Assembly: GCA_045635205.1 (NCBI GenBank)
Contig: JAZRBS010000025.1
Span: forward strand, 3,279 to 67,278
Source: Candidatus Cryptobacteroides sp.
Lineage (GTDB): Bacteria; Bacteroidota; Bacteroidia; Bacteroidales; UBA932
Direction of reading: 5' to 3'
Length of the DNA: 64,000 nucleotides
Positions 1-64,000 of the stretch are shown here, piece by piece (positions within the stretch are counted from its first letter, which is position 1; each line of letters opens with the position of its first letter). Made by a program: the position numbers and the translations under genes. The notes under the pieces were generated by a model. That model worked only from the letters and a program-made list of their open reading frames with translations. It was not told the DNA's origin and ran no database searches.

Positions 1-2214
1 GTCAGTTATGTGTTCACAAGAGGTTCCGATCAATACTTCATATTTCCCTTTTTCAGCAACCCACGAATGTCTGACTGGATCAAAGAAGCGCAGATCATCT
101 TCCGAAATATGGAATTCGACAACTTGACTTTCGCCAGGCTCCAGCCACACCTTCTGAAAGCCTTTAAGTTCCTTTTCCGGACGAAGGACACTTGACTCAA
201 TATCTCTCAAGTACATCTGCACCGTTTCGGCTCCTCGGATATCTCCGATATTTGTAAGCGGCACCATAATCCTGATTCCCCCCTCTTTATTTGATTTCGC
301 TACAATATCTGCAGGCACAATCTCCTGTTTACTGCGCAGGGTTTCAGATGAAATTCTTGGCTCACCGAATTGGAACATAGTATAACTCAATCCATAACCG
401 AAAGGATAGGCCGTCGCTATATCATATCGATCCATCCACCTATATCCGATGAAGATGTCTTCCTCATAAATTACATCATCTTTATTTTCAGGATCATATA
501 TTCCTAGTGAGTGGGGAGGATAATCATTCAAGGACTCCGCTATGGTGAACGGCAGTTTTCCAGAAGGATTCACTGTACCAAACAGTACGTCTGATATTGC
601 GCTTCCATTTTCACTGCCCCCATACATTGCATAAACAACAGCCTTAGCCTTTTCCCTCCAAGGCATTGAAAAAGCGGTTCCACCATTAAGTACAATTACA
701 GTATTTTCATTTGCCTCGATCAAGGCGTTTATCAAGGTATCCTGCTGGAATGGTAGTTCATACCCGAGTCTGTCACGCCCTTCGCTATCCTGATATGACC
801 ATCTATTCATTCCGCCGACATATATGACAAGATCGGACTCTGCCGCCGCCTGTACTGCTTCCCTACGCAACTCATCAATATTATCCGGTTCATATCCTGG
901 CATATATGCCTGATAGCCACGCGAATACCTGATCCTGGCCTTGTCGCCGACATAGGTGCGGATTGCATCAAGAGTAAGCTCTTCCTTTGCCGGTTTGACT
1001 ATTGAAGAACCGCCGGCATTTGACAATGTACGTGTAGCATTATCGCCTACAACGAGAATATTTTCGTGCTTTTCTATATCTAAAGGAAGAATACCGCTGT
1101 TTTCCAAGAGTACGATTCCTTCCTGAGCAATCTTTCGGCAAGCCGCAAAATGCTCAGGCGAAACAAATGATCCATATACTCTGTCCGGAGCCATATTCGT
1201 CCTGAAAATCAGCCTCAGCACTCTACGAACCTTGTCGTCCAGTTCCTCAGTTCCTACAACACCTTCTTCGATCAGTTTTTTATATGGATCTGCCAGAAAG
1301 TAAGCATCGTATGGATTGTCGGATTCCATAGTCATACCATCTGTTCCTGTCCCGAATTCAAGATCAAGTCCATTCTTGATTGCCTGCATAGTTTCTTCTG
1401 TACCTCCCCAATCAGAAACAACTACACCATCAAATTCCCATTCTCCCTTTAAGATGTCGTTCAGAAGATATTCATTATGACAACAGAATTGACCTTTATA
1501 TCTGTTATATGATGCCATTACACTCCACACTCCTCCTTCCAGGACAGCAGCCTTGAATGCCGGAAGATATATTTCATAAAGTGCCCTGTCGCTTACAACG
1601 ACATTTATTTTGCTTCTGTTGGCCTCCTGATTATTCAAGGCAAAATGCTTGACACACGCTGCAACATTGCTTTGTTGCACACCCTTTATATAAGGTACCA
1701 CCATTTTGGAGGCAAGGTATGGATCCTCACCCATATATTCGAAATTACGACCGTTTAGGGGAGTCCTGAACATATTCACTCCTGGACCAAGAATGACATT
1801 CTTATTGCGATATCTGGCTTCTTCACCAAGTACCTTACCGTATAGGGCGGCAAGATCGGGATTCCAGGTAGCGGCAAGACAAGTGAGTGTTGGTAAGGCA
1901 GTACAAGCATCGTTGGTCCATCCTGCGCTTCCCCATTTATCCCACTGATTCTCCGGACGGACACCGAAAGGTCCGTCACTGAGCCAGTTTTCGGGTATGC
2001 CCAGCCTAGGAACTCCCTTTGAAGAAAATTTGGATTGGGCGTGTATAAGATCGATCTTTTCGTCCAAGGTCAGTCTTGACAATGCGTCCTCAACCCTATC
2101 TTCGATAGCAATTTCTTCATCAAGGTAAGGCGGTATTATCTTATCATTCTTACAGGATTGTAGTCCTGATTGCAACAGAATGATGAAAATGAGTTTAAAT
2201 ATATGCTTGGTCAT
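1..2214 (-). CDS. GH3 beta-glucosidase/xylosidase lipoprotein with C-terminal Fn3-like domain; 3' end runs off the window
   Basis: Translated by hand; absent from the ORF track because there is no stop in the window. It starts MTKHIFKLIFIILLQSGLQSC (lipobox) and carries GH3 motifs SDGPFGVR, GRNFEYMGEDP, CVKHF, VVSDW, NPSGKLP, YPFGYGLSY and RPEKELKGFQKV. Confidence 0.93.
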   Translation of the reverse strand, partial: MTKHIFKLIFIILLQSGLQSCKNDKIIPPYLDEEIAIEDRVEDALSRLTLDEKIDLIHAQSKFSSKGVPRLGIPENWLSDGPFGVRPENQWDKWGSAGWTNDACTALPTLTCLAATWNPDLAALYGKVLGEEARYRNKNVILGPGVNMFRTPLNGRNFEYMGEDPYLASKMVVPYIKGVQQSNVAACVKHFALNNQEANRSKINVVVSDRALYEIYLPAFKAAVLEGGVWSVMASYNRYKGQFCCHNEYLLNDILKGEWEFDGVVVSDWGGTEETMQAIKNGLDLEFGTGTDGMTMESDNPYDAYFLADPYKKLIEEGVVGTEELDDKVRRVLRLIFRTNMAPDRVYGSFVSPEHFAACRKIAQEGIVLLENSGILPLDIEKHENILVVGDNATRTLSNAGGSSIVKPAKEELTLDAIRTYVGDKARIRYSRGYQAYMPGYEPDNIDELRREAVQAAAESDLVIYVGGMNRWSYQDSEGRDRLGYELPFQQDTLINALIEANENTVIVLNGGTAFSMPWREKAKAVVYAMYGGSENGSAISDVLFGTVNPSGKLPFTIAESLNDYPPHSLGIYDPENKDDVIYEEDIFIGYRWMDRYDIATAYPFGYGLSYTMFQFGEPRISSETLRSKQEIVPADIVAKSNKEGGIRIMVPLTNIGDIRGAETVQMYLRDIESSVLRPEKELKGFQKVWLEPGESQVVEFHISEDDLRFFDPVRHSWVAEKGKYEVLIGTSCEHITD

Positions 2215-2262
2215 AGGTTATCTTATGCATTTTATTATTTATAGACAATCATTCTTAAAGTT

Positions 2263-5467
<3,205 letters not shown>

Positions 5468-5475
5468 TACTATTT

Positions 5476-6381
5476 ATGGACGCAAAGCAAATTTTGGTGA
5501 TTGGAAGCAGCAATACAGATATGACTGTATTGGCCGGTAAACTCCCAGCTCCGGGTGAAACTGTCCTCGGAGGAAAATTTATAATGGGGCAGGGAGGGAA
5601 AGGTGCCAATCAGGCAGTAGCAGCCAAACGGTTAGGCGGCAACGTTTCATTCATCTGCAAAGTTGGTAAAGATATCTTCGGTGAGAACTCACTTCGTGAG
5701 TATCGGAAAGAAGGTATTGACATTTCCAATGTAATGATTTCAGAACAGCCGTCGGGCGTAGCACTTATCTCTGTTGATACAGAGGCGGAGAATTGCATCG
5801 TCGTTGCATCAGGTGCCAATGCTGACATCACAGAGGCTGACATCGAGGCTAATAGAAAGCAGATTGAAGATGCTGCCATCCTTCTTCTTCAACTTGAGAT
5901 TCCTGTTGATGCTGTAGTAAAGGCTGCTAAGATTGGCCACGAGGCCGGAGTTTACGTTGTCCTGAATCCTGCTCCAGCCTGCGATCTTCCGGATGAAATA
6001 TACAAGTACCTTTCACTTATCATACCTAACCAGACAGAAATCGCTCTGATGACAGGTGTTGAGGCAAGAGATGAGGAAAGTGCTGCCAAGGCTGTAGAAG
6101 CCCTTAAGAATAAGGGGGGTCAGGATGTAATTGTGACTATGGGTTCCAAAGGTTCAATGGTATATCACAATGATAAACCGGTATTTGTCCCATCAAGAAA
6201 GGTCAATGCTGTTGATACTACCGCTGCCGGCGACACCTATTGCGGCGCTCTTTGCGTTGCTCTTTCTGAGGGTAAGGACATTGTTGCAGCGGCAGAATTC
6301 GCTACAGCTTCTTCCGCTCTCACAGTTCAAAAGAGAGGGGCACAGGATTCAATCCCGTACAGAAAGGATATTGTATTATAA
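5476..6381 (+). CDS. rbsK: Ribokinase (PfkB family)
   Basis: GSSNTDM, PGETVLG, GGKGANQAVAA, LLQLEIP, LNPAPA, PNQTE and DTTAAGDTY motifs. Confidence 0.95.
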   Translation: MDAKQILVIGSSNTDMTVLAGKLPAPGETVLGGKFIMGQGGKGANQAVAAKRLGGNVSFICKVGKDIFGENSLREYRKEGIDISNVMISEQPSGVALISVDTEAENCIVVASGANADITEADIEANRKQIEDAAILLLQLEIPVDAVVKAAKIGHEAGVYVVLNPAPACDLPDEIYKYLSLIIPNQTEIALMTGVEARDEESAAKAVEALKNKGGQDVIVTMGSKGSMVYHNDKPVFVPSRKVNAVDTTAAGDTYCGALCVALSEGKDIVAAAEFATASSALTVQKRGAQDSIPYRKDIVL

Positions 6382-6406
6382 GGAATTATATTAAATCCAC
6401 TACATT

Positions 6407-7417
6407 ATGTTTATTATCAACAACTATCTGCTTGCAGTTGTATTCTGCTTTATTACAATGATGTGCTGGGGCTCTTGGGGCAACACTCAGAAACTTGCAT
6501 CAAAGAACTGGAGATATGAACTTTTCTACTGGGACTATGTGATCGGTATGGTTCTTTTCTCTCTTCTGGTCTGCTTCACAATGGGAAGTATAGGTTCAGA
6601 GGGTCGTCCATTCCTTGAGGATATCGCACAAGTCAGTCCAAAGAATATCGGTAGCATCATCCTCGGTGGTGTCATCTTTAATGCCTCCAATATTCTTCTT
6701 TCAGCATCGACCTCAATCGCTGGCCTTGCGGTGGCTTTCCCTCTCGGAGTGGGCATCTCACTCGTTCTCGGAACAATCATCAACTATATCGGTGCGCCCA
6801 ACGGTGATCCTGTGTTCCTTTTCTTCGGTGTCGCTCTCATCGTTGTCGCGATCATCTGCAATGGTATCGCTTCGGGCAAGGCACAGCAGACAGACGCAGA
6901 ACAGAATAAAAACGGCAAGAAGGGTATCGTTCTCGCAACTATTGCCGGTACACTGATGGCATTCTTCTACAGATTTGTAGCAGCGGCTATGGACCTCAGT
7001 AATTTCGCTGCTCCGGCTGCAGGTATGGCAACTCCTTACACAGCGATCTTCATTTTCTCGCTTGGAGTCCTCCTGAGCAACTTCGTATTCAACACATTCG
7101 TGATGAAGAAGCCTTTCGTAGGAGTGCCTGTATCATATAAGGAGTATTTCAAAGGAAACTTCAAGACTCACCTCGTGGGTGTCCTCGGTGGTTCGATCTG
7201 GTGCCTCGGTACAGCGTTCAGTTACATCGCATCAGGTAAGGCAGGTGCAGCGATCTCATACGCCCTCGGTCAGGGCGCACCAATGATTGCAGCGATCTGG
7301 GGAGTGTTCATCTGGAAGGAATTCAAGGGTGCTAACAAGACTGTCTATAGTCTTATCAGCCTTATGTTCTTCTTCTTTATTGCCGGTCTTGCGTGTATCA
7401 TAATATCTGGCAACTAA
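6407..7417 (+). CDS. GRP/ureide-permease-like DMT sugar transporter, probably for ribose
   Basis: About 10 hydrophobic segments; CWGSW, WRYELFYWDY, AISYALGQGAPMIAAIWGVFIWKEF. Lies directly after rbsK. Confidence 0.85.
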   Translation: MFIINNYLLAVVFCFITMMCWGSWGNTQKLASKNWRYELFYWDYVIGMVLFSLLVCFTMGSIGSEGRPFLEDIAQVSPKNIGSIILGGVIFNASNILLSASTSIAGLAVAFPLGVGISLVLGTIINYIGAPNGDPVFLFFGVALIVVAIICNGIASGKAQQTDAEQNKNGKKGIVLATIAGTLMAFFYRFVAAAMDLSNFAAPAAGMATPYTAIFIFSLGVLLSNFVFNTFVMKKPFVGVPVSYKEYFKGNFKTHLVGVLGGSIWCLGTAFSYIASGKAGAAISYALGQGAPMIAAIWGVFIWKEFKGANKTVYSLISLMFFFFIAGLACIIISGN

Positions 7418-7546
7418 TCGGCAAGACTCTGAAAGAACTGGCAATTGAGCCTTGTCGGTAGATGAGGATATGTTCCGAACGATCACGCAACAGTGCCTTA
7501 CCTCCATCACGAGAGGCTGCGTCCAAAATAATGTCAATCTTGAGCC

Positions 7547-8224
7547 TTAGCGGGCATCCGTAGAATTCGAGTCGCTCCAGATGAAACGATAGTTTATCGA
7601 TTCGCCTCCATCCACAACGATGCACTGGCCGGTGCAGAACGAGTTTTCTATGGTGAGGAAAAATGCCCATCTGGCTATTTCTTCCGCTGTAGCCCATCGT
7701 TTCAGAGGGGTCTGCTCCATAATCTGTTGCCATAATTCAGGATCGTTGACCACGCAGTCATTCAGTGGGGTAAGCACTCCTCCCGGATCAAGGCTGTTGC
7801 AGGTTGCTCCATATTCGGCTACTCTCAATGCCACATTCTTCGTGTAGGCCATAACGCCTCCCTTGCTTGCACAGTATTCCGGAAATTCCGAGCCTGTATG
7901 TGCACTTGCAGACCCGATGTTGAGTATTGACTTTATATTTTTCTGGACTCCGTATTTTTCTGTAATGCGTATGAGAGCCTTCAGATTGATGTCAATGTCT
8001 TCTTCATTCTGCGTGCCTGCATTATTGATCAGGATATCCACATCTTCGATTTCCGGCAGGTTGTCGTAATCCCTGATATCACAGATGAAATGGACGTAAG
8101 ATTTATCCTTGATCGCAGACTGCTGCCTGTCGATTCCATAGACGCAGTGCCCCTTTTCGAGGAAATGCTCTGCGATTGCCTTACCTATTCCTTGAGATGT
8201 TCCTGTTATCAATACTTTCATCAT
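7547..8224 (-). CDS. Short-chain dehydrogenase/reductase (SDR)
   Basis: TGTSQGIG, LINNAG, YCASKG catalytic motif and TGQCIVVDGG. Confidence 0.93.
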   Translation of the reverse strand: MMKVLITGTSQGIGKAIAEHFLEKGHCVYGIDRQQSAIKDKSYVHFICDIRDYDNLPEIEDVDILINNAGTQNEEDIDINLKALIRITEKYGVQKNIKSILNIGSASAHTGSEFPEYCASKGGVMAYTKNVALRVAEYGATCNSLDPGGVLTPLNDCVVNDPELWQQIMEQTPLKRWATAEEIARWAFFLTIENSFCTGQCIVVDGGESINYRFIWSDSNSTDAR

Positions 8225-8321
8225 TTCTCAGCATCAAAATACCAAGGCAAAGTTAATCAAAATTGTAAAAAACATATAACTTTGTCAAAGGAAGGCTAAC
8301 CCTATCGCCCAATCCTTTTTT

Positions 8322-8441
8322 ATGAATATAGGACTATATACTTTAACTTCACCACTTCACGACCAGAAGTCTGTGGATGCAGTTTCCGCAGGTTTCATAG
8401 CGGAAATTGAAAGTGAACTCAACTTCAGATTCGACGTCTGA
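8322..8441 (+). pseudogene. 39-codon 5' fragment, possibly of an L-fucose-isomerase-like Bacteroidales protein
   Basis: MNIGLYTLTSPLHDQKSVDAVSAGFIAEIESELNFRFDV* follows a TAACTTTG promoter motif at 8277-8284. The family resemblance is from memory and was not searched. Confidence 0.45.
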
Positions 8442-8640
8442 TAATTATATATCCGTTCCCATTTTCTAAAATCTAGAATGCCATAATTGAGGCATCTTTC
8501 GCGACGAGTTTTTGCCATAAAAAATAACTTTGATATAACCGATTTGTCAAAGTTGTCGTATATTGTTGTAGTTTAGATAATTACAAGGGTTTTACCAACC
8601 GTTTTTGGCAATTGTACCTCTATTTTGCACTGTGTTTTTG

Positions 8641-8672
8641 AAAAAAGGAGGCAACCTCACGGCTGCCTCCTT
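8641..8672 (-). terminator. Intrinsic terminator after hicB
   Basis: Minus strand reads AAGGAGGCAGCC-GTGA-GGTTGCCTCCTTTTTT. Confidence 0.85.
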
Positions 8673-8688
8673 GATACTAAAGTTCTAA

Positions 8689-9087
8689 TTATAGAGAAAC
8701 CGAACTAAGTTCGGAACCTATACAATGGATGGCGTTAAGGATTTTCCTGACAGTTTTCTCGCCTGGGTATGCTGTACCACTCTTGTACTGTCGCATCTTA
8801 CTCTCATTGATTCCGGCATATTGGGCGAATTTGCTAGCGTTGATGAAGTCAAAGTCATTGAAGAATGAAGGAAGATCATACTGGAAACTGACAGTGTAAT
8901 CTTCTATGACTTCGAACCCTTCCGCTTTAGCATCAGCAAGGGCTTCCTGTACACTTTCGTTGAAATCTTCTTTGGCAATGGCTACGGACTCGCCGAACCC
9001 TCCGAAATAATTTCCTCCGAAGTGCTGTTCTGAACGAATGGAATACATCCCGTCAGATCCTTTTTCTATTATGGCTGTTATCTTCAT
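8689..9087 (-). CDS. hicB: HicB-family antitoxin with C-terminal HTH
   Basis: MKITAIIEKGSDGMYS...GFGESVAIAKEDF, FQYDLPSFF and INASKFAQYAGINESKMRQYKSG. ATG at 9087 is preferred to the TTG at 9093. Confidence 0.88.
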   Translation of the reverse strand: MKITAIIEKGSDGMYSIRSEQHFGGNYFGGFGESVAIAKEDFNESVQEALADAKAEGFEVIEDYTVSFQYDLPSFFNDFDFINASKFAQYAGINESKMRQYKSGTAYPGEKTVRKILNAIHCIGSELSSVSL

Positions 9088-9140
9088 AATCAAATATAAA
9101 GTTCTATGTCAATGATCCTGAGTTCAAGAAGGGGCAGGGA

Positions 9141-9323
9141 CTAAATCCCTGCCTGTTTCTTGATTGCCTGTAAGGTTCCGTTTGGAATCTCTTGGCCATC
9201 GTGCCGAGGAACTGCAAATTTGTTACCAGTGATAGGTGAATACCATTTTTCGTGGCGTCCCCCTTGAGTCAGCAGGTAGCATCCGTTCTGTCTCAGCAAC
9301 TTCTTAAACTCCGAGGTTCTCAT
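9141..9323 (-). CDS. hicA: HicA-family toxin (mRNA interferase)
   Basis: 60 aa, basic, with LRQNGCYLLTQGGRHEKW, VPRH and EIPNGTLQAIKKQAGI; lies upstream of hicB. Confidence 0.93.
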   Translation of the reverse strand: MRTSEFKKLLRQNGCYLLTQGGRHEKWYSPITGNKFAVPRHDGQEIPNGTLQAIKKQAGI

Positions 9324-9345
9324 ATATCATAGAACTTTAGTAATG

Positions 9346-9367
9346 CAAAAGTAGCGTTTTTGTTACT
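9346..9367 (-). promoter_or_regulatory. hicAB -7 promoter element with overlapping imperfect palindrome (candidate HicB operator)
   Basis: TACTTTTG on the minus strand at 9346-9353; AGTAGC-N6-GTTACT at 9350-9367. Confidence 0.6.
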
Positions 9368-9448
9368 AATCTCCAAGTTTATTTTGAAAAATTTGATATA
9401 ATTCAGGAAATTTGAATGGAATAGTACCGCCTTCTGAAGATTATTGAC

Positions 9449-10642
9449 TCATTCCATATCTTCCATAAATTTTTCCTGCTTGATATATGCTATGCTTTCC
9501 TCGACGAACTGGTATCCCTTGCTGCCGGGGCGGCCTTTCTTGAGGTATAGTTCGTAATACTTCAATGCATCGTCATATTCCTTCAGCCTTTCATAGCAGT
9601 AGCCTATGGATGATAGTGCGGATATATTCTTCGGGTTGTATCTATAACTAAGTTCGTAATATTTTATGGCGGTCCTGAAGTCTTCCGACTTGTGGAAGGA
9701 CATTGCCCGGCTTCCGTATATGTTGTGCATCATCACAGGATTCGGCTCGAGCATCTTCAGAGCCTTTGCATACAGCCGCTCCGTTTCATCGTTGCTACCA
9801 TATATTCGTCTGCTCTTGGTCTCTGCAAGTTGATATACGAGCATTACATCTGACGAGTCCAACTGATAGGCCTTTTCGAACTCCCTTTCTGCCTGGAGGA
9901 TATTGTCAAGCATAAAGTGATTCAGGCCAAGGTAATACCGCACACTGTAAGTGCTGTCTCCTAGACTCAGTTGTTTCTCGAAGACTTCCAGAGATGGCTT
10001 GTACTTCTTGTCCAGGTGAAGTGCAAGTCCGTGTATCGGAAGTACGGTCATATTGTCAGGTTCCGCTTCAAGGAAAGGTCCGGTCATTTTCAGTACTTCG
10101 TCATATTTCTTCGCAGCCAGAAGGATGTCGGCTTTCTTGCTTATAGTCTTCGCGTGATGCGGTTTTATCCGAAGGAATTCATTGTAATATACCAGGGCGG
10201 AATCAGCCTTGCCTGCGAGCCTGTAGGCGTCTGCGGTCATAGCAAGGATATCGGGGATCGTATCCCTTGCTGTGATGCCACGGCATACTGTGATGCATTC
10301 TTCGTATGCCTTTTCGCGGTAGAGAAGTCTGGCCTGGGCTATCTGGAAATATAGATTGTCAGGCTGCATAGTCGAAAGCATAACCCACCATCCGTATGCC
10401 TCTTCCGAATTGCCTGCCGAAGTATGGCATTCGGCCAGTTCAGTCAACACCTCCATATCAGAGGTGTTGCGCTGAAGTGCGGCCATAAGAGTATCTATTG
10501 CCTGGTCGGTCTTGCAGAGCCTCCGTAACTGTCTGGCGTTTTCCAGTGACTGGCGCACATCGAAACTGATGCTGTCCGTCTGGGCCCGCAACGGAATGCA
10601 TAGCAGTATATATAACGCTGTCAGGACAAAGATTCGTTTCAT
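9449..10642 (-). CDS. Exported TPR-repeat protein
   Basis: Signal peptide MKRIFVLTALYILLCIPLRA and repeated TPR patterns (AIKYYELSYRYNPKNISALSSIGYCYERL). Starts 2 nt after the upstream stop. Confidence 0.85.
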   Translation of the reverse strand: MKRIFVLTALYILLCIPLRAQTDSISFDVRQSLENARQLRRLCKTDQAIDTLMAALQRNTSDMEVLTELAECHTSAGNSEEAYGWWVMLSTMQPDNLYFQIAQARLLYREKAYEECITVCRGITARDTIPDILAMTADAYRLAGKADSALVYYNEFLRIKPHHAKTISKKADILLAAKKYDEVLKMTGPFLEAEPDNMTVLPIHGLALHLDKKYKPSLEVFEKQLSLGDSTYSVRYYLGLNHFMLDNILQAEREFEKAYQLDSSDVMLVYQLAETKSRRIYGSNDETERLYAKALKMLEPNPVMMHNIYGSRAMSFHKSEDFRTAIKYYELSYRYNPKNISALSSIGYCYERLKEYDDALKYYELYLKKGRPGSKGYQFVEESIAYIKQEKFMEDME

Positions 10643-10644
10643 AA

Positions 10645-12267
10645 TCACTGCGCGTCTTTCTCAGGCTTCTTAGTCTGGAAGATCACAGGGAAGGTGAAGG
10701 TTATAGGAACAGGTTTTCCGTTCTTCATTCCCGGGGTCCAGTCCGGTGACGAACTCACGACTCTAAGTGCTTCCTTGTCGAGATCTTCGTGTACACCCCT
10801 GAGTACCTTGACATCCGTAACCTTGCCGGTCTCGGTTACTGTGAATGTGAGGGTTACTCTTCCGCATATCCCTTCTTTCTTGCAGTTTTCCGGATAGTTC
10901 AGATTTTCATTGACCCACTTGCTGAATTCGTTGGCATCACCCCCGTTAAAACTCGGTTTTGTTTCCACAGACTGAAATGGAACCGCTTCTGTGTCAGGCT
11001 TCTTAGTCTGGAAGATTATAGGGAAGGTATATGTTATCGCGACAGGTTTTCCGTCCTTCATTCCTGGGGTCCAGTCCGGTGACGAACTTACGACTCTGAG
11101 TGCTTCCTTGTCGAGGTCTTCGTGTACGCCCCTGAGTACCTTGACATCCGTGACCTTGCCGGTCTCGCTTACTGTGAATGTGAGGGTTACTCTTCCGCAT
11201 ATTCCTTCTTTCTTGCAGTTTTCCGGATAGTTAAGATTTTCATTGACCCACTTGCTGAATTTGTTGGCATCGCCCCCGTTAAAACTCGGTTTTATATCCA
11301 CAAACTGGAATGGAACCACCTCAGACTGTAATGTGTCTGTTGAGGCCTTGTCTCCAGCGATGCTGAGGGCATCCGGATTACTGATGTTGCCTGCATTGGT
11401 CTTCTGTGCGCAGGAGCCCATTGCTACGATGAGGGCTGGTATGCAGAGGAAATAAGCCAGTCTCATCCATTTGTTCGTTTTGTTCTTGTGCATCATAGTG
11501 ATTCTGTTTTTAAGTTTCGAGTGATTGAAGCCGTTGGCCAATTGGAAGCGTTTAACTCCCACGGCTTTCTTCACCAGAAGCAGTTGATATTGAGTTGCAT
11601 CGATGCCTTTGTTGATTGTAAGTTCGTCCGCTTCATATTCGTGAAGCATCTTGAGTTCCGTCCTTGCTATCCACACAAGCGGATTGTACCATTGGATAAC
11701 GGTAGCCGGTATATATGCCATCAGATCCAATGAGTGCCTGCACTGCACGTGCATCTTCTCGTGAGTCAGTATGGACGGATTCTCCATCAGGTCCTTCCTG
11801 CTTATAACGATATGTCTGCCCCAACTGAATGACGGGATTTCCGCATCCACTATCCTGACTTCGGTGTCTCCTGCCTTTTCCGGCTTCACCGACCTGATGA
11901 GACGCCTCATTCTCAGATAGGATATGGCTGTAACCGTCAGGGATACGAGGCAGCCACCTAAGAATGTGATGCAGACTATCATCTTTCCCCAGTTTATCCC
12001 GTTGTCTTCACCTATCACGGCGGCTTCCAATGTCACTGTCTTTGTCGTGAGTGCATCCTCTATCATTGTCATAGGAGTAACGGATATGGTTTCAGCCGGC
12101 ATTTCGATTTTAATGAACGGTAGAATCAGGCATAGAATGGTTCCCGTCATAAAAGTGACGCGGTTCAGGCGGAAGAAAGTTGTCTTCCGCATCACGAGCA
12201 TATACATTGACAGGAATACAGTCATATATATGCTGCTCTTTATCATATATAGTATAAGTCCGTTCAT
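10645..12267 (-). CDS. BlaR1/M56-family metallopeptidase fused to two TonB C-terminal domains
   Basis: N-terminal TM helices, HEKMH zinc motif, WYNPLVW, HEYEADE and LKNRITMM, followed by two copies of YPENCKKEGICGRVTLTFTV...WTPGMK.GKPV. Confidence 0.93.
   Translation of the reverse strand: MNGLILYMIKSSIYMTVFLSMYMLVMRKTTFFRLNRVTFMTGTILCLILPFIKIEMPAETISVTPMTMIEDALTTKTVTLEAAVIGEDNGINWGKMIVCITFLGGCLVSLTVTAISYLRMRRLIRSVKPEKAGDTEVRIVDAEIPSFSWGRHIVISRKDLMENPSILTHEKMHVQCRHSLDLMAYIPATVIQWYNPLVWIARTELKMLHEYEADELTINKGIDATQYQLLLVKKAVGVKRFQLANGFNHSKLKNRITMMHKNKTNKWMRLAYFLCIPALIVAMGSCAQKTNAGNISNPDALSIAGDKASTDTLQSEVVPFQFVDIKPSFNGGDANKFSKWVNENLNYPENCKKEGICGRVTLTFTVSETGKVTDVKVLRGVHEDLDKEALRVVSSSPDWTPGMKDGKPVAITYTFPIIFQTKKPDTEAVPFQSVETKPSFNGGDANEFSKWVNENLNYPENCKKEGICGRVTLTFTVTETGKVTDVKVLRGVHEDLDKEALRVVSSSPDWTPGMKNGKPVPITFTFPVIFQTKKPEKDAQ
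10661..11317. repeat. Intragenic tandem duplication of the TonB domain (333-bp period)
   Basis: 10661-10984 and 10994-11317 are highly similar at the nucleotide level. Confidence 0.95.
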
Positions 12268-12274
12268 AATTATC

Positions 12275-12634
12275 TTATTTACGTCTCTTTTCGATTTCTG
12301 CTATAAGTGCCTTCAATTCGTCCAGATCCATCTTTTCCTCTTCTACGAACTGCGATACCACACTTGCGTATGAATTGTTGTAATACTGCCGAACGACATT
12401 GCCGATCGTATCGCCGCTGTATTCCTTCTCCGTGCGGGCAGGTACATATATGAATGTGTTTGCGACAGGTCTTCGTGTCAGAAAACCCTTGTCTTCAAGA
12501 AACTTGACCTGGGTGGCCACAGTGTTGTAGTTCGGTTTCGGTTCCGGCATATATTTCAGTATGTCTCTGATGAACATCTCTCCGTGCTCCCAGAAGATCT
12601 TCATTATCTCTTCTTCCTTTATTGTTAGTTTCAT
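12275..12634 (-). CDS. BlaI/MecI/CopY-family repressor
   Basis: MKLTIKEEEIMKIFW, PKPNYNTVATQVKFLEDKGF and YYNNSYASVVSQFV. ATG at 12634 is preferred. Confidence 0.93.
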   Translation of the reverse strand: MKLTIKEEEIMKIFWEHGEMFIRDILKYMPEPKPNYNTVATQVKFLEDKGFLTRRPVANTFIYVPARTEKEYSGDTIGNVVRQYYNNSYASVVSQFVEEEKMDLDELKALIAEIEKRRK

Positions 12635-12658
12635 AACGTCTGAATTTATTTTACAATG

Positions 12659-12720
12659 CAAATATAGTAAGAAACAACAAAACTCCTAATAAATTTAGGA
12701 GTTTTACTAAATATTTTAGG
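12659..12720 (-). promoter_or_regulatory. blaI promoter with two tandem palindromic operator candidates
   Basis: TATATTTG on the minus strand at 12659-12666; perfect AAAACTCCTAA-N5-TTAGGAGTTTT at 12679-12705; second site ACTAAATATTTTAGG at 12706-12720. Confidence 0.75.
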
Positions 12721-12732
12721 AGATAAGAATAG

Positions 12733-13584
12733 TTATTCAATCACCAGTCCGTCGTAAGCGGGGAGTATGCCTTCCGGAAGTTCGGAGGCCAGTTCGTTGT
12801 ATGTAGGAAGTTGGTGTGAAAGGTGGGTAAGCCAGGAGTGTTTTGCTCCGACACGCTGAGCCACCGCTACTGCTTCTTCCAGGGAATAGTGCGAGATGTG
12901 CTTGCCGTATTTTACGCAGTTGATGACAAAATGATCCAATCCTTTTAGTTTTGCAAATTCCTCTTCAGGGATGAAGTTCATATCTGTGCAATACGCAATA
13001 TTTCCGAAACGGTAGCCGAGAACGGGGAGCTTATAGTGCATTCCGCGGATGGGAATGACCGTGGCCTTTCTGACAGGATCGTTTTCTCCGGCCATAGTGT
13101 GGATATATCCCTTTCCAGGTTCCCAGGACAGCACTTCGTACGGGCCGCCACACAAAAGTGTGAAAGGATTTTCATCTATATTATGCACGTGCCATTCCGG
13201 TGCTCCGGGATACTTCTTTTCTGCGAATGCGTATGAATATTCCAGCCTGAGAGAGTCTTCAACATATTTCTCGCAATATATCTCAGAAGCCCTCTTTTCC
13301 AGGTAGTTGAATGCTCTGATGTCGTCAAGGCCTCCGGTATGATCCTTATGATTATGAGTAAGGAGGATGGCATCCAGATGGGAAATGCCTGCCCTGAGCA
13401 TCTGCTGTCTGAAATCCGGGCCGGCATCTATCAGTATCTGCATACCTTCATATTCTACGAAAGCACTGGCTCTGAGCCTCTTGTCACGAGGATCCCTGCT
13501 GCGGCATACATCGCAGCCGCAGCCTATCATCGGAACTCCTTGCGATGTGCCTGTCCCAAGAAATGTCAGTCTGGCCTTACTCAT
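12733..13584 (-). CDS. MBL-fold metallo-hydrolase (PhnP-like)
   Basis: FLGTGTSQGVP, C..C zinc site, IDAGPDFRQQ, THNHKDHTGGLDD, THLSH and AYDGL. Confidence 0.9.
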   Translation of the reverse strand: MSKARLTFLGTGTSQGVPMIGCGCDVCRSRDPRDKRLRASAFVEYEGMQILIDAGPDFRQQMLRAGISHLDAILLTHNHKDHTGGLDDIRAFNYLEKRASEIYCEKYVEDSLRLEYSYAFAEKKYPGAPEWHVHNIDENPFTLLCGGPYEVLSWEPGKGYIHTMAGENDPVRKATVIPIRGMHYKLPVLGYRFGNIAYCTDMNFIPEEEFAKLKGLDHFVINCVKYGKHISHYSLEEAVAVAQRVGAKHSWLTHLSHQLPTYNELASELPEGILPAYDGLVIE

Positions 13585-14834
13585 ATTGTGATATCGACTA
13601 TCTTTCCGATCATTTCCGGGTCGTATGGACGTGATACCCTGATATAGTTACCTGTGTATCCTTCCATCATACCTTTTCTATCGGTACTTTCGAACAGAAC
13701 CTTCTCTGCAACTCCTTTGTTGGCATCAATGAACTCTTGATGGAGTTCCGCACAAATGGACTCCAGCATCTGTACTCGCTTGGTCTTGACGCAATCCTGC
13801 ACCTGATCCTTCCTTATTGCTGCAGGAGTGCCGGAGCGGCGGGAATATGGGAAGATATGTATGAAGGCTGGACGCACGGTGTCTTTCAGGAAATTGTAGG
13901 TCTCCATAAACAATTCGTCAGTCTCTCCCGGGAATCCGACAATCACATCGATGCCGAAAAATACCTTCGGTCCTCCAGGCACTTCTGTCTTTTCCCTGAT
14001 ATATTGTATCTTCCGTGCAAATGCTGCAGTGTCATATCGTCTGCCCATCTCTCTGAGAATAGTATCGCATCCCGACTGGAGAGGAATGTGATAGTGCGGA
14101 AGGAATTTCGTCCCGGATGTGATCCAGTCGATCATTTCTTCGGTCAGAAGATTAGGCTCGATAGATGAAATCCTGTAGCGCTCTATTCCTTCTACATCGT
14201 TCAGGGCTTTGATGAGATCAAAGAATGTCTCGTTCGTCGATTTCCCGAAATCTCCAGTATTCACTCCGGTAAGCACAATTTCTTTGATGCCCTCGGCTGC
14301 AATGGCTTCCGCTTGTGGAATAATGCTGGATATCGGTATGTTGCGACTTTCTCCCCGGGCGTATGGAACGGTGCAGTAGTGGCATTTGTAGTCACATCCG
14401 TCCTGCACCTTCAGGAATGAACGGGTTCTTTCACCGCTGGAATATGCCGGGAAGAATGTGGCTTCCCCGTGTCCGCAGCATCCTTCACCTCGTACTTTGG
14501 CCCGGATAGTAGGGATGATCCTGCTCTTTTCTGTGGCTCCGAACACTGCTGTCACTCCTTCTATTGCTTCTATCTCGGTCTTCTTGAGTTGGGCATAGCA
14601 TCCTGTCACAAATATCATTGCGTCCGGATTCTGCCTGTGAAGTTTCCTTATGATGTTGCGGCTTTTCTTGTCGGAATGCTCTGTCACTGTGCAGGTATTC
14701 ACAAGAAAAACATCTGCACCTTTGCTCCACGGCACAGCCTCGAATCCTTCTTTCAGAAGTTCCCTTTCGTATGTCGAGGTCTCAGCATAATTCAACTTAC
14801 ACCCCAACGTGATAAACGCTATCCTTACTTTCAT
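13581..14834 (-). CDS. mtaB: tRNA t6A37 methylthiotransferase
   Basis: TLGCKLNYAET, NTCTVT, TGCYAQL, KVQDGCDYKCHYC and RISSIEP. Start overlaps the folB stop (ATGA). Confidence 0.93.
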   Translation of the reverse strand: MKVRIAFITLGCKLNYAETSTYERELLKEGFEAVPWSKGADVFLVNTCTVTEHSDKKSRNIIRKLHRQNPDAMIFVTGCYAQLKKTEIEAIEGVTAVFGATEKSRIIPTIRAKVRGEGCCGHGEATFFPAYSSGERTRSFLKVQDGCDYKCHYCTVPYARGESRNIPISSIIPQAEAIAAEGIKEIVLTGVNTGDFGKSTNETFFDLIKALNDVEGIERYRISSIEPNLLTEEMIDWITSGTKFLPHYHIPLQSGCDTILREMGRRYDTAAFARKIQYIREKTEVPGGPKVFFGIDVIVGFPGETDELFMETYNFLKDTVRPAFIHIFPYSRRSGTPAAIRKDQVQDCVKTKRVQMLESICAELHQEFIDANKGVAEKVLFESTDRKGMMEGYTGNYIRVSRPYDPEMIGKIVDITI

Positions 14835-15193
14835 TTGTGAAACAATGTTACTCTTGACCACTGAGTCACCCCATCCACAGGCGGTCTTTTCTTCGATACC
14901 CTGACAGAAAACCTCACTAATTGAGGAAAGCGGTTTTCTATTGCCTTGACGATGCGTCCGGCCACATTCTCCAAAAGTTCGGATGGAACGGACATTTCGT
15001 CTGATACTATCTCATATATTTCTCCGTAATTGAGTGTGTCATTCAGATCGTCGCTTTCTGCAGCAGCCGAAAGATCCAGTTCACCGCGGAAATCCACAGT
15101 GAAAACATTGCCTCTTACCTTTTCCTGCTCCAGACAGCCGTGATAAGCCTTGAACTCCATTCCCTCGAGTTCAATTACACCGATGTTTTCCAT
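14831..15193 (-). CDS. folB: Dihydroneopterin aldolase
   Basis: FKAYHGCLEQE, SDDLNDTLNY and SELLENVA. Confidence 0.95.
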   Translation of the reverse strand: MENIGVIELEGMEFKAYHGCLEQEKVRGNVFTVDFRGELDLSAAAESDDLNDTLNYGEIYEIVSDEMSVPSELLENVAGRIVKAIENRFPQLVRFSVRVSKKRPPVDGVTQWSRVTLFHK

Positions 15194-15194
15194 A

Positions 15195-15908
15195 TTATGC
15201 TAAAATCAAAAATACGCAAGGCCTCTTGCCTATAGTGAGTCCTTCCTTCTTCCACTCGCTGACCCGTTTCGTCTTGATATATGCATCAGGCATCGTTATG
15301 TTTGCAGCAACGCATATTCTGGTGGATGCTCCGCATACTGACAGGATATCGGCAAACAGAGAGTCGTTCCTGTATGGGGTCTCTATAAGTATCTGGGTCT
15401 GTTTCAATTGTCCGGATATCTTCTCAAGAGTCCTGAGCCTGCTGCGTCTTTCTTCTGTCTTAGCCGGAATATATCCGCAGAACGCGAATGACTGGCCATT
15501 CAGTCCGGATGCCATAAGCGCCATCATAAGAGAGGAAGGCCCCACTGCAGGAACTACTTCTATTCCATTTCTGTGAGCAAGTGATACGAGTTGGGCTCCT
15601 GGATCCGCAACGGCCGGGAGTCCTGCTTCAGAAATCAGAGCCACATCGTTCCCATTGTCGAACAGAGTGATATAACTTTCCACTGCTGCCTGATCGGTAT
15701 GTTCGTTAAGTTCGTGGAACTCAAGCCCTTCTATACGACCTTTCAAGCCTGCTTTCGAAAGATATCTTCTTGCAGTCCTTACTTCTTCTACAACAAATGT
15801 CCTGAAATGTTGTAATGATTCCAAAACCGGACCAGGTATTACCTCGGCCGGATCGTTCTCTCCCAGTGGCGACGGGATGAGATAAAGTTTGCCTTTCTTA
15901 TCTGTCAT
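15195..15908 (-). CDS. Tetrapyrrole-methylase-family SAM methyltransferase (RsmI-like)
   Basis: GKLYLIPSPLG, SEAGLPAVADPG, VGPSS, GQSFAFCGY and IETPYRN. MTDKK start chosen. Confidence 0.88.
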   Translation of the reverse strand: MTDKKGKLYLIPSPLGENDPAEVIPGPVLESLQHFRTFVVEEVRTARRYLSKAGLKGRIEGLEFHELNEHTDQAAVESYITLFDNGNDVALISEAGLPAVADPGAQLVSLAHRNGIEVVPAVGPSSLMMALMASGLNGQSFAFCGYIPAKTEERRSRLRTLEKISGQLKQTQILIETPYRNDSLFADILSVCGASTRICVAANITMPDAYIKTKRVSEWKKEGLTIGKRPCVFLILA

Positions 15909-18900
15909 CTTTCTTCCTGTCTGTCTTTTTCTTGTCTTCTTCGGTAATACTGAATTCAATCTTCTCACCGTTCAGCATTTCCTGCTGTTCTGCTAGTCTG
16001 GCTTCCTGTCTCTTCTGCTTTCCGGCAAATACATTCCTGAAGAATTGCCTGAAACTGTTGAACTCTGTCTGGTATGTGAGGCCGACACCGTTTCTCTGGG
16101 AATTGTCCAGATAGTTGGAATATTGGTCAGCCGAATGTGAGAAGATATTCAGACGGAATGCTCCCGACCGGTTCAGTTTGATCTCTATGTCCAGGTCTCC
16201 GACCACATCGTTCTGCGTGCCCCCTCCTTCATATTGTTTATTGCCAATGTTGCCGTTTACCACCACTCTGTTGTTGAATAATTGAGTCGATACGGCCACA
16301 TCAAATATGTCCGTGCCTTGTTCGGTAGGCTGGTATTTGAGACCTAGGTCAAGCGGAATATCCAGTTTGTGCAGTATATTGCTGAGTTGGTTGGCCATAG
16401 CCTCAGTGACATTGGAGTAGAACAATGATGAGTTGTTCACAATGCCGGACTGTTCATCCGGGAGGAAACTGTTGGAAAGAAGGAGGGAGAGGAATTGTTT
16501 CTGTACCTTGTCTTCCGTACTCAATGCACTTTCAACGCGGGATTTGATCATCGGATTCAGATCCGGAACTTCAATGAAGAATTGCAGTCTCGGGTTGATT
16601 AGTTTGTCCGTTATCCTTATTCCGCATTCCACATTTCTCCTGTTTGCTACGGACGATTCGTCTGACAGAAGGGAGGATAGCGAGGCTTTTGTATTGTAAA
16701 TCGCCTCGATGTCAAGCGTACTCTGCATTATATCTCCACTGAAAATGATCGAACTTCCGTTCTGTATGTCAAATACCCTGTTCACGAGTCCGAGTGCGGA
16801 GAAATTGTACTTTCCGCCAGTCAGAGTGTAGTCTCCGTTTATGTTGAAAAGATCCTCTCCGATTTCGAGTTCGATCAGGCCGTTGCCTTGGCCGCTGAGA
16901 ACGTTTCCGCTTGCCTTGTCTATCTCAACAAAGGCTTCGACATTAGGGGATGCCTCTATTCTCAGTTTCACCAGCAGGTCGCTTTGGCCTGTGTGCTCCC
17001 TGTCCATACGTGCCATCATTGCTAAGTATGGATCGACATATACTTCTCTGGATGGTTCCTTGAATTTGAGAAGGTCTGTCGCACCGTTGGACGTAGCGGT
17101 TCCGCTCATAGGGATGTGGAACTGACCGCTCTTGGCTGTCACAGCATCCACTGCAAGTGTCAGCGAATTGATAGGGCCTGTAATGGATACATTTCCAGTG
17201 CCATATACATTGCCATAGAAATCGCTGCTCATCGTTTCATCAAGGTCAATGCCCTCTATGTCTCTTACCTTTATCCTTGTGTCGAATGTTATATCCCTGA
17301 ACTGCGACCAGTTGATGCTTCCCTCCACGGTACCAGTGCCGTTATATCTGTCCCTGATGCTGATTTTATCGAAATATACACCTGTATCGTCAAGATGGAA
17401 GGCACCGTCGGCATAGTATGGAACATTCGTGAATCCGACTCTCAGTACAGCATCATCAAGCCTTGTTCCGTTACTGCTTATTTCCATCATATTGATTGGG
17501 CCTTCAGCGTTGATCTGTCCTGAGATATATCCACTCATTCCGCTGAATACATCAGTAAGGAAAGGTTCAGCGTATTTTATGTTGAGACTGTCCAACCTGA
17601 TACCCGCATCAATTATTCTGGTCTTTGGAGTATATCTGGCAAAGGCATCAAGATTCTTTTTACCGTTATTGATATTTCTTGCCGAGATGTTGAACCTTTC
17701 AAATTCTTCGTCCCACGTACTGCCTATGGTAACCGTTCCCAAAGGCTCGCCGGCTATGAATGTGGAATCGCAAAGGATATCTGCAAGAAGTCCTTTGGAA
17801 TGTATCGGAGAGGTTATTTCCACATTGCCTGTAGCAATTCCTCTAAGGCCAAGTTGCTGCCCTACAATCGGGGCTATGGCAGCCAGGTTGAATCTGTCAA
17901 GCCCGAATGTCAATGTGTCTGTCTGATACTGCGATGTCTTTCCGTATGCATATAATCTCTGATCCCCGTTCACTGCTTCGAGTGAGTCGATGATGATGTC
18001 TTTGCCCCTTACCCTTAAGTTTGATGGAAGGATGTTCCACTCTTCAGAGTTGAAATACAGGGTCGATGGCAACAGGGAAATGCCTACATTAAGGATGTCA
18101 TCTTCTCTGGCGAGGTCGGCGTTGATTACCAGTTCGCCTCTGTTTTCCATATCACTGTGGTTGTCGTATGAATAACTGAGTCCGATATGGTTGTCGTCAG
18201 CGAGGAACTTGAGATGATTGTCATTAAGAGCAAATCCGGCGAGTTCCGCTTCCGATGAGGAGATTTCTCCCTTGAAGGTGCTCTCATTGTTGTCGAATTC
18301 GGCTTTGAGATATTGGAAGTTGTTGGCTTTCAATGCGATTCTCTGAGAGTTGAGCGATGTGGAGAGGTTACCTTCGTCGTCAATTCCCAGATGCACCTGA
18401 GTCCCGTTATGGATATATGCTCCAGGCATTATGAATGCAAGGAGAGTCCTGCTGTCGTGTGTGTTGATGTCAACATTATAACTGTTCCCGTCCCAACTGC
18501 TGCCCGGATTTGAAAACAAAGCAGGAATTTCCCGCTTGGCAGTCAGTGATATCAGATCCTTTGCAAACTTTGTCACAGGTGCGGTTCCGGTGAAACTTGC
18601 ATCTGCAAACTGCGACCTGAACCTCATCTTGTAAACATCGTCGCTGCTTAGTGAAGTGAGATTCATATTGCCTATGTTCATAGTGCTGTCCCTGTTTGTG
18701 ACAGTAAGGTCAGCGACATCGATGTCACCGAGAATGTTTCCGTTTCCGGTCTTTCTGAAGTTGGCATTAGTCCTGAAGTGGAGCCTGGACTTTCCTCTTT
18801 TATCGATATTAAGGGCATTGAGGTCGGCGTATGAGACATTTGCATAGAACTGATACCTGGCATTGTTGGTTTTTGCCGATAGAGCGAATCCGCCTTGCAG

Positions 18901-20499
18901 GATGGCGTTGAGATTCGGGTCGCTGGCTATGATGGTACCGTTGAACATATTGTCCGACAATGATCCCACAGCCATAATGTTCTGATAATCATACCTATTG
19001 AAATTCAGCCTGTCTATCTTGAGAGAATCGATCTTTACAGATGCCGGTTTGTCAAGGCTGGCCTTGAGGGTGGTGCTCATTGTGAGGGGACCCAATATGT
19101 CTGACCCTAAGGTTCTTCCTATGTCGAAATCGTCTGTGCGTGCCTTTCCTCTGATACTGAGTGGCTTGTTCTCGGATATGATACCGGATATGTTCAGGTC
19201 GGCAGCAATGTTTCCGATGAAGGAGTTGATGCCGGCATTGATGTCAAGGTCGTCCAGTTTACCTTCTGCTGATGCTTCTGCCATAAAGATGATTCCCTTT
19301 GCGAATCTGCTGAAATCAGCCTCACCTTCACTCATCCATCCGCTTATGAAGCGTCCGAGCCCTTCAGTGGTGAAGTTCAAACCTGTCACTCTGGCATCGA
19401 TGCTCGTGTTCTCAATATCCGGAATGCCTTTCATATTACCGCTGACTCTTCCGGAGAATCCTCCCGGATAAGTTGCGATATTCAGGCTCATTATATCGAA
19501 GTCATCGACGTATCCCGAAAGTTTTCCGGAAATCCGTGCTTTGAGATTGTTTCCCTTGAGTTGTGGAGCAAAATATGCCAATGTCTTGAAATCAAGGAAG
19601 CTGTCATCTATGATACCGTCTATCTTCACACGGCTGATGAAGTCAGAAAAAGCCTTGACATTCTCATAACTCATCATATATAGCGGCATATATAATTCGG
19701 ACCAAGGGTCGTCCAGCGTCAAATGCTCTACGATGGTCTTGCCTCTGCCGACTCGGGCGCTTCCACTCATAAATTCGGTGCGGTATCCGCTTTTCTCCCG
19801 GAACGAAAGATGCTCTGCTGTTCCGGACATAATCCCGGCCTTGAATTGCAGTTCATTTGCTGTAATGTTTATGTCCTTGACATCGAGATCATCCCAGTTT
19901 ATACCTCCGTAGTAAGGGATTTTGAGGGCTCCGTAATTTTTCATCGTAAAGCCCATATTTCTGATCTGTACGTCCTTGATGTGGAATATTTCCTTTTCGC
20001 TGCGCTTTGGTGTCTCCGGCTTCTTGAGCCTGAATATTCTTGAAAGATTGTCTGTGGAAGTGTCTCCGTCACCGGCATCCGGTTTATCTTCCAGTACGAG
20101 GTTCATCTGTGCATTTGTGATGACTGCCTCGTCCAGATGGATGCCTTGTTGTCTGACTAATCCTTCAAATGTGAATTCTGCAGTGATGTATTCAGCACGG
20201 AAGAATGTGTCAACCCGTACTTTGGATGAATCGGAAGCATCGAAAGAGGGATTTCTGTCAATGATCGTTACATTCTTTAAAAGCAGAGTCTTGAAAGGTC
20301 TGAAATGTATCTTTTCGAAAGATATGTCGGCATCCAGCCGTTCGTTGAGTCTATCGACGACTTTCCCTACTATGAACGTCTGGGTCTGCGGCAACTGAAT
20401 GATCAGTGCCGCGGCCAACAGGACAGCCGCGATCGCTACGATGGTAAGCCAGAATATTTTCAGAGCCTTTTTGATAATTGTTGCTATTTGATGGTCCAA
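15898..20499 (-). CDS. tamB: Translocation and assembly module TamB-like protein
   Basis: 1533 aa with an N-terminal TM and PQTQT, a beta-rich body and C-terminal QFLSLLL...LFNNRVVVNGN...GVGLTYQTEF. Divergent from tsaD. Confidence 0.85.
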   Translation of the reverse strand: MDHQIATIIKKALKIFWLTIVAIAAVLLAAALIIQLPQTQTFIVGKVVDRLNERLDADISFEKIHFRPFKTLLLKNVTIIDRNPSFDASDSSKVRVDTFFRAEYITAEFTFEGLVRQQGIHLDEAVITNAQMNLVLEDKPDAGDGDTSTDNLSRIFRLKKPETPKRSEKEIFHIKDVQIRNMGFTMKNYGALKIPYYGGINWDDLDVKDINITANELQFKAGIMSGTAEHLSFREKSGYRTEFMSGSARVGRGKTIVEHLTLDDPWSELYMPLYMMSYENVKAFSDFISRVKIDGIIDDSFLDFKTLAYFAPQLKGNNLKARISGKLSGYVDDFDIMSLNIATYPGGFSGRVSGNMKGIPDIENTSIDARVTGLNFTTEGLGRFISGWMSEGEADFSRFAKGIIFMAEASAEGKLDDLDINAGINSFIGNIAADLNISGIISENKPLSIRGKARTDDFDIGRTLGSDILGPLTMSTTLKASLDKPASVKIDSLKIDRLNFNRYDYQNIMAVGSLSDNMFNGTIIASDPNLNAILQGGFALSAKTNNARYQFYANVSYADLNALNIDKRGKSRLHFRTNANFRKTGNGNILGDIDVADLTVTNRDSTMNIGNMNLTSLSSDDVYKMRFRSQFADASFTGTAPVTKFAKDLISLTAKREIPALFSNPGSSWDGNSYNVDINTHDSRTLLAFIMPGAYIHNGTQVHLGIDDEGNLSTSLNSQRIALKANNFQYLKAEFDNNESTFKGEISSSEAELAGFALNDNHLKFLADDNHIGLSYSYDNHSDMENRGELVINADLAREDDILNVGISLLPSTLYFNSEEWNILPSNLRVRGKDIIIDSLEAVNGDQRLYAYGKTSQYQTDTLTFGLDRFNLAAIAPIVGQQLGLRGIATGNVEITSPIHSKGLLADILCDSTFIAGEPLGTVTIGSTWDEEFERFNISARNINNGKKNLDAFARYTPKTRIIDAGIRLDSLNIKYAEPFLTDVFSGMSGYISGQINAEGPINMMEISSNGTRLDDAVLRVGFTNVPYYADGAFHLDDTGVYFDKISIRDRYNGTGTVEGSINWSQFRDITFDTRIKVRDIEGIDLDETMSSDFYGNVYGTGNVSITGPINSLTLAVDAVTAKSGQFHIPMSGTATSNGATDLLKFKEPSREVYVDPYLAMMARMDREHTGQSDLLVKLRIEASPNVEAFVEIDKASGNVLSGQGNGLIELEIGEDLFNINGDYTLTGGKYNFSALGLVNRVFDIQNGSSIIFSGDIMQSTLDIEAIYNTKASLSSLLSDESSVANRRNVECGIRITDKLINPRLQFFIEVPDLNPMIKSRVESALSTEDKVQKQFLSLLLSNSFLPDEQSGIVNNSSLFYSNVTEAMANQLSNILHKLDIPLDLGLKYQPTEQGTDIFDVAVSTQLFNNRVVVNGNIGNKQYEGGGTQNDVVGDLDIEIKLNRSGAFRLNIFSHSADQYSNYLDNSQRNGVGLTYQTEFNSFRQFFRNVFAGKQKRQEARLAEQQEMLNGEKIEFSITEEDKKKTDRKKDDR

Positions 20500-20629
20500 C
20501 TTGCAAAATTAATAAAAAATATCGGATAAAATCCGTATTTTTGCCATCGGAAAGATAGCATATAGTGTGCCTTGCTTTCCGTCCCTGCGTTTGTTCGCGG
20601 TGGATACAGGATTGTGAAAATGTAATTGT

Positions 20630-21652
20630 ATGGCAGATATAATATTAGGAATAGAATCTTCCTGCGATGATACTTCCGCAGCCGTCATCAAAGACGGATA
20701 TCTTTTGTCGAATGTTCTGGCCAGCCAGGATGTCCATAAGGCGTACGGAGGTGTCATTCCCGAACTTGCTTCCAGAGCGCATCAATTGAATATAGTACCG
20801 GTGGTGAGTGAAGCGATATCCCGTGCCGGTATCAAGGCGGAAGAGATAACCGCCATCGCGTTTACAAGAGGGCCAGGACTTCTCGGGTCGCTTCTTGTGG
20901 GCACTTCGTTTGCCAAGGGATTGTCTTTGGCATTGGATAAACCTTTGGTGGAAGTCAATCATCTTCAAGGACATATACTTGCCAATTTCATCAAGCAGTA
21001 TGATGCTGACAATCGTCATCCGGAGTTTCCATACCTGTGCCTTCTCGTCTCGGGAGGTAACTCGCAGATCGTGCGCGTAAACAGTCCTCTTGAATATGAG
21101 ATACTTGGGCAGACCATCGATGATGCGGTAGGTGAGGCCTTCGATAAGTGCTCGAAGATGATGGGTCTGGGTTATCCGGGAGGCCCTATCGTTGACAGAC
21201 TTGCCAAAGAAGGCGATCCGTTGAAGTATAAATTTTCAAAGCCGCACATCCCGGGCTGTGATTACAGTTTCAGCGGTATCAAGACCTCTCTTCTTTATTT
21301 TGTCCGTGACCAGATCGCTATCGATCCTGATTTTATGGAGAAGAACAAGGCAGATATATGTGCTAGTTTCCAGAAGGCTCTGATTGATATTCTTATGGAT
21401 AAACTGATCAAGGCTGCAAAACATACCGGTATCAAGCAGATAACCATTGGAGGAGGCGTGTCGGCAAACAGCGGTCTGCGTGCAAGAATCGAGGAAGAAG
21501 GACGCAAGAGGGGATGGACTACATTTCTTCCAGAGTTCAAATTCACCACAGACAATGCTGCTATGATAGCAATCGCCGGTTGGTTCCACTATATGAACGG
21601 TGAACGTGCATCGCTTGATGTGGCTCCAGTCAGCCGTCTGGCAGAATTCTGA
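20630..21652 (+). CDS. tsaD: tRNA N6-adenosine threonylcarbamoyltransferase
   Basis: LGIESSCDDT, YGGVIPELASRAH, VNHLQGH, DDAVGEAFDK, GGVSAN and TDNAAMI. Confidence 0.97.
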   Translation: MADIILGIESSCDDTSAAVIKDGYLLSNVLASQDVHKAYGGVIPELASRAHQLNIVPVVSEAISRAGIKAEEITAIAFTRGPGLLGSLLVGTSFAKGLSLALDKPLVEVNHLQGHILANFIKQYDADNRHPEFPYLCLLVSGGNSQIVRVNSPLEYEILGQTIDDAVGEAFDKCSKMMGLGYPGGPIVDRLAKEGDPLKYKFSKPHIPGCDYSFSGIKTSLLYFVRDQIAIDPDFMEKNKADICASFQKALIDILMDKLIKAAKHTGIKQITIGGGVSANSGLRARIEEEGRKRGWTTFLPEFKFTTDNAAMIAIAGWFHYMNGERASLDVAPVSRLAEF

Positions 21653-21699
21653 AACCTTTCTGTTGTCCGTCCCTGTAGGAGACCTGAATAAGAATCATT

Positions 21700-23235
21700 A
21701 TGAAAGAAATCGAAGTAACTTCCAAATTAGGTAAAGAACTTACATCTGATGAGATACAGACAGCAGCCGTAAAGGCTCTTGGCGTGTCTCCAAAGATGAA
21801 GCAGCAGATAAAATATCGTATAATGCGTCGTTCCATAGATGCCAGGAACGATATACTATATCGCTACAGGATAGAGGTTTACAAGCCCGACGAGGTTATG
21901 GCTGAGTATGTCCTTGATGAGTATAAGGATGTCTCCGGTTCTGAACCTGTAGTAGTGATCGGTGCGGGACCTGCTGGTATGTTCGCGTCACTGAGACTGC
22001 TGATGAACGGCTTCAGACCAGTTGTCCTGGAAAGGGGCAAGGATGTTCATCAGAGGAAATTCGATATGGCAAAACTTTCTCGTGAAGGTGTTGTGAATCC
22101 TGACTCCAACTATTGTTTCGGAGAAGGAGGAGCAGGTACATTCTCTGATGGAAAATTATATACGCGGTCTTCCAAAAGAGGAGATATCAGAGAGGTGCTT
22201 CATCAACTGGTGAGGTTCGGAGCGGATCCTTCCATATTGATTGATGCCCACCCTCATATCGGTAGCGACAGGCTTCCTCTTGTGGTTGAGAACATTCGCA
22301 AATGCATAGTGGAACACGGAGGTGAATATCACTTTGATTCGCGTGTGACTGATATAACAAAGAAAGGAGACGGTACATTTGATGTGACGGTGGCGGACGG
22401 TCAGATTTATTCTTCACGTAAGGTCATACTTGCGACAGGTCACTCCGCACGCGATATTTATGAAATGTTCGACAGGAAAGGATGGGAAATACAATCCAAG
22501 GGATTCGCCCTCGGTGTGCGTGTGGAGCATCCTCAGTCTTTGATCAACAAGATACAGTATCACGGTAAGTATCAGCCTTTTATGCCTACTGCTGAATACT
22601 CCTTCGTGACTCAGATCGAAGGTAGGGGAGTATTCTCGTTCTGTATGTGTCCCGGAGGTATTCTTGTGCCGGCTGCCACTGCGGAAGGAGAACTTGTCCT
22701 TAACGGTATGTCCAATTCCCAGCGAAACTCCAAATGGGCGAATTCAGGTGTGGTCGTCCAGATAGAACCGGAGGACTTCCCCGAATATGCAAAGTATGGG
22801 CCTCTGGCATTGCTCCAGTTCCAGAAGGACGTGGAAAGGAAAATGTTCGAATATACAGGTTCACTCAAGGCTCCGGCACAGAGGATGATGGACTTCTGCA
22901 GACGTATCCCTTCTACGGGACTCCCTCAGACATCATATCATCCAGGTGCGGCAAATGCCCCTCTTCACGAACTTCTACCCGAGCACGTTTCATTGAGGCT
23001 TAAATATGCCTTTCCTGAGATCGGTAACAAGAAGATGCACGGTTATTATACCAATGATGCTCTTCTTCTTGGAGTAGAGTCCCGCACTTCCTCACCGGTG
23101 CGCATACCTCGTGATCCTGAGACTCTGGAGCATATTCAGGTGCCGGGGCTTTATCCTTGTGGCGAGGGAGCCGGGTATGCCGGTGGAATCGTGTCGTCGG
23201 CTCTTGATGGAATCAACTGTGCTGCCAGGATTTAG
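21700..23235 (+). CDS. NAD(P)/FAD-dependent oxidoreductase (uncharacterised family)
   Basis: IGAGPAG, FGEGGAGTFSDGKL, FCMCPGG, ESRTSSPVRIPR and GEGAGYAGGIVS. Confidence 0.9.
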   Translation: MKEIEVTSKLGKELTSDEIQTAAVKALGVSPKMKQQIKYRIMRRSIDARNDILYRYRIEVYKPDEVMAEYVLDEYKDVSGSEPVVVIGAGPAGMFASLRLLMNGFRPVVLERGKDVHQRKFDMAKLSREGVVNPDSNYCFGEGGAGTFSDGKLYTRSSKRGDIREVLHQLVRFGADPSILIDAHPHIGSDRLPLVVENIRKCIVEHGGEYHFDSRVTDITKKGDGTFDVTVADGQIYSSRKVILATGHSARDIYEMFDRKGWEIQSKGFALGVRVEHPQSLINKIQYHGKYQPFMPTAEYSFVTQIEGRGVFSFCMCPGGILVPAATAEGELVLNGMSNSQRNSKWANSGVVVQIEPEDFPEYAKYGPLALLQFQKDVERKMFEYTGSLKAPAQRMMDFCRRIPSTGLPQTSYHPGAANAPLHELLPEHVSLRLKYAFPEIGNKKMHGYYTNDALLLGVESRTSSPVRIPRDPETLEHIQVPGLYPCGEGAGYAGGIVSSALDGINCAARI

Positions 23236-23317
23236 TACAGAGCCTAATCTACTGATAGTGAGCGCCTTATGGATGTTACGTGCCTCACTATGGGGAGCAC
23301 GCAGATGAGTTAATTGG

Positions 23318-24631
23318 ATGATACATAGGAAATTAGCGATTGCGGTTATGAGAAGGTTTTTGATTATATGCTTTATGCTGTCGGCATTCGGTCTGATGGC
23401 TCAGGACAAGACTCTCAGGGTGGACTATATATTTTCCGGGACTGACAAGACGCTGGAAATTGCTCTGGATGAGATGTCCTGCTTTGACGGATGGGCAGGA
23501 CGCAGATGCAATATGGATAGTGTTCCGGTCAGGGGCAACGGGCAGATATGTATGACTGATGCTGCTACTGGCTCTGTCTTGTATCGTCAGAGTTTTTCAA
23601 CTCTTTTCCAGGAATGGCAGACAACGGAAGAGGCTACGCGTCTGCGCAGAGCATTTGAGAATGTGTTCCTTCTGCCTATGCCTTCCGGACCGGCAGTCGT
23701 CAATGTTGAACTTTATGATTTCAAAGGCAATATTTCCGCTTCTTTCAGTCATCTTGTCGATCCTGCGGATATACTCATCAGAAAAATCAATCCCGATCCG
23801 GCTCCTCACAGATATATCCTGAAAAGCGGAGATCCTGCAGACAAGATCGATGTGGCAGTCGTGGCTGAGGGATATACTGCCTCAGAAGCAGATGTGTTCT
23901 ATGCTGACGCTAAAAAGGCTGTGGATGCCATCCTTGCTCATAAACCTTTTGACAGGTATGCGGACAGATTCAATTTTGTAGCAGTTGCTTTGCCATCGGA
24001 CGAGAGCGGGGTCAGTGTACCGGGTGAAGGCGTATGGAAGGAAACAGCACTAGGATCTCATTTCAATACATTCTATATGGACCGGTACCTGACTACGCTC
24101 AGGCTTAGACAAATGCACGATGCCCTTGGCGCCATACCGTACGAACATATTGTAATACTCGCTAATACAGACACTTACGGCGGAGGAGGAATATTCAATT
24201 CCTATACGTTGACGACCGCTCATCATCCTTCGTTCGAGCCCGTGGTAGTTCACGAATTCGGTCATAGTTTTGCAGGTCTTGCTGATGAATATTATTATGA
24301 CGATCAGTTCGTGGAATATTATTATCCCGAATGCGAGCCTTGGGAACAGAACATCACGACCTTGTTTGACTTTTCTTCGAAATGGGAGGATATGCTGCCC
24401 CGTTTCATTTCCATTCCCACTTCACAGCCTGAAGGAGATATATGGAAACAGATTGCAGACGGGACATCTGAGGAAACATTCCTCGGTGTATATGAAGGAG
24501 GAGGATACCAGTCAAAGGGTGTGTACAGGCCATTCCCTGATTGCCGTATGAAAACAAATGCGGCCGATGGATTCTGCCCTGTATGTCAGAGAGCCATCGC
24601 CCGCATAATCGAATTTTATACTGCCGAATGA
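23318..24631 (+). CDS. Peptidase M64 (IgA-peptidase family), exported
   Basis: VAEGYT, YGGGGIFN, HEFGHSFAGLADEY, GVYEGGGY and CRM...FCPVCQRAI. The start may be the downstream MRRF codon. Confidence 0.92.
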   Translation: MIHRKLAIAVMRRFLIICFMLSAFGLMAQDKTLRVDYIFSGTDKTLEIALDEMSCFDGWAGRRCNMDSVPVRGNGQICMTDAATGSVLYRQSFSTLFQEWQTTEEATRLRRAFENVFLLPMPSGPAVVNVELYDFKGNISASFSHLVDPADILIRKINPDPAPHRYILKSGDPADKIDVAVVAEGYTASEADVFYADAKKAVDAILAHKPFDRYADRFNFVAVALPSDESGVSVPGEGVWKETALGSHFNTFYMDRYLTTLRLRQMHDALGAIPYEHIVILANTDTYGGGGIFNSYTLTTAHHPSFEPVVVHEFGHSFAGLADEYYYDDQFVEYYYPECEPWEQNITTLFDFSSKWEDMLPRFISIPTSQPEGDIWKQIADGTSEETFLGVYEGGGYQSKGVYRPFPDCRMKTNAADGFCPVCQRAIARIIEFYTAE

Positions 24632-24632
24632 T

Positions 24633-25019
24633 CTATTTTACGGAAAGAAACATTACACCGTTCTTTGATGGTTCCAAAGTAAGTTTCATCGTCTGAGAAT
24701 TGTAGTCTGATACGCTCCAGGAGCCGCTGATGACAGGGCAGTCGAAAGACAGCATATTGCCTTTCGCTGTATAAGAGAATCTGTAATTCTCTTTGTTGCC
24801 TGATCCGCTTCTTTTCTGGAAAAATTCTCCTGAGTCTGCGGTGTCGAACCGGAGTGTCACAGTCGATGCGCTCTCCAGGCGGTTCCCGTCATATAATTTC
24901 AGTTCGCCTTCCCATTTCGTACCAGGGAGTTGCGAAGGATTGAACTCCAATTTGTTGTCGTCAGGATTGCAGGCAACCAAGGCCGCAAATGCAAGGATGA
25001 TTGTCAATATTCGTTTCAT
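24633..25019 (-). CDS. Small hypothetical lipoprotein, possibly lipocalin-like
   Basis: MKRILTIILAFAALVAC lipobox and LPGTKW motif; TACATTTG promoter upstream. Confidence 0.75.
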   Translation of the reverse strand: MKRILTIILAFAALVACNPDDNKLEFNPSQLPGTKWEGELKLYDGNRLESASTVTLRFDTADSGEFFQKRSGSGNKENYRFSYTAKGNMLSFDCPVISGSWSVSDYNSQTMKLTLEPSKNGVMFLSVK

Positions 25020-25080
25020 TATCAGTATGATTGAGTTTGTATGTTTGCCTATTAGACGCAAATGTAGTGAAAAAGTACCA

Positions 25081-27975
25081 TTACATCATATTCCACATAG
25101 CGTTTTCCACATTGCTGTTCTTCTTTGAATTCATCTTGCCGAAATTGAAGGAAACGCTGAATAGGAAGAATCTGCCAAGTACATTGCTATATACGTCTTC
25201 TTTGTATTCTCCGGATATGATTCTGTTCAGACTTCTTGTCTGGTTGAGGATATCCTCTGCCTTTAGGCTCAGAGTCACTCCCTTGATGCTTTTGCTGATG
25301 CTCATATTCCACATCCACTCAGGTGTGCCGAATCCGGTGCTGTATCCGTTGTAGAAACGATAGGCAAGATCGCTGCCGATTTCCCATCCCTTGCCCGGCT
25401 GGAAGAGTATGTTCGCATATACTCTGCTGTTCCAGGTATTCATATCTTCGGAAGGATCGAGTGAATATTTTGTGATTCTGTTGGATGTGGCTCCTCCTGC
25501 AGTGATGTCCAGTTTGTCGATGCTGTATTTCAGACTTGCTGAAAGCCCCCAGTCTGCAGTGCCGGTGCGGCTTTCTGCAAATCCGCTCTCTCCGCTGTAG
25601 AAGCGGTTGCCCTCTGCATCACCCCAGAAATCTTTCATAAATTCATTATAGTCGAAAGACTGTATGTCCAGACCTTCGTGACGGGAAGTAGCCTGGTAAC
25701 TGTAAGAGTTTGAATATGTTATGCGTCCGGAGGCTGTAAATGTGAATTTTCTTTCCTTTCCAAGAGGTCTGTTGTATGATGTGTAAACAGTTCCGGAACT
25801 TTGTGGCTTTTCCGAATTCACAGGCACAGCATATCTGATGCCGTCGCTGTCAGTCCAACTTGCATATACCGTACTTCTTGTGCTCAATGATGCATTGACA
25901 TATACATTGAGGAATGAGAATGTCTCTCTGTTGTTCGTTGAGAATGATGAGTACAGGCCGTGGTCGTATGATGGTCTGAGATAGATGTTTCCTGCACTTA
26001 TCTGTATCGGATCCGATATGTCGAGCACAGGATTGAGCATTGAAGATGACGGTTGCCCCGCGAATCCGTAATATCCTGCATAAATGTTGGTTGTGTTCTT
26101 TTCGTATTGGTAACTTACGAACGGTGACCAGTTAAACAGCCATTCGTCCTTGCCTGTCACAGTCTTTATTCCTAAGGATTCGGCTCTTACTTCATTCTTT
26201 ATAAGACTTGCTCTGAGTCCGAACTGTATGCCTGATGTGTCATTCTTCCATTGTCCCAGTACGGTTCCTATGTTTTCGGTATAATAACTATCAGAAACCG
26301 ATGAGTAGTAATCATTTCTGGTACCGTCCGGATTGCTTGCATTCTTTGAGTTTTCAGAAACTGAATACACCGTGCCTACACCTGCCTGCATTGTCCACCT
26401 CTCACCGATCGGCTCGCTGTATGAAATGGAACCGTTAAGGGAATATCTATTCCTATCCGCATCGTATGTGAGGTTTTTTACTGTATTCTGCCCTTTCAGA
26501 CTGACTTCAGATAATTCAAGTATATTTTTGTCGGTATTGTTGAAATTATAAAAGAATGCGGCCGAAAGGGTTCTTCTTTCCTTTCCCAGTTTCTTGAACC
26601 CTCCGTAAAGCAAGCCCTCTGCATCGAATTTTCTTGCGGATGACGATGATGACGATATGGATCTGTTGAGTGTGTCAGAGGCATTTCTTGTTGTTGATGC
26701 ATTGTCTGATGCTATGCTTTCAGTGCCGAAGCCGGCCGTCTGTCTGAAATTAAAGTGATATTTGTCGTTCTTTTTGGACTGAATATTTATTGTGCCTCCC
26801 ACTTTGTTCTGCGTCCCTCGGGCATTATGTGCCCTGTCTGTGAATATATCGGGACTGTCCGGCTGAAATGTGGTTCTGAATGATTTCTGGCTTGAGATTT
26901 TGCCATTATTGTCGTAAGTTACAGATAGATTTGTTTCAGTACCTTTTATCCTTTCAGTATTGTAATTAATCCCGGCCTTGGCATTTCTGTCAAGTCCGCC
27001 GATGCTGTTGAAATCCTGATCAGGATCTTCATTACCAGTATAATAGGTCACAGTCCCGGCTCCCGGTTCCAGTGCATTGTAGGCATTACCGATGAAAATT
27101 ATCTGATCCTTTTCCGTGTAGCCAGTCACCATTGCATTGCCGTTGTAAAGGAGACCCCTGTCATCTATGAGATTATCCTCAGTCTTGGGAGTAAGGGTAG
27201 AGCCTGCTCCAAGTCTGGCGTTTCCATACCATCCTTTGGTGAACTCTTCCTTCAATTCCACATCCATCACCTTCTCCTTATCGTCTTTAGTCACGATGCC
27301 TTTGACTTCTGCTTCATCCTTTGTCTTGTCCACCACCTTGATCTTGTCAACGATTTTGGCCGGAAGATTCTTCAAGGCTGCAGTGGGGTCGTTGAAAAAG
27401 AAAGTCTTTCCGCCCACGGTGATCTTGTCGATCTTTTCTCCATTCAGAGTTACCGTGCCGCCATCACTCACCTCCATTCCTGGCATCTTCTTGATCAGAT
27501 CTTCCAGCATAGCGTTTTCTCCCACCTTGAATGAAGATGCGTTGAATTCGATCGTATCTTTCTTGATCGTAATGGCATTCCCGACTGCAGATACAGTCGC
27601 AGCGTCGATATATTCCGGATTTTCTTCCATCTTTATTATACCGGCATCATATTCCCAGCCTTTGAAAGTATAAACCTTCTTATAGGGCAGATAGCCGATC
27701 ATTTCAGCATTCAGTTCGTATTTTCCGGTAGGGACTTCTTCGATGAGAACGTCTCCTTTGTCGTCAGAAAGGGCAAAATGAGTGATTGTGGTGTCCCGGT
27801 CCGGAATCAGATATACCGATGCCCAACTTATCGGTTCGGAAGTCTTGGAGTCAATAAGAGTGAGTTTGACTTTGAGATTGCGGTTGCGCTGGATCATATC
27901 ATACGAGATCGTCCTTTGCGCAAACAAGGGAAGTGCCGCTACTGTAAGGCACAGCAGAGTAAGGATTCGTTTCAT
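25081..27975 (-). CDS. Outer-membrane beta-barrel protein (TonB-dependent-receptor-like) with carboxypeptidase-regulatory-like N-domain
   Basis: Signal peptide, KKDTIEFNASSF, LEDLIKKMPG, NLPAKIVDKIKV and C-terminal DILNQ...GRFFLFSVSFNFG. Confidence 0.87.
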   Translation of the reverse strand: MKRILTLLCLTVAALPLFAQRTISYDMIQRNRNLKVKLTLIDSKTSEPISWASVYLIPDRDTTITHFALSDDKGDVLIEEVPTGKYELNAEMIGYLPYKKVYTFKGWEYDAGIIKMEENPEYIDAATVSAVGNAITIKKDTIEFNASSFKVGENAMLEDLIKKMPGMEVSDGGTVTLNGEKIDKITVGGKTFFFNDPTAALKNLPAKIVDKIKVVDKTKDEAEVKGIVTKDDKEKVMDVELKEEFTKGWYGNARLGAGSTLTPKTEDNLIDDRGLLYNGNAMVTGYTEKDQIIFIGNAYNALEPGAGTVTYYTGNEDPDQDFNSIGGLDRNAKAGINYNTERIKGTETNLSVTYDNNGKISSQKSFRTTFQPDSPDIFTDRAHNARGTQNKVGGTINIQSKKNDKYHFNFRQTAGFGTESIASDNASTTRNASDTLNRSISSSSSSARKFDAEGLLYGGFKKLGKERRTLSAAFFYNFNNTDKNILELSEVSLKGQNTVKNLTYDADRNRYSLNGSISYSEPIGERWTMQAGVGTVYSVSENSKNASNPDGTRNDYYSSVSDSYYTENIGTVLGQWKNDTSGIQFGLRASLIKNEVRAESLGIKTVTGKDEWLFNWSPFVSYQYEKNTTNIYAGYYGFAGQPSSSMLNPVLDISDPIQISAGNIYLRPSYDHGLYSSFSTNNRETFSFLNVYVNASLSTRSTVYASWTDSDGIRYAVPVNSEKPQSSGTVYTSYNRPLGKERKFTFTASGRITYSNSYSYQATSRHEGLDIQSFDYNEFMKDFWGDAEGNRFYSGESGFAESRTGTADWGLSASLKYSIDKLDITAGGATSNRITKYSLDPSEDMNTWNSRVYANILFQPGKGWEIGSDLAYRFYNGYSTGFGTPEWMWNMSISKSIKGVTLSLKAEDILNQTRSLNRIISGEYKEDVYSNVLGRFFLFSVSFNFGKMNSKKNSNVENAMWNMM

Positions 27976-28006
27976 TTGTAAGTTCGTTTAGTCGTTTTAT
28001 AATATC

Positions 28007-28033
28007 AGACGTTTGAAACGCCGGATTGCTACA
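28007..28033 (-). promoter_or_regulatory. Candidate ECF-sigma promoter
   Basis: Minus strand TGTAGC-N16-CGTCT about 30 nt upstream of the beta-barrel ATG. Confidence 0.35.
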
Positions 28034-28125
28034 AGGTATATCAGATATTATGCCAATGGGGAAGCATATAGGCAAAAAGTCAAAAGATTTTTGCACGTCA
28101 AGAAAAAATCACTACCTTTGCATCC

Positions 28126-28222
28126 GGGAAAGTCATACACGACCAGCTCCCTCTGAATTCCCCCAGGGCTTGACCGCAGCAAGGGTAGGAGGTTGTAGCG
28201 GTGCGATGTATATCGCTTTCCC
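28126..28222 (+). ncRNA. ffs: Small SRP RNA (4.5S)
   Basis: Terminal stem GGGAAAG/CTTTCCC followed by a U-tract; helix-8 signature CAGG-GCT-TGAC-CGC-AGCA; own promoter TTTG(28090)-N19-TACCTTTG(28113). Confidence 0.88.
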
Positions 28223-28249
28223 TTTTTTCGTATATATACCTGAAGTGGA

Positions 28250-28723
28250 TCAGATACTGTCGAAAATCAGCGGAAGCAGATCGTCCACCTTATCGAATTT
28301 CCAGATCTTTTTACCTCCGACAAGAATAATCTCCATCTGTCTGCCACCTTTTGTCTGGTATTGAGCCATTACCTGTCTGCAGGCTCCGCAAGGAGTGGCC
28401 GGAGTATCGCACAGTATGCCGTTCTGACTTGCTGCAATGGCTATGGCTTCTATTGCATTTTCTGGATATGTGGCTGATGCATAGAACATTGCTGTCCTTT
28501 CTGCACATATTCCTGAAGGGTAGGCTGCGTTTTCCTGATTCGAACCCTTTATTGTCTCTCCAGTGTCCAGACGGACGGCTGCTCCTACATTGAATCCGGA
28601 ATATGGGGCGTATGAACCTTTTGTCGCTTCTATTGCGGCCTCTGCGAGTTCACGATCTCTATTGTCCAACTGCTCGATCGATTCATATTCCAGATAGGCG
28701 ATTTTTATTTCTTTACTTGTCAT
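28250..28723 (-). CDS. cdd: Cytidine deaminase
   Basis: SYAPYSGFNVGAA, GSNQENAAYPSGICAER and PCGACRQV. Confidence 0.95.
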   Translation of the reverse strand: MTSKEIKIAYLEYESIEQLDNRDRELAEAAIEATKGSYAPYSGFNVGAAVRLDTGETIKGSNQENAAYPSGICAERTAMFYASATYPENAIEAIAIAASQNGILCDTPATPCGACRQVMAQYQTKGGRQMEIILVGGKKIWKFDKVDDLLPLIFDSI

Positions 28724-28779
28724 AAAAATGCAATTAAGTTATATTTGCAGACTCTACAAATATAATACATTTTTTGAAA

Positions 28780-30195
28780 ATGTCTCATAATATGGCAGAT
28801 AACGCGCAAATTAAGGTTTGTATAGGACTTTCCGGAGGTGTGGATTCCAGTGTGGCGGCTCTTTTGCTCAAGCAGCAGGGCTATGATGTTTTTGCACTCT
28901 TTATGCAGAACTGGCACGATGCATCCACTACTTTACACGGCGACTGTGAGTGGGAGGAAGATCGTTTTGTGGCAGAGATGGTGGCACGTAAGATCGGTAT
29001 CCCTTTCTATTTCGTTGATTTGAGCAAGGAGTACAGGCAGAGGGTTGTTGACTATATGTTCGACGAGTATGAAAAAGGACGTACTCCCAATCCTGATGTG
29101 CTGTGTAACAGGGAGATAAAGTTCGATGCTTTTCTTAAATGTGCGAAGAATCTCGGGGCAGACTATGTGGCTACAGGACATTATTGCCGTAAGGAAACGT
29201 TTGAAACCGAGGATGGACAGAAGATGTACCGTCTTCTTGCCGGAACCGATTCCAATAAGGATCAGAGTTATTTCCTCTGCCAACTTTCGCAGGAGCAACT
29301 TTCTCAGGCGATGTTCCCGATAGGTGACATAGTCAAGCCTGAAGTGCGCAGACTGGCTCACGAGGCAGATCTTCCATCTGCCGACAAAAAGGATTCTCAG
29401 GGAATATGCTTTGTGGGAAAGGTCGATCTTCCTACGTTCCTGCAGCAGAAATTGAAGCCTTGTGAGGGTGATGTAGTTGAAGTTTATGATGCATATTATG
29501 CTGATAATGAGCAATATGCGTTCGTCAGAGATACCCTTGCATCCATACTGAAGGATGGAGGTGCAGATGTCAAACTGATTACTGACTATATCTCGGAAGA
29601 CAAGGCTGTGCCTGTTATATCCGGAGGATGTCCTTTTGATGAAGAAAAGTTGTCCTCCCTTTCTGACGAACAGTTGTTCCGCCTGTCGCAGCCTGTTGAA
29701 TACGACATACGCTTTGAGACAGAGACATACCGCAGCGGCCGCAAGCACATCAAGAAGACCAGATATAAGGAGAATCCCTACGGAAAGATCGTGGGCAGAC
29801 ACGATGGCGCTCAGTTCTATACGATAGGGCAGCGTAAGGGACTTAATATCGGTGGCCATAAGGATTCCGTATTCGTCATCGAGACAGACATCCCACGAAA
29901 TATAATATATGTGGGAGAGGGACACACTCATAAGGGGCTTTCGCGCAGTTGCCTGAGGATTGATCCTTCTGAAATTCACTGGATACGTCCTGATCTGGCT
30001 ATGACCCCTGGTGAGGTCAGGCGCTACCGGGTGCGCATCCGTTACCGCCAGCCTCTGCAGGATGCCACGCTCATTATGCGCGCCAATGGTCTTTTCATCC
30101 TCTTCGACACCCCTCAGCGCGGCATAACCCCCGGTCAGTTCGCTGCCTGGTATGAAGGCGATGAGATGCTTGGTTCGGGAGTGATTCTGCTATAA
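28780..30195 (+). CDS. mnmA: tRNA 2-thiouridylase with a long internal insertion
   Basis: GLSGGVDS, PNPDVLCNREIKF, ATGHY, KDQSYFL, DSQGICF, YTIGQRKGL and TPGQ. Start is 28780 or 28792. Confidence 0.96.
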   Translation: MSHNMADNAQIKVCIGLSGGVDSSVAALLLKQQGYDVFALFMQNWHDASTTLHGDCEWEEDRFVAEMVARKIGIPFYFVDLSKEYRQRVVDYMFDEYEKGRTPNPDVLCNREIKFDAFLKCAKNLGADYVATGHYCRKETFETEDGQKMYRLLAGTDSNKDQSYFLCQLSQEQLSQAMFPIGDIVKPEVRRLAHEADLPSADKKDSQGICFVGKVDLPTFLQQKLKPCEGDVVEVYDAYYADNEQYAFVRDTLASILKDGGADVKLITDYISEDKAVPVISGGCPFDEEKLSSLSDEQLFRLSQPVEYDIRFETETYRSGRKHIKKTRYKENPYGKIVGRHDGAQFYTIGQRKGLNIGGHKDSVFVIETDIPRNIIYVGEGHTHKGLSRSCLRIDPSEIHWIRPDLAMTPGEVRRYRVRIRYRQPLQDATLIMRANGLFILFDTPQRGITPGQFAAWYEGDEMLGSGVILL

Positions 30196-30228
30196 TTCGT
30201 TGAACACACGTTACTGACCTTTGGAGAA

Positions 30229-30276
30229 ATATATATGCCACCCACTCGACATAAGATGAGTGGGTGGCATATATAT
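30229..30276. terminator. 19-bp perfect inverted repeat between the convergent mnmA and pilin genes
   Basis: ATATATATGCCACCCACTC-N10-GAGTGGGTGGCATATATAT. Confidence 0.75.
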
Positions 30277-30297
30277 AAACAATTGTGTAATACGATA

Positions 30298-32295
30298 TTA
30301 AGGTTCTGGGAATGTATGAACTCTTATATTACCGACTGCAAGGATTTTACCGTCAGCATCATACTGATTGACCTGAAGAGTAAGCCAACCGGATGCATAG
30401 TTCGCATCTGAGCCTGTATAAACTGTGAGAGTGCGATCTTCTAAAGTATATCCGATCTCATCTGTGCTACTGTTCTTGATTGATGCAGAATCGAAAAGTT
30501 CAAAGATCTTTTCATCAAAACCAGATTCGATGGTTTTATTTCCAAGATTCCGGGTAAGACCTGCCATATTGCTGATCTTATTGCCGCCATCATCATAAGC
30601 AGTAAGTTGACAGTTGAGATATACTATGTAGTGATCGACATTCGCGGCAGGACTAACATAATAACCGTCTTCTTCCATAGTAGGAGTCTTTACGGCCATT
30701 TTGGTAGAAGTATATACTGAGTCATATCTGCTGGTCTCCTTGCCGTTGAGTATGTAAGTTGCGTGAGAACACATAGCCATCACTTTATAGCATATGGCAG
30801 TTCCAGTCGTGTACATCGTGCCAGTATAATCGGAATCTTCGTCCATATTGATGGAAAGAGTGTAATCAGCTCCTTCATAGCCGTGACCAAGCATACCGCC
30901 GATTGCATTACCTGTGGTACATACGAGGGTTGCATCGGATTTCGTGTTGATAAAGGTTACAGTATAATCTGCTCCTAAATCGTCAGCATTCGCAGTACCG
31001 TAGTTATAGAAGGAACCTATATTGTACTGGCCTTCGATATAACCGTGAAGTGTTACGTTTTCGAAGGTTGTTTCACCCTGATTATAGATGTTCCTGACAA
31101 GAGCGCGTCCGTCGGTAGTATGAACATTGGCAGTAAGATTAGATATCTTGATTTCCTGTTCCAGACCGGATTTACCGACTACTTCAAACAAAGAGGTAGA
31201 AAGATTATTGATTGTTACATTGTTACCATTAAAACTACCGTTGAGTCTAAGACGGCCGATACCGGTCATATCAAGAGTTTCAGTGTCATCTGCAATCTTG
31301 AAATAGTTGTACGTGTCGTAATAATCAGAAATTTTTGATAACTGAGTTGCATCCTGAATCAAATATGGATCACTTTCAGTACCCGCTCCGCCAGCGAAAG
31401 GTGAAGATACATTCTCGGTTCCTTCATATTCAACTACTGTAGTCGTATAGGCCTTAGAGCGCAGTATAGCGAATGTCTCGTCCGCCTTATGACTATAAAC
31501 CATCTTCTTTCCGGCATTGTCATATATGGTAATAGTGATACCTCCGGTAATCTCCTCTACCGGAAGCAATGCCACAACAAAATTGGTGGCCTCGGTAGCA
31601 CTCAGTTCTACACCCTCGCCACAATCCAGCAGAATGGTGTTGGATCCATCTGTAACATTGACAGTCGGGAGAGTAGAGTTAGATGCTGTAATGTTTACCT
31701 TGCCTGCCAAGTACTCTTCTGCGCTGAATTCAATCTTTGTGATGGTCGCATTGCCTTTCAATTGCAGACGGAAAATCGCACCGACATTCTTGAATTTAAG
31801 GTTAGCATCCAATGTGCAGGAAGTAACTGCCACCATAGGTGATGCACCTATTCCAAATGTACCGCTTTTACTGTAAGTCTGTGTGGTAGGAAAAGTTGCA
31901 TTGAAAGTATAAGTACCATTATCCTCACTTACAGTTACATCGCTTTCGTACGGGTAGTAAGCGACATTGGCAGATATATCGTCAGTAGAAGTACTTGACT
32001 CAGTTCCGGCAGCTAATTCTTTTATTTGAAATTTACCATTCGTGCTGTTTGCACCTTCTTTCAGTATAAAAGATGTATTGGCAGTAGTTCCGCCAAAGAC
32101 ACTGATCTGGTCATTTTCAGACCATATTACATTATTGCTGCCATCAAGTGCAGTACGAGTATCGGCACTATTTTCGAATGTTGCATAGAATGTCTTGTTC
32201 AAACTATTCTGTATGTTCAGTGATTCTTCGTTTTTTTGACAGCCTACAATAATGGCGAGAATCACTATTATTCCGACCAAATTAATCCTTCTCAT
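30298..32295 (-). CDS. Type V pilin/fimbrillin-like lipoprotein with C-terminal extension (tip-adhesin-like)
   Basis: Lipobox IIVGC, FYATFE...DTRTAL...W..NDQISVF, AYYPY, PMVA and LKFKN, followed by FAGGAGTESDPYLI and a beta-rich domain. Confidence 0.82.
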   Translation of the reverse strand: MRRINLVGIIVILAIIVGCQKNEESLNIQNSLNKTFYATFENSADTRTALDGSNNVIWSENDQISVFGGTTANTSFILKEGANSTNGKFQIKELAAGTESSTSTDDISANVAYYPYESDVTVSEDNGTYTFNATFPTTQTYSKSGTFGIGASPMVAVTSCTLDANLKFKNVGAIFRLQLKGNATITKIEFSAEEYLAGKVNITASNSTLPTVNVTDGSNTILLDCGEGVELSATEATNFVVALLPVEEITGGITITIYDNAGKKMVYSHKADETFAILRSKAYTTTVVEYEGTENVSSPFAGGAGTESDPYLIQDATQLSKISDYYDTYNYFKIADDTETLDMTGIGRLRLNGSFNGNNVTINNLSTSLFEVVGKSGLEQEIKISNLTANVHTTDGRALVRNIYNQGETTFENVTLHGYIEGQYNIGSFYNYGTANADDLGADYTVTFINTKSDATLVCTTGNAIGGMLGHGYEGADYTLSINMDEDSDYTGTMYTTGTAICYKVMAMCSHATYILNGKETSRYDSVYTSTKMAVKTPTMEEDGYYVSPAANVDHYIVYLNCQLTAYDDGGNKISNMAGLTRNLGNKTIESGFDEKIFELFDSASIKNSSTDEIGYTLEDRTLTVYTGSDANYASGWLTLQVNQYDADGKILAVGNIRVHTFPEP

Positions 32296-32324
32296 AGTAC
32301 TATAAATATAAAAGAATGATTTGA

Positions 32325-32456
32325 TTATTCCTCATAACCTCCGAAACCTTCGGTATTGCCTTCCTCGTTACTTGTTGCGAAACATTGTTCTACTTCCATT
32401 TCTATGATTTCCACCTGTGGAACCTCATAGTTTGATACAGCATTTCTATTGTACAT
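32325..32456 (-). CDS. 43-aa acidic peptide upstream of the pilin gene (below the ORF-track cutoff)
   Basis: MYNRNAVSNYEVPQVEIIEMEVEQCFATSNEEGNTEGFGGYEE*. It has an A-rich initiation context and lies between the promoter (32537-32544) and the pilin ATG. Confidence 0.72.
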   Translation of the reverse strand: MYNRNAVSNYEVPQVEIIEMEVEQCFATSNEEGNTEGFGGYEE

Positions 32457-32536
32457 TGCTTATTTGTTTTAAATAATATTAGTTACGATCTCTTTTACTG
32501 TAATTATTTGAAATAATGAATTTTAAATCTGAGCCA

Positions 32537-32583
32537 CAAAGATATGAATTAATATCCGATAATACAATATTTTCGGGGGGGGG
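32537..32583 (-). promoter_or_regulatory. Promoter of the peptide-pilin unit with adjacent G9 tract
   Basis: Minus strand ATTG(32565-32568)-N20-TATCTTTG(32537-32544); G9 at 32575-32583. Confidence 0.6.
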
Positions 32584-32638
32584 TGAAAATTTCTAAATTA
32601 TTGAAATTAAATTAAATATGGAGGTTGGGTGGGCGACC

Positions 32639-33964
32639 TTATTTGGAAGCTGCACTGATCCCCGCAAGATATCCTGTCGAGAAGGCGGTCTGCAAGTTGT
32701 ATCCTCCTGTGTCGGCGTCGAGGTCAAGGATCTCTCCTGCGAAATGAAGACCGGGGATAAGTTTGGATTCCAAGGTTTTGGCCGTGACTTCATCGAGACT
32801 TATGCCGCCGGCTGTGACGACGCATCTTTCATAACCGACAAAGCCTGCAATGTCGAATTTCCAATTCTTGAGAGCCTTTGGCAAGGTCTTATGGTCAAGG
32901 CTCGGGTTGAGCTTTAAGAATCCCGGAATAAGCGACATTGGCAGCACTTTGGTGAGAAGAATCCTGAATCTGTCCTTGTATAGCTTGTTCGCATTCTTTT
33001 TATCCTTGGATATTTCGTTCCATAGACAGCCGATGCGGACTGTCAGGTCTTCCGGATCAACGGCAGGTTTCAGGTCGATGATCACCGAGGCCTTGGAACC
33101 GTTGGTGATGGCATTGACGCATCTGCGGCTGACCTTGAATCCAATCGGACCTTCGATGCCTCCGTCTGTGAAGTCGAGGTCACCGAACTCTTCCTGTGCG
33201 AGGTTTCCGTCAATGTAAAGGCTGATGCTTATGTTCTTAAGTTGGTTGCCGCAGAGGCTTTCACCGGTTTCGGTAAGAGGAGTATTGCGGTTGATATGCC
33301 CTTTCATATCCCCGGCCGGCGCGTCAATCTTATAGCCGCGCGGAACAATGGCTGTGAGGGAAGGGAAGAGTGGCTTTATGCTGTGTCCGAAACTGCCTGC
33401 CCATCTGTATCCGTCTCCCGTCGAACCGGTCTTCCTATATGAGAGTCCGCCTGTACAGATTATAAGCTTGCGGCAGTTGTATTCCGAGCCGTCTGTACAT
33501 CCAATGGTAAAGCTTCCCTCGCTTCGTGAAATTTCCCTGACTTCTTTGCTGCAATGGATCTGTGCACCAGCATTTTCTGCTGCCCTGACCAATGCATCCA
33601 CAATGTCGGATGCCAGATGTGATGCTGGAAATGCACGGTCACCGCGTTCCACGATAGTCTCAGTGCCGTTCCGTTCGATAAAATCGATCATTCCTTCGGA
33701 AGTGAGATTGTAGAACGAATGCTTCAGGAAATTGGGTTTCGGATGAATATGGCTGCTGAATTCGTTCCAGGGCTTCACGTTGGTGAAATTGCACCGTCCC
33801 TTGCCGGTAATCATTATTTTTCTGCCTGGCCTTGGCATCTTTTCCAGCACAAGTACCTTTGCCTGCCTGCCGTCTGCCGCAAATTTGCCTGCTGCACCTG
33901 CTGCAGCCATAAGTCCTGCAGCTCCTCCACCTATAATAATAATATCTGCTGAATTCTTTTCCAT
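32639..33964 (-). CDS. HI0933/BaiN/YhiN-family flavoprotein
   Basis: IGGGAAGLMAA, GRKIMITGKGRCNFTN, TGGLSY..TGSTGDG, VTAGG and GEILDLDADTGGYNLQ. Confidence 0.93.
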   Translation of the reverse strand: MEKNSADIIIIGGGAAGLMAAAGAAGKFAADGRQAKVLVLEKMPRPGRKIMITGKGRCNFTNVKPWNEFSSHIHPKPNFLKHSFYNLTSEGMIDFIERNGTETIVERGDRAFPASHLASDIVDALVRAAENAGAQIHCSKEVREISRSEGSFTIGCTDGSEYNCRKLIICTGGLSYRKTGSTGDGYRWAGSFGHSIKPLFPSLTAIVPRGYKIDAPAGDMKGHINRNTPLTETGESLCGNQLKNISISLYIDGNLAQEEFGDLDFTDGGIEGPIGFKVSRRCVNAITNGSKASVIIDLKPAVDPEDLTVRIGCLWNEISKDKKNANKLYKDRFRILLTKVLPMSLIPGFLKLNPSLDHKTLPKALKNWKFDIAGFVGYERCVVTAGGISLDEVTAKTLESKLIPGLHFAGEILDLDADTGGYNLQTAFSTGYLAGISAASK

Positions 33965-34080
33965 AGTAGACCTAGATTATTAACTCACGTTCCGCAAGTG
34001 CGAAAGTTATATTATCCCGATGCAAATTTATGGAAAAAATCTCTATATTTGCAGTCCCTTCCACCGAAGGAGTTTCGGTT

Positions 34081-34153
34081 GCCACTTTAGCTTAGTCGGT
34101 AGAGCATCGCATTCGTAACGCGAAGGTCGTGGGTTCGAATCCCATAGGTGGCT
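34081..34153 (+). tRNA. tRNA-Thr(CGT)
   Basis: Acceptor stem GCCACTT/AGGTGGC, D-arm AGCTTAGTCGGTAGAGC, anticodon loop TTCGTAA and GGTTCGAATCC. CCA is not encoded. Confidence 0.97.
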
Positions 34154-34154
34154 C

Positions 34155-34183
34155 AAAAAAGGATATCAAGCGATATCCTTTTT
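34155..34183. terminator. Bidirectional terminator between the tRNA and thioredoxin
   Basis: AAAAAAGGATATC-AAGC-GATATCCTTTTT. Confidence 0.85.
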
Positions 34184-34648
34184 CTATTTTTCCATAAGGA
34201 AGGTTCTGATTTCTTCCTTGAATTTATCCTTTCCTCTTGCTCCGATCGTCATAACCGGCTCATTGCCGTTTGCAGGAATATAGAGGATCGCCGGAATGGA
34301 ACTTACGTTGAAACTCTGTGCAAGTCCTCTTTCCTTGTCGATGTCAACTTTGTAGATGATGATTTTCCCATCATATTCTACAGCGAGTTCCTCAAGAATC
34401 GGAGCGATTCTCTGGCACGGGCCGCACCAACTGGCAGTGAAATCTACTATCACCGGTTTATCTCCAAGGAAAACCAACTCTTCCGAATTCATATCGAAGA
34501 CCTTTTCGCTGAAACTTTCAGCATTCAGTTCCTTCACTGCTTTCTGTGTCTTATCTGCCTTCTTATCATTCTGCGCTCCTGCATTCCCACAGGCTGCAAG
34601 CATCATTATGGCCACGATGGCCAGTGTAATGGTCTTTAAAGTTTTCAT
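34184..34648 (-). CDS. Thioredoxin with lipoprotein signal
   Basis: MKTLK...LAAC lipobox, VDFTASWCGPC and SIP. Its promoter motif TAAATTTG overlaps the catalase stop. Confidence 0.92.
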   Translation of the reverse strand: MKTLKTITLAIVAIMMLAACGNAGAQNDKKADKTQKAVKELNAESFSEKVFDMNSEELVFLGDKPVIVDFTASWCGPCQRIAPILEELAVEYDGKIIIYKVDIDKERGLAQSFNVSSIPAILYIPANGNEPVMTIGARGKDKFKEEIRTFLMEK

Positions 34649-34673
34649 ATCAGTTATTTTGCTTTGCGCAAAT

Positions 34674-36176
34674 TTAGTAATAAAATTCGTGTCTGTCAGC
34701 AGGGTCGCTGGCAATCATCGCTTCATTCAGATCCAAACCTAGTGCCAATGCCACTCCAGCCCCATATTCAGGATCTGCCTTATAGCAATTCCTGATATGC
34801 CTTTGCTTGATGAATACTTCGGCATCTCCCATTGCTCTTGCTGTGTTTTCGCAGGTGATTTTCTGATCTTCCCGACTCATAAGCCTCCATAGCATTCCCG
34901 GCTGGGTGAAGTAGTCGCTGTCAAATTCCCTTTCATCATAGTTGTATGCCGGTCCGCCGTCAAGAGATGGCTCCTTCAACTGCGGTGAATCAGCCCATTC
35001 ACCAAAACTGTTCGGTTCGTATGATATGGTTCTGCCATAATTACCGTCCGTACGCATCTGACCATCTCTGTGGTAAGAATGAAAAGGGCATCTTGGCCTG
35101 TTGACCGGAATAAGGTGATGATTGACCCCCAGGCGATACCTCTGCGCATCTCCGTAAGAAAACAGACGGCCTTGAAGCATCTTGTCAGGTGAGAACCCTA
35201 TTCCGTCGATTATGTTCATCGGATTGAATGCAGCCTGTTCTACTTCTGCAAAGAAATTTTCCGGATTTCTGTTCAATTCAAGGATTCCTACATCCATAAG
35301 AGGGAAGTCCTTGTGGTACCATACCTTGGTCAGGTCGAATGGATTGATCCTGTATTCCTTTGCTTCTTCTTCGGTCATAAGTTGGATCTGCATCTTCCAT
35401 CTAGGATAGTCTCCGCGTTCGATTGCTTCGAAAAGATCCCTCTGGTGTGATTCTCTGTCTTTTGCGATCACCGCTTCAGCCTCTTCATCGGTCAGATTCT
35501 TTATGCCTTGAAGAGTCTGGAGATGGAACTTTACCCAGGTGCGTTTGTTATCTGCATTTATAAAACTGTAGGTGTGACTTCCGAAACCGTGCATATGTCT
35601 GTATGACAATGGAATACCTCTCGGACTCATAGTTATGGTCACCTGGTGCAGGGCTTCCGGCAGAAGTGTCCAGAAATCCCAGTTGCTGGTGGCGCTCCTC
35701 ATACCAGTGCGCGGATCACGTTTGATGGCGTGGTTGAGGTCGGGAAATTTAAGAGGATCTCTCAGAAAGAATACCGGAGTGTTGTTGCCGACAAGATCCC
35801 AGTTGCCTGTGTCTGTGTAGAATTTCATCGCAAATCCGCGGATGTCTCTTTCTGCATCAGCGGCTCCTCTTTCTCCAGCCACAGTGGAGAACCGGACAAA
35901 GCACTCCGTCTTTTTGCCGACTTCGGCGAATATAGATGCCCTTGTCCATCGGGTGATGTCGTTTGTAACTGTGAATGTGCCGTATGCTCCCGCTCCCTTT
36001 GCGTGCATACGTCTCTCAGGAATGACCTCCCTGTCGAAATGAGCGAGTTTTTCGGTGAACCAAGGATCCTGCATTGTGACAGGGCCTGGACGACCTGCCG
36101 TCTGGATGTTCTGATTGTCTGCGATAGGCCTGCCGTTTTCGGCTGTCAGCCTGTGGGGATTGAATTTCTTGTCCAT
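34674..36176 (-). CDS. katA: Monofunctional heme catalase (small subunit)
   Basis: [30 protein letters not shown] and [20 protein letters not shown]. Confidence 0.96.
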
Positions 36177-36258
36177 TGGGGATTGATTTGGAAATTTATA
36201 TATAAGGTCCGTTTATTCCAATTCACGGAAACCTTCATTTCCAAATCAAATGCCAATG
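36174..36258 (-). promoter_or_regulatory. Extended RNA hairpin spanning the catalase leader and start codon
   Basis: Nested complementary segments: 36174-79/36253-58, 36183-95/36237-49 (13 bp perfect), 36204-08/36231-35 and 36209-12/36225-28. Confidence 0.65.
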
Positions 36259-36260
36259 TC

Positions 36261-36845
36261 TCAGAAAATAAGTTTCATATCGAATGATTCGTTCTCACAA
36301 TATGTTGCCTTAAAGTTTATTTCACCTTCCTCACGTGACGCGAGAATCGATTTTGGTGCAAGTTCGATGGCTAAGAAATCTCCTATCCTCAGTGAAGTTA
36401 ACCTGGATGCCCTGCATACAGCATCCTCGATCAGTGCCTTAAATGATGCGCTGTCTGATACGGCATCCGGAACGTGGCTGCTGAAAATAGTCTCGTCGTT
36501 CTTTCTCACTTCATATATATTGTCATCATTCTCCAGCACTACCGGATTATAGAGCGGAGCCGGCAGGAGTGAAGAATGGTCTGTACAGGAAGTGAAGGCA
36601 ATCTCTGATGACTCTGGCGTATGACAATACAGGAGTGCACCGAAATTGAATGCATCATAATATCTTGATGCGAATTTCTGTCCGATACATTTGCCGGCCT
36701 TGCAGATTCTGACAAAGACAATCGGAGCCCAATGCAGTTCATTAACACACTCGGGAGAGTAGAAATCCTTGTTCTCCCTCTCCCAAGTCGTGTCCGGGCG
36801 GCAATAGCATAATCCGCTTCCGTATGGTTTTACTATAATGTTCAT
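36261..36845 (-). CDS. Divergent fumarylacetoacetate-hydrolase-like protein
   Basis: YCRPDT...DFYSP, VRICKAGKCIGQKFASRYY and SLRIGD. Occupies its usual position after dnaN and the exonuclease. Confidence 0.75.
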   Translation of the reverse strand: MNIIVKPYGSGLCYCRPDTTWERENKDFYSPECVNELHWAPIVFVRICKAGKCIGQKFASRYYDAFNFGALLYCHTPESSEIAFTSCTDHSSLLPAPLYNPVVLENDDNIYEVRKNDETIFSSHVPDAVSDSASFKALIEDAVCRASRLTSLRIGDFLAIELAPKSILASREEGEINFKATYCENESFDMKLIF

Positions 36846-37768
36846 TGTTGTTCTTCTTGTGAAAATAGGCTGCCCAGTTCTTCAAAAGGAGTATAGCCTT
36901 TAGTGCGTGGCACAAACGTGGTGGCCTTCTTCTTTTCTGCTGCTGCGGCCTTTTTCTCGGCTTCATACTGAGCCTTGAGCCTTGCGAACTGGCGTTTCGT
37001 GTCCAATGTGAAATCGCCGTTGTCTATCCAGGCAAAATATGATGGCTCGTTGAAATATACCTCACGCGCAGTCTTACCCTTGTGTTTTCCGAAACTTACC
37101 ACCGGCTCGTCCTTGTCATTGAGGATAAGTCGTCCGGCATAGTCAACCGTACGTTGCTTAGTGGAGAATTTCGCAAGTTTATCGACATTGTTTTCAATGC
37201 GCGGATCGCCGGAGTACCTGTCAAGTTGTCCTTTGAGCACTTCGTATGTGGCAAGGGTGTCTGCTTCTGCTGCGTGTGCGTTTTCAAGTTCGCGTCCGCA
37301 GTAGAACAGATAGGCCGCTTTCAGTGTCCTCGGCTCCATAGCGTGGAATATGTTCTGCACATCCACCATTTTCATAGAGTGGAGATCGATTGACGGCTGC
37401 TTGTCGGTATATCTGCGTACACGTTCAATCTCTTCCGCAAGCATCGGAAGGTCGAATTTGGCAGAATTGAAGCCTGCAAGGTCGCTTCCTGTAAGCCATT
37501 CTGTCACTTCGTCGGCAATCTGATAGAATGTAGGGCTGCCTACAAGGTCTTCTGCAGATATTCCGTGCACAGCCTGAGCAGAAGGATTGATCGGTCTCTG
37601 GCACTGAGCCTCATAGTCCCAAGGCCTGACACGCCAGGTCTTGACCCATTGTTCTCCTCCGGGCAGAATCTTGACGAAACTGAGTTCGATGATCGAATCC
37701 GAAGCGATGTTAAGGCCGGTACTTTCGATATCGAAAAACAGCAATGGTCTCTCTAGATTCAGTTCCAT
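36842..37768 (-). CDS. DEDDh 3'-5' exonuclease (DNA polymerase III epsilon-like)
   Basis: FFDIESTG, VHGI, AGFNSAKFDLPML, AHAAEAD and FGKHKG. Confidence 0.92.
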   Translation of the reverse strand: MELNLERPLLFFDIESTGLNIASDSIIELSFVKILPGGEQWVKTWRVRPWDYEAQCQRPINPSAQAVHGISAEDLVGSPTFYQIADEVTEWLTGSDLAGFNSAKFDLPMLAEEIERVRRYTDKQPSIDLHSMKMVDVQNIFHAMEPRTLKAAYLFYCGRELENAHAAEADTLATYEVLKGQLDRYSGDPRIENNVDKLAKFSTKQRTVDYAGRLILNDKDEPVVSFGKHKGKTAREVYFNEPSYFAWIDNGDFTLDTKRQFARLKAQYEAEKKAAAAEKKKATTFVPRTKGYTPFEELGSLFSQEEQQ

Positions 37769-37770
37769 AA

Positions 37771-38892
37771 CTAACTGATCATAATAGGCATAATGATACC
37801 GCAGATCTTTTCGCTCTCTTCCTCCTCTTCGGCAGGAACGATGAGTGCTGCGCGCTTGCTGTCGAGGAACTTCATAACGAGTTCGCCGCAGGTCATATTT
37901 GAAAGGATTTCAATTATGAACGGAGACTTGAAACCGATTGTGAGATCCTCTCCGTCATACTGGCACTGCATTGTTTCGTGTGCTGCGATGGAGAAGCCGA
38001 GATCCTGGGCTGAGATCATAAGACTGCCGCTCTTGAGGTCGAATTTGATATGGTTAGAAGCCTTGTTGGAGCAGACTGATACACGTTTTACAGTGTTGAG
38101 GAGTTGTACTCTGTTGATCCTCAGGATGTTGGAGTTGTTCTGAGGGATTACGTCACGGTACTTAGGGTATTTGCCTACTACCAGACGGCAGATCACCATT
38201 GTGTTTCCGAACTTGAAAACAGCATTCTTTGAGTCGAATGCAATATCGACAGTCTCCGCATCTTTGCCGATGATAGACTTGAGGATGGCAGCAGGCTTCT
38301 TGTGAAGAATGAAAGATGCCTTCTCGGATGCCTTCACGTCAGCGGTAGTGTAGCATATAAGTTTGTGTGAGTCTGATGCTACGAGGGTTGTCGATGAGAG
38401 GTCGATGTCGAAGAATATACCGTTCATTGCCGGACGGATCTCGTCATCGGCAGTTGCGTAGATTGTGCTTGAAATGCCGTCAACGAGGCTTTGAGCAGGG
38501 AACTGGAGTGTGACAGCAGTGTCGTCAGTGCCTGTGATTGCAGGATAGTCCTCAGCAGGGAAATATGGCAGAGTTGACTCTCCGCTTGCCCAACTGCATA
38601 CGAAGGAACTGTCGCTTGAGGTGCTGATTGTCAGAGGCTGGTCTGGAAGTTCCTTGAGGAGATCCATCATATGTTTTGCCGGAACAGCGATTCTTCCTTC
38701 TTCCGCTGTACTTTCAGTTTCGATCTGAGTCTTGAGTGTCAACTCCGAATCAGATGCGGTGATCTCAAGCGTATTGCCCTTGAGGTCGAACAGGAAGTTT
38801 TCAAGAATCGGGAGTGGAGACTTTGCCGGAATTGCCTTGGCTACAGCCATTACTCCTCTTAGCAGTTCTGAACTTGAAATGATTAGTTTCAT
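37771..38892 (-). CDS. dnaN: DNA polymerase III beta clamp
   Basis: LPILENFLF, ITASDSE, DEIRPAMNGI, ASDSHKL, GKYPKY..VIP and IMPIM. Confidence 0.97.
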   Translation of the reverse strand: MKLIISSSELLRGVMAVAKAIPAKSPLPILENFLFDLKGNTLEITASDSELTLKTQIETESTAEEGRIAVPAKHMMDLLKELPDQPLTISTSSDSSFVCSWASGESTLPYFPAEDYPAITGTDDTAVTLQFPAQSLVDGISSTIYATADDEIRPAMNGIFFDIDLSSTTLVASDSHKLICYTTADVKASEKASFILHKKPAAILKSIIGKDAETVDIAFDSKNAVFKFGNTMVICRLVVGKYPKYRDVIPQNNSNILRINRVQLLNTVKRVSVCSNKASNHIKFDLKSGSLMISAQDLGFSIAAHETMQCQYDGEDLTIGFKSPFIIEILSNMTCGELVMKFLDSKRAALIVPAEEEEESEKICGIIMPIMIS

Positions 38893-39090
38893 AATTTATA
38901 GTGTTTATATTATTTCATTTTGCGCCTATATATAATACGGCATATTAAGTGAACAAATATAGAAAATTTTTCCGAGCCATTGGCATATTTTTTGATTTTT
39001 TCACCCCGGTGATAACAAATGCTGCTAGATTGTCAGCAAAAACCGCGCATAAATATAGATTTGAATAAAAATTATTTACAGGATATAAAT

Positions 39091-40521
39091 ATGAAAAGAG
39101 GTATTCTAATCGCTTTGCTTTCCGCAGCAGTCGGAGGGCTGACGGCTTATGCTGTCGTAAACGCTATGACAAAGAACCAGGTTCCGGTGATGCAGAGCAT
39201 TGACGGATCGCAGTTCAGGACTGTCAATCTGTCACACGAGAATTGGCCGGATTTTACATACGCAGCCGAATCTGCTGTTGATGCTGTCGTATATGTGAAG
39301 GTCACTTCGACCCAGACACAGCCGCAGGCTCCTAATTCGATTTTCGACTATTTCTTCGGATTCCCGCAAGGTTCTCCACAGCAGCGTGAAAAGGTGGGAA
39401 GCGGCTCGGGAGTAATAATCCGTGAAGATGGCTATATCGTTACAAATAACCACGTTATAGATGGTGCCAGCAAGATTGAGGTCACTCTGAACAATAATCA
39501 GACATACCCAGCGACTCTTGTGGGAACCGATCCGGCAACTGATGTGGCTCTGCTGAAGATAGATGCAACCGGTCTGCCGATAATTCCTTTCGGTGACTCC
39601 GACAAACTCCGTCTTGGAGAATGGGTCATTGCCATAGGCTCTCCATACGACCTTCGCTCGACGATTACAGCGGGAATCGTCAGTGCCAAAGGCCGTTCGA
39701 TGCCTAACTACACAGGAGAATTCAAGGTCGAATCATTCATCCAGACCGATGCTGCTGTCAATCCTGGCAACAGTGGTGGTGCTCTCGTTGACAGAGCAGG
39801 AAATCTGGTGGGCATAAACACTGCCATATATTCGCAGACAGGATCATATACAGGCTATTCATTTGCTGTCCCTGTCAATATCGTAAAGAAGATCGCATAC
39901 GACTTGATGGATTACGGAAGTGTAAAGAGGGCAGTTCTGGGCATAACGATGGGGCCTATCGACGATAAAATCGCAGAAGAAATGAAACTTTCTTCTAGAA
40001 ACGGCGTATATATTAGCGAGGTTTCGGAAAGCGGAGCGGCAGACAAGGCTGGAATCAAGGCCGGAGACGTACTGATCGCTATCGATTCCACACAGATCAA
40101 AGGCACTGCGTCGGTTCAGGAGACGGTCAGCAGATATTCTCCGGGTGACGAGGCAAAGGTGACTGTCATCCGTGACGGTAAGGAGATGACTTTCGATGTG
40201 ATTTTCAAAGGAACGGCTCAGGAGAACGGTACAGTAGCAGACGACGGCTCTGTGGCATTCTACGGGTCATCAATAAAGTCGGCTTCGGAAGAGACTCTGG
40301 CTAAGTACGGCTTGAAGAACGGTGTGGAGATCGTGGAACTGGGACCAGGCAAACTGATGGAGGCCGGAGCAGTGGAAGGATTCATAATCCAGTATATTAA
40401 CGACCATCCGGTAAAGACTCCTCAGGATGTAATAGATGCAGTGAAGAAGTCGAAGAGGACGGTGTTTATCGAGGGTGTGACACCTTCCGGCAGAACAGGA
40501 TATTTCGGCTTCGGTCTGTAG
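39091..40521 (+). CDS. degP: DegP/HtrA serine protease with PDZ domains
   Basis: [25 protein letters not shown] and [16 protein letters not shown]. Confidence 0.94.
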
Positions 40522-40549
40522 GAGAAGAAACAGGCTTAAATTATATTTA

Positions 40550-41410
40550 ATGAGACAGTTAAAGATTACAAAATCGATTACCAATCGTGAGAGTGCGTCA
40601 CTTGACAAGTATCTTCAGGAGATCGGTAGGGAAGAACTCATCACGGTGGAGGAAGAGGTGGAACTCGCCCAGAGGATCCGCAAGGGAGACCAGCAGGCGC
40701 TGGAGAAACTGACAAGAGCGAACCTTCGTTTCGTGGTTTCTGTTGCAAAACAGTACCAGAATCAGGGACTCAGCCTTCCGGACCTTATCAATGAAGGCAA
40801 TCTCGGTCTTATAAAGGCAGCAGAGAAATTTGATGAGACAAGAGGATTCAAGTTCATTTCATACGCTGTATGGTGGATCCGTCAGTCAATCCTTCAGGCT
40901 CTGGCAGAACAGTCCAGAATCGTACGCCTTCCTCTGAACCAGGTGGGATCTCTCAATAAGATTAACAAGGCTCTGTCAAAGTTCGAGCAGGAGAATGAGA
41001 GAATGCCTTCAAGCGAGGAACTTTCCGAGATGATAGATGTGCCTAAGGACAAGATCGCTGATACTCTCAGGGTTTCGGGAAGGCACGTGTCTGTGGATGC
41101 TCCGTTCGTAGAGGGAGAGGACAACAGTCTTCTGGATGTGCTTGTAAACAACGATTCTCCAAGTGCAGACCGTGGATTGGTGAACGAATCTCTCAATAAG
41201 GAGATCGAGAGAGCGCTTTCTACTCTTGCGACTCGCGAGAGGGAAATCATCAAGTCTTTCTTCGGCATCGGTTGCCAGGAAATGACTCTGGAAGAGATCG
41301 GAGAGCGTTTCGGACTTACCCGTGAGCGCGTCCGTCAGATCAAGGAGAAGGCGATCCGCAAACTCAAGAACAACTCAAGAAGCAAACTTTTGAAAAGCTA
41401 TTTAGGATAA
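40550..41410 (+). CDS. rpoD: Primary sigma-70 factor (Bacteroidota type, no region 1.1)
   Basis: [43 protein letters not shown] and [13 protein letters not shown]. Confidence 0.95.
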
Positions 41411-43200
41411 TGACTCCAGAAAAATTCATCATAACTAAAGCGTCTGAAGCAATTCAGGCGCTTTACGGCGTTGAGATACCTGAGGCGCAACTTCAGGTGC
41501 AGGTGACTCGTAAAGAGTTTGAGGGCGACTATACTTTGGTGGTATTCCCTCTTTTGAAAATATCCAAGACCACTCCTGAAAATACAGGAAATGCCATCGG
41601 AGAGTGGCTTAAGGTCAATGTGCCGGAGATTTCGGCCTACAACACTGTAAAGGGATTCCTCAATCTCTCGTTCTCTGAAGTTTATTGGAACAATGTGTTT
41701 GCAGAGATTGCTGCAGCGGAAGATTTCGGACAACTGGAGCCTACGGGAAAGACCATTATGGTGGAGTACTCTTCTCCAAATACCAACAAACCACTTCACC
41801 TTGGACATATCCGCAACAATCTTCTCGGATGGTCTGTTGCCAGACTTCTCGAAGTGTGCGGACATAATGTGATGAAGGTTAACCTTGTAAATGACCGTGG
41901 TATCCATATCTGCAAGTCTATGTATGCCTGGAAGGTGCTCGGAAACGGTGAGACTCCTCAGTCGAGCGGAAAGAAGGGCGACCATCTTGTTGGAGACTAT
42001 TATGTAGCCTTCAACAATCTCTACAAGAAGGAGGTTGATGAACTGGTAGCAGGTGGTATGAGCAAGGAAGAGGCAGAGAAGAATGCTCCTTCACTCAAGG
42101 CTGCGCAGGAGATGCTCTTCAAATGGGAGAACGGTGATGCGGAGGTTGTGGAACTCTGGAAGACAATGAACGGCTGGGTTTACGAAGGCTTTGACAAGAC
42201 ATATAACGACTTGGGAATCAACTTCGACAGGACATATTATGAGTCTCAGACCTATCTTTTCGGAAAAGCACTCGTTCAGAAAGGCCTCGAGGCTGGCATT
42301 TTCGAAAAACAGGAGGACGGTTCAGTTTGGTGTGACCTTACTGCAGACGGACTTGACAGGAAACTCCTCCTTCGTGGAGACGGCACTTCCGTGTATATGA
42401 CACAGGATCTCGGAACTGCAGAACAGCGTTTTGCTGAATATAGTCTTGACGAGCATATTTATGTGGTAGGAAACGAGCAGAATTATCATTTCCAGGTTCT
42501 CAAACTTATTCTTGGCAAACTTGGATTTGACTGGTCAGACAGCATCTATCATCTTTCATACGGAATGGTGGAACTTCCTGAAGGCAAGATGAAGTCGCGT
42601 GAAGGAACTGTTGTCGATGCTGACGATCTTATTGCTGATATGTATAATACCGCAAAGGAGACTTCTCTCGAACTCGGAAAGATCGATAATCTTTCAGAAG
42701 AGGAGCAGGATGCTCTTTTCAAGATGATCAGCCTCGGTGCCCTCAAATATTTCATCCTAAAGGTGGATCCACGCAAGACAATGCTCTTCGACCCTAAGGA
42801 ATCTATTGACTTCAACGGCAATACGGGTCCTTTCATCCAATATACCCACGCGCGTATCAAGTCTATCCTTCGCAAGGCGGATGAGAGGGGAGTGGCACAT
42901 ACCGTTGATGCAGTGAAGCCTGATTCTGAACTTACCCCTAAGGAGGTACGTATCATAAAGATTCTCAATACATTCCCTGCTAAGGTTGCCGAGGCTGGTG
43001 CGGCTCATTCGCCTGCAGTCATAGCAAATTTTGCATACGAACTTGCCAAAGAGTTCAACCAGTATTACCACGATACTCCTATACTCCGTGAGGAGAATCA
43101 GGCATTGCTCCAGTATCGTCTGGTACTTGTGGAGACAATTGCCAAGGTTCTTCGCAAGGCAATGTCGATCCTTGGAATCAATCTTCCGGAGAGAATGTAA
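41410..43200 (+). CDS. argS: Arginine--tRNA ligase
   Basis: EYSSPNTNKPLHLGH, GKMKSREG, GNTGPFIQYTHAR and LGINLPERM. Confidence 0.97.
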   Translation: MTPEKFIITKASEAIQALYGVEIPEAQLQVQVTRKEFEGDYTLVVFPLLKISKTTPENTGNAIGEWLKVNVPEISAYNTVKGFLNLSFSEVYWNNVFAEIAAAEDFGQLEPTGKTIMVEYSSPNTNKPLHLGHIRNNLLGWSVARLLEVCGHNVMKVNLVNDRGIHICKSMYAWKVLGNGETPQSSGKKGDHLVGDYYVAFNNLYKKEVDELVAGGMSKEEAEKNAPSLKAAQEMLFKWENGDAEVVELWKTMNGWVYEGFDKTYNDLGINFDRTYYESQTYLFGKALVQKGLEAGIFEKQEDGSVWCDLTADGLDRKLLLRGDGTSVYMTQDLGTAEQRFAEYSLDEHIYVVGNEQNYHFQVLKLILGKLGFDWSDSIYHLSYGMVELPEGKMKSREGTVVDADDLIADMYNTAKETSLELGKIDNLSEEEQDALFKMISLGALKYFILKVDPRKTMLFDPKESIDFNGNTGPFIQYTHARIKSILRKADERGVAHTVDAVKPDSELTPKEVRIIKILNTFPAKVAEAGAAHSPAVIANFAYELAKEFNQYYHDTPILREENQALLQYRLVLVETIAKVLRKAMSILGINLPERM

Positions 43201-43364
43201 ATGCGATTAAATGTACGATTATAGCGGATCCGGATACATTTCGGATTCGCTTTTGTTTTCTTCAGGTATCTTTTTTGTAAATTTTAATTTATAATATTTC
43301 AAAATTAGAAAATTGTTTTTATCTTTGCCTTCGTAAATGGAATAAACAATTAAATATTATTGAT

Positions 43365-43940
43365 ATGAACAGCGTTAAAGGAACAAAAACAGAACAGAAC
43401 CTCCTCAAGTCTTTTGCTGGAGAGAGTCAGGCAAGAAGCAGATATACTTTCTTTGCAGAAGTTGCAAGGAAGGAAGGTTATGAGCAGATAGCGGGAGTGT
43501 TTATGGAAACTGCCGAGCAGGAAAGAGAGCACGCCAAGAGATTCTTCAATTTCCTCGAGGGTGGTGACCTTGAGATTACTGCGACCTATCCGGCAGGAGT
43601 GATCGGAACTACAGCCGAGAATCTTCTTGCTGCTGCAAAAGGTGAGAATGAAGAGTGGGATGTGCTCTACAAGGAGTTTGCTGAGGTTGCTTCAGAAGAA
43701 GGATTTCCAGCCATTGCAGCGACATTCCGCAATATCGCAAAGGTCGAGGCAGAGCACGAGCGCCGTTATCTCAAACTTTTGAGCCGTATGTCGGACGGTG
43801 ATTTCTTCAAGCGTGACGGTAAGATCTGGTGGCAGTGCCGCAACTGCGGATATATCGTTGAAGCAGAGGCTGCGCCAAAGACTTGCCCTGCTTGTCTCTT
43901 CCCGCAGGCATATTTCGAGCCGATGAAGGAGAACTATTGA
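43365..43940 (+). CDS. rbr: Rubrerythrin
   Basis: FAGESQARSRY, EQEREHAKRF, GENEE, EAEHE and the rubredoxin motif WQCRNCG...CPAC. Confidence 0.96.
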   Translation: MNSVKGTKTEQNLLKSFAGESQARSRYTFFAEVARKEGYEQIAGVFMETAEQEREHAKRFFNFLEGGDLEITATYPAGVIGTTAENLLAAAKGENEEWDVLYKEFAEVASEEGFPAIAATFRNIAKVEAEHERRYLKLLSRMSDGDFFKRDGKIWWQCRNCGYIVEAEAAPKTCPACLFPQAYFEPMKENY

Positions 43941-43965
43941 AAATAATGACTACTTTTGTCAGGTT

Positions 43966-45696
43966 ATGATAGAAGTATGTTCTTATATGATTCCGACCTC
44001 TGCCAAGGAGGTCAAGGCGTTAGGCTGGGATTACATAGATGTGATCCTGTTTACCGGTGATGCATTCATAGATCATCCCTCGTTCGGTACGGCGGTGATA
44101 GCCAGATGGTTGCAGAAATACGGATACAGGGTGGCTGTGGTACCCCAGCCTAACTGGCGTGATGATCTGCGTGATTTCCGCAAACTAGGTGCTCCAAGGC
44201 TCTATTTCGGTGTGAACAGCGGGGCAATGGATTCAATGGTCAATCATTATACGGCCGCAAAGCGTCTTCGTTCCGATGATGCCTATACTCCGGAGGGAAA
44301 AGCCGGTCAGAGGCCTGACTATGCTGTGACTGTCTATACGAAGATCCTGAAGGAGATTTATCCTGAGATACCGGTGGTTATCGGTGGTATCGAGGCTTCT
44401 CTGAGGCGCGTCACTCATTATGACTACTGGCAGGATTCGCTGAAGCCATCGATACTTGTCGATAGCGGTGCCGATTGGCTATGCTATGGAATGGGGGAGA
44501 GAACGATGCTGGAGTTCACCAAAGCGATTGAGGCGGGACGTAATCTCAATGATATCAGGAAGATACCTCAACTGGCCTTCTATATGGACGGCCGATGCAG
44601 GACAAAGGATGCGGTCATTCTCAATTCCTATGAACGCTGCTGCAAGGATAAAGTTGCATTCGCCGAGAATTTCCACGTCATAGAGACCTACGCCAATATG
44701 ATGAATCCTCCTGTGCTGGTGGAACCGGTTGGGAAGGGTTATGTGCAGATAAATCCTACCTGGCCTCCGGCAACTCAGGAAGAGATGGATTCGTTCTGGG
44801 ATCTTCCTTTTACAAAACTGCCGCACCCGCGTTACAAAGGCAAGCATATTCCGGCTTTCGAGATGATAAAATTCTCCATAAATACCCACCGCGGCTGCTT
44901 CGGAGGATGTAATTTCTGTACTATTGCGGCACATCAGGGCAAATTCATACAGTCCAGAAGCGAGGATTCGATCATCAAGGAGATCAAGGGGCTGAATGCC
45001 TTGCCGGGCTTTGCCGGGAATATTTCCGATGTAGGGGCTCCTACGGCAAATATGTACGGGATGCGTGGAAAGGACGCGGAACTGTGTCAGAAATGCCGGA
45101 GGAAATCCTGCCTTTTCCCGAGTCCTTGCAAGAATATGGACCGTTCGCACGAAAGGCTTCTCAAACTCTATAAGCGGATCACTTCAGTCAAAGGAATACG
45201 TAATGCATATATCGGCAGCGGAATCAGATATGACCTATTCCTGAATGAAAAGGGTTTTGTTGATGAGACCTCTTATCCATATTTCAAGGAACTTGTCCTT
45301 GAACATACTTCCGGACGTCTCAAGGTGGCTCCGGAACATACGGAGGATTCTGTTCTGAAACTAATGGCCAAACCTTCCTTTGTGCTTTTTGAACGTCTCA
45401 GGATAGAGTTTGATAATCTTGTAAGGAGCAGCGGACGCAAATGTGAACTGGTTCCGTATTTCATATCCGGACATCCAGGCTGCGGTATGCGCGAGATGCA
45501 GCGTCTGGCTCGTAAACCAGCCCTGCAAGGTCTATATATGGATCAGGTGCAGGACTTCACCCCGACTCCTATGACAACTTCTTCCGTTATGTTCTACACG
45601 GGTCTGGATCCTAAAAATCTGGAAAAGGTGTTTGTGGAACGTGATGTGGAACGCAAGAAAGAACAGAAATCCTTCTTCTTCCGTCGTGGAAAGTAA
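43966..45696 (+). CDS. YgiQ-family radical SAM protein
   Basis: GDAFIDHPSFG, GGIEASLRR..HYDYW, HRGCFGGCNFC, KVAPEH and QVQDFTPTP. Confidence 0.93.
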   Translation: MIEVCSYMIPTSAKEVKALGWDYIDVILFTGDAFIDHPSFGTAVIARWLQKYGYRVAVVPQPNWRDDLRDFRKLGAPRLYFGVNSGAMDSMVNHYTAAKRLRSDDAYTPEGKAGQRPDYAVTVYTKILKEIYPEIPVVIGGIEASLRRVTHYDYWQDSLKPSILVDSGADWLCYGMGERTMLEFTKAIEAGRNLNDIRKIPQLAFYMDGRCRTKDAVILNSYERCCKDKVAFAENFHVIETYANMMNPPVLVEPVGKGYVQINPTWPPATQEEMDSFWDLPFTKLPHPRYKGKHIPAFEMIKFSINTHRGCFGGCNFCTIAAHQGKFIQSRSEDSIIKEIKGLNALPGFAGNISDVGAPTANMYGMRGKDAELCQKCRRKSCLFPSPCKNMDRSHERLLKLYKRITSVKGIRNAYIGSGIRYDLFLNEKGFVDETSYPYFKELVLEHTSGRLKVAPEHTEDSVLKLMAKPSFVLFERLRIEFDNLVRSSGRKCELVPYFISGHPGCGMREMQRLARKPALQGLYMDQVQDFTPTPMTTSSVMFYTGLDPKNLEKVFVERDVERKKEQKSFFFRRGK

Positions 45697-45797
45697 ATGT
45701 TTTTTATAAAAAAGTCCATTCAGTGTTGCTCAATTGAAAAAAATGTCCTACAATTGCACCGTATTTCAAAATTAACTGAAATTTAGATAAGACAGAT

Positions 45798-46145
45798 ATG
45801 GCAACAACACCAAAGAGGAGAGCGGTATGTAGTTATGAGAATATGTCAGAGGAACTGGCAGCCGCATTTGCAGAAAAATATCCAAAAGGATATAGCGACT
45901 ATTTCCCGGATTTAGTGAAGTATGACAAGCCGGACGGTACGAATTTCTATGCAGTGACCGTGGAGATTCCTGATGCTATCTATCTTGTGAAGATCAAGGT
46001 GAAGACTGACGATGCAGAGGATCTGGAGCGTTGGCTTGATGGCGATGACGGAGATGATTCAGAAGGAAATGAAGGCGATAGTCTTCCGGATGACAACATC
46101 TCGCAATACTCGAACGGTGATGATGATCCTGTTGATGGAGAATAA
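45798..46145 (+). CDS. Hypothetical protein with acidic C-terminal tail
   Basis: 115-aa ORF with its own terminator; EKYPKGY and IYLVKIKV, then a D/E-rich tail. Confidence 0.8.
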   Translation: MATTPKRRAVCSYENMSEELAAAFAEKYPKGYSDYFPDLVKYDKPDGTNFYAVTVEIPDAIYLVKIKVKTDDAEDLERWLDGDDGDDSEGNEGDSLPDDNISQYSNGDDDPVDGE

Positions 46146-46164
46146 TTGAATGTTGTAATATATC

Positions 46165-46198
46165 GGGCCGGCCGGGATTTTCCTGCCGGCTCTTTTTT
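46165..46198 (+). terminator. Intrinsic terminator
   Basis: GGGCCGGCCGGGA-TTT-TCCTGCCGGCTC-TTTTTT. Confidence 0.8.
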
Positions 46199-46248
46199 GT
46201 GCATAAAAGGGAAAATTTGTTACCTTTGTACAGTTTGACTTTTTGTAA

Positions 46249-48036
46249 ATGAAAAACGGATCCGCAGCAAAGGGTGTAATCGCTTTTCTTCGTCGTCTGC
46301 TGAAGAAACTGCCGGAGAGGGATGTAATGATCATCCTCTCTCTGTTTGTCGGTATATGCTGTGGAGTGGCGGCCGTACTTCTGAAATTCTCGATCGAGTA
46401 TATCCATCATTCCCTTACATCCTGGTTTGACGGAGAAGCATATAATTTCCTCTTCCTGATATATCCTGGCTTAGGTATGCTCATTGCGATGCTCTTTGTC
46501 AAATATATCGTAAAGGACAATATCGGGCACGGAGTCACAAAGGTGCTGCAGGCTGTGTCAAAAAACGAGTCGAAGATACGCCCGCACAATATGTGGTCAT
46601 CTATGCTGGCATCGTCAGTTACCATCGGTTTCGGAGGTTCGGTCGGTGCTGAGGCTCCGATAGTATATACAGGTGCGGCAATCGGATCCAATGTAGCCCG
46701 ATATATGGGATTGTCATACAAGAATATGACTATTCTTCTCGGATGCGGAGCAGCAGGAGCGGTGGCTGGAATCTTCAAGGCTCCTCTGGCGGGAGTTCTT
46801 TTTACGTTGGAGATTCTTCTGTTCAATATCTCGATGACGTCGATTCTGCCTCTGCTACTCTCGACTATATCGGCGACGGTAATATCATATATCTTCCTGG
46901 GAGACAAGCCTCCTTTCGAATGCACGATATCTCCGTTTGCGATGCATAATATCCCGTTCTACATCCTTCTGGGACTGTTCAGCGCGGCTTGCTCGGTGTA
47001 TTTTACCCGAATGACTTTATGGCTTGAAGACAAGATTAAGAGCATCAGAAAGCCTTTCGTAAGATGGGCTATATCCGCTTCCTGCCTTGGTCTTCTGATT
47101 TTTCTTTTCCCACCTCTTTTCGGAGAGGGATATGAACATCTCCACGAACTTCTCAACGGAGGTACGATCGATCTCGAAGGACAGACCATTCTGGCTTTCT
47201 TTCTGCGCAAGGCCTGGCTTGTGCCGGTGTTCTTTCTCCTCGTCCTTCTTCTGAAAGTTTTCTCGATGTCGTTTACGAATGCCGGAGGGGGAGTCGGAGG
47301 AACTTTCGGACCTACGCTTTTTATCGGGGCAGTCGCAGGTTTTGTATTGTCGCGTACGATCAATCTGATTGCCGGGTCAGGATTGGTGCCAGAACAGAAT
47401 TTCGTGCTTGTGGGAATGGCTGGCCTGATGGCTGGTGTGATGCAGGCTCCGATGACAGCGATCTTCCTTATTGCAGATATGACGGGAGGATATGAACTCC
47501 TCATACCTTTGATCCTTACCTCAACAATATCATACGCGGCTACAAGGATGGTGGAGCCTTATTCCATCTATACCAAACGAATAGCAAAGAAAGGTGAACT
47601 TCTTACGCACGACAGCGATCAGGCAGTGCTGACTCTTCTCAAGACAGGCGATCTTATCGAATCGGATTTCCGCAGCGTGAGGATAGATGCTACACTTGGT
47701 GAACTTGTAGAGGTCGTTGCCGAGTCACGGAGAAATATCTTCCCAGTGGTTGACTCGCGAAATCATTTCCAAGGTTTTGTGTCATTGGAGGATATTCGCC
47801 GTGAGATGTTCAAAAAGGAACAGTACGAGACCACTCACGTCTATAATTATATGAAATCGGCTCCTGCATACGTTTATGTCGATGAAAAGATGGATAGTGT
47901 TATGAGGAAGTTCGAACAGACAGAGGCTTGGAATCTGCCGGTTGTGGAGCAGGACAGGACATACGTGGGTTTTGTGTCCAAGTCTAAGATTTTCTCGGCT
48001 TACAGGGATCAACTTAAGCAGGTGTCACACGATTGA
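46249..48036 (+). CDS. ClC chloride channel/transporter with CBS pair
   Basis: GHGVT, GGSVGAEAP, GGTFGPTL and C-terminal CBS domains. Confidence 0.93.
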   Translation: MKNGSAAKGVIAFLRRLLKKLPERDVMIILSLFVGICCGVAAVLLKFSIEYIHHSLTSWFDGEAYNFLFLIYPGLGMLIAMLFVKYIVKDNIGHGVTKVLQAVSKNESKIRPHNMWSSMLASSVTIGFGGSVGAEAPIVYTGAAIGSNVARYMGLSYKNMTILLGCGAAGAVAGIFKAPLAGVLFTLEILLFNISMTSILPLLLSTISATVISYIFLGDKPPFECTISPFAMHNIPFYILLGLFSAACSVYFTRMTLWLEDKIKSIRKPFVRWAISASCLGLLIFLFPPLFGEGYEHLHELLNGGTIDLEGQTILAFFLRKAWLVPVFFLLVLLLKVFSMSFTNAGGGVGGTFGPTLFIGAVAGFVLSRTINLIAGSGLVPEQNFVLVGMAGLMAGVMQAPMTAIFLIADMTGGYELLIPLILTSTISYAATRMVEPYSIYTKRIAKKGELLTHDSDQAVLTLLKTGDLIESDFRSVRIDATLGELVEVVAESRRNIFPVVDSRNHFQGFVSLEDIRREMFKKEQYETTHVYNYMKSAPAYVYVDEKMDSVMRKFEQTEAWNLPVVEQDRTYVGFVSKSKIFSAYRDQLKQVSHD

Positions 48037-48048
48037 TTGTAATCGGAA

Positions 48049-50184
48049 ATGAAGAATATATATATCGAGCATATTGCAAGGCTCCTTCAGGTGAAGGAAT
48101 GGCAGGTGGAGAATTGTGCGAAATTATTTGAAGAAGGGGCGACTATTCCATTTGTGAGCCGCTACCGTAAAGAACGTACAGGAGGCTTGGATGAGGTGGC
48201 TGTAGCCGAGATCCGGCATTGGGCTGATGTCTTTGCTGAGATGGAAAAGCGTAAGGCTACGATTCTGGAGACGATCGAGCAGGCCGGCGGACTGACTTCC
48301 GATCTTCGTTCGAAGATCGAGAACAGCGTGGAATCCAGGGAACTCGAGGATCTGTATCTCCCTTTCAAACCAAAACGACGCACCCGTGCTACGGCAGCCA
48401 AGGAGGCCGGTCTTGAGCCTCTTGCGGACAAAATGTATAATGTGTCCTTGACCGATCCTGTTCCGGAAGCACGAAAATATGTCTCAGACAAGGTACCCGG
48501 TGTCGAGGAAGCCCTTGCCGGTGCCCGTGATATCATTGCCGAGCGTCTCAGCGAGACTGCTTCGGTGCGCGAGACTCTGCGCCAGATCTTCAAGACACGC
48601 CGAATTGTGACGAAGGCTACGAAAAAGGCAGTCGGGCAGGAGGCTATGAAATATCGTTCATATTTTGATTATTCCGAATCGCTTGAGCGGATTGCGCCTC
48701 ATCGTCTTCTGGCTATTCTCCGTGCTGAAGATGAGGGGTTCATCAATGTCAGGATCGATGCTGATGCCGAGAAGTGCGGCAAAAAGATATATTATGATTT
48801 CTGTCAGGAGAGGCGATATCCGGCTGCTCCTCTTGCCGAGCAGATCCATTTGGCCTTTGATGATGCATTCAAGCGTTTGCTTGAGCCTTCTATTTCCAAT
48901 GAAGTCCTGAAGGAAGCCAAGGAAAAGGCTGATATCGAATCCATCAGGATATTCGGAGAGAATCTTCGCCAACTTCTTCTTGCACCTCCTGTGGGACAGA
49001 AAAGGGTTCTGGCGATTGATCCTGGATTCAGAACAGGATGCAAGGTGGTATGCCTTGATGAACAGGGCAATCTGCTGCATAATGAGGCTATTTTCCCTCA
49101 TCCGCCTGTAAATGAGAAGGTCAATGCCATCCAGGCAGTTTCGGCTATGGTTGCCAGATATGGTGTGGAAGTCATAGCCATCGGTAATGGTACTGCAAGC
49201 CGTGAGACGGAAGAATTCATCAAGCGTGTTCCTCTTCCTGAGGGGACTCGTGTCTTTACCGTGAGCGAGGATGGTGCTTCCATATATTCTGCGTCCGAGG
49301 TTGCCCGTGAGGAATTTCCTGATTATGATGTGACTGTGCGTGGTGCGGTATCCATCGGCCGTCGTCTGATGGATCCTTTGGCAGAACTTGTGAAGATAGA
49401 TCCTAAGTCTTTGGGAGTGGGGCAGTATCAGCACGATGTTGATCAGAATCTTCTTAAGGAGACTCTGGACAATACTGTTGAGAGTTGTGTGAATAATGTC
49501 GGAGTCAATCTGAATACGGCCAGCAGTTATCTTTTGAGTTATGTGTCCGGTATCGGGCCGGCTCTGGCTGATAATATTGTTGAGTATCGTTCCGAACACG
49601 GTGCTTATAATTCGCGTCGTGATCTCTTGAAGGTCAAGAGGTTGGGGGAGAAGGCCTTTGAGCAGTGTGCCGGATTTCTACGTATCCAGGGGGCTGACAA
49701 TCCGCTGGACAATTCTGCAGTCCACCCCGAGGCATATCATATAGTTGACCGTATGGCTCGCGATCTGTCTGTCACTACAGGGGAACTTGTCGGCAATGCT
49801 GATTTATGCGGCAGAATCGATCCTTCTCGCTATGTTGATGAGCGTTTCGGATTACCGACCATCAGTGATATCATCCAGGAACTCCGCAAGCCGGGACGTG
49901 ATCCCCGTGAGTCTGTTCAGGACTTTGAGTTTGCGCACGATATCCATAGTATAGAAGATCTCCATACCGGTATGGAACTTCCGGGCATCGTGACCAATAT
50001 CACAGCCTTCGGTGCCTTCGTTGATATCGGAATCAAGCAGAACGGTCTTATCCATATTTCCCAGATGGGAGTCAAAGGACTTGCCGATCCGTCCAAGATT
50101 CTCAAACTCCATCAGCACATCAAGGTCACAGTCGTTTCGGTCGATCTCGACCGAGGACGCATCGGTTTGAGGCTGGTGAAGTGA
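48049..50184 (+). CDS. tex: Tex-family RNA-binding transcriptional accessory protein
   Basis: GATIPFVSRYRKE, IDPGFRTGCK, IGNGTASRE, GVGQYQHD and S1 domain FGAFVDIG. Confidence 0.95.
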   Translation: MKNIYIEHIARLLQVKEWQVENCAKLFEEGATIPFVSRYRKERTGGLDEVAVAEIRHWADVFAEMEKRKATILETIEQAGGLTSDLRSKIENSVESRELEDLYLPFKPKRRTRATAAKEAGLEPLADKMYNVSLTDPVPEARKYVSDKVPGVEEALAGARDIIAERLSETASVRETLRQIFKTRRIVTKATKKAVGQEAMKYRSYFDYSESLERIAPHRLLAILRAEDEGFINVRIDADAEKCGKKIYYDFCQERRYPAAPLAEQIHLAFDDAFKRLLEPSISNEVLKEAKEKADIESIRIFGENLRQLLLAPPVGQKRVLAIDPGFRTGCKVVCLDEQGNLLHNEAIFPHPPVNEKVNAIQAVSAMVARYGVEVIAIGNGTASRETEEFIKRVPLPEGTRVFTVSEDGASIYSASEVAREEFPDYDVTVRGAVSIGRRLMDPLAELVKIDPKSLGVGQYQHDVDQNLLKETLDNTVESCVNNVGVNLNTASSYLLSYVSGIGPALADNIVEYRSEHGAYNSRRDLLKVKRLGEKAFEQCAGFLRIQGADNPLDNSAVHPEAYHIVDRMARDLSVTTGELVGNADLCGRIDPSRYVDERFGLPTISDIIQELRKPGRDPRESVQDFEFAHDIHSIEDLHTGMELPGIVTNITAFGAFVDIGIKQNGLIHISQMGVKGLADPSKILKLHQHIKVTVVSVDLDRGRIGLRLVK

Positions 50185-50200
50185 TTTCAGGTGTTTGACT

Positions 50201-50436
50201 GCATTTCTCGCACTTTCGCTGGTTTATCGCTCCAGGTGCTTCGGTGTTTCCACGGTACAGAGAATGCTTGAGGAAACGACAAAGTCTGCTGTGGCTCGCT
50301 CCGCAGAAGCGTATGGATATGCTTCGCTCGCTCACAGCAGGCTTTGTCTTATCCGCAGTTCTAGTGATTGAGAGAAGTGATCCGCAGAACAAGTGAGTGA
50401 ATTGATTCGCAGTTCTAGTGCTTGGCAGTTCTAGTG
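50201..50436. repeat. Structured intergenic element: long hairpins plus four GCAGTTCTAGTG-type direct repeats
   Basis: 16-bp stem 50278-93/50333-48; repeats at 50355, 50384 (variant), 50409 and 50425. Confidence 0.7.
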
Positions 50437-50695
50437 AACATTTCGGGTCATATATTCTCTGGAACTTATTAGGAAAAGCAAAATTAGACCAAAAATCAAG
50501 GTTCTGGTGAGGCTAATATCGTCATCTGTTTTACTAATATTGCCTTTTACTGGTGCGCTAAGAAATGACTGAAATTTGTAGCACCGGTGATGAAATAGTA
50601 GTTTCAAAGGACGAAACTGGGAGCGGTGCGCAAAGAAAAGGTAAATTCTTGTCACACCGCTTTTGTCATATATAAAATAAGATCTCCTGAAAGAA

Positions 50696-51604
50696 CTATC
50701 TCTTCTTGATCGTGTACTGAGAAAGGATGACGCCTAGGGAGGAGATTATTATGCCGATCCATTGGCGGGAGTTGAGGAGTTCGTGGCCGAGGATCCAGGC
50801 TATGATGGCTGCGGCGACCGGGATGAGGGCGGAGAATATGCTGGATTTGGCGACTCCGAGGTTTTTGATGGTGCTGACCCAGAGTGAGAAGGCAAGGCTG
50901 GAGCATAACACGGCCAGGCAGATTATCGGATACCACACTTCCGGGTTGAAGTGGGTCTGGATGCTGAATCCGTCAAGTCCCTTCCAGATGAAAAGAGGGA
51001 AAAGATATACCGCTCCGATCAGGAATTGGTACATAACAATGATCTGGCTGGAGTAATTACCTGACAGGCTTTTGGTTATGGAGGCGTGTCCTACTTCCGA
51101 AACTACAGCGATAAGCAGCAGGACCACACCCCATATAAAGTTTTCTCCAAGTTCTCCTTTGGCCATTGCTACCATAACTATTCCTATAAGTGTTGCCAGC
51201 ACTCCTATGATGTTGATGAAACTTACCTTTTCTTTGAAGAATATTATACCTGCTCCTATGGAGAAAATAGGAATTGTTGCAATCACCATAGCACTCAAGG
51301 TCGGCGATCCCGTCAGTTTAAGGCCGTAGGTCTCGCAGATGAAATATATGAACGGCTCAAAGAATGCCAGCAGAAGGAATTTAGGCCAGTCCTGTTTCTG
51401 TATCCTTTTGATTCTGGCGTATGCCGTGTTGAACAGGAACAGGATGATGCCGGCAAGAAGTATCCTTACGAATACGAAATAGAATATCGGTATTCCAAGG
51501 GCAATTAGTTTGTCTGTCCATATATAGGACATTCCCCATAAGGTTATTGCAAATACTGAGGCTATGTATATCAGTACTTTGCTTGGCTGGACTTTAGGTG
51601 ACAT
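50696..51604 (-). CDS. EamA/DMT transporter
   Basis: LWGMSYIW, a 2x5 TM pattern, SSLAFSLW and LGHE. Confidence 0.9.
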   Translation of the reverse strand: MSPKVQPSKVLIYIASVFAITLWGMSYIWTDKLIALGIPIFYFVFVRILLAGIILFLFNTAYARIKRIQKQDWPKFLLLAFFEPFIYFICETYGLKLTGSPTLSAMVIATIPIFSIGAGIIFFKEKVSFINIIGVLATLIGIVMVAMAKGELGENFIWGVVLLLIAVVSEVGHASITKSLSGNYSSQIIVMYQFLIGAVYLFPLFIWKGLDGFSIQTHFNPEVWYPIICLAVLCSSLAFSLWVSTIKNLGVAKSSIFSALIPVAAAIIAWILGHELLNSRQWIGIIISSLGVILSQYTIKKR

Positions 51605-51652
51605 ATTGATGTGGTCTGAGGGTGGTTATGTGGAGGTGTGTCCGTTATAATT

Positions 51653-52993
51653 TCAGAATTCAACCGGTTTCCCGTCGATCAGTACATATTCGATGACTCC
51701 TTTCAGGGTCTCTCCTTCATACGGGGTCCATCCGCATTTACTTAACTGATCTTCGGCTTTTACGGTAAATTCTTTTGTGTAGTCGAAGATGACAAGGTCG
51801 GCTTCGTAGCCCGGCTTGATTTTTCCTCGTTTCAATCCATATATGTCGGATGCTTTCTCCGAGAATACGGATGCTATACGGGTGAGCGGAATGCCTTCTT
51901 CATCTGCGATTGTAAGAAGCACAGGCAGACTTTGCTGGATTGAAGGCAGACCGGAAGGGACCTTCGGATATCTGCCTTCCTTTTCTGACAAAAGATGAGG
52001 TGCGTGGTCAGAACCTATCGTGTCAATGAGCCCGTCGGCAAGTGCTTCGCGCAATGCTTTCCTGTCGTCTGCTGTCTTGATGGCAGGATTGCATTTGACC
52101 CTGCTTCCGAGACGGTCATAATCATTGTTGCAGAACCACAGATAATTGCAGGAAGTCTCTGTCGTGATATCTGGGTTGCTGATTTTTGCTGCTCTTGCCA
52201 TTTCTATTTCTTCCTTGGTGGAAATATGGCAAAGAACTAGTCTGGTGCCATATCTGATGGCAAGTTCGAGAGCCTTTATGCTCGACTTTATGCAGGCTTT
52301 TCTGCTGCGTATGTGTTCGTGCTCTGAAAATGGAATGTCTTCGCCGTATTTTGCCGTTGCGGCTGCAAGATTCTCCTTTATGGTAGTCTCATCTTCACAA
52401 TGTACAAGCACCGGCTTTCCTTTGATGGCAAACAGCCTTTCCAGAGTGTCTCCATTGTCAACGAGCATATTTCCGGTCGATGAACCCATAAATACCTTGA
52501 TTCCGGCGATATCTTCCGGTTTCAGGCCGGATTCAGCGTCGCCTTTGTCTGCAAGTGCAATAAGTTCGTCTATGTTGTCGTTCGTCGCTCCTATATGGAA
52601 ACCGATCTTACCTGTCACCCGGCCTTCTGCCATAGCGATCTTAGCCTTGAGGGTCTCAGCAGAGGTGGTGGCGGGATTGGTATTGGGCATATCAAATACT
52701 GAAGTGACGCCACCTGCTGCGGCTGCACTCGACTCTGTCTGCATATCTGCTTTGTGGGTAAGCCCAGGCTCGCGGAAATGCACGTGGGCATCGATACCTC
52801 CGGCTATAATATGCTTGCCTTCCAGATCCCATACGTCTGCTTCAGGAGTATCTTTCAGAATCTTCCCGATCCTGAAGTCATAGTCCGGTGCATCTGAATA
52901 CAGGACATCGGTTATTATTCCTCCATCGATTATTACGCTGCCGGGAGCCTCTTTGTCTCCGGTTACTATTGTCGCTTTGTGAAGAATGATCAT
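51653..52993 (-). CDS. pyrC: Dihydroorotase
   Basis: IDAHVHFREPG, DMPNT, KVFMGSSTG, KCNP, SDHAPH and SKCGWTP. Confidence 0.92.
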   Translation of the reverse strand: MIILHKATIVTGDKEAPGSVIIDGGIITDVLYSDAPDYDFRIGKILKDTPEADVWDLEGKHIIAGGIDAHVHFREPGLTHKADMQTESSAAAAGGVTSVFDMPNTNPATTSAETLKAKIAMAEGRVTGKIGFHIGATNDNIDELIALADKGDAESGLKPEDIAGIKVFMGSSTGNMLVDNGDTLERLFAIKGKPVLVHCEDETTIKENLAAATAKYGEDIPFSEHEHIRSRKACIKSSIKALELAIRYGTRLVLCHISTKEEIEMARAAKISNPDITTETSCNYLWFCNNDYDRLGSRVKCNPAIKTADDRKALREALADGLIDTIGSDHAPHLLSEKEGRYPKVPSGLPSIQQSLPVLLTIADEEGIPLTRIASVFSEKASDIYGLKRGKIKPGYEADLVIFDYTKEFTVKAEDQLSKCGWTPYEGETLKGVIEYVLIDGKPVEF

Positions 52994-52995
52994 AA

Positions 52996-53721
52996 TTATG
53001 CCTGTTTTGGTCTGATTTTTCTCATTTTCAGTTTCATCACTCCCCAGAATGCTTCACCGAAAATACCGCTGCTCATCTTTGATGTTCCTTCCTTCCTGTC
53101 AACGAATATGATCGGAACCTCCTGTATGTTGAAGCCCAGTTTATATGTAGAATACTTCATCTCGATCTGGAAGCCATAACCTTTCATCCTTACCTTGTCC
53201 AGATCGATGGTTTCCAGAACCTTGCGCTTGTAGCACTTGAATCCGGCTGTAGTGTCGAATACCTTCATTCCCAATACAGTACGTACATATACCGATGCAT
53301 AATAGGACATAATGACCCTGCCTATAGGCCAGTTGATGACGCTGATACCGTTGCAATATCTCGATCCTATGGCCAGGTCAGCACCTTCCTTGCAGGCATT
53401 GTATAGCCTTGGGAGATCTTCTGGATTGTGTGAGAAATCGGCATCCATTTCAAAAATGTAGTCGAATTTGTGCTCTACAGACCATTTGAATCCGGTTATA
53501 TAGGCGGTGCCAAGCCCGAGTTTGCCCTTTCTTTCTATCATAAACAGACGGTCAGGAAATTCCGTCTGAAGTTGCTTCACGATTGCTGCAGTGCCGTCAG
53601 GGGAACCGTCCTCGATCACAAGAATGCTATAGTTTCCTTCCAGTCCGAATACAGCCCTGATGATCTTTTCAATGTTCTCTTTCTCGTTGTAGGTAGGGAT
53701 AATTACGATTTTACTATCCAT
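52996..53721 (-). CDS. Polyprenol-monophosphomannose synthase (GT2)
   Basis: IIPTYNE, DGSPDGT, KLGLGTAY, EMDADFSH, GYGFQIE and FVDRKEGTSKM. Confidence 0.92.
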   Translation of the reverse strand: MDSKIVIIPTYNEKENIEKIIRAVFGLEGNYSILVIEDGSPDGTAAIVKQLQTEFPDRLFMIERKGKLGLGTAYITGFKWSVEHKFDYIFEMDADFSHNPEDLPRLYNACKEGADLAIGSRYCNGISVINWPIGRVIMSYYASVYVRTVLGMKVFDTTAGFKCYKRKVLETIDLDKVRMKGYGFQIEMKYSTYKLGFNIQEVPIIFVDRKEGTSKMSSGIFGEAFWGVMKLKMRKIRPKQA

Positions 53722-53739
53722 ATATTGTTCTGTATGTTA

Positions 53740-56700
53740 TTATTCTGTAATGGTCTTCATCATTTCTGCAACTGCGGCTTCAAGTTGCTTGTCTTCTCCG
53801 CGAAGAACGGATGCCGGATCGTTATATACAAGGATATCCGGTTCAATCTGCATATTTTCAAGATATCTTCCTTCCTTGACCGCTATTGCTCCTACCTGCG
53901 GTATGCCGAAGACAAGGCTTGCGTCGATCTGATTCTCCCACCATACGGCAGTCATAGTTCCCGGTACTGGAGCGCCAATGAGTTTTCCAATTCCCAATGT
54001 CTTGTAAACGTATGGGAAGCCGCAAGCGTCGGAGTAATTGTCTTCGCCGATGAGGACGCACGACGGCTTGGTCCATTTATTATATGGCTCTGTACCGATA
54101 TATTGACCGCGTGGCTCGAATCTTATGTATCCTGTACCGTCCAGAAGGGTCGCGAGATCATCGTGTAGCCAGCCTCCGCCATTGTGCCTGGTGTCAACGA
54201 TGACAGCATCACAGGTTCTGTATTTGCCAAGAAGATCGGAATAAACCTTCCTGAAACTCTCCGAATCCATTCCTTTGACGTGTACATAGCCTACTCTGCC
54301 TCCGGAGAGTTTCCTGACCATATCCTCGCGCTGACGTACCCATCTGTCATACATCTGCACATAATCAGTATATCCTGGCTCGATGTAGAGGTTTTCAGCC
54401 TTTCTTCCTTTCTTTTTTATTGTCACCTGCATCTTTTTACCGGCCTGCTGTCTCAGATGATCAAACCAATTGTCGCCCGCCTTTATTTCCACTCCGTTGA
54501 TTGCAGTGATGACATCACCGGCTGAGATCTCAGGATCGGCGATGTAGAGAACACCGCCCTTCAGTACTTCTGCAATCCTGATGCCGTCTCCTTCATAATC
54601 ATTGTCGTATAGAACTCCCAATGACCCCATAGTAAGCCCCGATCTGTATTGATATCGTGCTCCTGTATGCGATCCGTTGAGTTCTCCAAGCATTTCAGAC
54701 AGCATTTCCTGGAAGTCGAAATTGTTGTCGATGTGCGGCAGGAATTTCCTGTATGTTTCTCTGTATCCTGCCCAGTCTATGCCGTGAATGGATGGGTCGT
54801 AAAATTTCTCGTTGACCTGTTTCCATATATGTTCGAAAATATATTCCCTTTCCTCTGCAGGCCTGTATTCGAACTCTCCGCTGAAAGAAATGCTTTCTCT
54901 GGCACCGTTGGAAACCGCTATTTTCGATATTCCGCTGCCTGTATGGACGAAGAAGTGTTTGTCGTCCGCTGTCGGATGAATCGTTCCTCTGACACCTTTG
55001 GCCACCACCTTGATGCTCTTGTCTTCCATATTCATCATACAAAGGTCGGTACTCTTCTCCAATCGTGTCATATAGAAGAGTTTCTTGCCATCCTGTGTCA
55101 GATAATGGTCTCCCAAGCGTCCGGAGAAGCGTGTGAGTTTAACTACTCTGTCCTTTCTGTCTTGGAAATCAAGCGAAAGTCTTTCCGCCTTTCTGTCTGT
55201 TTTCGTGCTGTCTTTAGCCTCTTTCTTCTTGCCCTGCTTCTTGTCGCTTTCTCCTCCCATCAGACCGGCAACTTCCTTGTCTTCCTTATCTCTAAGGAAT
55301 TCCGCATATTTCTTGCCGTTGAAGAACATAATGTATATGTCTCTTTCTGCGCCCCAACTTCCGTGACTGCGGTATCCTGCCTTGTCGGATGTCCAGGTCA
55401 TAGCATTGCCCTTCATCGCCCATCTGAATCCTCCGTCGCTGTATCCGCTTTCTGTCAGGTCAATGATAGTGCCGCCTTCTATGTCTATTACTGCGACGTC
55501 TTCATTGTTCCATCCTCCGTTTGCCTGATAGTTGCAAAGGATGTACCGGCTGTCTGGACTCCAGCAGAAACTCTGGTCTCCGTCAGTGTATGAGTAGTTG
55601 ATGCTTTTGTCGAGAACAATCTTTTCCTTTCCGTTTCCAAGATCCATAACAGCGATTGCTGTCCTGTCTTTCAGATATGCCAACTTCTCGCCGTCAGGGG
55701 AAATCTGAGGCTGGAAACAGGTCTCGCCTTCTTTTGTCACGAGTTTCTCTTTCAAGTTTACGGCGTATGTGAACCGTTTCTCATCCTTGTCTGCGAGGGT
55801 GCTCTCCCAGATGCCCCAGTGTCCGTTCCTCTCTGCTGAGTAGTAAATCGTTCTTCCGTCAGGGGAGAAGCATAGGTCTCTTTCCTGCTGAGGGGTGTTG
55901 GTCACTCTCTTGGTAGTTTTGTAATCGACGGAGGTGACATATACATCGCCTCTGAGAATGATAGCGATTTCCTTGCCGTCTGGGGATACAGCCATATCGG
56001 AAACTCCTGATGAGAAAGTCCTTTCATAAACCGGCATCTCCTGCTGGTCAGCCAACAGACTGATCTGCACCTTGGACGGCTCTCCGTCGTTCTTTATGGT
56101 ATATAATTCTCCGTCGTATGAATAACACAGGGTTCCCTTGTCGGAAATCGAAAGATAACGTACAGGATTGCCTTTGTGGAATGTTATCTGTTTGGATTCT
56201 GAAGGAGTGTCAATGCTGCTTTTGAAAATATTAAGTGTGCCGTCCTGCTCGCTGATATAGTAGAATTTCCTGCCGTCTGCAGCAAAGACAGGGTTACGGT
56301 CCTCACCATTGAATGTGGAGAGTTTTGTGAAGGTGCCTTCCGGATTTATGCTGACAGAGTCCTCTGAAGATGGTTTGTACAGCCATATATCCCTGGTGAC
56401 AGAAGACGTGTGATGCTTGCGTAAAGGATCTTCATATCCTTTGTAATCTTCATAAAGGATATCGCCATTGGCGTTTATACTGAGTCCTGAGACCGGAAGT
56501 GAGGTAACCATCTCGCATTTACCTCCGTCTGCACTGACCCGATATAATTGTGCATTTTCAGGGAAACCTCCGTATAAGGCATCCTGCTGAATGTTCGCTG
56601 TAAAAAGAATGCTTCCGTCGTCGAGTACAGCCATCGGCGTCTCGTTACCAGTATGGGTAGTGAGCCTATGAGGGACGCCGCCTTCTGCTGCAACTCTGTA

Positions 56701-56979
56701 TATGTCCTTGCTTTTGTTTCTGAAAGAACTGAATATGATGCTTTTCCCGTCAGGGCTCCACATCGGATCGGTGTCGTATGCACTGTTGGAGGTTATCTGT
56801 CTTGCTTGTCCGCCATTTGCGCTGACTACATAGACGTTGCCTTTATAATTGAAGGCAATCTTGGTTCCATCGGGAGAAATGTCGCTCTTTCTTAGCCAGA
56901 GAGGTGCTTCCTGGGCTGATGCGGATGCGCATAGCATCAGCAATGAGGATAAAATGAGTAAAGTCCTTTTCATATTCAT
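53740..56979 (-). CDS. Tricorn-like S41 peptidase (beta-propellers and PDZ)
   Basis: Signal peptide, SPDG repeats, GELNGSH, DTRHNGGG, SDAC and GEDKQLE. Confidence 0.93.
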   Translation of the reverse strand: MNMKRTLLILSSLLMLCASASAQEAPLWLRKSDISPDGTKIAFNYKGNVYVVSANGGQARQITSNSAYDTDPMWSPDGKSIIFSSFRNKSKDIYRVAAEGGVPHRLTTHTGNETPMAVLDDGSILFTANIQQDALYGGFPENAQLYRVSADGGKCEMVTSLPVSGLSINANGDILYEDYKGYEDPLRKHHTSSVTRDIWLYKPSSEDSVSINPEGTFTKLSTFNGEDRNPVFAADGRKFYYISEQDGTLNIFKSSIDTPSESKQITFHKGNPVRYLSISDKGTLCYSYDGELYTIKNDGEPSKVQISLLADQQEMPVYERTFSSGVSDMAVSPDGKEIAIILRGDVYVTSVDYKTTKRVTNTPQQERDLCFSPDGRTIYYSAERNGHWGIWESTLADKDEKRFTYAVNLKEKLVTKEGETCFQPQISPDGEKLAYLKDRTAIAVMDLGNGKEKIVLDKSINYSYTDGDQSFCWSPDSRYILCNYQANGGWNNEDVAVIDIEGGTIIDLTESGYSDGGFRWAMKGNAMTWTSDKAGYRSHGSWGAERDIYIMFFNGKKYAEFLRDKEDKEVAGLMGGESDKKQGKKKEAKDSTKTDRKAERLSLDFQDRKDRVVKLTRFSGRLGDHYLTQDGKKLFYMTRLEKSTDLCMMNMEDKSIKVVAKGVRGTIHPTADDKHFFVHTGSGISKIAVSNGARESISFSGEFEYRPAEEREYIFEHIWKQVNEKFYDPSIHGIDWAGYRETYRKFLPHIDNNFDFQEMLSEMLGELNGSHTGARYQYRSGLTMGSLGVLYDNDYEGDGIRIAEVLKGGVLYIADPEISAGDVITAINGVEIKAGDNWFDHLRQQAGKKMQVTIKKKGRKAENLYIEPGYTDYVQMYDRWVRQREDMVRKLSGGRVGYVHVKGMDSESFRKVYSDLLGKYRTCDAVIVDTRHNGGGWLHDDLATLLDGTGYIRFEPRGQYIGTEPYNKWTKPSCVLIGEDNYSDACGFPYVYKTLGIGKLIGAPVPGTMTAVWWENQIDASLVFGIPQVGAIAVKEGRYLENMQIEPDILVYNDPASVLRGEDKQLEAAVAEMMKTITE

Positions 56980-57070
56980 CTACTTGTCTGGCAAACCTTG
57001 CCCGGAGCATTCTTCCAGACAAGGTTTGTTTTGACAAAAGTAGTAAATTCGTAGCGAAAATGAAAGTATA

Positions 57071-58750
57071 TCAGGACTGTTTTTCCTCTTCTATAGTAGG
57101 GGCTGAATCCTTGTATTTGAAACGACGTATTTTCTGGGTTGCGGTCTTCTCAAAAGGTTCTTTCATAATCTCCACTGAACTCACCTGAGATGATCTGTTG
57201 ACGTTTCTGTTCGTGATTTTGATGATTCTTGCCTTCCATTCATCAATTTTCTGATAAATCTTGTCTTCGCCTTCCTTGTTCCAGTCTATATAATTCTCTG
57301 CAGGCTGGACAAGCGCCACCAGGCGTCCGTTGCGCTCAACCACAATGGATTCGCTCACTCCATCGATATTATTGAGCACATTCTCGATCTCTTCTGGATA
57401 GATGTTCTCTCCTGACGGCCCCAGGATCATATTGCTGTTTCTTCCCTTGATGAAGAATCTGCCTTTTTCGTCCTGAACGGCTATGTCGCTGGTTCTGAAC
57501 CATCCGTCCTCTGTGAATACTTTCTTTGTACGCTCCGGATCCTTGTAATATCCCAGCATAACATTCGGGCCTTTTGCTACTACTTCTCCTTCTCCAGTCT
57601 CAGGATTGACATTATGCAGTTTGAGCCTTACGTTATATACAGGATATCCGAAAGATCCTACGGCTCTCCAGCCGTGCATAGCGTATCCGAGCAGAGGTGA
57701 CGTCTCTGTGAGTCCGTAGCCTATTGCGTACGGGAACCGTGCCTTGAGGAGGAAATTCTCTACTTCAGGATCAAGTTTCGCGCCTCCGATTCCATAGAAT
57801 GATATATGACCGCCGAATGTCTTCCTCAGTTTCATACCTATGATGCGGCACATAAGTCCGTTCATATTCTTATTCATCCAGGTGAGTGTGCGGCTGTTCC
57901 GGATAGTAGGCAACACGCTGCCTTTATACACCTTTTCTATAATCATCGGAACGGTAAGCATAGTGGTAGGCTTTACTATCTTCATAGCCTTCATCAGCAA
58001 TGATGCTACAGGTGGCTTTGGAAGATAATAGACTGTTGATCCCGTGTACATCGGATAGAGCATACCAAGAGTCATTTCCAGGGTATGTGCCATCGGAAGG
58101 ATAGATAGCCACCTGTCTTTTTCTGTCCTCTTGCAGGAATGGTAACAGGTGATCACGTTCGATGCGAGGTTTCTGTGACTCAGAACCACTCCTTTTGCGC
58201 TTCCTGTAGTTCCTGATGTGTAGATTATGGTTGCGATGTCATCAGGGGTCGGATTTGCCGTACGACCGTCACAGGTGAATTGCATCTCGTCCGCTTTCAG
58301 TACTTCCAGAGTGTCGAGGTCGATAAGAAGGGTCATTCTGTCCCTGATTTCCTGGCTGACCTTGCCTGCAAGTCTTTGTGATACGAAAAGAACCTTGCTT
58401 TCGGAATGGTTCATTATGTTTGTGACTTCGTTTTCAGAACTGTCGGGCAGTATCGGAATGGATATTCTGCCGAATGAGACTGTCGCAAAAAAAGCCACCG
58501 ACCAGTTCGGCATACTCTGTGAGAATATGGCCACCTTGTCTCCGGCGCCGATTCCATACTGCGTCATTAATTTGGAAAGCGAGTCGCATTTGCTCTTCAA
58601 CGTCCCGAAGGTATATCCTCCTTCCTTCGTATCATACCATTGCGTATATTGTTTCTTGGAATATACAGTCGTTGAATAGTCGTATAGTTTGGCGAGGGTA
58701 TCAACATATTTTTCCCTCATCTTCTGCATACGTTTGTAAATCGGTTTCAT
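57071..58750 (-). CDS. Long-chain acyl-CoA synthetase (AMP-binding)
   Basis: IIYTSGTTGSAKGV, LSILP.AH, GYGLTETSP, GPNVMLGYY and GENIYPEEIE. Confidence 0.93.
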   Translation of the reverse strand: MKPIYKRMQKMREKYVDTLAKLYDYSTTVYSKKQYTQWYDTKEGGYTFGTLKSKCDSLSKLMTQYGIGAGDKVAIFSQSMPNWSVAFFATVSFGRISIPILPDSSENEVTNIMNHSESKVLFVSQRLAGKVSQEIRDRMTLLIDLDTLEVLKADEMQFTCDGRTANPTPDDIATIIYTSGTTGSAKGVVLSHRNLASNVITCYHSCKRTEKDRWLSILPMAHTLEMTLGMLYPMYTGSTVYYLPKPPVASLLMKAMKIVKPTTMLTVPMIIEKVYKGSVLPTIRNSRTLTWMNKNMNGLMCRIIGMKLRKTFGGHISFYGIGGAKLDPEVENFLLKARFPYAIGYGLTETSPLLGYAMHGWRAVGSFGYPVYNVRLKLHNVNPETGEGEVVAKGPNVMLGYYKDPERTKKVFTEDGWFRTSDIAVQDEKGRFFIKGRNSNMILGPSGENIYPEEIENVLNNIDGVSESIVVERNGRLVALVQPAENYIDWNKEGEDKIYQKIDEWKARIIKITNRNVNRSSQVSSVEIMKEPFEKTATQKIRRFKYKDSAPTIEEEKQS

Positions 58751-58884
58751 AATTGTTTGTTTTGAATCCTAACCTCCTGACTACCGGAAGCGTCATTCCT
58801 GATCTTCTTCAGACATAACATCAGAATGATAATCGCAGTCAGTAACATAACGGTAAAAAATGTAATTGTCAATAATCTTAACAT
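58747..58884 (-). CDS. 45-aa single-pass membrane peptide whose stop overlaps the acyl-CoA ligase start
   Basis: MLRLLTITFFTVMLLTAIIILMLCLKKIRNDASGSQEVRIQNKQL*. ATGA overlap at 58747-58750; TAATTTTG promoter at 58906-58913. Confidence 0.55.
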   Translation of the reverse strand: MLRLLTITFFTVMLLTAIIILMLCLKKIRNDASGSQEVRIQNKQL

Positions 58885-59058
58885 CTGTAAAATGTTTTTC
58901 GGCGGCAAAATTATATCCGGAATTCTTGATTGGCCAAAATATGTCGTGAGGGGTAAAGATAAAGTGGTAAATGCCTGTATTTAGGTATAAAAGTCGATAT
59001 TTAGGGGAGTTTGACAAAGTTTTATTATATTTGTCCCTGTTAATTCAGGTATGAAAAT

Positions 59059-59865
59059 ATGGCTAAACTAAACAATATCCTTCTTTCTGGAGCAGCGACG
59101 ATACTGCATTCCCTTATCGTCCCGCTTTTCTTTCTTGTGTTTATAGTCTATTATAAACCCTACGGAGTTTACAATATCCTGCAGATGGATAATGCATCTT
59201 TTGCTTTCAATGTATCCATACTGTTCAGTATCGTTCTAGTCTCAGTTTCCATTACAAGAGGATGGTTGTATCTTATAGCGCGGTACAGGGATGTAACCAG
59301 AAGCGCATATCTCCTGTGGTGTCTGGCAGAGACAATAGTGGCATCTCTCTTTGCATCGCTTTATATCGTTCTTATTTCCGATGAAAAACTGCTCTTTTTT
59401 GATATTGCCGGATCTTCTGTGGTGATGATGGCTGCGACTGGAATATTTCCTTACGGATTTCTCTGGCTTGCACTGGAACTCTATTCAAGAGAGAAAGAAG
59501 AAGCCCTCCCTGCTGAAGACAACTCGTTGATACGTTTCTATGATGAGTATAAAAAATTGCGTCTTGTCATTGCCCCTGAGGCCGTAGTATATATCAAATC
59601 TGAGGATAACTATGTCCAGATACATTATCTTGATCAAAGGAAGAATCGCAAGTTCATTCTCCGTTCCTCAATGCGCGCTCTGGAAGATATTCTCTCTAAA
59701 AGAGGACTTCTACGCTGCCACAGGTCATATTTCATCAATCCGGCATATATCAAGATAATACACAGGGATGCCGCAGGGCTTATTGTCGCAGATCTCAAGC
59801 CGGAGGGTTTTGAAAGTATCCCGATCTCGCGTAAATATCAGAACGAGATTTCCAGATTCCTTTGA
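59059..59865 (+). CDS. Membrane-anchored LytTR-domain regulator (one-component)
   Basis: About four TM helices, then VYIKSEDNYVQIHY, LRSSMR and LRCHRSYFIN. Confidence 0.92.
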   Translation: MAKLNNILLSGAATILHSLIVPLFFLVFIVYYKPYGVYNILQMDNASFAFNVSILFSIVLVSVSITRGWLYLIARYRDVTRSAYLLWCLAETIVASLFASLYIVLISDEKLLFFDIAGSSVVMMAATGIFPYGFLWLALELYSREKEEALPAEDNSLIRFYDEYKKLRLVIAPEAVVYIKSEDNYVQIHYLDQRKNRKFILRSSMRALEDILSKRGLLRCHRSYFINPAYIKIIHRDAAGLIVADLKPEGFESIPISRKYQNEISRFL

Positions 59866-59892
59866 TTCGTTTTCTTTATTTTCTTTTCCAAT

Positions 59893-60597
59893 ATGGATAT
59901 TAGACCTATAGCATATATAAGGACTGAGTTGCCCGAAAAGTTCGGCGTTCCACGTCAAAGCGGCCTTGCAAAGAATTTACGCGCAAGAATTATCTTCGAG
60001 CCGGAATATCGCAATCCGGATGCTCTAAGAGGGCTTGAAGGCTTCTCGCATATATGGCTTATATGGGAGTTCTCCGCCAATAGAAATGCCGGCAAATGGC
60101 AACCTACAGTTCGTCCTCCTCGTCTGGGAGGTAATACTCATATCGGTGTTTTTGCCACTCGTTCGCCTTTCAGACCCAATCCTCTCGGACTTTCCTGTGT
60201 TGCAGTAGAGAATATCAATATCTCAACAGAAGATGGTCCTGTCATTGATGTAAAAGGAGCAGATTTGATGGATGGTACACCTATATATGATATAAAGCCA
60301 TATATAAAGTACGCGGATTCTCGTCCTGAGGCAATATGTGGCTATGTTGATAATCTGGAGGAACGTTCTCTAAAAGTCGTTTTTCCATCCTACCTTTCAT
60401 CTCGGATACCGGACAGATCTGTGATACCGGCATTGATTGATGTTCTCAGGCTTGACCCACGTCCCTCATATCACGATGACCCTGAGAGAGTCTATGGCTT
60501 ATCGTTCAGCGGATTGAATGTAAATTTCCGGGTAGAGGGAGATGTTTTGTGCATAACTGATATACAGATTGGCGCCCATCTCTCGGACAGTCTGTAG
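59893..60597 (+). CDS. trmO: tRNA m6t6A37 methyltransferase TrmO (TsaA)
   Basis: KFGVPRQSG, GVFATRSPFRPNPLGLS, DGTPIYDIKPY and DPRPSY. Confidence 0.93.
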   Translation: MDIRPIAYIRTELPEKFGVPRQSGLAKNLRARIIFEPEYRNPDALRGLEGFSHIWLIWEFSANRNAGKWQPTVRPPRLGGNTHIGVFATRSPFRPNPLGLSCVAVENINISTEDGPVIDVKGADLMDGTPIYDIKPYIKYADSRPEAICGYVDNLEERSLKVVFPSYLSSRIPDRSVIPALIDVLRLDPRPSYHDDPERVYGLSFSGLNVNFRVEGDVLCITDIQIGAHLSDSL

Positions 60598-60644
60598 AAT
60601 TGTGGGAAATGATGTATATTTGCAACCGGATTTAACCTTTTCTT

Positions 60645-61265
60645 ATGATAAGACTATTACGTTCATCAATATTTGCAGGAATTGCCATCGGTACGGCAGG
60701 TTTCGGTTTTCTTGCTTCAGGTGTACAGGCAGAGGCATACGGCTCTCTTGTCGGAGCCGTTCTCTTTTCCTTCGGACTTCTTACAGTAGTGGGATATAAA
60801 CTGAAACTTTACACAGGTACCGCAGGATTCATAAAAAAGAACGAAATCGGGGAACTTTTCCTGATACTTTCGGGAAATATCCTCGGATGTCTATGCGTTG
60901 CGCTTCTCTCGCGTGTAACACCTCTTAATATACAGGAGGCTGCGCAGAATATTCTCGAACTACGTCTTCGTACAGGTGCTCTAAGATGCGGTCTTTTGGG
61001 TATAGGATGTGGCTTCATTATGACCACGGCCGTGCAGTTTGCCCGTCAGAAGCAGTATCTGCCTCTTCTTTTCGGTGTGCCGCTCTTCATTGTTTGCGGA
61101 TTTACCCACTGTGTGGCCGATGCTTTCTATTATCTCTGTGTACCGGTGGCATTCTGGAAGGCCAACGCCCTCCATATACTTGCAGTCTATGCCTGCATCG
61201 TGCTTGGCAATCTGGTAGGCTGCAATCTCTACAGGATAGTCCTCGCGAAAGATCAATATGCGTAA
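60645..61265 (+). CDS. Short formate/nitrite transporter family protein
   Basis: AGIAIG, FSFGL, LYTG, GNILG, HCVAD and GNLVG. Confidence 0.85.
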   Translation: MIRLLRSSIFAGIAIGTAGFGFLASGVQAEAYGSLVGAVLFSFGLLTVVGYKLKLYTGTAGFIKKNEIGELFLILSGNILGCLCVALLSRVTPLNIQEAAQNILELRLRTGALRCGLLGIGCGFIMTTAVQFARQKQYLPLLFGVPLFIVCGFTHCVADAFYYLCVPVAFWKANALHILAVYACIVLGNLVGCNLYRIVLAKDQYA

Positions 61266-61306
61266 TCCTGGTGGCGTGTAATCCACTGTGTATTAGCGCT
61301 TTATGA

Positions 61307-61340
61307 AATATGCCTGCTGTAATCTGACAGCAGGCATATT
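61307..61340. terminator. 14-bp inverted repeat between convergent genes
   Basis: AATATGCCTGCTGT-AATCTG-ACAGCAGGCATATT. Confidence 0.75.
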
Positions 61341-61378
61341 GCGTAAGTTGATGATAATTAATGGATTAAGTGACTACG

Positions 61379-61804
61379 TTATTTGACGCGGAACCAGTCC
61401 ATTGTTCTGCCGATGAGGCCTTTCTTGTCAAGCGAACCACGTACCTTAAGTACGTCTCCTTCCACCTTCATCGAGCAATTGTATGTCTTTCCATTACCCG
61501 GATCATAAATCTTTCCGCCTGCATACTCGCTGCCACTTTTCTTGAGGCCACTGAGCATATTGAGACCGATGAGTTGGCGGCTGCGCAGTGACTTGTCCGG
61601 ATTGTTGCTGTCAACTGCTGGAGAACCGTCTGCCTCTGTCGGATTCTGAAGCCATACGATCTTTCCGTTATATACGTCACCGTTCTTATAGACTTCAACA
61701 ATTGCAGATCCGTCGTCAAGTTTCCATTTGCCGACAACGTCTTGAGCGAATGCTGCAGCAAGCGGCATAAGCATCAGAATAAGGGAAAATAAAATCTTTT
61801 TCAT
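61379..61804 (-). CDS. DUF2147 exported protein
   Basis: GKW, GKIVWL, NPD..LRSRQLIGL, GKIYDP..GKTY and GRTMDW. Confidence 0.9.
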   Translation of the reverse strand: MKKILFSLILMLMPLAAAFAQDVVGKWKLDDGSAIVEVYKNGDVYNGKIVWLQNPTEADGSPAVDSNNPDKSLRSRQLIGLNMLSGLKKSGSEYAGGKIYDPGNGKTYNCSMKVEGDVLKVRGSLDKKGLIGRTMDWFRVK

Positions 61805-61951
61805 CTTTTAACAGGTTTTAGTTAACGCAGCAAAGATATAAAAAACCGCTTTCAATCCGAACCAGACAGAGGAATCTTCGAAAAGATTGTTATATTTGTC
61901 AGATATTTGTGGTGAAATAACCTATAACAACGTCAAAAATTGAAAAGGAAT

Positions 61952-63067
61952 ATGGGAAAAGTAATTTTGACAGGCGACCGTCCAACCGGAAAACTTCATT
62001 TAGGACATTATGTAGGATCTCTCAAGAGAAGGGTCGAACTACAGGATTCAGGAGAATATGAGAAGATCTTTATAATGATTGCGGATGCTCAGGCTCTGAC
62101 TGACAATGCAGATAACCCGGAAAAGATACGTCAGAATATCATTGAAGTAGCCTTGGATTATCTTTCTGCAGGTCTCGACCCTGAGAAAGTGACCATTTTC
62201 ATCCAGTCTCAGGTTCCTGAACTCTGCGAACTTGCGTTCTATTATATGAATCTCGTCACAGTCCAGAGACTCCAGCGCAACCCTACGGTGAAGCAGGAAA
62301 TCCAATTGAGGGGCTTTTCCGACAGTGAGGACGATGAGAACCAGAATAAGAAGGGTATTCCTGTAGGATTCTTCACATATCCTATCAGTCAGGCCTCCGA
62401 TATTACCGCTTTCCGTGCCACCACTGTGCCTGTCGGAGTCGATCAGGCGCCGATGATCGAGCAGACACGCGAGATCGTGCATAAATTCAATGCTGTATAT
62501 GGCGAGACTCTGGTGGTTCCTGAAATGGTGCTTCCTGAAAATGCAACCTGCTGCCGTCTGCCAGGTACCGACGGTAAGGCTAAGATGAGCAAGTCTCTTG
62601 GCAACTGTATCTACCTTTCCGACACTTCAAAGGAAATCAAGAAGAAGGTGAACAGTATGTTCACTGACCCGAAGCATCTTCAGATCACCGATCCGGGTCA
62701 CGTGGAAGGGAATGTGGTCTTTACATATCTTGATGCATTCAGCAATGATGGGCATTTTGCAAAATATCTTCCTGAGTATGCCAACCTTGACGAAATGAAG
62801 GATCATTATCGTCGTGGCGGCCTGGGAGACGGCACCTGCAAGAAGTTCCTCTTCAATATTATGGAAGAATTCCTCCAGCCTATGCGCGAGAGGAGAAAAC
62901 ATTATGAGCAGAATATTCCTCAGGTATATGAGATTCTTCGCAGGGGATCGGAGGCAGCACGCGCAGAGGCCGCAAAGACTCTTGCAGATGTGCGCAAAGC
63001 AATGAAGATTGACTATTTTGATGATGCCGACCTCATTGCAGAGCATACAAAGAAATATCAGGGATAG
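61952..63067 (+). CDS. trpS: Tryptophan--tRNA ligase
   Basis: TGDRPTGKLHLGH, YPISQASDI, VPVGVDQ and KMSKS. Confidence 0.97.
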   Translation: MGKVILTGDRPTGKLHLGHYVGSLKRRVELQDSGEYEKIFIMIADAQALTDNADNPEKIRQNIIEVALDYLSAGLDPEKVTIFIQSQVPELCELAFYYMNLVTVQRLQRNPTVKQEIQLRGFSDSEDDENQNKKGIPVGFFTYPISQASDITAFRATTVPVGVDQAPMIEQTREIVHKFNAVYGETLVVPEMVLPENATCCRLPGTDGKAKMSKSLGNCIYLSDTSKEIKKKVNSMFTDPKHLQITDPGHVEGNVVFTYLDAFSNDGHFAKYLPEYANLDEMKDHYRRGGLGDGTCKKFLFNIMEEFLQPMRERRKHYEQNIPQVYEILRRGSEAARAEAAKTLADVRKAMKIDYFDDADLIAEHTKKYQG

Positions 63068-63069
63068 TG

Positions 63070-63402
63070 CTATTGCCTTGGGACTACGGCACAGAATACG
63101 AGATCTGATTCCGAGTCATTTACAAGGCTATGCGACCCGTCTTTAGGGCAGTACAGGCAGTCACCGGCTTGTACTGCTTTTTTGGTACCGTCTTCCAGAA
63201 TACTTCCGCAGCCTTCCAGGATGAATATAACCTCGCAACTGTCGCTATGCGTATGCATTCCGATCGATGCGCCGGGAATGAGCCTTGCGTGTGTCAGTAT
63301 CCTATTCGTTCCATCAAAGAACATTCTGGCTTCCAGATGTTTTTCTCCACCTTTGAAACTCTCGAGGTGGCTTATCTCCAAATCTTCAGGTCTTATAATC
63401 AT
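63070..63402 (-). CDS. Cupin-domain protein
   Basis: PGASIGMHTH..SCEVIFILEG and GDCLYCP...HSLVN. Confidence 0.9.
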   Translation of the reverse strand: MIIRPEDLEISHLESFKGGEKHLEARMFFDGTNRILTHARLIPGASIGMHTHSDSCEVIFILEGCGSILEDGTKKAVQAGDCLYCPKDGSHSLVNDSESDLVFCAVVPRQ

Positions 63403-63530
63403 AATGATGTGTTTTCAATCAGACTGCAAAGATAGTCATTCATTGCATTTGTTTGTATTTTAGATAAATAATCACTTATTTTGTAAGTGCTTTAATAAGC
63501 TATTAAATAAATACTAAAACCTGATATATT

Positions 63531-64000
63531 ATGAAAAAGTGGCTCAAACAATTTGCAACAGAAGACTGGATTATAGTCTTCGCAGGCGCCATAATCCTTG
63601 CACTGACTGCAATCTTTCCTGATTCTATGCCAAGAATGCCCAAAACTCTGTCTTCCGTTTCAGATTGGCTTTCAGCAGGTTATATGTTCGTTTTTGTTTT
63701 TGTTATGACTATGGTAACCTCGCTGTTTATGGGCAAGAAGGCTAAAGACTTAGTCTGGGTTCTTCCTTCTCTTCTTGTTATATTCGGCCTGACTTTATGT
63801 GCACAGGTACTAGCCAATATCCCAGTAATCAAGAAGTTCGGATTTGAGTCAGTTTTCTTCGCGGTGATCCTGGGACTTTTTATCAGTAACTGTTTCAAGG
63901 TTCCGTCTTGGCTGAAGGCTGCTGTCAATAGTGAATTCTATATAAAGATAGGTATTATATGCCTTGGTTCGACGATTCTGTTCGCTAATGTGATGAAATC
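63531..64000 (+). CDS. Putative sulfate exporter (YeiH-like) membrane protein, runs off the window
   Basis: Open frame MKKWLKQFATEDW...FESVFFAVILGLFISN...EFYIKIGIICLG. Confidence 0.8.
   Translation, partial: MKKWLKQFATEDWIIVFAGAIILALTAIFPDSMPRMPKTLSSVSDWLSAGYMFVFVFVMTMVTSLFMGKKAKDLVWVLPSLLVIFGLTLCAQVLANIPVIKKFGFESVFFAVILGLFISNCFKVPSWLKAAVNSEFYIKIGIICLGSTILFANVMK

Follow-up and report, generated by a model that had tools for sequence, protein, structure and literature searches.

For aapA/IsoA of H. pylori and for hok/Sok, the accessible part of PMC6733600 describes masking helices that form in succession as the RNA is transcribed and give way to a long-distance 5′-3′ interaction in the full-length RNA, with a 3′-shortened RNA as the translatable form. 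In the literature searched, such 5′-3′ fold-back control is reported only for antisense-regulated (type I) toxins. The same search, whose coverage leaves out most subscription journals, found no fold-back in Bacteroidales hicAB or in any type II operon. The E. coli hicAB operon has two promoters, one of which starts transcription too close to hicA and yields a HicB-only mRNA (PMC11594946 and PMC5535158, available sections). Those sections of the HicAB review (PMC11594946) present this double promoter as the sole mechanism known in detail, and those of PMC5535158 concur. HicA(T)B of IncI2 plasmids has an internal terminator and makes ∼10-fold more hicA than hicB RNA; the accessible sections of that report (PMC11878559) describe no fold-back. 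Translation of the MS2 maturation gene is limited to the interval before an inhibitory long-distance helix, according to the available text of PMC4615214. RNA structure is also known to tune initiation in Bacteroidota (PMC6847099).

The DNA analysed here, called the window, is a stretch of 64,000 nt from Candidatus Cryptobacteroides sp. (GCA_045635205.1, contig JAZRBS010000025.1, positions 3,279-67,278 of the forward strand). It carries a toxin-first hicAB operon on the minus strand, in which hicA (9323-9141) is followed by a non-overlapping hicB (9087-8689). Its features, in the order of transcription, are as follows.

9374..9377, minus strand: −33 promoter element, CTTG here and TTTG in relatives (alignment A5), 20 nt upstream of the −7 box
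9350..9367, minus strand: imperfect palindrome (6-N6-6) over the −7 box, conserved in A5; putative HicB operator, separate from the arms
9346..9353, minus strand: −7 box TAnnTTTG, with G at −5 and the predicted +1 at 9341
9328..9341, minus strand: 5′ arm, covering 14 of the 18 nt of the hicA leader from the predicted +1
9141..9323, minus strand: hicA toxin gene, 60 aa, His24 intact; PF07927 at 60.3 bits (cut-off 27)
9300..9311, minus strand: hicA codons 5-8, the predicted partner of the proximal intergenic arm
9133..9154 (extendable to 9124-9163), minus strand: GC-rich hairpin whose loop contains the hicA stop; weak U tract; z −5.4
9120..9131, minus strand: proximal intergenic arm, which complements codons 5-8 and competes with the extended stop hairpin
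9097..9108, minus strand: intergenic anti-leader arm (predicted early lock), ending 9 nt upstream of the hicB AUG
8689..9087, minus strand: hicB, encoding the 132-aa antitoxin; HicB-type domain at the N terminus plus an HTH
8675..8687, minus strand: 3′ anti-leader arm (predicted final lock), beginning at the second base past the hicB stop
8641..8672, minus strand: intrinsic terminator with a 12-bp stem and a U tract; z −5.1

His24 is invariant among 29 HicA homologues, and the HicA profile matches PDB HicA entries, including E. coli HicA (6hpb_A). The hicB product has no match in Pfam or PHROG and none passing in NCBIfam. Its structure model (pLDDT 95.9) is matched best by E. coli HicB (E 0.012), and B. 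pseudomallei HicB is also among the top matches (prob 0.99, E 0.096), with no match at E ≤ 0.001; its homologues carry HicB annotation. By these comparisons the locus is a member of the HicAB family and not a type I system, with HicA as the putative toxin and HicB as the putative neutralising antitoxin. Close relatives are Bacteroidales, including Candidatus Cryptobacteroides. No Rfam match was found in 8200-9500, and a viral scan with the single protein returned no match. Other stretches of the window were recorded in passing. An intergenic element at 8502-8619 is repeated, occurring also in G000:C46 and G002, and its depth is raised in one DNA run. Within a TPR gene (9548-9651), one DNA contig omits 102 nt between direct repeats, equal to one 34-codon repeat in-frame. 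Judged from the look of the sequence, positions 10645-12661 hold two neighbouring ORFs, one for a BlaI/MecI-like repressor and one that is BlaR1-like and has two TonB C-terminal-like repeats in tandem.

The −33 element was assigned with a published promoter consensus (PMC7366714), and the start site with the G−5 rule and its 4-5 nt spacing to the start (PMC6847099, accessible sections). With the −7 box at 9353-9346, this rule predicts +1 at 9341, and 12 of 13 nucleotides of the leader arm thus fall within the transcript. An earlier preliminary description of this DNA had taken all 13 as transcribed; the pairing itself stands, one nucleotide shorter on the RNA. Palindromes of different sequence occupy the equivalent promoter position in other clades, and the one at 9350-9367 is a candidate HicB operator. 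RNA contigs from two studies span 8669, 8682 or 8736 to 9310-9320, with none within 9340-9406, and carry hicA and hicB in one piece, at a depth that is flat by construction. Their span and the ends at 8669 and 8682 give a weak hint of a single transcription unit ending at the terminator. Short second-strain RNA contigs over hicA alone (9166-9323) were considered as a possible short RNA and rejected, as they resemble assembly bubbles. An internal hicB promoter (TAnnTTTG at 9098) was also discarded: its +1 would land inside the AUG, and it is absent from close relatives. No antisense promoter facing hicA was found; the sole plus-strand TAnnTTTG in 8300-9500 lies at 8525, with no conservation seen.

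The two ends of the predicted transcript are complementary. As the preliminary description had claimed, 9330-9342 in the leader pairs with 8675-8687 at 13 of 13 positions, and the third copy is equally exact: 9328-9339 complements 9097-9108 at 12 of 12 positions, 9 nt from the hicB AUG at 9087. The window holds three copies of TAAAGTTCTA, the 10-mer common to the arms, where 0.11 would be expected, and three copies were never reached in 100 shuffles. The 2.56-Mb genome holds five copies, of which three are in this locus. Both the GC hairpin said to hold the hicA stop, which extends to 16 bp, and the terminator said to follow hicB are present, and the entire hicA domain has a folding z of −5.8. 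A GUUCU/AGAAC stem drawn locally around the hicA AUG did not hold up, being at chance level (z 0.08; 98 of 200 shuffles fold equally well). Overlooked at that stage was a 12-bp helix between hicA codons 5-8 (9300-9311) and 9120-9131, with a predicted pairing probability of 0.96-1.0.

A survey of homologues took in genomes, metagenomes and viral contigs and comprised 302 loci. HicA scored above 55 bits in 247 of these, and 231 were complete. An order-wide Pfam sample consisted mainly of other HicA architectures, and loci below 55 bits against the local profile were excluded. The complete loci formed 92 clusters at 80% identity; 7 were dropped and the 85 with a promoter box were divided by leader into 56 clusters with at least 14 nt and 29 that are short or near-leaderless. 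Two measures of a lock between leader and 3′ end were used: (i) a duplex of ≤ −13 kcal/mol between the leader's first 20 nt and the hicB stop region; (ii) an uninterrupted helix scoring at least 9 in a wider window (stop −20 to +60). Both thresholds (−13 kcal/mol and 9 pairs) were set after the data had been seen, and related clusters are not independent.

By the first measure, a lock is found in 27 of 56 long-leader clusters and in 1 of 29 short-leader clusters, over a background of 3.1% in 3080 mismatched pairs (1.4% in the 2355 below 50% identity) and 1.3% in shuffles. The arms of the 27 change together across lineages, which is the covarying complementarity that had been proposed as a check on the pairing. 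The cognate arm ranks best among 27 partners in 21 of the 27 locked clusters, and the core helix starts at −2 to +4 of the predicted +1 in every one of them. The second measure finds the lock in 28 of 56 long-leader clusters, 3 of 29 short-leader clusters and 6.2% of mismatched pairs. Around half of the long-leader clusters are without a detectable lock. Eight named records were added later as a held-out check; of the seven that were usable, six pass the second measure, although one of these is probably a chance match within a terminator tail. In three held-out records, an intergenic and a 3′ arm occur together and have no sequence relation to those of the window, and the hicAB of Bacteroides phage BS-TP2 has the same three-copy layout (0/200 shuffles). 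On the tree, the lock appears in three main clades with 13 changes, so the state is not restricted to one lineage, though kin are non-independent.

Controls place the lock in hicAB. Among next-gene pairs of the window's own genome, lock-like pairing occurs in 1 of 220, and that one is the hicAB operon described here; own-gene pairs give 3 of 376, all irregular. For toxin-first HigB/Gp49 loci, 55 of 60 fetched loci were analysed, 49 being complete and 46 having a promoter; 0 of the 46 pass the first measure and 1 of the 49 passes the second. As judged by these sequence comparisons, the hicAB lock is real, conserved and specific. A second 3′ arm lies over the hicA AUG and first codons in L041, L051, L064, L067 and L071; as a class, such arms (9 of 56 versus 8.8% of mismatched pairs) are not over background. 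Where hicA is broken by stops (L021) or an ATA start (L022), the arms have decayed. In L015 (1501-1590), the hairpin and the greater part of hicA are gone, and the arms are intact.

These collections also provided internal checks of the G−5 rule. The predicted +1 is G or A in 25 of 27 locked hicAB loci, and the leader is exactly 0 nt in 19 of 46 HigB/Gp49 operons (L314-L373), where the predicted start falls on the toxin AUG. As a side observation, the latter suggests that leaderless toxin mRNAs are common there, although leaderless mRNAs are rare in Bacteroides. In 18 short-leader hicAB clusters (e.g. L038, L050, L052), the promoter predicts a start 2-3 nt into the hicA AUG, which would yield a HicB-only mRNA, comparable to that of E. 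coli P2. At L333:2125-2170, a hicAB-type 3′ arm and terminator stand behind a Gp49-HTH pair with a leader that does not match, as if one TA pair had been replaced by another.

Complementary repeats of this kind could also act as DNA, and the preliminary description had named terminal inverted repeats of a mobile mini-cassette, an invertible segment and looped HicB operators as alternatives. The cassette is indeed mobile: relatives have it in different flanks, and 11 loci of the neighbouring TPR gene are without it. However, homology to relatives spans ∼8641 to 9376-9409, from the terminator to beyond the −33 box. The promoter and terminator thus move with the cassette and the arms are internal to the mobile unit, which makes terminal repeats, inversion and operators unlikely. 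No inverted arrangement was seen among 106 loci with an arm pair, the search for inversion or excision in four DNA runs (contigs only) found no joint at the arms, and a distinct palindrome already lies over the promoter. A lower DNA depth over 8505-9525 in run X1, which might have suggested excision, came with no bridging joint.

The pattern of change further points to RNA. Arm sequences vary freely between clades, yet complement each other within each locus. Within the helices, mismatches on the mRNA strand are G-U rather than A-C by 13:2 in the intergenic arm (p 0.004) and 7:1 in the codon arm; the 9:3 of the 3′ arm is an excess that is not significant alone (p 0.07), and the stop hairpin, at 6:8, has no G-U excess. 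This count is symmetric and made inside Watson-Crick-defined helices. An earlier sense-versus-antisense energy test was set aside, as its G-U/A-C count of 25:28 took in peripheral chance pairs. The 17-sequence alignment A5 has 96.2% of cells paired in the intergenic helix, with 8 double-change cells (0/500 shuffles; one pair at a gap column excluded). The codon 5-8 helix is paired in 83% of cells, and a synonymous GAA/GAG change is followed by its partner (AU 12, GC 5). A5 pair counts for the 3′ arm (68%) and the stop hairpin (49%) are lowered by misalignment and were unused. A role of the repeats as DNA is largely refuted, and we consider it extremely unlikely.

Folding was predicted at equilibrium, without pseudoknots or kinetics. 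Opening the hicA start of the window is predicted to cost 5-6 kcal/mol while hicA is being transcribed and 4.8-5.1 on an RNA that ends at the stop hairpin, but 21.9 kcal/mol once the intergenic arm has been made and 19.2 on the full-length RNA. The leader's predicted partner is the 3′ arm (probability 0.99) when the hicB interior is held open; the unconstrained fold gives 0.81 to the intergenic and 0.19 to the 3′ arm. Over the 27 locked clusters, the median hicA opening is 4.7 kcal/mol for nascent RNA, 12.4 for full-length RNA and 6.0 with a foreign 3′ end, with the full-length value still <5 kcal/mol in 5 of 27. Covariation and folding together bear out the RNA pairing over the hicA start that had first been suggested, and its predicted effect is masking. 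That the pairing masks the hicA start is very probable, and is common to three readings: that the full-length mRNA gives antitoxin only, that translation of hicB reopens hicA, and that the hicB start is freed.

On balance we lean slightly towards the first, in which the full-length mRNA is antitoxin-only and HicA would come from nascent or hairpin-ended RNA. It builds on what the sequences show: arms that covary, that begin at the predicted +1 and that tend to be accompanied by the stop hairpin. On nascent RNA, the hicA start would be open (5-6 kcal/mol) until the intergenic arm is transcribed, and toxin would be made. Once this arm exists, the start would be shut (16-22 kcal/mol) and the lock would later be passed to the 3′ arm. 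The finished mRNA, folded back on its arms and presumably blocking Bacteroidota ribosomes with that structure, would then give HicB only. Toxin dose would depend on how long the nascent stage lasts, ∼220 nt here and ∼650 nt where the 3′ arm alone exists, and by the amount of a short, lock-free RNA.

The likely end of such a toxin-only RNA is the stop hairpin, of which the preliminary description had made no use. Of the long-leader clusters, 26 of 31 with the lock and 5 of 25 without it have the hairpin; none of the 29 short-leader clusters has it, and it is missing from 5 locked clusters. An IncI2 plasmid carries a matching hairpin, followed by a three-U tract and GGAGG within a 24-nt gap, and by this analogy the hairpin of the window would be the same element as the internal terminator of HicA(T)B. 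Like its counterpart, which yields ∼10-fold more hicA than hicB RNA, the hairpin may be a source of short RNA here, either by termination or by halting 3′ trimming. The poor U tract that follows it in the window makes termination there uncertain.

The antitoxin-only model does not account for the 3′ arm in loci that also have an intergenic arm: all 12 of them retain it, the two arms overlapping on the leader. This association favours a switch, as first suggested for the window, in which the intergenic arm would keep both starts closed and the 3′ arm would serve to free that of hicB, such that antitoxin comes solely from intact full-length mRNA. The window itself behaves accordingly in the predictions: hicB start opening falls from 15.0 before the 3′ arm is made to 6.6-7.6 kcal/mol after, and L146 and L012 change in a similar direction. 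However, there is no gain in L014, L023, L147 and L150, and the median over 27 locked clusters moves from 6.0 to 4.4. In 4 of the 12 three-copy loci, 27-31 nt separate the intergenic arm from the hicB AUG, and this arm is absent from 19 of 28 locked clusters and present in 9. The suggestion is thus borne out by prediction in the window, L146 and L012 but not in others, and freeing hicB is quite improbable as the main job of the pairing. An intergenic lock may also exist in Bacillota: in L386 (Streptococcus phage Javan129), the leader and Shine-Dalgarno of hicA have a complementary intergenic arm (−19.2 kcal/mol), which raises the predicted opening from 4.4 to 12.2.

Translation of hicB could itself operate the lock. 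Ribosomes ending hicB would melt the 3′ arm and those starting hicB would displace the intergenic arm, with the consequence that HicA would be made only while HicB is translated to its end. Within the wider search window, 23 of 28 arms overlap the hicB stop or begin ≤8 nt past it, and many start in the final hicB codons. Placing a ribosome at the hicB stop in the model lowers the median hicA opening from 12.4 to 7.5 kcal/mol over the 27 locked clusters, with a strong drop in L079, L118, L123, L124, L125, L234 and L264, and in the window the value falls from 19.2 to 8.4 with hicB start and stop both opened. A ribosome at the window's stop alone, however, leaves hicA shut (18.4), and L041, L071 and L086, which have a second arm 15-45 nt beyond the stop, remain shut as well. 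The stop is moreover the earliest non-coding position and would be equally expected if the arms served as a timer, and an SD comparison (4 versus 12.6 nt) is partly circular because positives were chosen in a stop-centred window. We regard this reverse translational coupling, and the dependence of HicA on completed HicB that it implies, as unlikely.

Finally, the duplex could mainly control RNA decay, either by capping the 5′ end and so guarding it from end-dependent decay, or as a cleavage site for RNase III or for HicA. The 3′ arm pairs almost precisely up to the predicted +1, and HicA has a dsRNA-binding-domain fold (PMC11594946, available sections). Nonetheless, a local hairpin could cap the end as well and a partner 650 nt away would be unneeded, the extra arms target the AUG and first codons, and the feature was not found in other promoter-proximal genes of the same genome. 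A principal role in decay is highly unlikely.

The antitoxin-only model can be extended to one bicistronic mRNA that would serve as toxin message, then antitoxin message, then toxin message again, a possibility that we put forward tentatively and hold to be somewhat doubtful. HicA would be made briefly while the RNA is nascent, and a 5′-capped reservoir would afterwards yield HicB alone. When transcription stops, by loss of the element or phage shut-off, trimming back to the hairpin at the hicA stop would strip every lock together with the antitoxin gene. If true, a type II system would kill in the manner of hok and need neither an antisense RNA nor proteolysis of the antitoxin.

Toxin-first type II operons must secure an excess of antitoxin and still release toxin despite a stable antitoxin, and a fold-back lock would offer an RNA-level answer to both. 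It occurs in about half of the sampled long-leader Bacteroidales hicAB clusters, many of them on prophage contigs. The lock blurs the boundary between type I and type II systems, suggests a function for the hairpin that these loci have in common with IncI2 HicA(T)B, and makes the locked loci natural cases of long-range control over Shine-Dalgarno-free initiation.

Several described systems share parts of this arrangement. As in aapA/IsoA and hok/Sok, the full-length mRNA pairs 5′ to 3′ over the toxin start, here as judged by covariation and folding prediction. Unlike in those systems, the antitoxin of the window is a protein encoded within the fold-back, and the pairing has no Shine-Dalgarno that it could mask. 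As far as the accessible sections of PMC11878559 describe it, IncI2 HicA(T)B resembles the window in its toxin-first hicAB order and in a GC-rich hairpin over the hicA stop. The IncI2-type loci examined differ in being without a 5′-3′ lock, having a local leader-codon hairpin instead. When seven non-Bacteroidota loci were folded, the leader/3′ duplex beat most shuffles in one, a Salmonella plasmid locus (3/200). A separate observation concerns plasmid hicAB of Enterobacterales and Vibrio (L382, L384, L402, L404, L403), where the mRNA 5′ end complements hicA codons 4-6. That helix would enclose the Shine-Dalgarno and AUG at a predicted opening of 10-12 kcal/mol; it has a compensatory variant in Vibrio and goes unmentioned in the same sections of PMC11878559.

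The timer of the MS2 maturation gene resembles the proposed mechanism in that toxin translation would be confined to a window before the helix forms. MS2 differs in being a viral RNA with a local 5′ UTR cloverleaf, in which no second gene is freed or protected. A functional parallel may also be drawn to E. coli hicAB, where the toxin-first problem is solved by an mRNA that yields HicB and not HicA. Unlike E. coli, the locked Bacteroidales loci would do so by RNA structure and from a single promoter, whereas the 29 short-leader Bacteroidales clusters resemble the E. coli route of a start site too close to hicA.
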